From Octopus vulgaris (Eukaryota), in the NCBI GenBank assembly GCA_951406725.2, contig OX597824.1:44330001-44394000 (forward strand): a stretch of DNA of 64,000 nt. The letters are read 5' to 3'. Both the position numbers and the translations under genes were made by a program. Below the pieces are notes generated by a model. That model searched no databases. It was not told the DNA's origin and saw nothing but the letters and a program-made list of their open reading frames with translations. Below, one piece after another: positions 1 through 64,000 of the stretch; position 1 is the first letter of the stretch; each line of letters starts with the position of its first letter.

Positions 1-118
1 TTTGACTGTCTGTCTCACCATACTTTGTTATTTGTTTCAAGAAGTCTTTCACAACAAAACTAAATATGTATGCATGTATTACTTGCAAGTGCAATTGCGA
101 AGAAAATTAATTCTGTTT

Positions 119-195
119 ATATATGTGTAGGTGTGTATTGGCATGTGTGTGTGCATATGTGTGTGTGTGTGTGTGTGTGTATGTATATGTATGTA

Positions 196-226
<31 letters not shown>

Positions 227-287
227 GTGTATGTATGTATGTATGTATGTATGTATGTATATATATGTGTGTGTGTGTATGTATATG

Positions 288-319
<32 letters not shown>

Positions 320-345
320 TGTATGTATATATGTATGTATATATA
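119..345. repeat. compound (TG)n/(TATG)n microsatellite
   Basis: Directly visible tandem TG/TATG runs. Confidence 0.95.
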
Positions 346-439
346 GGTATGGGTACAGGGTATCTGAGTATTTTAGATGTTTTCCCAGTGTGTTCTGTAT
401 GTTGGTGGAACATTACTGAAATAAATGAAGAACTATATG

Positions 440-1200
440 AATTTCAGGGCTGTATTCACAAGTGAAGGGAAGCAGGAAGCTGAACTGGATGCTAGAATTG
501 CAGGTGCTGGAATTGACCCTCAAAAAAGGAGAAGAAATAAAAGGCAAAACTTGCTATCTTCAATTCAGTTTTCGTGCCTATCCTCACCTATGGTCATGAA
601 TGTTGTGTAAATACAATTGCAAATACAAGCAACCAAAATGAGTTTTCTCCAAAAGATCTCTGGAGTAGCATTGATTTCAAATTTTGGCACAAGGCAAGCA
701 AGTTCAGGAGAGGGCATAAGTTGGTTACATCGACCCCAGTGTTTAACTGGTACTTATTTTAGTGGCCTTGAAAGGATGAAAGGCAAAGTCAACTTTGATG
801 GAATTTGAACTTAGAACATTAAGATGGACGAAATGCCACTAAGCATTTTGCTTGTTGTTCTATTGATTCTGCTGGCTTGCCACCCTCATCTCTCTGGAGT
901 AACATTACTTGACAATGTGCATAGCTCAGAGATCAGGTAGTCTTTCCAATTTGAGCCTAAGGGGCCATAGCTCCAGTACTACAGATATGTGATTAGAATG
1001 TCACAGGAAAGAATTTCAAGATGGATTCTTCAAGTTGAGCCAACCAGCAGGAGACCTAAGGGTTGATCAAAGATGAAATGATTGGATAATATCCATAGTT
1101 TCAGTTGGTCATGCTTGGGAATCCAGCTGGAAAGTCTAATGCTGGTTGCTTTTGACAGGACCCTGAGGATTCTGCCCCGCAGACCCTCTCAGGAATAGTA
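440..1200 (+). mobile_element. degraded RTE-clade (Rex3/Expander-like) LINE 3' fragment, interrupted by a SINE
   Basis: Broken frames give VFTSEGKQEAELDARIA, FVPILTYGHECC and QATKMSFLQKISGV. Homology resumes after 890. Confidence 0.7.
673..890 (-). mobile_element. tRNA-like SINE family A with ~16-bp TSD
   Basis: Flanked by tctctggagtagcatt (657-672) and tctctggagtaacatt (891-906). Has a B-box-like gttcaaattcc, and many paralogues occur in the window. Confidence 0.85.
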
Positions 1201-1645
1201 GATCAAGAAGATGGAAGGATGGACATCACAATCATGAGCTCTGAGTTTGATCCTACAGCATGTTACTTTGAGCAAGTCACTCTCAGAGATTCAGATCAAG
1301 CCAAGCCTTATAAGTAAAATGGAAACTGTGTAGAGGCCTATTGGATGGATTGTACTTGTAATTCACAGGGCCAGCTTTGTCAAACTCTTTGTCATGCAGA
1401 TTCTAACTGAAGATTACATACATCTGTGGAATACTCAGCCACCTACACAATAATTTGATGAATTGCTGTCTCTGAAGAGTGTAGGGTTACATAATTGGGT
1501 TGTTACCTAACATTCCGTCAAACCTCTAGTGTGAAACGAAATAGCAAGATCAGTCGTAATGGATATATAATACTGTATGCTTCGATTAATATACCCACTC
1601 TATTGACATGCGCATGATTTTTCTGACTTATGGATTCTTAGATGG

Positions 1646-1686
<41 letters not shown>

Positions 1687-1708
1687 CACACAAATACATA
1701 CATAAATA

Positions 1709-2583
1709 CAGGGTGCAGTGAATAAACTGTTGTCTAAATTACATTAAAATGAAAATAACACTGACATCTCATTTTAACATATATTTACCAAAATTACATA
1801 AAAATATCTTGAAATACTAAAGAGTAAATTTATTCAATAAAATCACCATTAGGTTCAACCATGGCTTCCAGATGACTTTGGAATCTCCTGCAACTCTTCT
1901 GGACAGTCTCCTTGTTTAAGTTGGTGAATGCTGCCATAATCCTTGCCTTCAGTTCATCTTTACTGTTACAAGGAGTTCTGTCAGTCTTTCATTCAACTGC
2001 CCCATACACATAATAATCAAGGAGGTTGCAGTCTGGGGAGTTAGGTGGCCAGATATTAGGGGTGATGTGGTTGCAGAAATTGTGTGACAGCCATAACTGG
2101 GTTCTCCTGCTTGTGTGGCATGGTGTAGAGTCCTGTTGCTAGACATAGGGTCTTCCAGCATCCACCCTTTTCACCCAGGGCAGCACTACCTCCTCCAGAC
2201 ATTTGTTGTAGGCTTCTGTGTTGAGTCTGAGGTTGTGTGGGAAGATGAATGGAGGCATAATGTTGCCATCACTAGTGATCACTCCAAACACCATGATGTT
2301 GGTTGGATGTTTGATTTTTATCATTCTCGGTGCATATCCTCAGATTGACACCCAAACACTCTGAAATGTTTGTATTGGAGCTTCCAGCATGAATGTCAAG
2401 TAGTACAGCATGTTGTTTCCTAGTTTCTGGCAGAGTGAATTGCATCATGGTGCTGTTTTTCTCGCAGATGGTGCCCAACTAACCCTACTATACTGTGTAG
2501 TCAACAAAACCAAAAACAAGCAATGTGCATGCATGAAATTAAAAACAAACATAAAATGGCAACAATTTACCTATCGCACCCTA
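1709..2583 (-). mobile_element. Tc1/mariner-superfamily maT (DD37D) element, internally deleted
   Basis: TA-flanked imperfect TIRs (cagggtgc...aaactgttgtc / ggcaacaattt...gcaccct). The pseudo-ORF reads IMVFGVITSDG...YV*QQD-(37 aa incl. WPPNSPDCNLL)-DYYV. Confidence 0.85.
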
Positions 2584-2589
2584 TATATT

Positions 2590-2820
2590 CTTTTATTCTC
2601 TTATTTGTTTTGGTCATTTGATTGCGGTCATGCTTGAGCACCACCTTAAAGGGTGTTAGTCGATGAAATCGACCCCAGGACTTATTCTTTGTAAGCTTAG
2701 TACTTATTCTATCAGACTTTTTTGCCAAACTGCTAAGTTACAGGAGCATAAACACACCAGCATCACTTGTCAAGCGATGGTAGTGGGGACAAACACAGAC
2801 ACATACACACAAATATATGC

Positions 2821-2878
<58 letters not shown>

Positions 2879-3030
2879 GATGGTCTTCTTCCGGTTTCTG
2901 TCTACCAAATCCACTCACAAGGCTTTGGTCGGCCTGAGGCTATAGTAGAAGACACTTGCCCAAGGTGCCATACAGTGGAACAAGACCCTTAACCATGTGG
3001 TTGGGAAGACAAATATTTGACTGTGCAGCC
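2590..3030 (-). mobile_element. SINE family B (tRNA-like head, internal (TA)/(TG) microsatellite)
   Basis: Shares ggcaccttgggcaagtgtcttctactatag and the tail aatgactgaaacaagtaaaagat with other copies in the window. Confidence 0.8.
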
Positions 3031-3446
3031 TTGCTTATATCTTTACATAGCCGTCCAAACATGTTCCATATTCTTTTTGTAATTGTATATATATATAGAG
3101 GCAATATCATCAATCACCCTGATTATTTGATTGGTTTGTTTTTCTAATTTAAATTTTCTGGATGTCCAGAACAACTTCTTTTAAATTGCTTAAATTTCCC
3201 TTAGGGTATTTGCAGACAATAAATGAGTATATCTGATGAAAGCTAGCAGCTGGATATTACATTTACATCTCTATTGAAATAGCTACATTTCTATCAAGAG
3301 TAAAAATCAGCAGAGTGATTTTGGTGGTAGTAGCACCAGCAGCAATAGTAGTAGTAACAGTGGTAACAACAGTAGTACTTGTAGTAGTAGTCTAGCTTCA
3401 TGTTAACTCTGATCAAGCAAACCTGATTGAGAAGATCAAATACATT

Positions 3447-3782
3447 TGTAGACAGTTACCTCTTTTGAAACCAGTTGTCTCATCCTTGCATTACCAGCCC
3501 CTCTGGTTTGCTGGTACCACAGACAGTTCAAGGATCAAGCTTATCATTGTATACAGCTCTGCTCTTACACCCCAGCAGAAAACTAGCCTGAGAGACTTCC
3601 CAACCACATGGCTCCATTCATTTGATTCCTTGAATAACTCTACTGTTTCATACATGAGAATACAATATTCAAATAACTCAGTGAAAGAGAATAGCATTTT
3701 TCAAGTATATGTCATAGACAGAAAAAGGCTTTTTTGAAGTGATGTAACTTACTTAAAGGAATCACATGACTACTATCTTACA
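3447..3782 (+). mobile_element. putative solo LTR related to the LTR at 13324
   Basis: Starts tgtagacagttacctcttttgaaaccagttgt, matching tggagacagtaacctcctttgaaaccagttgt at 13324, and ends ...cttaCA. No TSD seen. Confidence 0.5.
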
Positions 3783-3949
3783 CACACACACACACACATA
3801 CTCATGTATGTATGTCTGTATTTATGTGTGTGTGTGTGTGCGTGTGTGTGTGTGTGTGTATAGATGTATATATATGTATATACCAAAGTAAGCACATAAA
3901 TGTGAAACAAGGTAGAAAAAATAGTCTTTGAATACCAGAGGCAGAGTAA

Positions 3950-4116
3950 TATGCTTTATTAAAAAGCAGCAAAAATATCACAAAAACTGTTACTCAGAGT
4001 TTCATATTCCCATTCATTGGACAGTTTTGTTCTAAACAGAACTGTCCGACGAACAGGTACAAGAAACTCTGAGAAACAGTTTTTGTGATAGTTTTGCTGC
4101 TTTTTAATAAAGTATA
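3950..4116. repeat. palindromic element with a decayed minimal hammerhead motif in each arm
   Basis: ~80-bp inverted arms. Plus arm: aactgt CCGACGA acaggtacaa GAAA ctctgag AA acagtt. Minus arm: aactgt CCAATGA atgggaatat GAAA ctctgag TA acagtt. Confidence 0.65.
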
Positions 4117-4147
4117 TATGTATATTCTTTCATCTATATATATATAT

Positions 4148-4572
4148 AGGCACAGGTGTGGGTGTGTGACGAGTCGATTGTTTCAAAATCATGTGGTCTT
4201 AGATTAGATTCAGTCCCACTGCAAGGCACCTTGGGCAAGTGTCTTTCACTATAACTTTGGGCTGATTGAAGCCTGGTGAATGGATTTGGTAGACAGAAGC
4301 TTGTCATGTACACACACACGCACACACACACACACATGCACATGTATGTCTGTATCTATGTATATATTTATCTATATGTGTGTGTGTGTCTTCATGTTCA
4401 TCCCCCAACACTACATGATAGCTGGTGTTAGTTTGTTTATTTCCCCATAATGGGTCAGCAAAAAAGAGACTCATAGAGTAAGTGCCAGGTTTAAAAATAA
4501 ATGGTGGGGTTGATTTGTTCAGCTAAACCCTTCCAAGTGAAGCCCAAGCATAGCCACAACTAAAAGATAAAG
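4148..4572 (+). mobile_element. SINE family B
   Basis: Contains ttcagtcccactgcaaggcaccttgggcaagtgtc, an internal CA/TA microsatellite and the aaaagataaag tail. Confidence 0.75.
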
Positions 4573-4695
4573 ACATAATATATATATGCATATTATGTGT
4601 GTGTATGTGTATCAGTATGTATGTGTGTGTGTATGTATATATAAATGTAAATATGTGTGCGTGTGTATTTATATATATATAATTTATATATATAT

Positions 4696-6117
4696 TACAG
4701 AGGCATCAAGCTGCTGGATCAGGTAATGAAGGTTACGGAGAGGGTTATAGCCCAACTAATTAGAGAGAGTGTTAGCTTAGATGATATGCAGTTTGGGTTC
4801 GTGCCAGGGAAAAGTACTACTGATGCTATATTCCTGGTAAGACAGCTGCAGGAGAAATACCTAGCCAAAGACAAGCCCTTGTACCTGGCTTTTGTTGACT
4901 TGGAGAAAGCCTTTGACAGGGTCCCCCGATCCCTTATCTGGTGGTCAATGAGGAAACTAGGGATAGATGAATGGTTAGTGAGAGCTGTGCAAGCCATGTA
5001 CAGAGACACTGCTAGTAAGGTGAGGGTTGGCAACGAGTACAGTGAAGAATTCCGGGTAGAGGTTGGGGTCCACCAAGGTTCAGTCCTCAGTCCCCTCCTA
5101 TTTATCATAGTCCTCCAGGCAATAACGGAGGAATTCAAGACAGGATGCCCCTGGGAGCTCCTCTATGCTGACGACCTTGCTCTAATTGCTGAGTCACTAT
5201 CAGAACTGGAGGAGAAGTTTCAGGTGTGGAAACAAGGATTAGAATCGAAGGGCCTTAGAATCAACCTAGCCAAAACCAAAGTCCTAATAAGTAGGAAGGT
5301 GGACCAATCACAAACGACTTCAGGTAGATGGCCCTGCTCGATCTGTAAAAAAGGTGTAGGTAGAAACTCTATAAGGTGCACCAAGTGTAAGCTATGGACA
5401 CATAAGAGGTGCAGCAATGTCAAAGGAAGGCTAACTAGGAAAATAGTTTTTGTCTCTGGCAGATGCTCAGGAGCAATAAACACTGGAAATGTGCAGAGAC
5501 CAACTTCTACCACGTTCCAGGGAGACAAACTAGAAGTAGTTGATAGCTTCCGCTACCTAGGAGACCAAGTCAGTAGCGGGGGTGGGTGTGCTGAAAGTGT
5601 AACTGCTAGAGTAAGAATAGCTTGGGCAAAGTTTAGAGAGCTCTTACCCCTGCTGGTGACAAAAGGCCTCTCGCTCAGAGTAAAAGGCAGACTGTATGAT
5701 GCATGTGTACGTACAGCCATGCTACATGGTAGTGAAACATGGGCCGTGACTGCTGAGGATATGCGTAAGCTTGCAAGAAATGAAGCCAGTATGCTCCGAT
5801 GGATGTGTAATGCCAGTGTTCATAATCGTCAGAGTGTAAGTACCTTGAGAGAAAAGTTGAACCTAAGAAGCGTCAATTGTGGTGTGCAAGAGAGACGGCT
5901 GCGCTGGTATGGTCATGTGACGAGAATGGCTGTAGATAGTTGTGTGCAAAAGTGCTACACCCTAGCAGTTGAGGGAACCTGTGGAAGAGGTAGACCCAGG
6001 AAAACCTGGGACGAGGTGGTGAAGCACGACCTTCAAACTTTAGGTCTCACCAAGGAAATGACTAGAGACCGAGACCTATGGAAGTATGCTGCGCGTGAGA
6101 AGACCCGGCAAGAGTAG
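4696..6117 (+). pseudogene. RTE reverse transcriptase C-terminal ORF (no stops, but 5'-truncated with no endonuclease or start)
   Basis: YRGIKLL, QFGFVPGKSTTDAIF, AFVDLEKAFDRV, GVHQGSVLSPLLF, LLYADD, FRYLG, RRLRWYGHV and RGRPRKTW. Confidence 0.92.
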
Positions 6118-8500
6118 TCAGGCCATAACCCGTGGCCCCTACCTGGGACGTAGTCAGTTCACCTGTGCATACCTCCCTTCTTGTGACACTTGTGAAGACC
6201 TGTTGAGGCAAGTGAAAATCAAATCAAAAAAAAAAAAAAAAATCAAAAAATCAAAACAAATCGAAATAGATGAATATCAATGGAATTTGTATCTTTGTGG
6301 TACCAGTGCCGGTGGCACACAAGAAAACCATCCGAACGTGGCCGTAGCCAGTACTGCATCGACTGGCCTCCGTGCTGTGGGCACGTAACAAACACCATCC
6401 GATCGTGGCCGTTCGCCAGCCTCATCCGGCACCTGTGTCGGTGGCACATAAAAACACCATCCGAAGACCCGGCAAGACTAGTCAGGCCATAACCCGTGGC
6501 CCCTACCTGGGACATAGTCAGTCCGCCTGTGCATACCTTCCTTCCAGGCCATAACCCGTGGCCCCTACCTGGGACGTAGTCAGTCCGCCTGTGCATACCT
6601 TCCTTCTTGTGACACTTGTGAAGACCTGTTGAGGCAAGTGATCAAATCAAAACAAATCAAAATAGATGAACATCAATGGAATTTGTATCTTTGTGGTACC
6701 AGGGCCGGTGGCACACAAGATAACCATCCGAACATGGCCGTAGCCAGTACCGCATCGACTGGCCTCTGTGCTGTGGGCTCATAACAAACACCATCCGATC
6801 GTGGCCGTTCGCCAGCCTCATCTGGCACTTGTGTCGGTGGCACATAAAAGCACCATCCGAAGACCCGGCAAGACTAGGCACCTGTGTCGGTGGCACATAA
6901 AAACACCATCCGAAGACCCGGCAAGACTAGTCAGGCCATAACCCGTGGCCCCTAACCTGGGACGTAGTCAGTCCACCTGTGCATACCTTGCATACTCCTT
7001 CTTGTGACACTTGTGAAGACCTTTTGAGGCAAGTGAAAGTGAAAATCAAAATAAAATAGATGAACATCAATGGAATTTGTATCTTTATGGTACCAGTGCC
7101 GGTGGCACACAAGAAAACAATCCGAACGTGGCCGTAGCCAGTACCGCATCGACTGGCCTCCGTGCTGTGGGCACGTAACAAACACCATCCGATCATGTCC
7201 GTTCGCCAGCCTCATCAGGCACCTGTGTCGGTGGCACATAAAAACACCATCTGAAGACCCGGCAAGACTAGTCAGGCCATAACCCGTGGCCCCTACCTGG
7301 GACATAGTCAGTCCGCCTGTGCATACCTTCCTTCCAGGCCATAACCCGTGGCCCCTACCTGGGACGTAGTCAGTCCGCCTGTGCATACCTTCCTTCTTGT
7401 GACACTTGTGAAGACCTGTTGAGGCAAGTGATCAAATCAAAACAAATCAAAATAGATGAACATCAATGGAATTTGTATCTTTGTGGTACCAGGGCCGGTG
7501 GCACACAAGATAACCATCCGAACATGGCCGTAGCCAGTACCGCATCGACTGGCCTCTGTGCTGTGGGCTCATAACAAACACCATCCGATCGTGGCCGTTC
7601 GCCAGCCTCATCTGGCACTTGTGTCGGTGGCACATAAAAGCACCATCCGAAGACCCGGCAAGACTAGTCAGGCCATAACCGTGGCCCTACCTGGGACGTA
7701 GTCAGTCCACCTGTGCATACCTTTCTTGTGACACTTGTGAAGACCTGTTGAGCAAGTGAAATAAAATCAAATAAAATAGATGACATCAATGGAATTTGTA
7801 TCTTTTTACCATGCGGTGGCACACAAGAAAACCATCCGAACTGGCCGTCCAGTACCGCATCGATGGCCCGGTGGGATAAAACCCATCGTACTTCGGCACC
7901 TTGTGGCACATAAAGACCCATCCGAAGACCTGGCAAGACTAGTCAGGCCATAACCCGTGGCCCCTAACTGGGACGTAGTCAGTTCACCTGTGCATACCTC
8001 CCTTCTTGTGAAACTTGTGAAGACCTGTTGAGGCAAGTGAAAATCAAATCAAAAAAAAAAAAAAAAATCAAAAAATCTAAACAAATCGAAATAGATGAAT
8101 ATCAATGGAATTTGTATCTTTGTGGTACCAGTGCCGGTGACACACAAGAAAACCATCCGAACGTGGCCGTAGCCAGTACTGCATCGACTGGCCTCCGTGC
8201 TGTTAGGCACCTGTGTCAGTGGCACATAAAAACACCATCCGTGAAGACCTTTTGAGGCAAGTGAAAGTGAAAATCAAAATAAAATAGATGAACATCAATG
8301 GAATTTGTATCTTTATGGTACCAGTGCCGGTGGGACACAAGAAAACAATCCGAACGTGGCCGTAGCCAGTACCGCATCGACTGGCCTCCGTGCTGTGGGC
8401 ACGTAACAAACACCATCCGATCATGTCCGTTCGCCAGCCTCATCAGGCACCTGTGTCGGTGGCACATAAAAACACCATCTGAAGACCCGGCAAGACTAGT
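6098..8500 (+). repeat. tandem array of ~7-8 copies of a ~280-400 bp RTE 3'UTR segment
   Basis: gaagacc(c/t)ggcaagactag recurs at about 6098, 6463, 6859, 6912, 7253, 7639, 7924 and 8481. Confidence 0.9.
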
Positions 8501-9055
8501 CAGGCCATAACCCGTGGCCTCTACTTGGGACGTAGTCAGTCCACCTGTGCATACCTTCCTTCTTGTGACACTTGTGAAGACCTGTTGAGACAAGTGATCA
8601 AATCAAATCAAATCAAATCAAAATAGATGAACATCAATGGAATTTGTATCTTTGTGGTACCAGTGCCGGTGGCACACAAGAAAACCATCCGAACGTGGCC
8701 GTAGCCAGTACCGCATCGACTGGCCTCCGTGCTGTGGGCACGTAAGAAACACCATCCGATCGTGGCCGTTCGTCAGCCTCGTCTGGCACCTGTGTTGGTG
8801 GCACATAAAAACACCATCCGAGCGTGGCCGTTCGCCAGCCTCGTCTGGCACCTGTGTCGGTGGCACATAAAATCACCCACTACACTCTCGGAGTGGTTGG
8901 CGTTAGGAAGGGCATCCAGCTGTAGAAACACTGCCAGATCTGACTGGCCTGGTGCAGCCTTCGGGCTCCCCAGACCCCAGTTGAACCGTCTAACCCATGC
9001 TAGCATGGAAAGCGGACGTTAAATGATGATGATGATGATGATGATGATATAATAT

Positions 9056-10861
9056 TTGGCAACGAGTACAGTGAAGAATTCCGGGTAGAGGTTGGGGTCC
9101 ACCAAGGTTCAGTCCTCAGTCCCCTCCTATTCATCATAGTCCTCCAGGCAATAACGGAGGAATTCAAGATAGGATGCCCCTGGGAGCTCCTCTATGCTGA
9201 TGACCTTGCTCTAAGTGCTGAGTCACAATCAGAACTGGAGGAGAAGTTTCAGGTGTGGAAGCAAGGATTAGAATCGAAGGGCCTTAGAATCAACCTAGCC
9301 AAAACCAAAGTCCTAATAAGTAGGACGGTAGACCAATCACAAATGCCTTCAGGTAGATGGCCCTGCTCGATCTGTAAAAAAGGTGTAGGTAGAAACTCTA
9401 TAAGGTGCACCAAGTGTAAGCTATGGACACATAAGAGGTGCAGCAATGTCAAAGGAAGGCTAACTAGGAATATAGTTTTTGTCTGTGGCAGATGCTCAGG
9501 AGCAATAAACACTGAAAATGTGCAGAGACCAACTTCTACCACGTTCCAGGGAGAAAAACTAGAAGTAGTTGATAGCTTCTGCTACCTAGGTGACCAAGTC
9601 AGTAGTGGGGGTGGGTGTGCTGAAAGTGTAACTGCTAGAGTAAGAATAGCCTGGGCAAAGTTTAGAGAGCTCTTACCCATGCTGGTGACAAAAGGCCTCT
9701 CGCTCAGAGTAAAAGGCAGACTGTATGATGCATGTGTACGTACAGCCATGCTACATGGTAGTGAAACATGGGCTGTGACTGCTGAGGATATGCGTTAGAT
9801 CGCAAGAAATGAAGCTAGTATGCTCTGATGGATGTGTAATGTCAGTGTTCATAATCGACTGAATGTAAGTACCTTGAGAGAAAAGTTGGACCTAAGAAGC
9901 ATCAGTTGTGGTGTGCAAGAGAGACGTTTGCGCTGGTATGGTCATGTGATGAGAATGGCTGAAGATAGTTGCGTGCAAAAGTGCCACACCCTAGCAGTTG
10001 AGGGAACCTGTGGAAGAGGTAGACCCAGGAAAACCTGGGACGAGGTGGTGAAGCACGAATTTTGAACTTTAGGTCTCACTAAGGAAATGACTAGAGACCG
10101 AGACCTATGGAAGTATGCTGTGCATGAGAAGACCCGGCAAGACTAGTGAGACCATAACCCGTGGCCTCTACCTGGTATGTAGCCAGTCGACTTATACATA
10201 CCTTTCCTTCTTGGGACACATAACTCTACTTGTGAAGACCCGTTGAGGCAAGTGAAAATCAAAATCAAACCAAATCAAATCAGGTATCAGAAAGCAGAAC
10301 CAAAATTGAAGTCGATCAACATCAATGGAAATTGCAGCTGTGATACCAGTGCTGGTGACAAGTAAGCGAACCATCCGATCGTGGCCGTTGCCAGCGCCGC
10401 CCCGACTGGCCTCCGTGCCGGTGGCACGTAAAAAGCACCATCCGTTCGTGGCCGTTGCCAGCCTCGCCTGGCCCCCGTGCCGGTGGCACATAAAACGCGA
10501 CATCCATTTGTGGCCGTTGCCAGCCTCGCCTGGTCCCCGTGCCGGTGGCATGTAAAAAGCACCATCCGATCGTGGCCATTGCCAGCCTCGCCTGGCCCCC
10601 CGTGCCGGTGGCACGTAAAAACCACCATCCGTCCATGGCCATTTGCCAGCTCTGTCTGGCACCTGTGCATGTGGCACGTAAAAAGCACCCACTACACTCA
10701 CGGAGTGGTTGGCGTTAGGAAGGGCATCCAGCCGTAGAAACACTGCCAGATCAGACTGGGCCTGATGCAGCCTTCTGGCTTCACAGACCCCAGTTGAACC
10801 GTCCAACCCATGCTAGTATGGAAAGCGGACACTAAATGATGATGATGATGATGATGATGAT
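9056..10861 (+). mobile_element. 5'-truncated RTE LINE, copy 2, with in-frame stops and (GAT)n tail
   Basis: Coding part near-identical to 5027-6117, with stops at ~9796, ~9826 and ~10063. Its 3'UTR has ~63-bp subrepeats. Confidence 0.92.
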
Positions 10862-10943
10862 AATTGTTAAAGAGGACAAAAAATATTAAGGCAAGGAAAA
10901 AACATCTCAAGTTGTATACAATATTATTATTGGTAAAAATTCA

Positions 10944-11009
10944 GTCTTACAGCTGTTTCTGGGATATCCCCAAGTATGGGATATTCCGGGATATCCCGTC
11001 ATCAGAGAC
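10944..11009 (-). ncRNA. type I hammerhead ribozyme motif, intact core
   Basis: Minus strand: gtct CTGATGA cgggatatcccggaatatcccatacttggggatatccca GAAA cagctg TA agac. Confidence 0.8.
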
Positions 11010-11517
11010 AAATCAGAAAAAATAGGGAATATAGGGAAAATGAGAATGGTATATATTAATCAGACGACGACATAGAGAAAGGGTAAAAAAGAATAAGGAG
11101 ATGGAAAGCAAGAAGAAAAAAAAAGCATAAAAGTTCATAGTTCAACTTTCTGATGCAATAGAAGCAAGAGCATAAGTCATTAGGTTCAATCTTTTTGTAG
11201 ACCTATGAATGTAAGTCCTTAAGTGAAATCTTGCATAGATCCATATGGGTTAAAATTCTGATGTAGTAGACATCCATTCTGTTATTGAACATTGATATGT
11301 TCGCATCTTTTTTCTCTGTATGTCTACTATATCAGGATTTTAACCCACACAGTATGCACCTAAGGACTTATTCTCTTACTTCTGTAGTATCGGAAAGTTG
11401 AACATTTATGCTTCTTTTTTCTTCTTTCTTTCCATCTCCTTATTCTTTTACCCCCTTCCTCTATGTTGTCCCCTCATTAATATATACCATTCTCATTTTC
11501 CCTATTTTTCCATACTT

Positions 11518-11573
11518 GTCTCTGATGATGGAATATCCCATACTCAGGGATATCCCAGAAACAGCTATGAGAC
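11518..11573 (+). ncRNA. hammerhead motif with mutated cleavage triplet
   Basis: gtct CTGATGA tggaatatccc...gggatatccca GAAA cagcta TG agac. Confidence 0.65.
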
Positions 11574-12032
11574 TTTGAATTTTTTCCAATAATAATATTG
11601 TATACGACTTGAGATGTTTTACTTGCTTTAATGTTTGTTGTCCTCTTTAACAATTATATATCCGCTGCATTACCTCCATACTTTGTGTATATATATATAA
11701 TTCAAAGAGAGTTAGAGGTTGTGAATCCAACCAACTAAAGGATAGTATCTATCCAATATACTGCTGGTAGAATATCCAGTTAATACACAAGTGTTGGTTA
11801 TTGGATGGAAATTACACTACTGAGTATAATAACTAGGCGAGGGTAATAAGTGGTTTTACCCTTAATTTATATGGCAAGAAGAAAATGGAGGGAATCCAGA
11901 GGTAGTATTCATCAGCTGTTAGTCATTATATTATGTCCATTTATTTATTTGAAACAGTTCTGATAATATATATATATATATATACATATATAATGTACTA
12001 GTAATTTCTAAAATAGAGAAAGAAGAGCAGTT

Positions 12033-12168
12033 TCTTACAGCTGTTTCTGTCAAGAGGTCACAGTACTCCACATATTATTTCCCTCTTTTCAGTGTACTGT
12101 AGTGTGTACTGTAGTGAGTGGTAGATAAAATTAGGGTGCTCGGGTGTGCCTCTAGGCTTCATCAGAGA
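12033..12168 (-). ncRNA. hammerhead motif with very long (~110 nt) stem II region
   Basis: Minus strand: tct CTGATGA agcc...ttgaca GAAA cagctg TA aga. A paralogue at 18121-18244 has core CTGACAA. Confidence 0.55.
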
Positions 12169-12239
12169 GTTTTATAAGATAGTCCAAGAAGTTCAGAGGG
12201 CTAATTTATGCATATATAAATATATTTCATGAACTGTCA

Positions 12240-13640
12240 CAATTACTCGGAATACAGCATATTCACACCACAAGCTACTGACCCATTGTGAATGGAATAG
12301 TAGAGCGTTTTCATAGACAGCTAAAAGATGTGATCCATGTTGCTCCTGAACCCCACTGTTGGTCAGTATTCCTTCCCATTGTTCTACTAGGCTGCCATTC
12401 AGCCATCAAAGCAGATTTTGGATACTTTTCTACCAAACTCTTGTATGGCACCACTTTGGCACTACCTGGTCAAATTCCCATTGGGAAAGCTGACCCAACT
12501 TCATATATCACTCAACTTAGATCCTTCTTTGTGGACCTACCTCCAATGTTGTCTAGACAACAGTCTATACCTTCTGCGGTTCCTTCTGATATATTCACAT
12601 GGATGTGTGTGTCTATTCGGAATGATTCTGTTAAGGGTCCATTGACACTGCCTTATTCTGGTCCTTACCATGTAATTAAGTGCACAGAGAAACTGTTTAC
12701 TGTAGATATGAATTGAAAAGATATAACTGTCTCTGTCGACAGAGTTAAAAAAAAGCATTCACCAAAATGGATATACCTTTCTTTCCATGGACATTTTCAT
12801 GCCCACCACTACAACAAGTACCTACACCCAATAAAATAAACAAATTGCAAAGACTCCACACTAACCTCAACATGTTCGGGCAGGTTGGTATATTGGCTGA
12901 AAAGACTATCAAAAACAATTTTTATATGACTTTCTGCCTCACGTTATCTGTTACGGTGACACTCATGTTTTCCAATTTCACATTCTTGTTACAAAAACAA
13001 AAAGAATGCACACAGACATCTATATATATATGTCCACATTACACACACACATACTGTTTGCCATGCGTCACATAGATCCATACAGTTGTATATATGTCCA
13101 CAAGCATCACACACACACTGTTGCTTTCCTTTTGTATGCCTTTTGCATTTACTTTTGTTATTTGTGCATGCAGATTTTTTCTCAAAGTTTTTTGTCTTTT
13201 TCACATTGTACACATTTCTCCCACAGTTGCCTCTTTGCAATCTCTGTGTGTTTGTATTCCCTTAACTTTCCGTCCACCATTCATTATTTCCAACTTCAAG
13301 TCTTGCTGGCGGGGGGTGGAGCATGGAGACAGTAACCTCCTTTGAAACCAGTTGTTTCATTCATTGGCCACTGGATGGCACACATCATGGTGTTGCATTG
13401 TGGGAGAATTAAATCTATAGCTTTTGGATGATGCAACCATAGTGATTAGACGTATTTTCTTCCTGCTGTGATTCCAAGTGATGTAACAGTCAAACATAAC
13501 CACCTCTTGTATATGAATATGAATGCACAGAAACTGTCTTTATCTCTTTCTATACAAATACTGTAATTTGCATGCAGTATCAAGATTAAAACGACTTACA
13601 GCTGTATTTGCAAATTCTTATTGTCTTTTTATTCTTATAG
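12240..13640 (+). mobile_element. Gypsy LTR retrotransposon 3' fragment (integrase C-terminus, PPT, LTR)
   Basis: NGIVERFHRQLKD...LLYGTTLALPG...PYSGPYHV (GPY/F motif). A purine tract ggggggtggagca is followed by TG at 13324. LTR end is approximate. Confidence 0.8.
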
Positions 13641-14639
13641 TTGGGAAATGTCTGTCTTCTACAGTTCAGCATTTGTTGTTAGGAGCAAAATTTTCTAAAC
13701 ATTCCAGCCACGATCATGTCATCTTTTGTTTTCAGGCACAGCATATAAAGAGTCACATTTGTAAGATGGTAGGAGTTAGTTTGAGGGAAATTTAGCTACT
13801 TTTCTTTGAAATTGAGTGGCTATCTCTTATTGGCTCAATTTTCATAACTGAAACTACAACTGTTTTGGTTCACATTTTGTGAAGAGATTTCATGGGTGTT
13901 TTTAAAATAGGGGCCAATCACATTGCATATTCTAATCACTAGAATATTGCTGAAATAGAAATCAGTCATACCATGTAATATAAGGATTGGCTTTACTTTA
14001 GGGTACCTAGATGTGGAGGATGTGACCACTAATAGCTATCAAATTCTGGAAGAGACGCATCATAAATTTTGAGTGAGGATTTGTGTGTCCCCTCACATTA
14101 TTGCTGGATAGTCATTGAGCCTATGCTGGGTCTATTCATCTTTTAACAGGTCTTGTTTGTATTTTATTGAGTTTCAAGTAACCATCCTCATCAGGAAATG
14201 CCAGTATAGTCACCAACAACCTGCTCATGTAGCAAGTTGTACTAAATTACATATTACTAATCAGAGTGGCCTGATTTTTATAATAGTAATTGGTCAACTG
14301 TAATTGTCAATATTAGCTTCTGAAATATCTACTGACTTTTGGTGTTTCTGGAATTATCATTATTAATGTTATTGGCTACATTGATAAGGTAGTGGACAAA
14401 ATGCCTTGATGTAATTTACTTACGTTCAAATCCCGAATCCCAGTAAAAACAACTCTGCCTTTTATCCTTCTGGAAGGGGGATAAAATAATGTAATCAATA
14501 CTTGTTAATACTAAGGTCAATATAACTACTATAATTTCCAGTCCACCAAAAAAAGTCATTTGCCTTGTACCTGTATTTTAAATTTATATTTGCTTCTTTA
14601 GAAAACCTATTTTAGATATTGTTATTATCACTATTATCA

Positions 14640-15072
14640 AGCTGCAAGAATCAGTGTGTTGGATAAAATGCTTAGCCACATTTCTTCTGGATCTTTTCAT
14701 TCAGAGTTCAAATTCTGCTAAGGGCAACTTTGACTTTCATCCTTTTAGGGTTGATAAACTGGGTAACCTGTTGTGCACTGGGATCAAAGTAATTGATTTG
14801 CTTCCTCTGCTAAAATTGCTGGCCTTGTGCAAAAGTTTGAAACTATTATTAATATTGGTTTCAAATTTTGGCACAAGGTCAGCAAGTTCAGGAGATGGGA
14901 GTTAATTGATTACATCGACCCCAGTGCTTAACTGGTGCTTATTTTATCAACCCCAAAAGGAGAAAAGGCAAAGTCATTCTTAGTGGAATTTGAACTCAGA
15001 ATGTAAGGACAGAAGAAATGCCACTAAGCATTTTAGTCTAACATACTGATGATTCTGCTAGCATGCTGCCTT
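14640..15072. mobile_element. two family-A SINEs in inverted, tail-to-tail orientation
   Basis: Plus copy ~14640-14850 (gttcaaattctgc...tgtgcaaaagtttgaaac), then minus copy ~14857-15072. Confidence 0.75.
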
Positions 15073-15249
15073 CAAACTATTATTAATATTGCTAATTCTA
15101 TCCCTCTTGTTTTAATTCACAGAATATAAAGAACACATTGCAGGAATTGGAGAGGGAGGACAGAAAGAGCCAAGTCTCAAATCAAGCCAAGAAGGTGGTA
15201 TGCTAGTAGGGTTAGAGGCATAGAAGGAGGGAATCAATTATCAATTATA

Positions 15250-15399
15250 GGTGCGGGTGTGGTAAGAAGCTTGCTTTTCAACCACATGGTTCCAAGTTCA
15301 GTCCCACTGCATGTCATCTTGGGGAAGTGTCTTCTACTATAGCCTTGGGCCGGCCAAAGCCTTGTGAGTGGATTTGGTAAGCAGAAACTGAAAGAAGCT

Positions 15400-15454
<55 letters not shown>

Positions 15455-15727
15455 CATACATACATACATACATACATACATACATACATACATACATACA
15501 TACATACATGTGTGTGTGTGTGAGTCTTTGTGTCAGTGTCCTCTACCACTGCTTGACAACCAGTGTTGGTGTGTTTACATCCCCATAACTTAGCAGTTTG
15601 GTAAAAGAGTTCAATACAAGGCTTTAAAAAAATATGTACTGGGATCATTTCATCTGCTTAAAAAAATTCTTCAAGGCGATGCCCCAGTATAGCTGTAGTC
15701 TAATGACTGAAACAAATAAAAGATAAA
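15250..15727 (+). mobile_element. SINE family B
   Basis: Head gtggtaagaagcttgc...gttcagtcccactgc, internal TA/TACA microsatellite, tail aatgactgaaacaaataaaagat. Confidence 0.8.
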
Positions 15728-16425
15728 GTTAATCTAAAGATAACGTATTTACAAATGATTAGTATTCAAAAGTTTACCACAAATAAATATACAATGAAGA
15801 AAAAACGCAATATCAGTTGATGTCTAATAATATTTTCATGTTTCTAATGGACAATTTTAGACAAGTTTCAGCATTATTCTAACCTCATTAGCAAAGCATA
15901 CCTTTACTATATATACTGGAGTAGTAATTGAAAATTATTCATCAATAAAGTGGGAACATTCAGAAAGAAGTTCATTTCAATATTTTTTGAAGCCATTTCA
16001 TATCACCAATTGACTAATATTTTATTTTTATGTTTTTTTAAAAAAATTGTTGTTGTTGGTGGTGTTGTTACTTTCATCACCACAATTAGTTTTACATTTG
16101 TTTTCTGATACTGGCATGCAATAGTAGAGTTTACAATTCTCCATCTTTTCACATGCATTACACACACACCCCCACACACGTACACAAGTATAATTTGATC
16201 ACACCTCTTTGATGCATGCAAAGTAGAAAACAGAATTATATGACTGGGTGGTTAGTTTCAGCTTGAGTTTTTCCTACTGGATAAAATCAAATCTTGGTTA
16301 TCAAATATTTCTTATCTTTTGGTACAAAGAAATATATTGAAGACCTAGAAAATAACTTAACATTAAACTAATCAACTGAACATATGGTGATATTTTCAAC
16401 TATGAGCATGCACACTGACACACAC

Positions 16426-16480
<55 letters not shown>

Positions 16481-16499
16481 AACACCTCCAATATCCCCT

Positions 16500-16534
<35 letters not shown>

Positions 16535-16669
16535 TGGGGAGAGAGAGAAAGAGAGACACAGGGCAAAGGTATGTATACATGTGTGCATATATATGTATAT
16601 AAATACATATACACATATACATACATATTCATCATTTAGTGTCCGCTTTCCATGCTAGCATGGGTTGGA

Positions 16670-16697
<28 letters not shown>

Positions 16698-16700
<3 letters not shown>

Positions 16701-16860
16701 GAGAATTCACAAAAAAACAAAAGACGAAGACAGGCAGTGTAGACAACAAACAGATGTATTAGTATAATGCTCGAGAAGTGAAAAAGTCTTTAACGTTTTG
16801 AGCCTATGCTCTTCGACAGAAAGGAACACAGAAAGGAACAAGGAGAGAAAATAAAGAATA
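16698..16860 (-). mobile_element. short Penelope-type repeat with decayed minimal hammerhead (16788-16823)
   Basis: Minus strand: cttt CTGTCGA agagcataggctc AAAA cg TT aaag. Related to 36416-36450 and follows (TA)n. Confidence 0.55.
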
Positions 16861-16861
16861 T

Positions 16862-17323
16862 AAAATTTAAAGAAAACAGAAAATGGGGATAGTATTTATA
16901 AACAACAATTTATTTGCATCAATTATTATTTATTAATTATTTACAAAATGACTGCATCCCATTTAGCAGTTGTTCCTGTTGCCAATGTTCTTTGGTATCA
17001 CCATTATTATGCTAAAAATATATATCATAGTTGGTAATAAAACCGATTTGAATCATGGAGCATGATCAGAGTGGAAAATAAGTAAACAGATAAAAAGAAG
17101 GGACAAGAAAAGAAGACAGAAAAGTTGAATATTGTGAGAATCAAGTCATGTTGTGTGTGTACGATATATATTTTTAGCATAATAATGGTGATACTAAAGA
17201 ACATTGGCGGCAGAAACAGCTGTTAGATGAGATGCAGTCTTTTTGTAAATAATAAATAATAATTGATTCAAATCAATTGTTGTTCATCAATGTTATCTCC
17301 ATTTTCTGTTTTCTTTAAATTTT
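16862..17323. repeat. foldback element, ~165-bp arms, decayed hammerhead-like motif
   Basis: Arms aaaatttaaagaaaacagaaaatgg / ccattttctgttttctttaaatttt. Right arm carries CTAAAGA...GAAA cagctg TT agat. Confidence 0.6.
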
Positions 17324-17501
17324 GATTTCTGATAAACTCTTGTTTATCCTTGTCTTTACCTATAATTTATGAGCATAACATGTTTGCCCATGTTTAAATA
17401 TAGGTCATATACCAGTAGTGTAATGGATACTTTTATCCCTTAGATTGTTATTTTAATCACTAACTCAGCTAACCTAACATATATATATATGTATATATGT
17501 A

Positions 17502-17553
<52 letters not shown>

Positions 17554-17771
17554 GCAAGAAGAAAGTAGAGGGAATCCAGAGGTAGTATTCCTCAGCTGTT
17601 AGACATTATATTATGTCTATTTATTTATTTAAAACAGTTCTGATAATATATATATATATATATATATATAAGTTCAGCAAAATTTAGATTCAAATGAATA
17701 TGGTACTTAAGTTAGATGCACCAGAATTTTGTATGGTGTTATCCACATAAATCCATGGGGTGATTATAATC

Positions 17772-18034
17772 AAAAATAAGCAACAAGAATAACTTCGGTA
17801 ATTTGGTACGATCATTTCCCGCTACATCATTTTATTAAATATTGTAAGTATTACAACAGTTTAAAATATTGAGCAATCATCAGCCATTTATAGAGGTATT
17901 AATGGAAAACCTCTATAAATGGCTGATGATTGCTCAACATTTTAAAACTGTTGTAATATTCACAATATTTAATAAAATGATGTAGCGTGAAACAATCGTA
18001 CCAAATTACCGAAGTTATTCTTGTTGCTTATTTT

Positions 18035-18035
<1 letters not shown>
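17772..18035. repeat. near-perfect palindrome with hammerhead motifs in both arms
   Basis: Plus 17920-18003: tgg CTGATGA [59 nt] GAAA caatcg TA cca. The minus arm has GAAA tgatcg TA cca, so the inferred consensus stem III is cgatcg. Confidence 0.7.
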
Positions 18036-18075
<40 letters not shown>

Positions 18076-18317
18076 GTGTAAACTACTAGTAATTTCTAGA
18101 ATGGAGAAGGAAGAGCAGTTTCTTACAGCTGTTTCTGCCAAGAGGTCACAGTACTCCACATATTATTTCCATCTTTTCAATGTACTGTAGTGATCTGTAG
18201 ATAAAATTAAGGTACTTGGGTATACCTCTAGGTTTTGTCAGTGAGTTTATAAGGTAGTCCAAGAAGTTCAGAGGGCTAATTTATGGATAGTCAACTACAT
18301 CAATCCCAGTGCTCAAC

Positions 18318-18367
<50 letters not shown>

Positions 18368-18479
18368 TTTTCTAATTTTGAGAGGGGGAGTAAGTCAAGC
18401 ATATCAACTCCAATGCTCAACTGGTACTTTATTGATGCAAAGCTGGAAGGATGATGGAAATAATAATAACAATGATAAT

Positions 18480-18688
18480 GGTTTCAAATTTTGCCACAAG
18501 GGAAGCAATTTGGGGGGAGGGGATGAGTCAATTACATCATCCCCAGTGTTCAACTGATACTTATTTTATTGACCCCAAAAGGATGAAAGGCAAAGTCAAC
18601 CTTGGCAGAATTTGAACTCAGAACGTTGCAGCAGACAAAATACTGTAAAGCATTTCACCTGGCATGCTAATGATTCTGGAAGCTCACC
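18480..18688 (-). mobile_element. SINE family A (with partial copies at ~18370-18455 and ~18713-18850)
   Basis: ggtttcaaattttgccacaagg...aaaggatgaaaggcaaagtcaac...tttgaactcagaac. Confidence 0.75.
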
Positions 18689-19114
18689 AATGGTAATAAG
18701 ATAATAATTGTCTCTAACTTAGACACAAGTCCAGCAAATTTGGAGGAGGGAGTTAGTTTTGATTGGAACTTAATTTTATTGAAGGAATGAAAGGCAAATT
18801 TAGGTTGCATTTGAACACAGGATGTAAAGAACCAAAAGAAATAACATAAGACAGAAAGAATTTAAAGAACTTTACACACTTGTATGCAGACACACACACA
18901 CACAGAAGTATACACACATCCACAGACACACACATACACACATATGCATGCATCCTCACACATACACATGTACAAACATACACATACATCTATCTCTATA
19001 TATACATGCACACAAGTACAAAAACACACATATATATGTATACATTCATGCACTCATATTTGGATGGAAATTCATAAGTACAATAAAACTATACTAAAAC
19101 AAGATATAATTTAA

Positions 19115-19335
19115 CCCTTTTGATACCAACCCAGCTGAAACTGCCTTTGGCTCTGTAGTACAAATGTGTTGTTTTCAAAAGTTATGAATTAAAATCTTCT
19201 GCCAAACCTTAGTCACAATTTATGTTCCTGACATTAGCTTAATTATAATAAGTTATTTTACTAAATTCTTTGTTATATTTAAAATTAATTGCAAGAAACA
19301 CAGAGCATCTCAACAGAAATATGGTAACAAAAGGA
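19115..19335. mobile_element. piggyBac-type MITE
   Basis: TTAA|cccttttgatacca ... tggtaacaaaagga|TTAA. Confidence 0.8.
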
Positions 19336-21123
19336 TTAAAGAAATATATGAAAGATTAGTAGTCAGGCTGTTCAATTATCTATTTCTCAAATTGTATCTG
19401 AGTGCAAACAAATGCACCAGTAAGCATTAGTAACATCTTTAATGTATTCCTAACTTTAATTTATTAGTAATCAATTTTTTGCATGCTGTTTAAATTCTCA
19501 ACCTATTGTTGTGCTATTCTAAATTCTTAGAGAGTTTGGAGTATAGAGAAATAATTTTGTCTATTAACTGCTTGTTTGATTTTCAAAGAATGGTGGATCT
19601 TTATTCATCTGTATTCTCTTTATTTCTTTATTATGTTCTTGCATAGGGATTTCATTGGTGTTTGGAAGAAATTGCTCCTCCTCACCTATTTTTATTGTTT
19701 TATGGTTTTCTTTTTCTGTTATTTTTTGTTTTTTTCCCTTGTATTTTAACTGACTATTTATGAATTTTCATCTGCAATTATTTCTTCCTCATTGTATGAT
19801 GAAAGTGTGGTACTATAAATTCGTACTGTGAGGGGATAAGGTTTTTGCTCATCTGTTTCTGATTCTGAGTTTAAAGATATTTTACTTGTCACCCCCAGAG
19901 TTTTGGCTAGTGTTACTCTGGAAGCTGGGGTTTGTTGTTGCTGTTGATTTTTGTTATTTTCGATTTTCCTTTATTTTGCTTAATCTTTCCATTTCTTCTA
20001 GAAAGATTGAATTCTGAGGTGTTTTACATTGGCAGATGTAGAGACTAAGATTTCTGCACAGAAAATTTAATTTCATTCACTTTGTCTAACAATGTCCCCA
20101 AGGTCATTCTGGTATGGCTCAGTGAACTTTGGGTATAATTAGAACTTGTAAGTCTGTTTTAATGTCCCATAATCTGAAGTTGCCTTTTGATATCACTGCT
20201 TTCACAATTCTCCCATACATTACCACAAAAGTCACTACTAGCCATGGATCTATGATGTATCAGATGTCACTTATAGTCACTTTTGTGTTTCATTGACCCA
20301 TGCATTGGAGCACAAAACTGTGTCTGATAATTTTAGCCTGTGTTTTGGTTGCATCTCTATTTTTTATAGATACAGCAGTTAGTGCCCAAGCTCTTGCCTT
20401 TTCAACTGAGAGAACTTCTCTATATATGTTCTAGAGAGTCTGTTGAACTAGTAAAGGTGAAAAAAGCATCTATCTTTTCATAAGTAGAGATAAATGATTT
20501 TCTTTTTGTCCTCTCCTGGATTATCTCTTGTAACAAAGAATTGCTGCTTGGTTTTATGAAATTTTCTCATCTACATTGTTTTTCTTATAACTGTGATAGA
20601 TCTAAAAATTCCAATAGTTCATTAGTATTAAAGAAGGTTTTACCTTCACATAAATGCTATATGAACAGATTGTAGTATTTAACTTTGTGTAAGAGTCATT
20701 ACTGCTATTGTTGTTGCTGTTTTATTTGAGTATTTGGGACGTTTTCTTCTATTAATTGTACACTTAAGTGTTCATTTTCTTCTTTTTCTTGTAAGAGGAA
20801 GAAGGAAGTGAACATTTAATTGTATGTTTTGATTTTTGTGTTAGTTTTTTTCTTCTTTTTGTAGTGTTTAGTCATGTAGCATAATTGTGTGTGGTAGCCA
20901 TTTTAGATTTGAAAATGTTATGTGGTGTAAATAAAATTTCAAAAGTTTATGAAACAAACATCCCTTTTTTCTGATGTCTACCCCCACTCCATTAAAGCAG
21001 ACCTCCTTTAGGCAATTGTAATTTTTTTTACAAGTACTACTATGAAAATTTCACTTGAAAGCACTTGAATAGATCATGTTTCAAAGTGATAATCAAAAAC
21101 ATAGCTTCACATAAATGGAGTCA

Positions 21124-21155
<32 letters not shown>

Positions 21156-21170
21156 TAATAATAATAATAA

Positions 21171-21760
21171 ATCTACTCAATCAATTCCATGTAGCCACAA
21201 CTGAAGTTGCTGGATGCTGGAAAATATAGGTTGGATTGGCTGAAGAAAGGAACACTGAAAAGAGAGGCTGGGAGCACTATATTGGCAGTGCAAGATCAAG
21301 CTTGGCCATGAATTGGAGGATCAACCTTAGGAATGACCAAGTGTTTCCGCTGTGCTGCATCTGTAATAGAGTGGATAAAAGCATTGCCCTAGACTTGCCC
21401 AAAACCGCTACATGTTGTGCCATCACAATAAGGTAGTGAAAGTGCTACATTGGAAACTGCGAAAAATGGGGGCGAGAGAAAAGCAAGATGTGGTATGAGA
21501 ACAAATTGCAGAGAGTGGCAGAGTTAGATACTTGCAAAATCCTCTGGGATTTCCCAATCCAAACAGATCAAGTACTAGAGCATAACAGACCAGGCTTAGT
21601 GGTGGTCAACAAGATGTGCTACATGTGCTATGTAGTTGATGCTACTTGTCCTTTGACCCATGAATAGTCAAGAAGGAAGACGAAAAAATAGATAAATACA
21701 ACCTTCTTAAGTACAACATAACCTGGCTGTGGAAAATGAAGGTGAAGATAGTGCCAATTA
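21171..21760 (+). mobile_element. degraded Dong/R4-like non-LTR 3' fragment after (AAT)n
   Basis: WLKKGTLKREAGSTILAVQDQA, CCIC and KILWDFPIQTDQVLEHNRPGLVVV (RLE domain). Confidence 0.75.
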
Positions 21761-21761
21761 A

Positions 21762-22475
21762 ATGAGGATTTCGTAGCTCACACAACCACTGTGTAGTATT
21801 GCGATATAACAGTGGCGACAAGGATTTTGTAGCTCACACAACCACTGTGTAGTATTGCAACATAACAAAATCAAAGGAAAATTTTTAAAAAATGAGATAG
21901 ACAGTTTATTTAGAATGATAATTTTTAAAACAAAGAATTACACACAAAATTATCTTGCAGACATCACACATGCATCTGCTTTCTCTTTGAATCTTCTTTC
22001 CTTTAGCGTCTCTCTTCTCTGTGCATTTTGCACACTGTCTTGTAGGGTTCTTTTTCTTATCACTTGGTGGTATTTCCATGGGAAAGTGACCAGCTGGGGC
22101 AAATCTTGTTGGATGTGGAATCGATGATAGTCTTCCTAGTTTCATGGAAGGCAATAAGGGCCTATATTTTTCAATAATCTTGGTGATTATTTGCATTCTA
22201 AATTTCAGCGGTTTCATAGCAGAAGCTGAAGTGTCCAAAGATGCTTTATACAAAACATAAGCATTCCAGATAGCCAAATCCATCAAATAAAAAAATACTT
22301 ATTTTTTTTAAACAACGTGAGTAAATTCATGATTGCTCAAAAATTAAACGACACAAAACAAATAAACTCATTTGAGTGCTAAAATTAAAAGTTAGTTTTG
22401 GCCGAGTATACTCGTCTGGTTCTAAAAAGATACATTTGCAATGCACGAGTAAACTCAGGATAATCAATTAAGGGG
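21762..22475 (-). mobile_element. deleted piggyBac (PGBD4-like) element retaining the transposase C-terminus
   Basis: ORF 21906-22286 reads DLAIWNAYVLY...LKFRMQII...RQCAKC...CDVC...LCVILCFKNYH (Cys-rich domain). The right end is GGG|TTAA. A 47-bp tandem duplication lies at 21765/21820. Confidence 0.8.
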
Positions 22476-23604
22476 TTAATGGTGCTACAAGCAAAATATC
22501 TGTTTCTTTCTGTTCTGGACATCCTTAGAACAGTGACCTGTGGGGTTATAGAAGTACCATCCACCTTCTCTCCTTCTGCAGATTGTAAGTGCCACTGCTA
22601 TTACTTTGGTTATTTCCTCTCAGTTTCTTTGTTTGAGCAAGGGGTCTAAAGGTGGCTTATGCAATCACATATGTTGCATTTGAGCCTTCTACCTTGCACC
22701 CCCAGCCTGATCAATTAAAGAGCTGAATGGGTATACATTGAGGATAGTCTTAAACTCTATAGGGTCATCAAAATTTGGAAGGTTAAACAGAGATCATTAC
22801 CATTCACTTTACTGTCTCTTCCATGAATCCCTAGGGTAAAATATAAAAAAATAGGCCATAGCCTTTAGTAACATATCTCATATTTCAGCTATTATTTTCC
22901 CTTCTCTGGCACCTGAAAATGATCCAAATTTTCAAAGTCACTAGCAACAATGACAAAAGAGTATTTCCACTATACAGCCATTGTTATGCATACAACTATT
23001 TGTCAAGTTGTTTTCTGGACAGATATTAGTGTATTAGTGTGAACATCCACTATGTCAGTGTCCATTTTATAATTGTCTGTTTATTTGTCTTTGTAATGTT
23101 TTTGCCTTTACCACTCAAAGCATTTTTTAAACCACAAATCAACAATACAAATAACTATCATGCTAAAATATGAAAACAGTTAAAAACAATGTTAAGCTGA
23201 GCATTTCTTCCACTGCAGAAAATTAGGTGGCCTATTAAATATTTGGTAGGTAAAATGGACAACAACACAGAAAACAAAAAAAAAGAAACAAAAAAAAAAG
23301 AACTTTTTTATTTGGTAATTCAGTAAAACTCAACTTCTAAGCAAAACCCCTATAAACAACAAGGATATGAACAACAACAACAACAACAACAATAACAATA
23401 ATTATTTCTAACATACACACAAAGCCTGAGATTTATGAGAGAAGAGATTAATTGACGATGTGTTTGGAATTTTATTGTTCCTCAAAAGGATGGAAGAGAA
23501 TGTTAAGCTCAGTAGGATTTGAATTTAGAAAGTAAAGAGCTCAAAGACATACCACAAGGTATTTTTCCACTGCTCTAATTATTCTGCCAATCCACCACCT
23601 TTAT

Positions 23605-23659
<55 letters not shown>

Positions 23660-23660
<1 letters not shown>

Positions 23661-24304
23661 CCAGAAATTCAGACTCTGTGGAAAGAGTGTGGAAAATGTG
23701 ACCCACTTGGATGTGAGAGCCTTGCACAAAAAGAATACAAACGCCACCATGATAAAGTGTGTGTGTATCTTCATTGGCTCTTATGCTGTAAATACCACTA
23801 TGAAGTAACAGAGAACTGGTATGAGCATGTACCCAGTAAAGTTATGTAAGAGGATGGAAAAGTAACGATGCTCTGGAACTATGATTTTCAGACAGCTCGT
23901 GTAATCGAACATCATTGGCTGGACATTGTCAAATCGAATAAGAGAAACAAATACTGTCAGATCATTGATGTAGCCATACCAAATGACATGAATGTTATGA
24001 GTAAAGAGGTTAAAAAAAAATCACCAAGTACTCCGAATTGAAAGTGGAAAAGGCAAGACTGTATGGAATGTGAGAGGGTAATGTAAAAGTGATACCAGTG
24101 GTGATCGGAGTGTGGGCTCAATCCTGATGAAAATTTAAGATTTCTTAAGGCAAATGAAATCCCAGGCAAGATCGGTGTCTTGCAAAAAGCAGCCTTATTG
24201 GGTACAGTGCACATCTTAATGAAAGTATTATCTGTCTGAGGCCCTTGAGAATTGACAGATGACTAAAGACTCCAGTGCATTTTTACCTACACTGTGTTAC
24301 AAAG

Positions 24305-24305
<1 letters not shown>
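23660..24305 (+). mobile_element. Dong/R4-like non-LTR 3' fragment flanked by (TAA)n on both sides
   Basis: RLCGK...GCESLAQKEYKRHHDKVC.YLHW, MLWNYDFQT, IIDVAIP and LQKAALLGTVHIL. Confidence 0.85.
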
Positions 24306-24340
<35 letters not shown>

Positions 24341-24356
24341 TAACAATAATAATAAT

Positions 24357-24570
24357 CTTTTCTACTACAGGCACAAGGCCTGAAATTTGAGGGAGGGGCA
24401 CTAGTCGTTTATATTGACCCCAGTGTTTCACTGGTACTTAATTTATTGACCCTGAAAGTATGAAAGGCAAAGTTGACCACAGTGGAATGTGAACTCAGAA
24501 CATAAAGGCAGATGAAATACTGCTAAGTACTTTGCTTTGCATGCTAATGATTCAGCCAGTTCACTGCCTT
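24357..24570 (-). mobile_element. SINE family A
   Basis: Family core gaaaggcaaagttgacc...tgaactcagaac. Confidence 0.75.
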
Positions 24571-24586
24571 AATAATAACAATAATA

Positions 24587-25136
24587 CCTGATGCAATACC
24601 AAGCAGTAGCTCTCGTGGTTTCTGATCTGAACTGACTGGAAGTGTTAATATGTACATTTCGTTTCAGTGTAAAAGACAGGCAATAACAAATATTCTGCCC
24701 AATACCACAGATTTGCTTGTCAGTTGTTTGACCTTAACCAGTTGAGCATGTTCCTTAGTGGCTAATGATATGTGCATCTTTGGTCATGAGCAGGAGTAGT
24801 AGGGGAGTATTGTAACCATGTGCTGAGAGGAATTTTTTGGAGTTTGAATAATTCACCTCTGGAAACATAGGTGTTTCGTTTGTCATCCTTGAACAACCCT
24901 TATTCAGAGACCTTTTGAGCAGGATGGGCTAATTGACCTGATGAAAATTCTAAGTGGGGCCCTTCTGCAAGGTCATGTACTATTTATCTTCATATGGGAT
25001 CACTATGTTGCACACATATGGTTGTGATGCCTGTACTTGGTGTACCCTTATCAAGCAGGTAATCATGATGAGTAAACTGGGTTTCATATATTTTATCCCA
25101 GTGTCACTTTGATGGCATGCAATACTCTCTCATTCA
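24587..25136. mobile_element. ~550-bp non-coding element in (AAT)n, copy 1
   Basis: Alignable with 25454-25956. Both are bounded by AAT runs. Confidence 0.7.
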
Positions 25137-25152
25137 ATAATGATAATAATAA

Positions 25153-25367
25153 TCCTTTCTACTAAAAGTACAAGGTCTGAAATTTTGTGAGAGGGGACTA
25201 GTCAATTACATTGACCCTGGTGTTTCACTGGTACTTAATTTATTCACCCTGAAAAGATGAAAGGCAAAGTCAACCGTGGCAGAATTTGAACTCAGAACAT
25301 AAAGAAGAACGAAATGCCGCTAAGCACTTTGCCTGGAGTGCTAATGATTCTGCCAGCTTACTGCCTT
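25153..25367 (-). mobile_element. SINE family A
   Basis: Family core present. Confidence 0.75.
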
Positions 25368-25371
25368 AATA

Positions 25372-25409
<38 letters not shown>

Positions 25410-25453
25410 GAAGAAGAAGAAGAACAACAACAACAACAACAATAATAATAATA

Positions 25454-25956
25454 CCCTGATGCAATGGAAGTATTAACATGTACATGTTTTGTCTTAGTGT
25501 AAAAGATGGGCCACAACAAATATTCTGCTCAATACCACGGATTTGCATATCAGTTGTTTGAACTTAACCAGTTGAGCATGTCTTTCAGTGGCTTGTGATA
25601 TGTGCATCTCTGATCATGAGCAGGAGTAGTGGGGGAGCATTGTAGCCATGTGTTGAGAGGAATTCTTTGGAGTTTAAATAATTCACCTCTGGAAACATGG
25701 TTGTTTCATTCATCATCCTTAAACAATCCTTATTCAAGGAATTTACAAGCAAAGTGGGCCACTCAACCTGAAGAAAATTCCAACTGGCAAGGTCAAGTGC
25801 TGTTTATCTTAATATGAGGCCACCATGTCTTGCACAATGGTTGTCATACATGTACGTAGTGTATCCTTATTTGACAGGTGGTCATAATGGGTATATTGGG
25901 CTTTGTATATTCATACCCCAGCATCACTTTGATGGACTGCGCCACTCTGCCACTGA
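25454..25956. mobile_element. ~500-bp non-coding element in (AAT)n, copy 2
   Basis: Paralogue of 24587-25136 with a deletion near its start. Confidence 0.7.
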
Positions 25957-26260
25957 ATAGTAATAATAATAGTATTTTTTCTAATTTTAGCATAAGGTCA
26001 GCTGTTTGAGGAGAGGGAAAGCCGATTACATCACCTTCAGTACTCAACTGGTGCTTTTGTTATTGACCTCAGTGGCATTTGAACTCAGAATACAAAGAGC
26101 CAAAGAAATGCTGCTAAGTATATTGTCTGATTTGTTAATGATACTGTCAGCTGTGTTCAATAATAATAATAATGACAAAACTAATAACACTACTACTACT
26201 CCTACTCCTCCTCCTACTACTACTACTACTGCTGCTGCTAATAATAATAATAATAATAAC

Positions 26261-26292
<32 letters not shown>

Positions 26293-26832
26293 GAAGAAGA
26301 AGAAGAAGAAGAAGAAAGAAAGAAAAAAGAACATATTCAGTTGGGAGATATAATTATACCTAATAGGCTATACAAAATAAAGGCCTAAATTCAGTATTTT
26401 ATTATACAACAAGACATTATTAGCCTGTTACACCAGAAAGACAATAATCAGGTTTAGTAAGAAAAGAAGTGGGAAAAGGAGGAGGAAGGACAGTAATTCA
26501 GCAAGAAGAAAATAGTGAATAACATCAATAACACTGAAAATGTAAAAATCTGTCTACATAACCTGTAATGAGTTGCTTGATCACCAGTCTTCTGTCTTTA
26601 CTTAGTATGTCAAGGAGCTATTCAAATTGGTGGAGCCTATATATAACACATACATACACGTGCGCGCGTGTGCACACACACACATTTTTATTATTTTTAA
26701 TTGGCAGCAAGTTATAAAAGTGACTCAAGGTCCTAGAGTTTCATTCATGACACTTTATCAAACTAAGAGCCTTGCATGAAGCTCTTGGTCCTTGCTGCCA
26801 ATTATAAAAATTATAATTTCTAAAAAAAGTCT

Positions 26833-27458
26833 ATGGCTGTGTGGTAAGAAGCTTGCTTCCCAACCACATAGCTGTGGGTTCAGTCTCACTGCGTAGCACC
26901 TAGGGCAAGTGTCTTCTGTTCTAGCCTCAGGCTGACCAAAGCCTTGAGAGGAAATTTAGTGAATGGAAACTGAAAAATGCCCATCATATATATATATATA
27001 ATCAAATTCGATGACTAGCATCCGTGCTAGTGGGGTGCAAAGAGCACCATACGAGTGTGATCATTGACAGAGCAGCTAACCATTCGAGCGTGATCATTAC
27101 CAGCATCGCCTTACTGGCACCTGTGCTGGTGGCATGTGTAAAAAGATTCGAGTGAGGTCATTGCTAGTACTGCCTGACTGGCCCCCATGCTGGTGGCACG
27201 TAAAAAGCACCCACTACACTCTCGGAGTGGTTGGCGTTAGGAAGGGCATCCAGCTGTAGAAACTCTGCCAGATCAGATTGGAGCCTGGTGCAGCCATCTG
27301 GTTCGCCAACCCTCAGTCAAAATCGTCCAACCCATGCTGATGATGATGATGATGATGATGATGATCTTTTACTTGTGTGTGTGTATATGTGCACATGTGT
27401 GTCTTTGTCTCCCACCACTGCTTGACAATCGGTGTTAGTTTGTTTATGTCCCAATAAC
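26833..27458 (+). mobile_element. SINE family B with an RTE 3'UTR/(GAT)n fragment (~27001-27365) inserted in its microsatellite
   Basis: SINE head, then (TA)n, then the RTE tail ggcgttaggaagggcatccagc...(gat)n, then the SINE body resumes. Confidence 0.75.
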
Positions 27459-27471
27459 CTACATACATACA

Positions 27472-27502
<31 letters not shown>

Positions 27503-27789
27503 GCATACATATATACATACATGAGAAATTACAATAAACACAGGCTTAATTACTTCTTAACTCGTCAACCATACTTACACAGCACTTCTGATACTTAACT
27601 TTAACAGGATGGAAAGAGTAAGTATGGAATTTTCTCTGAAGGATATCCCCCTACATAATAAGGATATTTACATGTGGCTGCTAATCCATAGGACTATTGA
27701 GTTTGTTAGGAGGATGAGGTGGATAGCTTACCATCATGAAGCTAAGATGAAGAAAAAAAGACCTAGATACATATTATAAAAATTATTAT

Positions 27790-28491
27790 AATAAGATATT
27801 CAAAAGCAGAAAAAATCTTCCACCCATTTTCATCTTGAGGAAGAGATGGAAGTCTGCAGGTGCTAAATCTGGTGAATAGGGTGAGTTTGGAATCAATACC
27901 ATGCTGTTTTTGGTGAGAAACTCATGAGTGATGGGAGCTCGGTGACAGAGTGCATTGTTGTTGTAAAGGATCCAGACGTTAGGATTGCCTGCATGGACCC
28001 ATGCAACAGACCAACAACATCAGCAATGTCATTAACTGTCCTCCAATGTTCCTCATGCAGAAGCTGATGAATTCTTGATACACAATACCACATTTCCAGG
28101 GATGATATTTGTGGAAGGCCTTTCATTGTCTTCCAGGGACTTTCTTCCACTTTTGAAGCAACTGTGCCACTTGAAACATTGTGTACGATCCATTACCTCA
28201 TCTCCATAAGTTTGCTGAGGCATGTTCAATGTCTCTGCAGCAGGCTTCCCAAGTTTAATGCAAAATTTCACGTTGGCTCTTTGTTCCAACTTCCTGTCCA
28301 TGACAAAAATTGCAGACTACAACATACATGTGATCAGAAAAACAAATTTCACAACTTTCAAAGTAAACACAATGATGAGACTCAACACACAGCCTCATAG
28401 TCACTACTAGCTCTCATTACACATGCAACTGTGTTCTGAAATCTGTTGGTGCACTACAGAACTAGTCTGGGAACTTTTTGATACCACCTCA
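27790..28491 (-). mobile_element. mariner transposon relic (N-terminal HTH region)
   Basis: MDRKLEQRANVKFCIKLGKPAAETLNM...YGDEVM.RTQCFKW..FKSGRKSLED. End gaactttttgataccacctca|TA. Left boundary uncertain. Confidence 0.8.
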
Positions 28492-28501
28492 TATATATAT
28501 C

Positions 28502-28702
28502 AAGGTGATGAGCTGACAGAACCACTAGCATGCTGGGCAAAATGGTTAGCAGTATTTCATCTGTCTTTTCATCCTGAGCTCAACTTCTGCCTTTCATCCT
28601 TTCAGGGTTGATAAAATAAGTACCCGTTGAGCACTAGGGTCAATGTAATTGACTTAGCCCCTCCCCACAAAACTGCTGGACTGTGCCAAAATTTGAAACC
28701 AA
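28502..28702 (+). mobile_element. SINE family A
   Basis: aaggtgatgagctgacagaa...ctttcatcctttcagggttgataaaataagtac. Confidence 0.75.
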
Positions 28703-28721
28703 CATATATCAATATATATAT

Positions 28722-29240
28722 TGCGCTGGTATGGTCACATGGCGAGAATGGATGAGGATAGCTGTGTGAAAAAGTGCCACACCCTAGCGGTTGAGGGAAC
28801 CTGTGGAAGAGGTAGACTCAGGAAGACCTGGGATGAGGTGGTGAAGCACAACCTTCGAACATTACGGCTCACTGAGGCAATGACTAGTGACTGAGACCTT
28901 TGGAAATATGCTGTGTTTGAGAAGACCTGGCAAGCCAAGTGAGACCATAACCTATGGCCTATGCCAGGGGTGTAACCAGCTCACTTATGCATACCTGTTC
29001 TTCATTAGACACTAAACTCTGCTTGCAAAGACCTATTGAGGCAAGTGAAATTAAAATCGAAATCAAATTTGATAATTGGCATCCGTGCTAGTGGAGCACT
29101 AAGAGCACCATCCGAGCGTGATCATTGCTAGAGCAGCTGACTGGTTTCCGTGCAGGTGGCACATTCAAGTGTGATTGTTACCAGCGTCACCTCACTGGCA
29201 CGTGAAAAAATATTCAAGCGAGGTCATTGCCAGTGCCGCT
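28722..29240 (+). mobile_element. RTE 3' fragment
   Basis: LRWYGHMARM...VEGTCGRGRLRKTWDEVVKH followed by a partial 3'UTR. Confidence 0.85.
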
Positions 29241-29244
29241 TTTG

Positions 29245-29660
29245 TGGATAGTGGAAAAAATGATGAATAGCCTTAATTGATTTTCAGCCTTTATTGGGGT
29301 CTCATCAGAAGTGTCTACATCATTAGATCAACCCCAGAGAAACACGTACCCAACCTATTTATATACACAATAAATCTAGTCACTTCAGAGAAACTGGAGA
29401 CACTGATTTGCATACTATGTGTTTCTACAGAGAAGTCAGTTTGCACAGAATCAAGGTGTGATATAATATATGTAAACCTATGTAGTAGGCATGCAAACAT
29501 GTCAAATTTACCTACTTCTCTGCATATTGAAAAAAAAAATGACAAACGGCCTTAATCAACTTTCAGTCCTTATTGGGGTTTCATCAGGTGTTTACATCAC
29601 TTGACCAATCCTAGAGAAACAAGTAACCAATTCATTTATGAACACATCAAATCCAAGCTA
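29245..29660 (-). repeat. direct repeat (279-bp period), each unit with a hammerhead core
   Basis: Minus 29311-29271: ctt CTGATGA gaccccaataaaggct GAAA atcaat TA agg. Minus 29590-29550: CTGATGA aaccccaataaggact GAAA gttgat TA agg. Confidence 0.65.
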
Positions 29661-30905
29661 TAAACTATACAAGTAGGAAATTTGCAAGCTCTAATTACTG
29701 TTTCTCCTCATATAAGTTCTAGCTGAATTGACTATGATATGTATATATAAGCAACCAGTTGGGCAGTTCAGTGTTATTTATATAGATATCTATTGTTTGC
29801 AAGTTTTCCATGCTCTTTTGTCTATTGGAGGCCCATGCAGAGCACTCCAACATGCAGTGACTTATCATATGCAGTGCCATATGTAGGAGCCAGAAATTCC
29901 ACTCACAACAGCCATGAGTTTTGTTTCAGGCAGAGCACATCTATGACTACACTATCCAGAGATTTGGTAGCTGTTTTGAGCAAGAAGAATGATCCTACAA
30001 GATAGGTCCTTTAAGGTGGGAATCAATTTGAGCATGACACCTGTTGTTTCTCTCCACTTACCATTGCTGTTGTGTATCTATATACAGTGTTTAAGGTTAA
30101 TGACATCACTATTTTGGGTATGCTTATGTGATTTATACACTTGCAGCAACTAAATAGGATGGGTAAATTAGTTTTTAGTGGTTTTCTGGGAAATTTTAGA
30201 TATGTCTGAGTGTTGTGTGGTGGTTATACATTTAGTAGTGAAGACATGAAAACTAGAGTTTGTTATAGCAACAAGCTGTGCTTCTTACATTTTGGGTGGG
30301 GGATCTTTTATTTTGAGTATTTTTATTTTGTTGTGTTGGTTTGCATACACTATGAGATAACAAGGAGAGTGCTCATTTATTGCTGAGACATTAGGGGTCC
30401 TGTCAGCACCCGCATAATATATGACAATTTAATACATTGTTTGCAAAGTAGTGATGCTGTTTCGTTGTGTTGCCTAAATATGGCACTTGTGACTGTACAT
30501 CTACATGAAATTTCTGTTTTAAAAAATGAAATTGTAGGAACATGGGAGAAAAGAAATGAAATGAAATGGTCCAAATATGAATTGAATCTGCATTGTAGAC
30601 CTAGATTACTGGCAATTGTGTTTGAGTACCACCACCATCAACAGCAGCAACATTTTACTCAGTAGAGCACTGATGGCAATGAGAGGTACTCACAAGTAAC
30701 AAAAACAAAAACTGCAACAAAAGCAACAGCATACAAACAAAAGATTTCATGGAACTGTCACTGGATTTATGGGTGGTGGAAGGAAATTACTTGATAACAA
30801 ATATAGTAATACAAAGTCATGTGTATACACACACACATGGTTACAATATCACTCCAAAGATAAGTCAGACAGGTAAAACTGAAAATAAACAGGTTACCTA
30901 GATAG

Positions 30906-30941
<36 letters not shown>

Positions 30942-31063
30942 ATGCATACATTACAAAAAATAGACAACATAAAAAGGTCCTGTTTTTTTCTTTCATTATC
31001 TTAAAGTTCCAACATTAAATAGACTACATTTGATGGTAACACACACACAAACTTACCCCTATG

Positions 31064-31115
<52 letters not shown>

Positions 31116-34100
31116 TACATAACCTTCGATGGTGGAGGGCAGTATGTCATGCTAGATAAACAATTGAGGACTATTATTTAAGTTTTATTTATAGGCTATG
31201 TAATGGAATAAACAGATTGCATTAATAAACAGATAATGTAAAACAGATAGGAACACAGATGTATGCACATACATGAATATATACACATGTACAAATATAC
31301 AAATGCATGTACTCACAAACACAAAATACACAAAAGCAGCTATAACCACACAGGTTGTTTAAAACTAAGACATTAAGTTGAAAGTCATTGTTCCAACGAT
31401 TTACAAGCATGACACACTGAAAAGATATCAGTATAGTCAGGACTTCCACCGTGGCTTACTGCTGGAACACTGCATGAAATATGAAGTATAAGTTCAATAT
31501 TATACCAAATACATAAAATAGGGCAACTTGTTGTTTTAACCTCAAGTTAATCCTGATTGAATGCTTGATAAAAACTATTACAGGTCTGATTAAAAGTAAT
31601 CACATGCATTCCAGCCGTGACCGTCCTGTCTTATTTCAGCCTAATAAATTGAAGAGTACATTATGTAAAATATCCTTCCCTTTTTTTAAGATGGGTGTAT
31701 TTGAGGAAAATTTGTCAGCTATTTCTAGATGGTCTAGCAATCAAAAACAAATTTCCTTTATTTATGTTTTTACTAGTAAGACTGAAGAGGTGGGAAGGGG
31801 TAGGGACGGTGGTAGCACCACTGACCTTTGCATGACCTCCTAGACTAGTGTGATGTTAAGTTTGAGCATCTGTAGTTTGATATCTGTCAAAAAATGTTGT
31901 ACCAGATGTGATGCATCTGTAAGGAGAAATGATTGGGCAAATATTTAGAACAATATCTGGTGGTGGTGAGACACAGCAAGGGGAGGAGGAGATAAATAAA
32001 GGAAGAGAGGGAGACAACCTGTTAACTGGGCTTGTCTGAAATGGCTATGAAGTTAGTTGGATCAAACTGCTCAAAATGCAGGAAACCAAAAAGATGGAAA
32101 AAGTCTTATAATTAAAGGATGCAAGCATGTTATATCTGATAGTACATAAACTCATTCCCACATGCATGATTAATTTTACAAAATGTAAATGAAAAAGCAT
32201 TACATCTGAATGCCAGCTGATAATTGTGGTAATTATGACTATCCTACAGTAAGGTACATTTTATTTGTTATATGTTTTAGCTTGAGACTTAGTCAATGTA
32301 AATGGATTCTACATTGGTCTCAATGATAAGTATTTAAGTTATTAGATCAATTGAATGCCTTACCCATTAAGTTATAGGTGTAAATAACTGAGTAGTCCAT
32401 ATACAGAACTGTATGGCCCTTTGAATTGTAAATATTGTCTACCCAATTTCACTCAAAAGGTTTAATTTGAGTAAAAACTATGAAGAACTTGCCAAAGAGA
32501 CCCCCACAGAGAATCAAATGAAGTCATTTCATGTCTGTGGAAAAAGCTTTTTAACCACCTGGCCATACTTGCACACCGAGTCAGTACAAAACGGATACAA
32601 AACATTTGCCAACTCTTTGGTTAGGCCAGTAGTCAAATTGCCCATCAATTTAGTCATTGCAGCTTGTTAAAATTCACATAATTTCAATTATATAGCAACT
32701 GATTATCAAGAATATTTTATATATTTAATAATCTTCAAGTATGTGTTGTATTTTCATTGAAAATGATTCTTTGTATTCTAGAGCTGGTTGGAATAGTTCT
32801 AACCATATAAACATAATTTTAACATTTCTTTCTTTATTCTCTTAAAAATATTCTATTATCTCAATAAACAGTCTTAGATCAACTTTTCAGCAATATTTGG
32901 GAAGTGAGTTAGCTGTTTAACTGGAATCAGAAGGTTTCAACATTTGATAGCTCTATCAAACATCAGGCAATTCACAAACTGGTTAGAATGACAAGAAAGA
33001 ACATTTTCAATATACTTTTCTTGCCAAACTATCTTGAAAAACAAGTTGATGTTTGCTGAACACATTGCAATCCTAACAACAGAAACGTTTTATTGTAACT
33101 TCAGTATGCTTGTCAGACTTATACATCACAAATAGAAAACAAAATTCTGTTGAATATTCATTATGCAAAAGTAATGTTAGATCATTTCTGTATTCAATAA
33201 CTTTGGTAATACCATCAGTATTTCACCTCTCTAAAAAACAAAAAAAAAGCAGATAAATATGTGTGATTTTTTTATTTGTCATTCAGCTGAATCTAAAATC
33301 TGCCTTCACAAAATATCCCTTCAAAAATAACTATTTTTGGCCTCAGTATGCATTCTGATTTCTGAACTAAAATAGATAGGTATTCATGACCTCATTGCAT
33401 ATCTTGGCTAATTAGACCAGAAGATAATACCTCCACCCACTAGCGCAATAAAAAAAGTGATGGATCCTGTTTTGAAATGCAGTGCTGTGATGTATAAAAC
33501 TTACATACAAAATACAGGAGTTTTCAATTACAGTATACCATTTTCTGATCAATGTTGAATGAACAAAAAGTAAATGTATTTCACATAATAAAATATATAT
33601 ACATAAAACACTGTAATTAACTAATGGCAACTTCATGAGCAAATTATGTTACTACTATGAGTGGACTTATATGTGTAAACAATACATATATAAGGTATGA
33701 CATTAAACTGCTATCTTGTTAGGATTCAGTTTGGGAGTTCTGAAGCTGTGGGGAGCATAAAGTTACCCCTTAATTACCATTACTCCCAGGTCCATTCTGA
33801 CCCAGAATGGAAGTGACTGTCAGGGTCCCATCTATGGGTTAATTAGATTTTTCAAGGGTAGAGGAAGCTCCTGTTATTTTTGACAAAGTCATAGAAAAGG
33901 CAGCTCTTCATAAAATTTTCTGTCAAAATAGTACCAGTTATCTTGCAATACTTATCACTGAAACCTACTATAATAACAACTGAGAGTGTCAAAAGTCATG
34001 TACAAGCTTTCTCACTTAAATCGAATGACATACAGATGTCTCACTATAATATAAAATGGCTAGCATCTGATCAAATGAGGCAATCATCATCATCAAACAG

Positions 34101-34339
34101 TACATAATAATGCTTCTAAAACATGAGCTAGAGGGGCATTGTAGGTTTTTTTTCATGGATGAAAGAAACACTGGTATTCTACTGAACCTTCTCATCCAAC
34201 TTACGTCTTTGGTAAAGTAAAATCTTACCAAAGTAGGCTCTTTGGTAAAGTAAAATCTTACCAAAGTAGGCTCTTACATTAATATGTTAGAATAAGGATG
34301 CTCCATCTTGCATGAATTAAAACTCCAAATCTTCAAAGT

Positions 34340-35135
34340 CCTCTTAAATACTTGACTTGACAGATTGTCACAGATAGTTTATAGTTCAAGCAAATAGGAC
34401 CAGTCATTGTACTGTCAAAATAGAATGGTGCAGTTAAGCCTTTTGATGGTAAACCACACCATACTATAACTATTAGTAAATTAGCATGATGTCTCTCCAT
34501 GATATACAAATTCTCAGGTTTCCAGTAGGTTCAATTGTAACAATTGAGCCATTTAATTTAAATGTCTCATCACTCAAAACAATCTTTGTTGGAAAGAATA
34601 CATCTTCTATACATCTTGTCAAGTACCACTCAGAAAATTCCACTCTTTCATCTGGATTATCTTCATTGAGAGCATGAACTATTTCTGGAATGTAACTTTT
34701 CCAAAGGTAGCACATCAAAATGTGATGAATGCTTGATTTTGAAATGTATATCTCCCAACTTGTTTGCAGCACAGATGTTCTTAAAATCTAGCTATAAGGT
34801 TCTAATATATTTTCTTGTTTTGTGGGGCTTGTCAATGTCCACTGTCTTCAGAAACATTTCTTGTGGACATTCTTCACAGTTGCATCTGCTTTGAACTTAT
34901 CTCTAGTTTGAGTGATGGCAGGTCATATTCATGGAACTGTTTTGAAACTCCCTCCTAAACAATCTTTGCACTTCAACTACATTTTCAAACTTCTAGTAGC
35001 ACTTTGGAACAAATTTCCTTTATTTAAAAGCTTGGTCTGACATCCTTCATTATTTCTGACTGGGTTAAATCTAAAAAGAAATGTATATAATGTGAGTTAT
35101 CAGGTGTTAAAGAGTATATACAAATCTGGGGGACA
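34340..35135 (-). mobile_element. degraded Tc1/mariner-superfamily transposase
   Basis: [10 protein letters not shown]...[26 protein letters not shown]...[13 protein letters not shown] (first catalytic D). Confidence 0.7.
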
Positions 35136-36341
35136 AAAATGTGTGCGTGTGTGTGTCCTTACATGTATGTATGCATATGTGTACACACACACACACACAT
35201 ATGCTAACACATGACAAGCTCCTTTCAATTTCTATTTACTAAATCTACTTACAAGGTATTGGTTTATCCAGGGTTATAGTAGAAGAGACTTACCCAAGGG
35301 GTCATGCAATGAACCAGAACTTGAAACCATGTGAATGGGAAGCAAACTTCTTAACTACATCCTGGTGCCTGTACTTATACAAAGTTACTTATACTTTGAT
35401 AAAACTTATCACTCCCACTTTGACAGAAATTTCCCCCAAAACTTCTGGACATATCAAAGTACAGTGGACAGTCATTTGAAATAGAATGTACACAGATTAT
35501 CACAGCATAGTATCTCAGATTATAAAACATTACATGAGAAAATACTGAATGTGATCATAAAACCATATTGAAGCTTTGCATATCTGATCTATTGCATTGA
35601 TGAAATACTTTCAAATATTTAGAAGTATGTGTGTACTGTGTGACTTCTCAGTGTAGAACTGTTCAACAAGTATGATGGCATAGTTTAAATAGGTATGTAG
35701 AATTCATTACCTTTTTTTAGTTACCTGAAAGAAAGTTGAAATAAATAAATGAAGATTAAAACTAAAAATAAAAAATTGTAAAAGTGGGAAAAAGATAATT
35801 CTGAGGAATGTCATTGTGAGTTTTATCTTATGGAAGATAAAATTATGGGAAATTAAACCTAAAACTATGACAATGGAATAATAAATTCCTTATCTATTTC
35901 ATGCTGTTAATCACAGATCTGGTTTTTTTCATACTCATTTCCATTTTTATACCACAAGTGATTTCTATGATTAAATTTGAGTGAGAATTAAGTCCAGCAA
36001 AATATAAATACAGTTACAAATAAAAAAATGCAAATTGTTTTTTTTATTTTTTATTAATGGTTCATTTTTAATGACATGTCTCATTTTTTTTTTAATGATA
36101 TGTTTACAAGTATATCTTAAGGATATATGATATCAGAATTTGAATTTATTAACCCATCTACAGCTATACCTATTTTAACACTTTCGTTAATTAGATGGTG
36201 TTAATGAATCAAATATTTCATAATGTATAAGATATCTCTAATCTTGTCTTGATATTGTTCAGTTCTCTACCCCATCTCTTCCTCTCTTCTTTTCTATTTT
36301 TCTTCTTTATACACAAAAACACAGATGACACACACACACAC

Positions 36342-36540
36342 CATTGTGACCGCGTGTGTACCATTGGTGATTTTTTTCCTCTGTCTTCCCTTCTCTGGAT
36401 CTTTCCTTCTCCTATGTTTCCGACGAAGAGCTCCGCTTGAAATGTTAAACCCTCCTTCTTTCCTGAGCATCCAATAATACTATATTTGTTCCATGTCCTC
36501 GCGTTGTTGTGTTTTTTTGTGCTTTCTTGTTTGGATTAAC
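36342..36540 (+). mobile_element. short Penelope-type repeat with minimal hammerhead (36416-36450)
   Basis: gttt CCGACGA agagctccgctt GAAA tg TT aaac. The element ends in (TA)n. Confidence 0.55.
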
Positions 36541-37140
36541 TATATATATATATATAGTTACGACCGCTGGTCAAAATCAGCCTTTTGGCCTTCGACCAGC
36601 GCCGTGAGAACATCTGTTGTCTTCGTCTGCCGATAAAGGCATTTTTTCAAAATACGCCAGCTAAACTTGTTGTACTGTTTATTAGTCATAAGACACCCGC
36701 TGTTTTTACCATTATTGTTTTTTGTATTTTATATTTGTGTGGCATCGTCTGTTTTTCTGTCCCTGTTTCGTATACATTCGATCCTTCTTCCAAGAAATCT
36801 AATGCTCGTAGATTAGTTTTTCTTTGGGGCTGGCCGGATCGGAGCGATCTCAAGATTAATCAGCCGAAATTGCTACGATGATCTGGTTCTTGCCTGAAGA
36901 TTGAAGGCTTCGAATGTCCCGTCCGTGTTTTTTGTATCGTCTTCTAAATGTTTTACGTTCTTGTCCCAGTTTGTATTTTTCTACATAAAATAATATATAT
37001 ATATATATATTGATAAAATACAAATAGAGGTTATAATAGCCTCATGAAGGGATAGTATCATCCAAGGAAATACTGTTTCAATACCTAATATTTTGGTGGG
37101 AGGTTACTATCCATAAAATAGTAGGTTTATAGACATGCAA

Positions 37141-37541
37141 ATGAATGATAAAAAAAAAAGAGATACTGGAGGAGTCAATAACAGTTTATTATCAGCAAAA
37201 AATCAATTGTTATCCCTTACAGCTGTTTTGATTAAGCTTAGTGAAACTAAATAAGTATTAAAATCATATTTCTTAGCTTAATCTCTTCAGAGGGAGAAAG
37301 AATATACCCTTAGATATTCTATGTGTTAGTTATTTGAATTATCACGGCTGTGAAGATTCAGATAACCAACACATAAGGGTATATTCTTTTTCCCTCTGAA
37401 GAGATTAAGCTCAGAAATATGTTTTTAATACTTATTTAATTTCACTAAGCTTAATCAAAACATCTGTAAGGGATGATGATCAATTTTTTGATAGTAATAA
37501 ACTCTTATTAACTTCAATATCACCATTTTCTTATTATTCAT
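37141..37541. repeat. foldback element with a hammerhead motif in each arm
   Basis: Plus 37391-37473: tccct CTGAAGA gattaagct...agcttaatc AAAA catctg TA aggga. The mirror copy at 37213-37295 has cagctg. Confidence 0.72.
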
Positions 37542-37807
37542 ATATATATGTATATCTTAATATACATATTTTTTTACTTGTTTCAGTCATTTGACTGTGC
37601 CCATGGTGGGCACCACCTTAAAAGGTTTTAGTCAAGCAAACTGACCCCAAGACTTATTTTTTAAGCCTAATACTTATTCTATTGGACTCTTTTCCTAAAC
37701 TGCTAAGCTACAGGGACATAAAGATGGCAACACTGGCTGTCAGGCAGTGATGTGGGAAAAATACAGACACAAAGACACACACATAGATATATACATACAC
37801 ACATAAT

Positions 37808-38362
37808 GGAGGGAACCTGTGAAAGAGGCAGAGCCAGGAAGACATGGAATGAGGTGGTGAAGCATGACCTTCGAATGTTGGGTCTCACAGAGACAATGAC
37901 AAATGACCGAGACCCTTGGAGATATGCTGTGCTTGAGAAGACCCAGCATGCCAAGTGAGATCACAGTTGTAGCCAATGCCAATGTCACATAACTGGCCTG
38001 TTTAAAAGCACCCATCAGTCATTGGGCAATATGCTGTGCTTGTGAAGACCTGTTGAACTGAGTGAAATCGTAGTCATGGCCGATGTCAGTGCCGTCTGAC
38101 TGGCACCTGTGCTAGTGGCACGTAAAATGCACCATTTGAGCCTAGCCGATGCCAGTGCTGCCTAACTAGCTCCCATGCTGGTGGCATATAAAAGCACTCA
38201 CTACACTCTTGGAGTGGTTGGCATTAGGAAGGGCATCAAGCTGTAGAAACCTTGCCATATCAGATTGGATGCTGATGCAGCTTTCTGGCTTGCCAGTTCT
38301 TAGTCAAACCATCCAACCCATGCCAGCATGGAAAGTGAATGTTAAACAATGACAATGATGAT
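37808..38362 (+). mobile_element. RTE 3' fragment inserted in a family-B SINE (37572-37800, minus)
   Basis: EGTCERGRARKTWNEVVKHDL, then 3'UTR and a decayed (GAT)n tail. Confidence 0.8.
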
Positions 38363-39529
38363 GAACTGTATCATTGTATTGGCCAGACTACAGAAGGTTG
38401 TTACATACCACTGGTCACAATGCACTTCCTCACATAGTTTTAGCACTTGAATGAGAAAACTGTGCTGCTGGCTAGGTGGGCAGGCCAATGTTCCCCCTGA
38501 ACAGAATGTTGGTCCATCACAGGCTTACTCATTTATAGCTAAGTGGCCTGAAGCAATGTAAAATGAAGTGTTTTGCTCAAGTACAAAAGATACCGCTGGC
38601 CTAGAAATTGAAACCACAATATTGTGATTGTAAGTGTAACATCCTAACCACTAGACTATGTGCCTTCACATTAGTATGTACATATACGTGTCTTCAGGTG
38701 GAGAGATAGGGCATCCAGCAATAGAAACCAAGCCAAAATTAGACTGGCACCTGATACAGCTCTGTAGTCAAACCATCTAACCCATGCCAGCATGGAAAGT
38801 GGACGCTAAATGATAATGATGAAGATGATGACATCTCCCAACATTATGATGTAATTCTGAGACTCCAGAAACAGCTGTTGGACCTGTAATATCATACCTT
38901 CTCCCCTTAGTTTCTTGTGTCTTTGTACTTTGTGTAAATCTGATCTGTTACTATATAATTAACTATATATTTATGCATGAATGTTCAACGTCTAAATATT
39001 TTTCAGTTTTTGTTTTCTCTCTATTTTCAGGTGAAGGAAATAGGAGTTGGTCAGAGAGGAGGAAGTGGTAGTACAAAAAGAAGTGGGTGGGTAGGAAAGG
39101 ATGTACAGTGACAGAGATGGAGCTCAGAGGTACAAAGGGGTGGATATAATGAGCAACAAACAACAATGGTGGTGTGGCATTGATGTTAGATATGAGAGTA
39201 TGTTGAGAATGATAGGATATGAGAGGGTGTTAAGGATGAGGTATGGCCATCGTAAGATGTAGTTCAGGGAAAAGGGGTCTTCAGTAGAAAATAAAATGGG
39301 ATGATAGGAGAAATGTGGAATGGGGGACAAAAAAAAAAATGGATCCAAGGAGAGGGATAACTGGTAGCACATAAAGGAATGGTATACATGCAGTATTGCT
39401 CTCACACAATTATTACTGAGTGAATAGTATCATAATGATGAAGGGATGGGTGTTAGGGAGATGAAATTTAGAGGAGTCTTGACAGAGATGGACTGTGTGC
39501 AGGAGACATAAATGATTGCTTTTAGGATT

Positions 39530-40010
39530 TCATTTTTGTTGAGATGGACGTGTTTTCTCAAGTACAGCAAATCAGTAATCCTCTTGTCTCTTTGTTATGT
39601 ATTCCATGAGGCTCAACATCATATGGTCAGTTTTCACTATTTTGTCCATCTTTCTGGATCTTTCTCTTCCACAGGTTCCATCTATGTTTAGTGATTACCA
39701 CTTCTTTATGCAGCTGTACTCATCCTGGTCCATCACATGACCATATTAATGTAATCTCTCTAACACACTACATTTGATTATGTTCACTTCCTCTCTTATG
39801 TCCACTTTCATCTCAGCATATCTGCACTTTAACATTGTGCATAATTTCTTTGTAGTCTTTGCATGTCCTCTGCTCTCATAGTCCATGTCTCACTACCATG
39901 TAGCATTACTGTTGGTACACAAGCATCATACACTCAGCCTTTCATTTTGAGAGATCTTTTGTTGCCAATAGAGGTAATAGCTCTCTGAACTTTCTCAAGC
40001 TGGTTCATAC
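39530..40010 (-). mobile_element. old RTE fragment
   Basis: Minus strand encodes KFRELLPLLATK and a YDACV...LHGSETW-like stretch. Confidence 0.6.
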
Positions 40011-41339
40011 CCTATTGTTAGCAACCCTGTACATAGCTTCAATGACTCTCATCAACCATTTGTCTACATTGTCACTGACTGTGTAACTGTTTTCAAATCA
40101 TTTTAAGTGTTGTCATGGGTGATGCAAACTTAGACAAATGCAAGAATGATTAAAACAGGTGTTTCATACTTTCAACCTTACCATATAACTACTCAAGTAT
40201 GAAATAGTGTATATATGTGTGTGTAACATCTATTTTACAATTTGACAAACAGAATATAATAAATGTGTAGAATTTTTGATACTTCTACTTTTTAATTATA
40301 CTTACAATAGTTAGTTAATTGGTGCAGTTATTTATCTAGAACAAAACTTAGATAACAAACATAGATAAATAAATGAGAAAATTACCGCCATCTGCTCCAC
40401 TTTAGGATACAATGTTGTTTAATTGAGATAGTTACTGGTTTGTGTTTTATGACATGTGAAATGGAGGTCATTACTGAATAAACTAAGGGCTTACCATATT
40501 TGCATTTGATATTATCTTTCCATACTAGTATTGATAACTGAATAAATGCTACCCACCTCCTATCTGTCTGTTGCTATTATGCTCAACAGTTAAAAGAAAT
40601 ATGAACAAAGCTGTCACAAAGCAAAGCAAAGTTGCAACAGCTCGTTACTTAGTCAATTGCGAATTTCTTTTAAACTCATTGACATAATGTTAAAACAAGT
40701 TGCAGTAGACTGCAGTTTATATATTCCTTTCAAATCACTGACACAGAAAATGGAAAATCTGTAAAAAAACAAAAAATGTAAGTTTGTAAATGCAATTTAT
40801 AAATGGTCATATGTACTTTATTGAAATCGATAGGCAACTGCTTTAGATGTGACAAACTTGATTTCTGATTGACACATCCAGACATACACAGAAATGCACT
40901 TAGAATTACTTGATGGATATTTTTTGAGTTTTTAAAAAAAACTTTTTCTTTAATACATAAAAATTTTATAATTGAAGCTATGAATAATTCAGCCAAAGTT
41001 GAATTATAAAGAGTGTGTGCATGTATAAATTTATATATATATATATATATATATTTATTACAACAAAAATTTTATACCTTGAACATAGAGTTACCCAAGG
41101 TTTTGGATCCACAAAACAAAACCTTGTGATAGCTCATCAGACTATATAAATACAAAATTTAAGATATCTACATTGCAGACGTGAAGAAACGGTCAGAACT
41201 TGAGGAATATGTCTTAATAAAAAAACATTACAGGTTATCTCCCCTGAATCAGGGGGGGGGGGCTTATAGAATGGAAGAGGCTTAACTAGCAAATGGGGAG
41301 ATCCAATATTCCAGTAAGTAACACATGAAGTGGATATAT

Positions 41340-42100
41340 TTAGAAAACACTTCTTTACAGCTGTTTAATGCACCAGGTTCCTTATAGTCCTTAAGAATTT
41401 TGGCTCTCTCTGCAATGGCCACTTCCATTAATATACAGGCACAGATGATCAATTAATTTCCACCTGATGTCACATGGGATTTTTGAGGTACCATACACGG
41501 CAGGCCAAGGACGTGACAAACCACCCTTCTGGGACTCTGAAAGATGACTGGTGGTTAAGAAAACATCACTTGAACGAAGTACTCACAGAACCAATATATT
41601 TACACACATGGGATGTAGTCCAATTTGCATCCCTGGCAACATATGGTGTGGGGCTGGTCATCCCATCAGTGTCGAAGATAAATATTTGGTCATCTTCTGA
41701 GGTGGATACCTCCTCCAAGTCGCTGGTTCTGGATAGGTTAGTATTTCTAGGGGCAGCATTTGTACAGGTGGTAACATACATTGCGGGCTTGGTCACTCTA
41801 TCTGTATCTATGGTTTGTTCATTATCCATGGCAGTGGTACTGGGTTCTTTAGTGATGTTCTCTGTGATGCTGGTCACAGACTGGCAATTATATTGGCATG
41901 AGAACTGGTTAATCTGCTAATAATATTGCTTGTTTCATAGTACATTACTGTTCTTCAGGATATAACGTCTAGGTATCAACATAACCTCACAGATGGCCCC
42001 CTTCAGCCTTGAATCGGCCTCCTACCGGACAGTTATATAACCTGCAAGAGCAACCCAGCCTCCTCCCTTGCAGGGTATATAATAACTGCCTGGTAGGAGG
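41340..42100 (-). mobile_element. Penelope-like element relic (GIY-YIG endonuclease region)
   Basis: Minus strand GCSCRLYNCPVGGRFKAEGAIC resembles the CxCR..CP..G.C...IY pre-GIY motif. Later comes KYIGSVSTSFK*CFLNHQSSFR...TSLACRVWYLK. A decayed AAAcagctgTAaaga follows downstream. Confidence 0.65.
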
Positions 42101-42194
42101 CCATCGTCTCTAACTAGCTATGTGACACACAAACCAGTGTCTATTATAACCTTCAAACAGACGGTCATCAGCGATGCCTGCTGGGTTCAACTAC

Positions 42195-42237
42195 TCCACA
42201 TTGATAAGGGGCAAATACCCTGAAACTAGTCTGTGGA
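42195..42237 (+). ncRNA. decayed hammerhead motif at the apex of the 42097-42333 hairpin
   Basis: tccaca TTGATAA ggggcaaataccct GAAA ctag TC tgtgga. Confidence 0.65.
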
Positions 42238-42450
42238 TGTTGAACCAGCAAGGGGAAGCTGCTGACTTCCCCTGTTCAAAGGTTATAATGGACACAGGTT
42301 TGTGTGTCATAGCTAGTTAGAGGCAATAGCCTCTTGGAGCTAATCAACGGCAGCATTCATCCATTTTTCCTGGACTGCCATGTTAGTTTGGCAATAACTA
42401 TTAATATCCAGTACCACTGCCATAGTCTCCTTTAGAGAGATTTAGAAATG

Positions 42451-42487
<37 letters not shown>

Positions 42488-42679
42488 TATTTTATATCTT
42501 ATATTTTGTATTTGACATAATATACTTGACTTTATAAGTTTGATATATGCATACTAATTCATCCTTATAATGTATAATTTATAATTCTTAACTTTATAAA
42601 GTATAATTTTAAATTTTTGATATTTAATTTAGCACTTAATTTTGAGGTGATGTAAAATTAGATTAACGATATTTTGAAA

Positions 42680-42810
42680 AAGAACCTGAAGATGTGTTGG
42701 TAGAATTGTAAATATGATGATTGCATATATATATTTATATATGTATATATATATGTATGTATCTTTATATATATTATAACCTTCCAATACAGAAACACAT
42801 ATAGTTCCTT
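42680..42810 (+). ncRNA. hammerhead motif with a (TA)-rich loop II
   Basis: gaac CTGAAGA tgtgttgg...[AT microsatellite]...ccaataca GAAA cacata TA gttc. Confidence 0.6.
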
Positions 42811-43436
42811 CATAATTAATAATTTTAATTTTAACTTAGGTAGGAGATAATTAAAAAAGTATATTTTATACCCTGCTGGTATACTGGTTATATCCTTTAA
42901 AGTATTATTTCGTGATGTGCAAATACCATGAGTTTACCTTCAGATATACTCATTAGGTTATTTTTTGGTAATATCTATTAATCCCCAAAACTGAATTATT
43001 TTTTTGATTTCTATTATATATATTTTGTATATTTCTAGATAAATATATAAATATATGATAAACAAGACCCCACTGTACGAAATGCAGATGCGTGTAATGC
43101 TATTGGGTTGTACCTGATTGATTTGAAAATTCGTTTTCCCAAATTATTTAAATTAATATACATATATATATGTATATATTATATATATATACATACATGT
43201 ATATTATATATATATGAAATATATTTATAATATATACATATATAAAATATATATACATATATAATATATATACATATATAATATATATATTGATAAAAAT
43301 GGTAAAACAACAAAAGAATGAAAGAGAACTCGATATTATGTAAATAGAGGAATGTTCTAATGCCTGCTTTAGCATGGTTTTTATGGCTGGATATCCTTCT
43401 AAATGCCAACCACTTTACAGCAGAGAGAGAGGGGGC

Positions 43437-43496
<60 letters not shown>

Positions 43497-43931
43497 TACA
43501 ATTTAATACCCAGTGGTCAACCTCAAAGTTGACAATTTTTACCCCATAAGTTTTTTTCTATAGCACTAATTTCCAGGAAGTTTTCAGTATTAGATTCTCC
43601 TCATTTAGATGGTTTAAGAAATCTTAACTACACTTAATTATCCTTTAAAATAACAGAGATATGATTATTTGAAGACAATATTCTCTTTCTGATTTGACCA
43701 CTTTTAGCCTCATAAGTTTTTTTCTGCTGCATCAGTTATAACAAGATTTACAGAATCAGATTCTTTACATTGAGATCTTTTATTTTGGTGTAACTAAAAC
43801 AAAAGTAATAAATAAATAAGGCAACTATACTACTATGCAATTATTCTTCCATTTTTTTTAACACATATCTTTTACCCAACCAATTTTCTTTTTATATCAG
43901 AAAATGTAGTGTTGTACTTGTGTTTTTAAAT

Positions 43932-44259
43932 AGGGTAAAAATCCCCTTCAGTCATGAATGACCATGGGATTGCACCTAGAAAGTTCCCCTCCAAGGCACA
44001 AGTCCAGGCAAGACCAACAGTCACCCATGCATACCAGCCTCTCCTCACCACACCATGGATGTTATCCAAGGAAAAGGCAAAGGCCTTCACAGCTTGGTAC
44101 CAGTGACCTTGCAATTCTTTTCTACAGATGAATGAACTGGAGCAACAGGAAATAAAGTGTCTTGCACAAGAACACAATATAGAGCCCAGTCCAGGAATTG
44201 AACTCACTACCTCATGATTGTGAGCACGACACTCTAACCACTGAGCCATGTGCCTTCAT
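43932..44259 (-). mobile_element. tRNA-like SINE family C
   Basis: Head ggcacatggctcagtggttagagtg...gagttcaattcc (A and B boxes). Paralogue at 46330-46650. Confidence 0.8.
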
Positions 44260-45891
44260 TGTTTATAAATAAACTTAACCATATTTAATTTAGTCATAAA
44301 TTGGGTTAGCTAGACAGCATAAAAATGGTTGAGAGAAAGTAAATGTTGACCTTAAGGATATTATTCACCCCAACCCATGCCAGCATGGAAAGCAGACGTT
44401 AAATGATGATGATGTTATAGGCAAATGATATATGCACTTGCATGTGCACATGCACACACAAAGTCATATCCCTATGTTCAATAATTAGATATTTTATATC
44501 ACTGTGAAATTAGACAAAGTGGTTTTGATTGTTGCAGTCAAACAACATACCAAGTAGTTGTTATTCGATGTAGCTTCATTCATAAACCAAATCACCTCAG
44601 CTACTAATCCATGACACATTTTAAACTAGTATTCTTTGTCTTTAAAGTGTTTGCATACTGACAATGAAAATTATTTTAAAAAATGAATATTAAAACAGCA
44701 AGGATAACTAATGTTTCTAATTTAGTACAAGGACAGTAGTTTGTCAGAAAGGAGGTTGATTACATCAGCCCTTGTATTTCACTGATATATTATTTTTGTT
44801 TACTATCCAGTCTTTCTCTTTGTAACATTCTAAACAATTATAGCAATCAGTAAATCTCTTTTACCAGGGTTTGGCTGAACAAATCAACCCCAGTACTTAT
44901 ATTCTCTTTTCTAAGCTTTGTATCTGTGATTCTTTTTGCCAAACTGCTAAGTTACAAGGACATAAACAAACCAACATTTGTTGTCAAGTGGTGGTGGGGA
45001 ACAAACACAAACATATGCATATATAGGAGAAAATTATGATATTTATTTTATTAGTTCCTACATATGTTTCACCATTGTGGTTGTTTATTGTCATTTTTCC
45101 AACATTTTCTGTTTATGATAACTAGTAATACTACTAAGTATAGTAGTTGCTCAACCACTATACTGAAAACAACCTCGATGATGATAATCAATGTGGAGCT
45201 CTAAAGTTAATAGTAGCAGTTGTACCACTATTTGTATAAATAAAATACAACAAATACACACACACACACTCACAATAGGTTTCTTTCAGTTTCTGTAATC
45301 AAAACCACTGACAAGACTTTGGTCCACCCCAAGGCTATAATAGAAGACACTTGCCCAAGGTGCCATGCAGCAGACCTGAATCTTGGATCATGTAGCTGGG
45401 AAGCAAACTTCTTACCAGACAGAATTATTTTTCATTTCTTTAATCACAATGTTATTATTGTTCAACCTTCTATGATTATTTAACAATAGTATATGTTATT
45501 TGGTGATATTTACTGAATGAGTTTATGAGCGAATCACACCCTCACCATACTTTGATAAAAACTAAACAATAATTTCTTGTTTCATCATGGCGTAGCTGTT
45601 GACTTGTATTTATATCTCAGTGTTTAAGTAATTTTGACACTTTATAAATATTATTGATGATTCAGTATTCAAGGACATGAAAACCAACAAAAAGGTACAG
45701 AACGACATCCTAATTACATATGCAAATAACTCATTAGTAAACAAAGCAACAAGTAATGTAAGTTAGCTGATAATATTGGAACACTTACACATACATACAT
45801 CCACACATACATACAAATGTTCATAAACATATACAAAACATGTGATATCGATAAAAATAAAACATGACAATACAATATTAAAATACAAAAT

Positions 45892-46105
45892 AAGGTAGTG
45901 AGCTGGCAGAATTGTTAGTATGCTGGGCAAAATGTTTAGCAACATTTTGTCCATCTTTATGTTCTTAGTTCAAATTTTGCTGAGGTCAGCTTTACTTTTC
46001 ATCTTTTGGGGTCGATAAAATAGTACCAGTTGAGCACTGGGGTCAATGTAATCAACTTACCCGCTTCCTCAAAATTATTGGCCTTGTGTCAAAATGTGAA
46101 ACCAA
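45892..46105 (+). mobile_element. SINE family A
   Basis: aaggtagtgagctggcagaattgttag...gttcaaatttt...ggggtcgataaaatagtaccag. Confidence 0.78.
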
Positions 46106-46327
46106 TATTAAAATAAAATTCCAAGAGGGCTGGTCCCATCACCATTTTAACATCCACTTTTCCATGCCTCTACAGATTAGATGGAACTCGTTGAGGTAGA
46201 TTTTCTATAGCAGGATGCTCTTCCTTTTTGCCAAGTAAGGTAATATTCCCCTAAGGCTAAATTTGTGTTTATAGGAGATTGAAGGGATATTGCTTGTATG
46301 ACAGTGATACCTGTATACAACTATTAG

Positions 46328-46650
46328 GTGCATGGCTCAGTGCTTAGAGCATCTGGCTCACAATCATGAGATGGTGAGTTTGATTCCTGGACTGGGCTGT
46401 GTTCTTGTGCAAGATGCTTTATTTCACATTGCTCCAGTTCACTCAGATGTAGAAATGAGTTGCGACGTCACTGGTGCCAAGCTGTATCGACCTTTGCATT
46501 TTCCTTGGATAACATCAGTAGCATAGAGAGGAGAGGCTGGTATGCATGAGCAACTGTTGGTCTTCCATAAACAACTTTGCCCAGACTTGTGCCTTGGAGG
46601 GGAACTTTCTAGGTGCAATTCCATGGTCATTCATGATTGAAGGGGTTCTT
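46328..46650 (+). mobile_element. tRNA-like SINE family C
   Basis: tggctcagtgcttagagc...gagtttgattcc. Matches 43932-44259. Confidence 0.8.
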
Positions 46651-46944
46651 TACTGTTTACTGTATCAAGATAAAGAGACACAAACAACCCTCTATATATG
46701 AGGATATACTGAGCTATGCGCCTTCACATATGTCTTATGAGAGGTCCTATTTTAAGGATACATCTATTTCCTTATGATAAGTATGTCATTGAAATGTTGA
46801 GTCTGTGTGTTGTATTTCCATATTTTTAATAATATTCATAGATGTTATTTTAAAAGAAATTATCTGATTATATATCAAATCTAAACTGAATTTGTGGATT
46901 AATGTTGCTTCAGATATCTCAGTTTCATGTTGAAGAAAGGAGAT

Positions 46945-47184
<240 letters not shown>

Positions 47185-48132
47185 AGTGAAAGATTTAGCT
47201 TTTAGTTTACTGTATATATTTCAATAAGACATGCCTAAGGTAAACTATCTTTCTATTACAAATATATATTTCTCTTATATATCTTACACACACACATACA
47301 TGCCAGTCTTCCTTCCTATTTCTCTTTTCTCTTCATAGTTCTTTCTTTCACTTGTTCTATTTCTTTCCACCTCTCTATATTACTATTTTCTCTCTTTTTC
47401 TCTTTCCTCACTTTTACCTTCATTCTCTATACCTAATGAAATATATTTGATATTGAAAAAATTTTTTTGTTTCATTTTAAGCTATTTTGTTTTAATATGA
47501 TAAATATTCAAAATGTTTTGACATAAAAAAAAAAGTTATACTAGTTTTTGCATAATCAATGTTTTTCTTTTTTTTCTTTTACAACTCATTTGTGGGAGAA
47601 GTAAACCAGTTGTGAAACATAAATTAATTAAAATTAGAATTAAAACCCAAATTGTATAGGGGAGTGAGCTGGAAAAAAAAGTGATTACACATGTCACATA
47701 CAACAAGGATATCTCTCAATCTTTCTAGTGAATATTGCAAAATCTGTACAACAGCTTTCAACTTAAATCCTATTAAAATCATGCATTTCAGTAATGGATG
47801 CCAACAAAACTTTCTGGGAAGAGGGAGGGAGACAAAGTAAGAATGGCAGTGAGTCAAATAAAATACTGTGTACGTAAAATGAATTACAGATAGTGAGAGA
47901 ATAAGATCCAGTCTGGATGTAAAGGGAGAAAAACAGAGAGATTTGAAGATGTAATGTATGTTAAAAGAATTAGAGAACTAAATGCAACAAATAATTTTGA
48001 TTGTGAATTGTATGCACTGTGTAGATGTTACATAAGATGTCATACACGAGACACACATATCACCATACATTTGGTTAAGACCAAATCGAAAGCCACACAC
48101 CACCACTGCTACTGCCACCATCACCACTTATC

Positions 48133-48447
48133 TTTTATCTTTTACTTGTTTCAGTCATTAGATTGCGGCCATATTGATCTCTTTTGCTGAACTGCTAAGT
48201 TACGGGGATCTAAACACACCAGTACCAGTTGTCAAGCAGTGGTGGTGTGGACAAATACAGACACAAAGACACACACATAAATACATTTGTGCAACAGGCT
48301 TCTTTCAGTTTCTGTCAATCAAATCCACTCACAATGCTTTGGTTGGCCGGGTCTATAGTAGAAGACATTTGCTTTTGGTATCACGCAGTGGGACTGAACC
48401 CCAGACCATATTGTTAGGAAGTAAGCTTCTTATCACACAACCATATC
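48133..48447 (-). mobile_element. SINE family B
   Basis: ttttacttgtttcagtcatt...gcagtgggactgaaccc. Confidence 0.75.
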
Positions 48448-48900
48448 CATTTTCCAAGCTGGCATGAATTGGACAAGTTACTATGATCCAAGGTCAGTTC
48501 TTATTTAGAATTACTGTCTTTCTATGTAGGGGGGGGGGAGAGAGAGAGAGAGAGAGAGAGAGTGAGGCTGATGGTAGCTACATGCTTGTAAGTGAAAGAG
48601 TGAGGGAGCAAATGGTGGGTAATCTACATATAATGATGTTGGTAGAGCCTATCTCTACTCATGATAGACTTACAGGAGGAGGTGAACTCAGTACTAGAAG
48701 AAAGTAAAAGTTTTAAATTTTACACTATTAATGCAACTTACAGTTGCTTATTCTCCTTCATAGTGCTTACATGTGATTTGAAGTACTGTTTTTATTCTTG
48801 GTTATGAATATATCATAATGCTAGCAGCAAGCTATGAACCATTCACAAGATAGTACACACAATTGTGAATGTTTTCATTCCATTCATTAATCATTTATAC

Positions 48901-49153
48901 TAGTAGTTCTCAACAGGGGTCCATATGACCCTTGGGAGTCCACATAAGATTTTGCAGTTAAAATTTATCTGCAATAAATTGGTTACACATCTACAATACA
49001 CAAAATATTTTTACAATATTTTTATGCAATTCCTTATAATATTTAATTATAAAAATATAATAGGATTTTTAAATATCAAATGGCTATGATAGTCCATCCA
49101 AGTAAAATTGGAATCAAAGGGGTCCACAGGCTAAAAATAATTGAGAACCTCTG
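48901..49153. mobile_element. hAT (Charlie-like) MITE
   Basis: Ends tagtagttctcaa / ttgagaacctctg. The 8-bp flanks atttatac / atttacag match at 6/8. Confidence 0.7.
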
Positions 49154-52100
49154 ATTTACAGTTTCAAGCTGTTAATTAATGTCAGTGTTGTTGTTGTTTA
49201 GCTTGAGATCATCTCTGATCCATTGGACCTATAATCTAAGGCATTGCAGCTATGATTATATTTCCAAAGGAGTGTGATTTGAGAGAGATTTGGAGGTTAT
49301 TTTAGCAGGTTGATCAAATGTGTAGCTCCTTTGTTAATTTTACTAGGTGGGAAGAGTAGATTTCTAATGTAATTTTTAATTTTAAGAATGAACTTGCTAG
49401 TTTACTTTATATTGTGAGGTTGGTGTGACATTAAAATATTTTATTGAAAAAACAGAATTATTTTCTGTTACCTAAAAATGCAAATATACATACATTTGAC
49501 ACAATATTAACAACAATGTTCACAAATGAAAATAAATTTATGGAATTAAACTGTGTTGCTATGTACTTATGTATATGAACATATTCCTATGTCATTGATT
49601 TTTATTTTATAAATCATAGTTCAACCAGTATATGATATGTTGAATAGAGTTGGGTTGTGAACTTAATATCTAAATAATAAAAGAAAAACAGAAAGAAAAA
49701 TCCTTTTCTTTATTTTGTATAGTAATCATTGGTAATAAATAAATAAAAATAAAATAAAATAAATTGATTTCCTTAGCTCCAGTAGTTTCTGAGATATTGG
49801 AGCAGACACTCAAATAATCAATGAAGCAAACACATGTGATAAAACAGTGGTACCTAATTTTTGCATTGAGTAAGATGGCCTGCAGGATGTGGAACAATGG
49901 GTGCCACTATGACAGAATTTGTAGTTCGTTTGTTTGAAATTAATGTAATTGAAGCATCATTGATTCAGTGCATCTTTTATCTATGATGAGTTCAAGTTTT
50001 GTAAAGTCCTGACCATTAACACTAGATTTTAGCTATATTATCAAAATGTATTATCTAAACATTAGGATTTGGTTTATATTTATATACCAAAATTGATTTT
50101 ATTAGAAAAGTAATCTTTTTCTTCATTGTCTTTATATCAACTTTTCTCTATTTGAAAAATTTTTTTTCTTAACCTTTATTTTGGTCAGAGCAACTGTTTT
50201 TACTTTTGAATGTTCTTCCTATTACTAATCTGCAGGCTCCATTACAATTTGCTATGAAGTACAAGTGGAGACTATTTTGGGACATCAACTCCTTCTTATC
50301 TTCATCATTATATATTCAAAAGCATTGAACCATCTATTTTATTGATCACCTCTGAGGATGAAAGAAATTTGAACAAATGGGGTTACAGTCTATTACATAA
50401 TTATAAATATATATTTGTTTCAATATTAATATACTAGAGTGTTACCCCTTATATGGCAGATAACTTTGGAAGTAAACTTTTTCCACTATGTGTAATATCA
50501 GGAAATATGGCAAGCATACAGTAATTATAATTTGACTTCTATCAAATTTCTTGGTACTTATACAAAATGATGAAATGAATACTAATTTCCAAGAGAAAAC
50601 TATTTATTACTTTAAAATCAGTATTTTTGCACATTGTATGTATATATTTTTGTAGTATTGTGAGCATGTATGTGTGTAAGTATGTATGCAAGTACATGTT
50701 TATACATTTGGATGTGTCTGCCTTCACATACAGACACATTTTTGAGTGTGTCCATATTTGGTCTTACTTTATCTAATACAAATGTATTTTTCTGTTTACA
50801 TTTGATACAAACATAAACGTAAACATAGAGATGAATATAAACATTGTTTTACACTTTAAATTGTTTTACCTTTTCGATTGATGAGTCACATCATTATTAC
50901 ACAGTTTTCATTGGTTTTCAAATATCTTTTCAAATATGATATGCTTTAATTTCTTTCATAATACATTATAATTGACAGCCTCCCTTCCTCCACCTATTAC
51001 CTTTTCCACTACACTTTTTCTCTCCTCAACCTATCAATTTCTCTCCTACACTCTCTCTTCTCTACCCATCACCTTCTCTCTTTTACTCCCTCTACATAAC
51101 TTTTATTTCTTTTATAGCTTCTATATTTTATTTCTACTTTATCTTTTATGCTCTATTATACTGTTCTGTACTGTTGCACTTTTATTCTCTCTCTCTAACT
51201 ACTTTGTCCTTTTTATTCCCTCTGTGTAACATTCTTTATTCATTGCCTGCCACCAAGCCAAGTATGTGCACTCATCCTGCATCTCTTATGTTACCTGCTT
51301 CTGTTAACATCTATGCAATTTAACCAGTGCTCCTACCCCTACATTTAAGCATTGTAATACATATTCCTGTACACACTTCATATTTTACACTACCTTCACT
51401 TTTCTCATTTTCATTCAATTCACCCTTACCAGTCATTTCCCTTGTTGGGAAGTCCTGTAGCAGGACCATATTTTTTATCAGTAGATTGGTGACTAGTGAA
51501 AACAACAGAACCAACTGATGCTTAATTTATCAGATCCCAACTGTAAAAAAAAAAACAACATATAGGATTATCATGAACAATTTTGTCTTTGGTGCATTTT
51601 TTTTGACAGACCTTAGCTATATATATATATATATATATATATAGATGATGTGCCTGTAACTGATTAGTGGTGGTAACACAGCCAAGACTAATGGCTGTAG
51701 GAACCTATGCTACCCAACTTTAGCTATGGAAAGTGATGACTTCAGCTGTTTGCAATGATTATCAACATATAACGAAACATGAATCAACTCACTTGGTGTA
51801 CATATCGTTTTTCTGTTGTTCAGTGCAATTACAATACATTTTTCGTTAGTGGTAATAAACATTTTATATTTGGAACTTCACAGACTTTTGTTCTTCTGTC
51901 AACCAAGATATATCTTTGTTACACACACACACACACATTCTCCATCATATGGGTCACAGAATGGAGAACTTGTGATTATACACTACTACATGTAATTGTT
52001 GCTGCATTGTACTAGTGTTTGAAATATCTAATGTCTAAACATCCATAATTCTGTAACCAAGTTCATTTTCACATAGGCAACAAAGTTGAAATAATTGTAA

Positions 52101-53379
52101 AGGTTAAAATACAAAAATAATTTAATGTAACATTTTAAATATATACATATATAAATTAGTAAAAAAAAACTCTTTGTCAACTAAAGAAAGACAACTATTT
52201 GCCAAAGTAGAACTTAAGTAAAACCATTGCTTAGTCATTCATATACAACAAGCAGTGGACACAACTTGAGATTTAGAAAGTAATTAAGGTAGTTATCACA
52301 ACCCATTTTGTGAGAGCAGCTGTTCCTAGGTATTATAAGACATATAAATAAGAAAATTGATTTAAAAATGGAAAGAAAAAAAGTTTTGAAAATACAATAG
52401 CAAAAACAAATAAACTGTCATAAATTCCCTGCCTGCAAGAGCAAGTCCTAACAGTCACTAGTTGCTTAGTCATGTGCAGTGAATATAACTTAAAGCATAC
52501 TGATTCTATCGCATTACCCTCAGATTATTGGAAGAATCAAGTTTAATTTATCAAACAAATTAATATTCAGTGAATTTATGTGCCAAAGACTAAAACCAAA
52601 GAAGTTTAGGTTAATATTTTTGGGAAGCAATATTGTTTGTCAGTATTTATTTTGAGAGATAAAACTGATTACTTTTTTAGGAAGATATTTTTCTGAATAA
52701 TTTATGATTAATTCAATTTATTCCAATCTATTTCTCATAAGTGCAGTAATACAGATAAATCGTTACAGTTGATGCTTATGAAATGATCTTTTATAAGAGT
52801 TTTAGGTATTTTTAAGCTTTCAAGTTTAGAACATCTTACTACTGCAAAAATCACTAAAAATATCTAGTTCCAAATAAATACTGCATCTTTATATTTATTG
52901 ATAGTTTTTATAGCTTACTAGTTTACTTAAAAGATTTAAGATGAATACTTAGGCACAGTAGCAATTATACAGCGTTGTCAGAAGCATTGAATTGCAAAAA
53001 TATTAATTACTTGATATGATTTAAAGATAGAGTAGTTATTTATGAATATAAAAGTAATCTGTGGCACAAGTTGTGTCCTTGAAATGGCTAACTCACTGAC
53101 AGTAGTTTTACAAGTTACACACACACGAAGCCATTACGTATTGCTGCCAAAAACCATATAGTTGTAAAAGAGATTATGCATTGAAAATAGTAGCTAGTTT
53201 CAAAATAATATCCATTATAAATGAAAGAGGGTAATTAATATTTCATAAATAACATCTATTACAACTATATAATTAATATTTCAAGAAAACTTCTTTGGAT
53301 CCAAGAACTTTGGCAACATTTAATTTAGTGGCATTTAGTAATTTATGGCATTTTATATGAACAAAGTTGTTTCTGATGA

Positions 53380-53637
53380 CTACAACAGTATGTTAGACAA
53401 GCTGATTCCTTTTACACCATCATTGTTGATGATATAGGGGATTACTGTCTGTGGGATATGTGGAGCAAATACAACTTCAAGATTTCGGAAGCTCACATGT
53501 GGACCAAACAGTTCAATAACACTTGGAGGCAGAGCAGTTTGTTCAACTTTGGTCAACTGAATGCGCGTTGTTAAATGATTGGCCCAAGACAGGCCCAAGC
53601 AAGGAATGTTACTGTTTGATTTTTCTGATGCTGTTAC
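53380..53637 (-). CDS. XRCC3: XRCC3-like RAD51 paralog, terminal coding exon
   Basis: Acceptor tttctcttgcag|GTA. Translates VTASEKSNSNIPCLGLSWANHLTTRIQL...RNLEVVFAPHIP...DGVKGI...*. Joining in phase 0 to the upstream exon restores the conserved NQ|V. PxLGLxWAN and R.L.V.FAPH.P are typical of XRCC3. Confidence 0.88.
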   Translation of the reverse strand, partial: VTASEKSNSNIPCLGLSWANHLTTRIQLTKVEQTALPPSVIELFGPHVSFRNLEVVFAPHIPQTVIPYIINNDGVKGISLSNILL

Positions 53638-53719
53638 CTGCAAGAGAAATAAGTAAAAAAATTGTAAACTTTTAGACTGATATATATTTTTTTATTCTTA
53701 AAATGTTAATGTTGCAGAC

Positions 53720-55070
53720 TTAAGACTTTTGTTACCATATTTTTGTTGTAATATACTGATTTTGTTTCAATTAATTTTTAAAATAACGAAACACTTTGTA
53801 AAATAACTTCATTCAAACCGTTTGCGAGTATGATGTGGAGCAAACGCAGATCTGTTGTTAGCAACAGCGTCAAAGCAGGGGAAGCAGAGAGAAGAGAGCT
53901 TCATTTGATCCGATGTATTCAACAAGGACAGATAACGAGATGGGAAGAACATGTTGTTGAGAGGTAAATAAGTTGGTATGAGATATGGAAGTGGACCACA
54001 TCTTGGCTAAGTTTTCTGATTCGTTCATCCTATGATGTTTTGCTATCACCTACAAATCTAGTAAGATGGAATGTCTCAGAGAATGACATATGCAAATGCA
54101 AAAAGGTCAGAACACTGAAACATATTCTTTCCAACTGTTCATTAGCATTGAACAGGTATACATGGAGACACAACCTCATCCTTAATGTTATCTTCAATGC
54201 TATAAAGAACCAAATTGATCTCAACAACATTGAGAAAAAAACCGTTGAAAGTACCAACTAGAGATTTCATTACCTTCGTGCGCTCAAGTCACCAGATTCG
54301 TTTCAAGAAGAAGAAAAAAACTTCCTGTGAGAGATGAAAAGTAGAATGGCAATTGGGAGATGACTGCAGATTTACCAGGGTGCCAAGGACTCTTTCCCAT
54401 CCCAGTTATGAGAAAAACAAACATTTTAATGTGGTGTGAAGGAAAGAAAGTTGTAAATCTAGTTGAGTTAATGGTTCCTTATGAAGATAACATGGATGCC
54501 ATTTGGGCTCGAGAGGTTGACCGTTATGTAAACCTCCTCGAGGAATGTGAAGAAGCAGGCTAGAAAGCATAGCATTTTCCAATCGAAGTCAGATGTAGAG
54601 AGTTTGTTGGACAGAGTGTGAGACGACTGTTGTTATCATTAGGCCTAACTCATTGTAAGGTAAATACCACCATGACCAATACCCAGACTACAGTGGAAAA
54701 GGCTAGCCACTAGACTAGGTTAAAAAGGGACGATGAGCGATGGCTAGAGAAATATTGAGCTATATTTAATAACCAGTTGATCTAGCAAGTGGGGCCTCAT
54801 ATAAGTGAGGGGAGCTTGTGCGTATTGATGCTGTCAAGAGGTAGGCCCCGAAACGGCATGCATTCTCTCCTGATGACCCCATACACTTACTGGCTTCTGG
54901 TATGCAGGGTTCTTGACTGGTAGTACTTGCATGTGCAAGTTGTTTGCAAGACATCAGCTAGTGTTTGAAACATAAATTAACATGAAATATTGATGGAAGG
55001 GTTAAGTTTGGATAATTTTATATTTTATGGCACCAGGGGTAGTCTTGGAAGGGTTGGCCTCAGAAAGGTC
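53720..55070. mobile_element. piggyBac-type MITE (family of 19115-19335) split by a nested retroelement
   Basis: ttttgttaccatattt...aaaataactt matches the reverse of the 19115 element. Homology resumes at agctagtgtttgaaacataaatt (~54957). Confidence 0.6.
53815..54955 (+). mobile_element. HERO-like (RLE-type) non-LTR retrotransposon 3' fragment
   Basis: SFLIRSSYDVLLSPTNL.RW...CKC...TLKHILSNC.LALNRYTWRHN (CCHC) and LVELMVPYEDN...FPIEV.CR.FVG (RLE). Confidence 0.75.
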
Positions 55071-55551
55071 ACATTTTTTTTAAAGATTCAGATTAACTAT
55101 GAAATATATTTAACATGGTAACTTTATAGTTACAAAAATTCAGAAGATGTAAGCAATTTTTATATACGAAAATCTATTTAATCCTTTAGCATTCAGATTA
55201 CTTTGTTAAACGTAATGCTTATTTAGTCACTCTATCTTGAATTAATCATCTTGTGGTTTCAAGATTTCAATAATGTGATTGTTTATTTTTACTATGACAT
55301 TATAGAGCAGGTATGAGACGTTGGATCTGACCAGTTTGAACACAAAAGAAGCAGAATATTTTGGTTGGATATGGCTAGTTTAAATGCACAAATAGATATT
55401 CTTCTGATTCTTTATCCTCATATACTTTAATTTATCCTCATATACTTTATTCAATATGCCATGTTGATATGGTACAGCAGTTTGTAAGCCATTGCTGCTA
55501 CAATTATATCTCTGGTCAAGGCATATAACTCATAATGTTCACCTCACTCTG

Positions 55552-55640
55552 AGTCACCTATCTCCAACAGTGAACCAGTTATGCCATACACAACTTCAGT
55601 TGTGTGTGGTATAGTTGGTTCACTGCTGGAGGTAGTGGCT
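55552..55640. repeat. ~43-bp-arm hairpin
   Basis: agtcacctatctccaacagtgaaccagttatgccatacacaac-ttca-gttgtgtgtggtatagttggttcactgctggaggtagtggct. Confidence 0.8.
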
Positions 55641-56537
55641 GTTTGGTAAAATCAGAATTAACAAAATTATCACAGTGGTATTGAGTTTAGCTCCAAACAG
55701 AAGTGTGGAGGGAACAAGAAGTCACTTCAGGTTATTCTAGTCAACTAACTATATGAAGACCAGGTGCACCAGTGTACAAAATCTCAAACACAACTGTTGC
55801 ACAAAAAAAAGATATGATTTTGTAATGCAATCTCTCAAATTATAAGCTAATTCCAGCAGTCCATCACTGAATCTTTCTATCAAGCTGTTCTGTTTCACAC
55901 CAATCTTCTTCTTAGTAAAGAATGAATGAAACATTTAGTGCTTAGAGCACAACACAGTAATGTTAACTGTGTTACTGAAGCCACTGCTATGTTACTTAAA
56001 CAACTATATTTTGACCATAATTTAAAAAACAGCTACACACATTGCAGTGACCACCAATATTGCATTCATGATAATGATCACCAAACTTGTAGCACAGGTA
56101 ATGCTATTGATTTTCTCAGGGTACAGCAGAGCTCTTGCCATTGGGCAATGGTCATTATACCACCATATAATAAGTGCAAGAATTGAGTAAAAAGAAAAAC
56201 AAAAACAAAAGGACAAATAGTCAATTTTGAAATAAGTTGTGGCCTTAAGGCATACAGTCCAAACCCTACATAGTTTTATATTTTATACACTATTACAATA
56301 TACAACACCAAACAAAACAATACTATAAATAGTCTATATGTGGTTGTCTGACCTGCTAGAAATAACAACCAAACTGCCACCAAATCATACATTACTAGAC
56401 AATGTTATTTCAGTTGTTCAAAATGATAGGGTGGTTAAGGCTGGAATGCTTTTGATCATAGTCCTGCTCAATGAAGATTAATCTGGGATTGAACAACAAC
56501 AGTAACACTACATTCCCTATATTATATGGTTCACAGG

Positions 56538-56568
<31 letters not shown>

Positions 56569-58156
56569 CACACATACACATGGAGACGTACACAAAGAAA
56601 TACCACAATATTTCAAGGCCATCACACTTCTATAATTCATGTATTACTATTCCATAAAGCTGTTTGCAACAACAACAAGAGCACTTTTGACAGCATACAA
56701 ACACACAGCTCTTCAGTTGACAAACACCTTATTCATTGCGCCCATTGCCACTCTTCTTTAACCCAATGTTCTAGATGTTTTGTTGATTTATAAATTATTA
56801 TTATACTTCCACAAATTTGGTGTCAGCAGCTGACCCCCCTCCCCCCACCCCGGGAATAAAAAAAAACACAACAATAACCAGTAGAGGAACATTGCTAATT
56901 ACGCTGTCAAAACTGTGACAATTAGTAAATTCTATCATAGCTACAGGTAAAACTAACAGCCTTGACATACTAACAATGCTATTGTTTCTGGGAGAAATTT
57001 TATTGAAAATTCTCCAGCTAAAAAGAATGAAAAAAGCAAATGATATAAACTAAATTGAAAAAACAAAAAGAAAACTTTTTTTTTCACACAGTCAGTCCAC
57101 TATTTCTTTTGTGTCACAGGAGAAATTTTATTTAACAGTCACACACTGGAGACTTACTCATCAGTTAATCATTACAGGAACTTTTAGAACAATAGAAACT
57201 TTCTACAAACATTGACATAAGCATACATCAAACACCACACATCTTACATATCATACACACACAAGCGTGTGCATGCATACACTCAAGTATACAAAATTTC
57301 TATTATCTATAAATTATACGTGTATTCACATGTATACAACACACATAAACTTAAATAATTAACACACACACACTCATACACACACATATGTACACACAAA
57401 TACACTCATGCTTACATACATTCAAATGCATGTATGCTTTACATACATACACAAACACACATAGGAGTATTTTGACAAAAAATTTGATCCTGGATAGCAA
57501 CAGTGTTATATAACGTATGACAACATCAAGTTACAATAAAGTGCTGAGTGGGTAATGTGATTTATTAGACTGTTATATTTGAAGTGTCTCTGAATATACA
57601 TGTGTCACTGTTGCATAACTAGAACTGTTGTCCGTTGATGGATGTTTCTGTTGAGAAAAGATTTACTAATTTAATGAGAAAGTTTCCAAAAGTTTACATT
57701 GATTTTCATTTTTTAGTTAAAGTGGAGTAGGGAGGGGGATTGCAGTATTATTACAGAAATTCTATCAGCCTAATTTGGTATGTGTAAGGTGAATCTCCCT
57801 GCAGCATTATGAAAAGGTGTCCATTGAGATTTGTGTAAGTTATACCAATATAGGTACATTTAGAATACTTGATAATTGTGATGTGTGCTTGAAAATTTGT
57901 AAATCAAGTTTGTTGCTTGTATGAGTTTACATGTTATTGCAGGCAGCTGTTTTGCAAATCTAAGCATTATCATGTGTAAAAAAAATTTGTAAAGTTGATT
58001 GCTTCTAGCGTATGTAATAAAATTGAAGATTGCAGATAGTGATGGTATATGTATGAGTTATTCTGTTTAATGCTGTTTCAGAAAGTACCTTTATCTGACT
58101 GTAATTGAAGTGCATTTAGTTTAATTAAAATAAAATTAGAAAAATGTTTATGTATA

Positions 58157-61070
58157 TGTTATACCCTTAAAATGTTGGATTGTTATAATGCCCACTTCAG
58201 TATACAGTATATTTAGTAAAATCAGTAAAGACACGACTACTTCTGACCACCTACTATGTATTCAGGTACTTCACGTACTTCTCTTTACTTATAGTAACTA
58301 GGTTATTCCATTCGTCATGTGGGAGAGGTGTACCATTATTCCCTACAACATCTCCTCTTTTAAGTTTTTCTTAGGAAGTGTTATTTTATTGAGCAATAGT
58401 TTTTTTATTCACTCCATCTCCTTTTTGAATTTTTTTTTCTGTACGATTTAATATTTTTTCGTTTGGCATCTATTTTCAGGAACTCTGTATGTTTTCTTTT
58501 CCTCTCACTTGTACACCTGGGTTCAATCACCTGCAGTGGCATTGGTACTTAGAATGTATCGTACAACCATTCCATCAGTTCCTCCAACTTCTTTTGTTCG
58601 TTTTTCACAAATCTCTTTTTCAGTTGGTTCCTGTGTCTCTTTTGTATGCCTTTTCTATTTTTTACCCAATACATCATTTTAACTCTGCATTTGATAATTA
58701 TGCCATCTTCTCAACTCTGCTTTCCATTCTTGTATGCCCTCATATACACCTTATCACCAACTTTAAAGAATCTTGCTATGTCTTTCCTGGTACATTTTCT
58801 TTTCTTGCCAGGTAGCAATTTATCAAAGACTGAGTTTAATTATCTCAGAAACACCAGCACAGATTTGGTGTCACACATTGCACTCTTAAAAATTGTTGTA
58901 GAGCTATCTCATCTGTGACTTCCTAATTCGATTTTCTAAGGGCTCTTTTGAAGGTATTAACAAAGTGCTCTGCCAGTCCATTAGATTTGGGATGGTATGG
59001 TGCTCTAGTTATATGGTCTACCACAAACATTTCACAAAATTTTTAAAATTCACTAGACACAAATTGTATTCCATTGTCAGATGCTATCTTGTCTGGGATG
59101 GCAAATCTTGCAAACAATTCATGTAAAAAATTTATCACAGTTGAGGAGGTTGGTTTTTTATACTTACAAATTCCTGGCCATTTTGAGAAGCTATCAACTA
59201 TCACTAAAGGACCAACAAAATCGATGTGTAGTCTTGACCACGGAACATCTACTTTTTATCACAGGCAATTTTTCATTTCATTTTGGCTTACATACAAGTG
59301 TTCCACTCTGTTTTACTGCAATTTTTTGTTTCAGTCCCTCAGCCACATTCGAACCTTCGATTGAACTGACTATATTTCTACACAAAACACTTATGGGCAT
59401 ATTCTGTACTTTGAATAGTTCCATCCATTCTGTGCCCAATAAATTAAGCAAACTTTTTAACACATATATCTTTGCCTTTTTTGTTTGACCTCAAAATGTT
59501 TTTGCTTGACCTCATACGAATTCACTAAAAAAATATAATCTTTTTCCCATAACACCATGTACTACCTTTTCCGATTTAATTAATTTTGGCTTAACATATT
59601 TCCAAGATCTTTTTAATTTATAATGGTGATATCACTTCCAGTGTCTAATTTCATTTGAACAATTATATTTCTGATTTTCACCTTCATGAATTTCTCATAG
59701 TTATGTTACCAATTTCTTCTGATGACATACTATTTATCCTTTGTTCTGACATTTTGTCATCTTCATTCTACAGTGCATCTTTATATGTCCTACATTACAA
59801 CAACAAAAGCACTCTGCTTTTTTAAATGGACAATTTTTCCTCTGGTGTATACCTCCACATGGAAAATATAGGTTTATTTCCTGAATTTTGTTGTATTTTT
59901 TAGAAAACAATTTATCTCTATTCTGACTATTGCTTTACTTGGAAACACTCTTTACATTCAATTTTCTCTGTGTCGTGTCTTAATTTGACTATCCTTTCAC
60001 ATTCTTCTGATACTTGCTGTTCGGTTACATCCTGGTTTTGTTCCAGTTTTGCGAGAATTCTAGTTCTAACTTCTGCATCTCTTCTGGCAGTAAGTCCCCA
60101 TGTAAAAATCAGGCATTTGAACATATTTGACATTAATTCATCCAGCTTAAACTTCTTGCATTCCCTGTTAACTCTACCACTATATGCGATGTAGTCCTCA
60201 TTGTTGTTTTTCTCTATGTTCAGATACTTTCAATGTGTGTTGAAGAATGAGCTTTTTCACTGAAAATTTTACACAATATATCTATTGTGTCATTAAAGTT
60301 TATGTCTGAAGTTTTTCTAGGGAGTACATAATTACTGTATTGTTCATGTTCTGTTGCTGCTAGTTTTCTCAAGATTAAGTGTTTTCATCTCGTCATCCCA
60401 ATCTTTACATTCTTTCTTGAAGATTTTCTCATATCTTCTGTTGTATGCTTTGAAGGTAACTCCTTTGTCAGGTTCAGATTTGAACTCTGTTATGGAGTTT
60501 GCGACATAGTCTGTCAAGGACACGTTTTCTAATTTTCCTGATGACTTAATTGCAGCATTTGTTGCTGTAATATTATTTGTTGTTGTTGTTACTTTTGTTG
60601 TTGCTCTTGCAACTGTATCTGCTGCTGTTGTTCTTTCAGTTGTTGTTGTTGGTGGTGTTGTTGCTTCAGCTGTTGTTACTGTTTTTGCAACTTGAGCAAA
60701 CTGGCCAACAAATTTTCCATAATATTATGATTTATTTTCGTAAAATTCACACAACAAAAACTTTTGTGAGTTTGTTAACCCCTCGTGAGTTGTTAATTCC
60801 TTGTGAGTTGTTAAAATCCTCATTGAGTTCATTAATTCCTCTTGAGTTGTTTAAATCCTTGTCACCACTGTTACAGCCTTAACATGTTGGATTGTTATAA
60901 TGCCCACTTCGGTATCCAGTATACTTAGTAAAACCAGTAAAGATATGACTATCTCTGACCGCCTACTACGTACTCTCGGTACTTCATGTACTTCTCTTTA
61001 TTTATAGAGACTAGGTTATTTTATTTGTCATGTGGGAGGGATGCATCATTATTACTAATTCCCTAGAACA
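58157..61070 (-). mobile_element. internally deleted Gypsy LTR retrotransposon in the XRCC3 intron
   Basis: LTRs 58157-58350 and 60869-61070 (TG...CA). PBS tggtgacaagga, PPT aaaagaggaga, TSD gtata/gtaaa. Remnants of gag (FKCLIFTWGL...RTRIL), protease (LDTGS) and integrase (SDNG, YHPKSNGLAEHFV) are present. No RT/RNase H seen. Confidence 0.88.
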
Positions 61071-61640
61071 GTAAAGTATGTGATTAAGATAAACTGGCCA
61101 AATAAATTAAGATAAACTGGTCAAGTAGATTACCTACTTATAGCTTGTATACTCAAATTAAACTGCTGGAATTTTGTTGAGTTCCAGGAAAGACATTTTA
61201 TTCTACATAGCTTCAGTTCACATATCTATTGGGTAACAGTCCCTAGATAATGTAGGAAAGCTGTTTGTCATAAACTGATGTCTGGTTTTGGGAGAGATGT
61301 ATCTCTCACCAGCTTAATGCCATGAAACCAAAGTTAAGAACTAATTGTCAAATGGACCTTACAATATCTCAGAAACATTTTATTACTTTATGTATATTGT
61401 CAGTTATTTGTTGGTCATTGTAATCCAAGATTTTTATCTTGAACAGTGCTATAAAACCTTAATGAATATATTCTAATAACCTTTATTAATTTATGTAATC
61501 TTGATTCCCCCTTATATTTATGTGTACAATCTTGTGGAAAGTATATGAAGTATGCATTTAGATGATAATAATAAGGATACAGAAACATAATGAACACTAA
61601 CACAAAATAGAATCTGAAAAGATAAGTAATTCATGCTCAC

Positions 61641-61853
61641 CTGATTTACACACATTACAGGTATATTGTAATGCATGTTTACATGATGCAATTCTTTAGC
61701 GATGCTGGACAAGTGCTTGGAGCGCAGTAATGTATCTTCAATAGCATACTCTGAACGGAATAAAGCAGCAACAGAATCCAACACTATAAGTTTGATCTTT
61801 CTTCTCTTTATTAGAACAGGCAACTTTCTTTCAAGGCACACAATAAGACTTTC
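61641..61853 (-). CDS. XRCC3: XRCC3-like RAD51 paralog, internal coding exon (213 nt, phase 0/0)
   Basis: Minus strand reads ttttcttcag|GAA...CAG|gtgagc. It translates ESLIVCLERKLPVLIKRRKIKLIVLDSVAALFRSEY...IPVMCVNQ, with a RecA/RAD51 Walker B (LIVLDSVAALFR) and the CVNQ motif. Confidence 0.9.
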
Positions 61854-62147
61854 CTGAAGAAAATGTTATAATTTAATAATTTCATATGAACTGCATAAAA
61901 TAAATGGGATAAACACAGAGCATAGAAAATCAGAACAATGCTTTATGTTTTTTAGTTTGATACATTTCTGAATAAAAATTCTACCAGTGGCCACTGGTCA
62001 AGTGGATAAGGAAAATACCAGCCTTAATTTAGAAACCAAAATTCCTAGTTAGATTCTAGTCAACAACCATGTGCCAATTCAGGAATAAGGCACCTAAAGA
62101 CAACTAGAGACCAAACTGGAGATTAAGCCATACTGAAGATATAAATA

Positions 62148-62342
62148 TTGGTTTTAAGTTCTGGCACAAGGCCAAGGAGTTTGGGGAAGGGAGTAAGTCA
62201 ATTACATCGACCCTGCTATTCAACTGGTGCTTATTTTATCAACTTCGAAAAAATGAAAGGCAAAGTCAACCTCGGTGGAACGGGAACTCAGAATGTGAAG
62301 ATAGACAAAATGCAGCCAGGCAATTTGTCTGCTTGCTGCCTT
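62148..62342 (-). mobile_element. SINE family A
   Basis: aaaatgaaaggcaaagtcaacctcggtggaa...actcagaatg. Confidence 0.72.
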
Positions 62343-62891
62343 ACTGAAGATATAAATATTGAAAATATATATTGTAAAGATGAAGTCAAAAGTCCAGAAA
62401 ATTGTTATCTTGTCAATGGATCAAAAGATTAAAAATTTAAACTTTACTGATGTTGACTTTGCTTTACGTCATTCTTGTGTCATTAGAATAAGTATTAATA
62501 TTTAAGAGGAGGCAAATTCAATTGATTATAGACCTCAAAAATTGAGAAATAAAGGCCATGCATTTTTGGATATATCTTTTATCTTTTACTTGTTTCAGTC
62601 ATTAGACAGCAGCCATGCTAAGGCACCATGTTGAGGAATTTTTAGTCAAATGAATTAAGCCCCCAGTACTTACACTTGTCCAAAGTGCTGTGCAGTGGGA
62701 CTGAACTCAGAACCATGTGTTTGGGAAGCAAGGTTCTAACTACACACATGCACAAGTCACAGTATCAACCAAACTATTATATATTATACACTGCTGTTCA
62801 CAATGTACTTCCTTGCATTGATGTAGCATTCAAACAAGGTACCATACCACTAGTTAGATAGGCAGACCAAATGTGTGTTTGTGTGTGTGTA

Positions 62892-63045
62892 TCATCATCA
62901 TCATCATTTGACATCCATTTTCCATGCTGGCATGGGTTGGACGGTTTGACCAGAGCTGCTAAGGCCAGGGTTGTACTTGACTCCATTGTCTGTTCTGGCA
63001 TGGTTTCTACAGCTGGATGCCTTTCCTAACACTAACCACTCCATT
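62892..63045 (-). mobile_element. RTE 3' tail fragment
   Basis: (atc)n...ttccatgctggcatgggttgga...agctggatgcctttcctaac. Confidence 0.75.
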
Positions 63046-63419
63046 GTGTGTGTGTGTGTATGTGTATAGTGGCTATGAACTATGCAACATTTCAAGCAAT
63101 TTTCAATGCTTCATTTTAATGTTCTTTTGGGTCGGTTTAGAAAAGTAATTACAGCTTTGAAATAACAAATGAATGACAATAAATGATTACATTTGAATTG
63201 GTCAAAGCTTCCTTTGTACTTAAGGAATAGAGAAATACTGTATTTCCTGGTTCATAAAATACACACTTTATTGTGGAAAAAATTCCCAAATGTCATCCTG
63301 CATCTTATCAGGTTCTAGACTGGAGTTTGTTAGCTGGGTCCAGTTCTCACTAGAACTCAAGTTTTGTAATATAAGTGTACAGTTACAATTCACATGTAAT
63401 TAACTAGTATTATATAAGA

Positions 63420-63797
63420 GCAGGCATTGCTTCCCAATCACAGTGTTCTGGGTCCAGTCCCACTGCATGACACTTTGGGGAAGTGCCTTCTACTATATCC
63501 TTGAGCCAACCAAAGCCTTGTGAATGGATTTAGTAGATGGAAATTGAACAAAGCCCATCATATCTCTGTGTGTGTGCATGCACGTTTGTGTTTGTCCCCC
63601 ACCACTACTTGACAACCAGTGTTGGTATGTTTATGTCCCTGTAACTTAGTGGTTCAGCAAAAGTGACCAATAGAGTAAGTACCTGGTTTTAAAAAAAAAC
63701 ATAAGTACTGTGGTCAATTCATTTGACTAAAAATTCTTCAAAGCAGTGCCCCAGCATGGCCACAGTCTAATGACTGAAAAGTAAATGATAAAAGATT
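63420..63797 (+). mobile_element. SINE family B
   Basis: cagtcccactgcatgacactttggggaagtg...aatgactgaaaagtaaatgataaaagat. Confidence 0.75.
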
Positions 63798-64000
63798 ATG
63801 ATTATGATGTTTATTAATTTTGTTATGTATTAATGAAAACTACCTTATTTTAATGTGTATAAGGAACCCTTTTTTGTCAAAAATTAGGTTAAAAAAATAT
63901 GGGAGTTTCTTATACATGGATAGTATTATAATCCCTTACAAAACCTTTTTTCCAAAATTAGGGGGTTCCTTATACATGAAGATTCCTTAAACATGTTAAA

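Follow-up and report, generated by a model that had tools for sequence, protein, structure and literature searches.

Penelope-like elements (PLEs) of the Hydra clade, such as Penelope-13_HM and Hydra-1_Obim (Craig et al. 2021, PMC8557442), are defined by a CxCx5C motif, the absence of CCHH, and CxxC and CxH motifs placed around an E and an N. With the octopus family described here they have in common this nuclease signature within a C-terminal GIY-YIG domain, (TA)n targets, and a type I hammerhead near the 3' end with a near-palindromic stem III. In File S2 of that paper stem II commonly has an additional or mismatched base on each side, U·U in many Hydra rows and C·A in PLE-X1_cBra, and in Penelope-13_HM, which has an inverted copy truncated at its 5' end, both strands carry a hammerhead. 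The minimal PLE hammerheads of Cervera and de la Pena (2014, PMC4209133) likewise resemble the octopus motif in their long helix II, helix I of 4–5 bp, extra base after A9, and palindromic helix III with its requirement for a dimer. The activity data cited from that paper give no cleavage by monomers and low cleavage by dimers, and its authors attribute opposite-strand hammerhead pairs 100–700 bp apart to truncated PLEs. Elements with an inverted pLTR of the Pen2a_Av type (Arkhipova et al. 2013, PMC3846280) and PAc (Frangieh et al. 2024, PMC11167929) share with the octopus family a head-to-head inversion, a tail on one arm, microhomology junctions, Asn-rich linker inserts and AT-rich targets. 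In PAc both target strands are nicked and extended, two RNA start sites bound the tail, and the hammerhead, which cuts only with the element protein, is dispensable for insertion in vitro (PMC11167929). Hammerhead pairs on opposite strands, inverted copies at the 5' end whose tail is confined to one arm, and a mismatched stem II base, C·A among the variants, all have published precedents. Our literature search, with most subscription journals, Repbase and Dfam outside its scope, returned nothing on this octopus PLE family or on twin priming in PLEs.

We analysed a 64,000-nucleotide stretch of the Octopus vulgaris genome (contig OX597824.1, positions 44,330,001 to 44,394,000), referred to below as the window. 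An initial annotation had placed a foldback of about 800 bp at 10860–11657, and an inverted repeat of that extent is indeed present, its arms being identical at 270 of 301 aligned columns (30 gap columns; outer 330 bases) with an inner stem of 31 bases in addition. The right limit needs moving: the insertion runs some 30 bases further, to ~11687. The foldback consists of two 5'-truncated PLE 3' ends joined 5'-to-5' through a 2-base microhomology, with the following features:

10836–10861, plus strand: left flank, the (ATG)n end of an unrelated dispersed repeat; target side of the insertion
10860–11275, minus strand: left arm, a 5'-truncated 3' end (pLTR region) of the PLE family, family positions 73–468 of a 625-base reference, ending at the proximal site (site 1)
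10944–11009, minus strand: type I hammerhead with intact catalytic letters (stem I of 4 bp, CUGAUGA, C·A mismatch, long stem II, GAAA, palindromic stem III, GUA)
10988–10997, minus strand: 10-base duplication within stem II, private to this copy, from which a second perfect GGGATATCCC palindrome arises; a gap in all other 32 aligned rows
11274–11275, unstranded: 5'-to-5' junction, with a 2-base microhomology (CC) common to both arms
11274–11687, plus strand: right arm, a second 5'-truncated copy with internal deletions, family positions 29–481, then the site 2 end
11518–11573, plus strand: disabled hammerhead, with two substitutions, G>A at 11567 and A>G at 11569, that disrupt the palindrome of stem III and leave a triplet with G17
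11658–11687, plus strand: one-sided tail, the start of the family's ~140-base extension, deletion-fused to the distal 3' end (site 2)
11688–11699, plus strand: right flank, a (TA)6 microsatellite; target side of the insertion

The right arm starts 44 bases further upstream in the family than the left arm, and the window copy of the element contains no ORF. No target-site duplication is seen at the flanks of the foldback, which, together with the longer tail, distinguishes the octopus locus from Pen2a_Av and PAc. We read the foldback as an old and likely inert insertion of a Hydra-type PLE, with two truncated 3' ends lying head to head and each carrying the family hammerhead, and we give this reading a probability of about 0.9.

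The sequence of the left arm is dispersed in the genome, with at least 52 matches from the 40 scored of 1845 first-look candidates. The initial annotation had proposed counting genome copies and checking relatives for the core; the exact core pattern has 276 matches genome-wide against none for a reversed control, and among the first 100 of these, which were inspected, a few are sister families with other stem II sequences. Judged from this recurrence, the type I hammerhead belongs to the PLE family itself, and the locus is a decayed transposon copy among hundreds to thousands. A further 51 genome-wide matches follow a sister pattern, in which stem II is shorter and GAAA is preceded by C in place of A. 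The stem III palindrome is common to several related hammerhead families, so that cross-family dimers are conceivable.

A walk upstream on the hammerhead strand crosses ~0.9 kb of non-coding sequence before it reaches a frame for a GIY-YIG nuclease, then an Asn/Thr-rich linker, and then the thumb and core motifs of a reverse transcriptase (RT). As in EN+ PLEs, the RT is followed by a C-terminal GIY-YIG domain on the strand of the hammerhead, in longer family copies that lie outside the window. Nuclease, 3' region and hammerhead follow one another on a single strand in L081, L082, L083 and L084, out of six stretches examined, and also in L085; L081 in addition has an inverted second end upstream. 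The linker is in frame between RT thumb and nuclease (L081:3714-5114; L082:3568-4320), the RT motifs MGS, YRDD and NFLDVTLDL can be read in the broken copy L086, and all six long stretches are truncated before the N-terminal RT. RWK and DKT motifs and a length under 3 kb are further traits of the Hydra clade, and the RT of EN+ PLEs is phylogenetically sister to telomerase RT. The nuclease translation from L067 contains CxCx5C in its linker, VVY..YIG, and CxxC and CxH flanking a conserved E and N, with no CCHH between GIY and YIG. Pfam places GIY-YIG below its cut-off in two of three translations (E 0.0069 and 0.086) and gives nothing relevant for the RT-thumb and linker translations. An Atlas lead of 0.95 points to a protein cluster in which 11% of the members have GIY-YIG, and a homologue search with the nuclease piece against longer proteins returned none (0 of 854 candidates scored). 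By its motifs, as opposed to a tree or a full-length copy, the family is a Hydra-type PLE. The Neptune clade, our first guess, was discarded, as it needs a CX2-5CxxC linker and CCHH, and just one Cys lies between VVY and YIG. The octopus family differs from the Hydra-clade PLEs described in PMC8557442 in its long Asn/Thr-rich linker, which resembles the Asn-rich inserts of rotifer Penelope elements (PMC3846280), in its ~0.9-kb 3' non-coding region, and in a tail of ~140 bases compared with 30–40. Its hammerhead sequence and the protein blocks displayed for comparison also differ from those of Hydra-1_Obim (PMC8557442).

Copies of the family end at two fixed points ~140 bases apart, with 37 of 75 ends at site 1, 30 at site 2 and 8 elsewhere; most of them run into (TA)n or (GT)n, judged by eye and not counted against a null, in keeping with the (TA)n preference of the Hydra clade. 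All loci and copies counted here are best-scoring matches, not a random draw. An inverted partner at the 5' end, as found in EN+ PLEs, is present in 23 of 68 non-duplicate loci (14/29 from the window query, 9/39 from upstream or nuclease queries), and the gap to the partner is within 13 bases in 21 of the 23. Two-strand loci could be classified in 20 of 24 cases, and all 20 are discordant: one arm terminates at the proximal site while its partner extends past it, reaching the distal site in 18 and stopping between the sites in 2. With its two sites ~140 bases apart and its 20/20 discordance, the family shows the optional one-arm tail of EN+ PLEs. In 7 of the 24 two-strand loci the hammerhead region is present in both arms. 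At some loci (L013, L021, L026, L032, L036, L053, L084), the inverted arm consists of the inter-site segment only and shares almost nothing with the main arm. The position of the junction differs in every inverted locus.

The minus-strand motif, a pattern matched by none of 100 shuffles, has its CUGAUGA at 11005–10999, GAAA at 10959–10956, a stem I of 4 bp and, as the initial annotation had stated, a GUA triplet (10950–10948), with the predicted cut between 10948 and 10947; its stem III palindrome is ACAGCUGU, followed by A17. It has the type I features C3–A9, G12–A14, A15.1–U16.1 and H17, of which the plus copy lacks H17. The "perfect core" first claimed for it does not hold up, because C stands opposite A (10998/10960) where the 10.1–11.1 pair belongs, so that stem II is closed by C·A. 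Hits without this pair were rejected unless active in PMC3088659. The extra A before GAAA also departs from the consensus of PMC4209133, where AGAAA occurs in 1 of the 56 rows of Fig. S3, a row that probably, though uncertainly, represents Cotesia. An A precedes GAAA in 61 of 65 octopus copies, and C·A is common to the family; the dinucleotide after A9 is CG in 34 copies, TG in 16, CA in 10 and otherwise in 5. From this alignment we take the C·A mismatch to be ancestral in the family; an ancestral U10.1–A11.1 was considered and ruled out, since TG and CA fit CpG decay. An Rfam scan gave no hammerhead family among 72 matches, up to E=1. Lunse et al. reportedly dealt with PLE hammerhead variants in 2017, and their work may describe the C·A variant core.

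The plus-strand mirror is disabled, as had been supposed: its triplet carries G17, its palindrome is broken, and the predicted free energy of stem III as an 8-bp intermolecular duplex is -4.1 kcal/mol, compared with -11.1 kcal/mol in the minus copy. Both substitutions are private to the plus copy, and in contigs of run X10 the family letters at 11567 and 11569 account for 70089 and 69863 of a summed depth of 70336, a measure of majority letters only and not of copy number. The -11.1 kcal/mol duplex also supports the annotated potential of stem III for intermolecular pairing, the palindromic stem needing a dimer to form. The same idea applied to stem II did not survive. The palindromic unit GGGATATCCC is present as reported, with two units in the minus copy and a single one in the plus copy, but it is no special feature of the motif, its doubling being private to the minus copy and absent from the other 32 rows. 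Stem II as a duplex is predicted to gain ~4 kcal/mol over two hairpins (-44.9 versus -40.6 kcal/mol), which any hairpin would allow, and a role as a special dimerisation device was rejected accordingly.

Divergence from the consensus ranges from 4.6 to 19.8% (median 8.3%) across 65 de-duplicated copies, obtained by removing 13 duplicate-locus rows from 78, and there is no young copy among them. Within the 301 aligned columns, changes private to one arm of the window foldback number 18 and 14, and another 6 differences from the consensus occur in both arms. Core and triplet are intact in 27 of the 65 copies, and in 9 of 35 picked without using the hammerhead. In this 35-copy set the core mismatches at 26/378 positions and the flank at 186/2220 once subfamily columns are left out (p=0.36); with all flank columns kept the core is somewhat better conserved, at 26/378 (6.9%) versus 258/2348 (11.0%; p=0.014). 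These figures fit constraint on past parent elements followed by neutral decay of the copies; the better conservation in the second comparison could also come from selection at the level of the copy. The contrast between an intact and a disabled arm similarly fits neutral decay, since the intact fraction is about a quarter to two fifths, at which one intact plus one broken arm is to be expected.

Three explanations compete with, or modify, this reading. The initial annotation regarded the minus-strand motif as the best candidate for a live ribozyme in the window, and one could imagine it serving the host at this locus, for example as a read-through terminator, with its mirror disabled by selection. 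All its catalytic letters and the GUA are there, the dimer with one assembled site is predicted to lie within ~4 kcal/mol of the best dimer (-55.2 versus -59.3 kcal/mol), and an XRCC3-like gene ~20 kb away on the minus strand (last coding exon 31471–31388) points at the foldback, although its coding exons end at 31388 without spanning it. The predicted folding, however, is unfavourable. Both hammerheads face outward, so transcription always reaches the antisense arm first, also in read-through from the XRCC3-like side, and this arm is predicted to pair with the core. Once a transcript starts to the right of ~11540 the core is predicted to lie in a duplex of ~300 bp and its unpaired probability to fall from 0.13 to 0.02, so that the surviving minus motif is predicted to be paired away in any read-through RNA. 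The long double-stranded RNA that had been foreseen from such a transcript is borne out in kind but not in its length of ~350 bp, the predicted long-range pairing being 296 bp for the plus and 302 bp for the minus strand. Even in short transcripts stem I reaches a probability of at most 0.04 in context and 0.15 alone, the C·A mismatch adjoins the core, and PLE hammerheads cut poorly or only with protein. The motif is part of a decayed copy in a family whose core is intact in 9/35 relatives, and copies at a median of 8% from consensus with seemingly neutral core survival make a live ribozyme unlikely here. Nor is it the sole candidate, as a second intact-core motif with a long stem II lies at 12036–12172 on the minus strand. 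Family sequence does occur in contigs of three presumed RNA runs, none of which spans the locus and which show neither ends nor strand; at a candidate exon at 15124–15199 no contig aligned in any of four runs. We consider function of the minus-strand hammerhead at this locus, and with it a host-used ribozyme, very improbable, while detectable cleavage by the isolated minus-strand RNA at high concentration and Mg2+ falls only somewhat short of an even chance.

A non-autonomous retrozyme or MITE-like unit, mobile as an 800-base hairpin or a circular RNA, would account for the missing ORF and the terminal inverted repeats, and one tandem pair of family copies exists (L009). A non-LTR retrozyme is a non-coding unit with tandem hammerheads on the same strand. 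Here the hammerheads are on opposite strands without tandem order, the family continues into a nuclease ORF, and the variable junctions argue that the hairpin is no replicated unit, the window junction at 11274/11275 having no second copy among the 52 matches from scored candidates; we rejected the retrozyme assignment, and a mobile hairpin is the most improbable of the explanations considered. More serious is a fold-back origin, in which the same element is inverted when a single cDNA primes itself or switches template, and both DNA strands need not be primed. Self-priming on an antisense template has been proposed for PLE inversions (PMC3846280), and the window arms overlap in family coordinates and share those 6 differences from the consensus; by itself, though, a fold-back leaves unexplained both the different fixed arm ends in 20/20 loci and the inverted arms limited to the inter-site segment. 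We regard it as possible but not probable.

Insertion from two nicks, as we infer it, would proceed as follows. The RT-nuclease of the element would nick both strands of an AT-rich microsatellite, and each nick would prime a cDNA; synthesis would begin at the proximal start site of the element RNA for one of these cDNAs and at the distal one for the second. Both cDNAs would halt after ~400 bases and be joined through the 2-base microhomology; after insertion both arms would drift, one of them losing its cleavage site by chance. In the active parent, published work on the class suggests that the hammerhead would cut a tandem precursor RNA weakly, as a dimer formed through the palindromic stem III or with the element protein. 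Because two nicks are primed, each site yields one cDNA and the joint is made by microhomology, this scheme would explain the outward 3' ends, the one-sided tail and the inverted arms limited to the inter-site segment. The overlapping arms at the window locus would require two templates or strand displacement. We tentatively extend the two-nick scheme to a coupled rule, which has perhaps the same modest chance as a fold-back: one PLE complex would prime both nicked strands, always starting one cDNA at the proximal site and its counterpart at the distal one, and would likely be loaded with two RNAs where both arms cover the hammerhead, possibly held together by the stem III palindrome. PAc, a member of the Poseidon clade, has its start site used alike on both strands in the in vitro data cited from PMC11167929, which lend coupling within an insertion no support.

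Other hammerhead-bearing repeats lie in the window. A distinct (TA)n-flanked element of ~220 bases is found at 12005–12225 on the minus strand, with an intact core, and again at ~18085–18290, with 364 first-look candidates; it has the same core and stem III palindrome as the PLE family and a branched stem II domain of ~99 bases, and in 5 of 13 aligned copies U replaces A before GAAA, giving an A–U closing pair. No ORF was seen upstream of it in 11 loci. A foldback at 37145–37541 has outward hammerhead-like motifs on both strands with the same stem III palindrome, and G12 is A in both arms. Two more, at 17765–18042 and 16921–17268, occupy (TA)-rich sites and contain hammerhead-like half cores, those at 17765–18042 being similar to motifs of the Hydra clade in which stem II has an extra U on either side. 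The window further includes the last coding exons of the XRCC3-like DNA repair gene (61853–61581, 53640–53470 and 31471–31388, minus strand), truncated RT frames of a non-LTR retrotransposon at 4651–6117 (RVT_1, E 1e-31) and 9004–9798, tandem arrays following these frames (396-base at 6248–8877; 62-base at 10370–10689), and a frame at 12282–12716 that by eye resembles the integrase remnant of an LTR retrotransposon and has no Pfam match.

The locus itself is transposon debris and of little import. The family to which it belongs is an octopus Hydra-type PLE unlike the single octopus Hydra entry displayed in PMC8557442, and its C·A-closed hammerhead escapes strict descriptors as well as Rfam. 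The discordance of arm ends in 20/20 loci supplies a specific prediction, drawn from genomic data, that the existing in vitro PLE system can address, and it bears on how PLEs make inverted ends and on what PLE hammerheads do. If coupled two-site priming is true, the main job of the hammerhead would be to pair templates and not to cut, and the unusually long 140-base tail would make this family a good test substrate.
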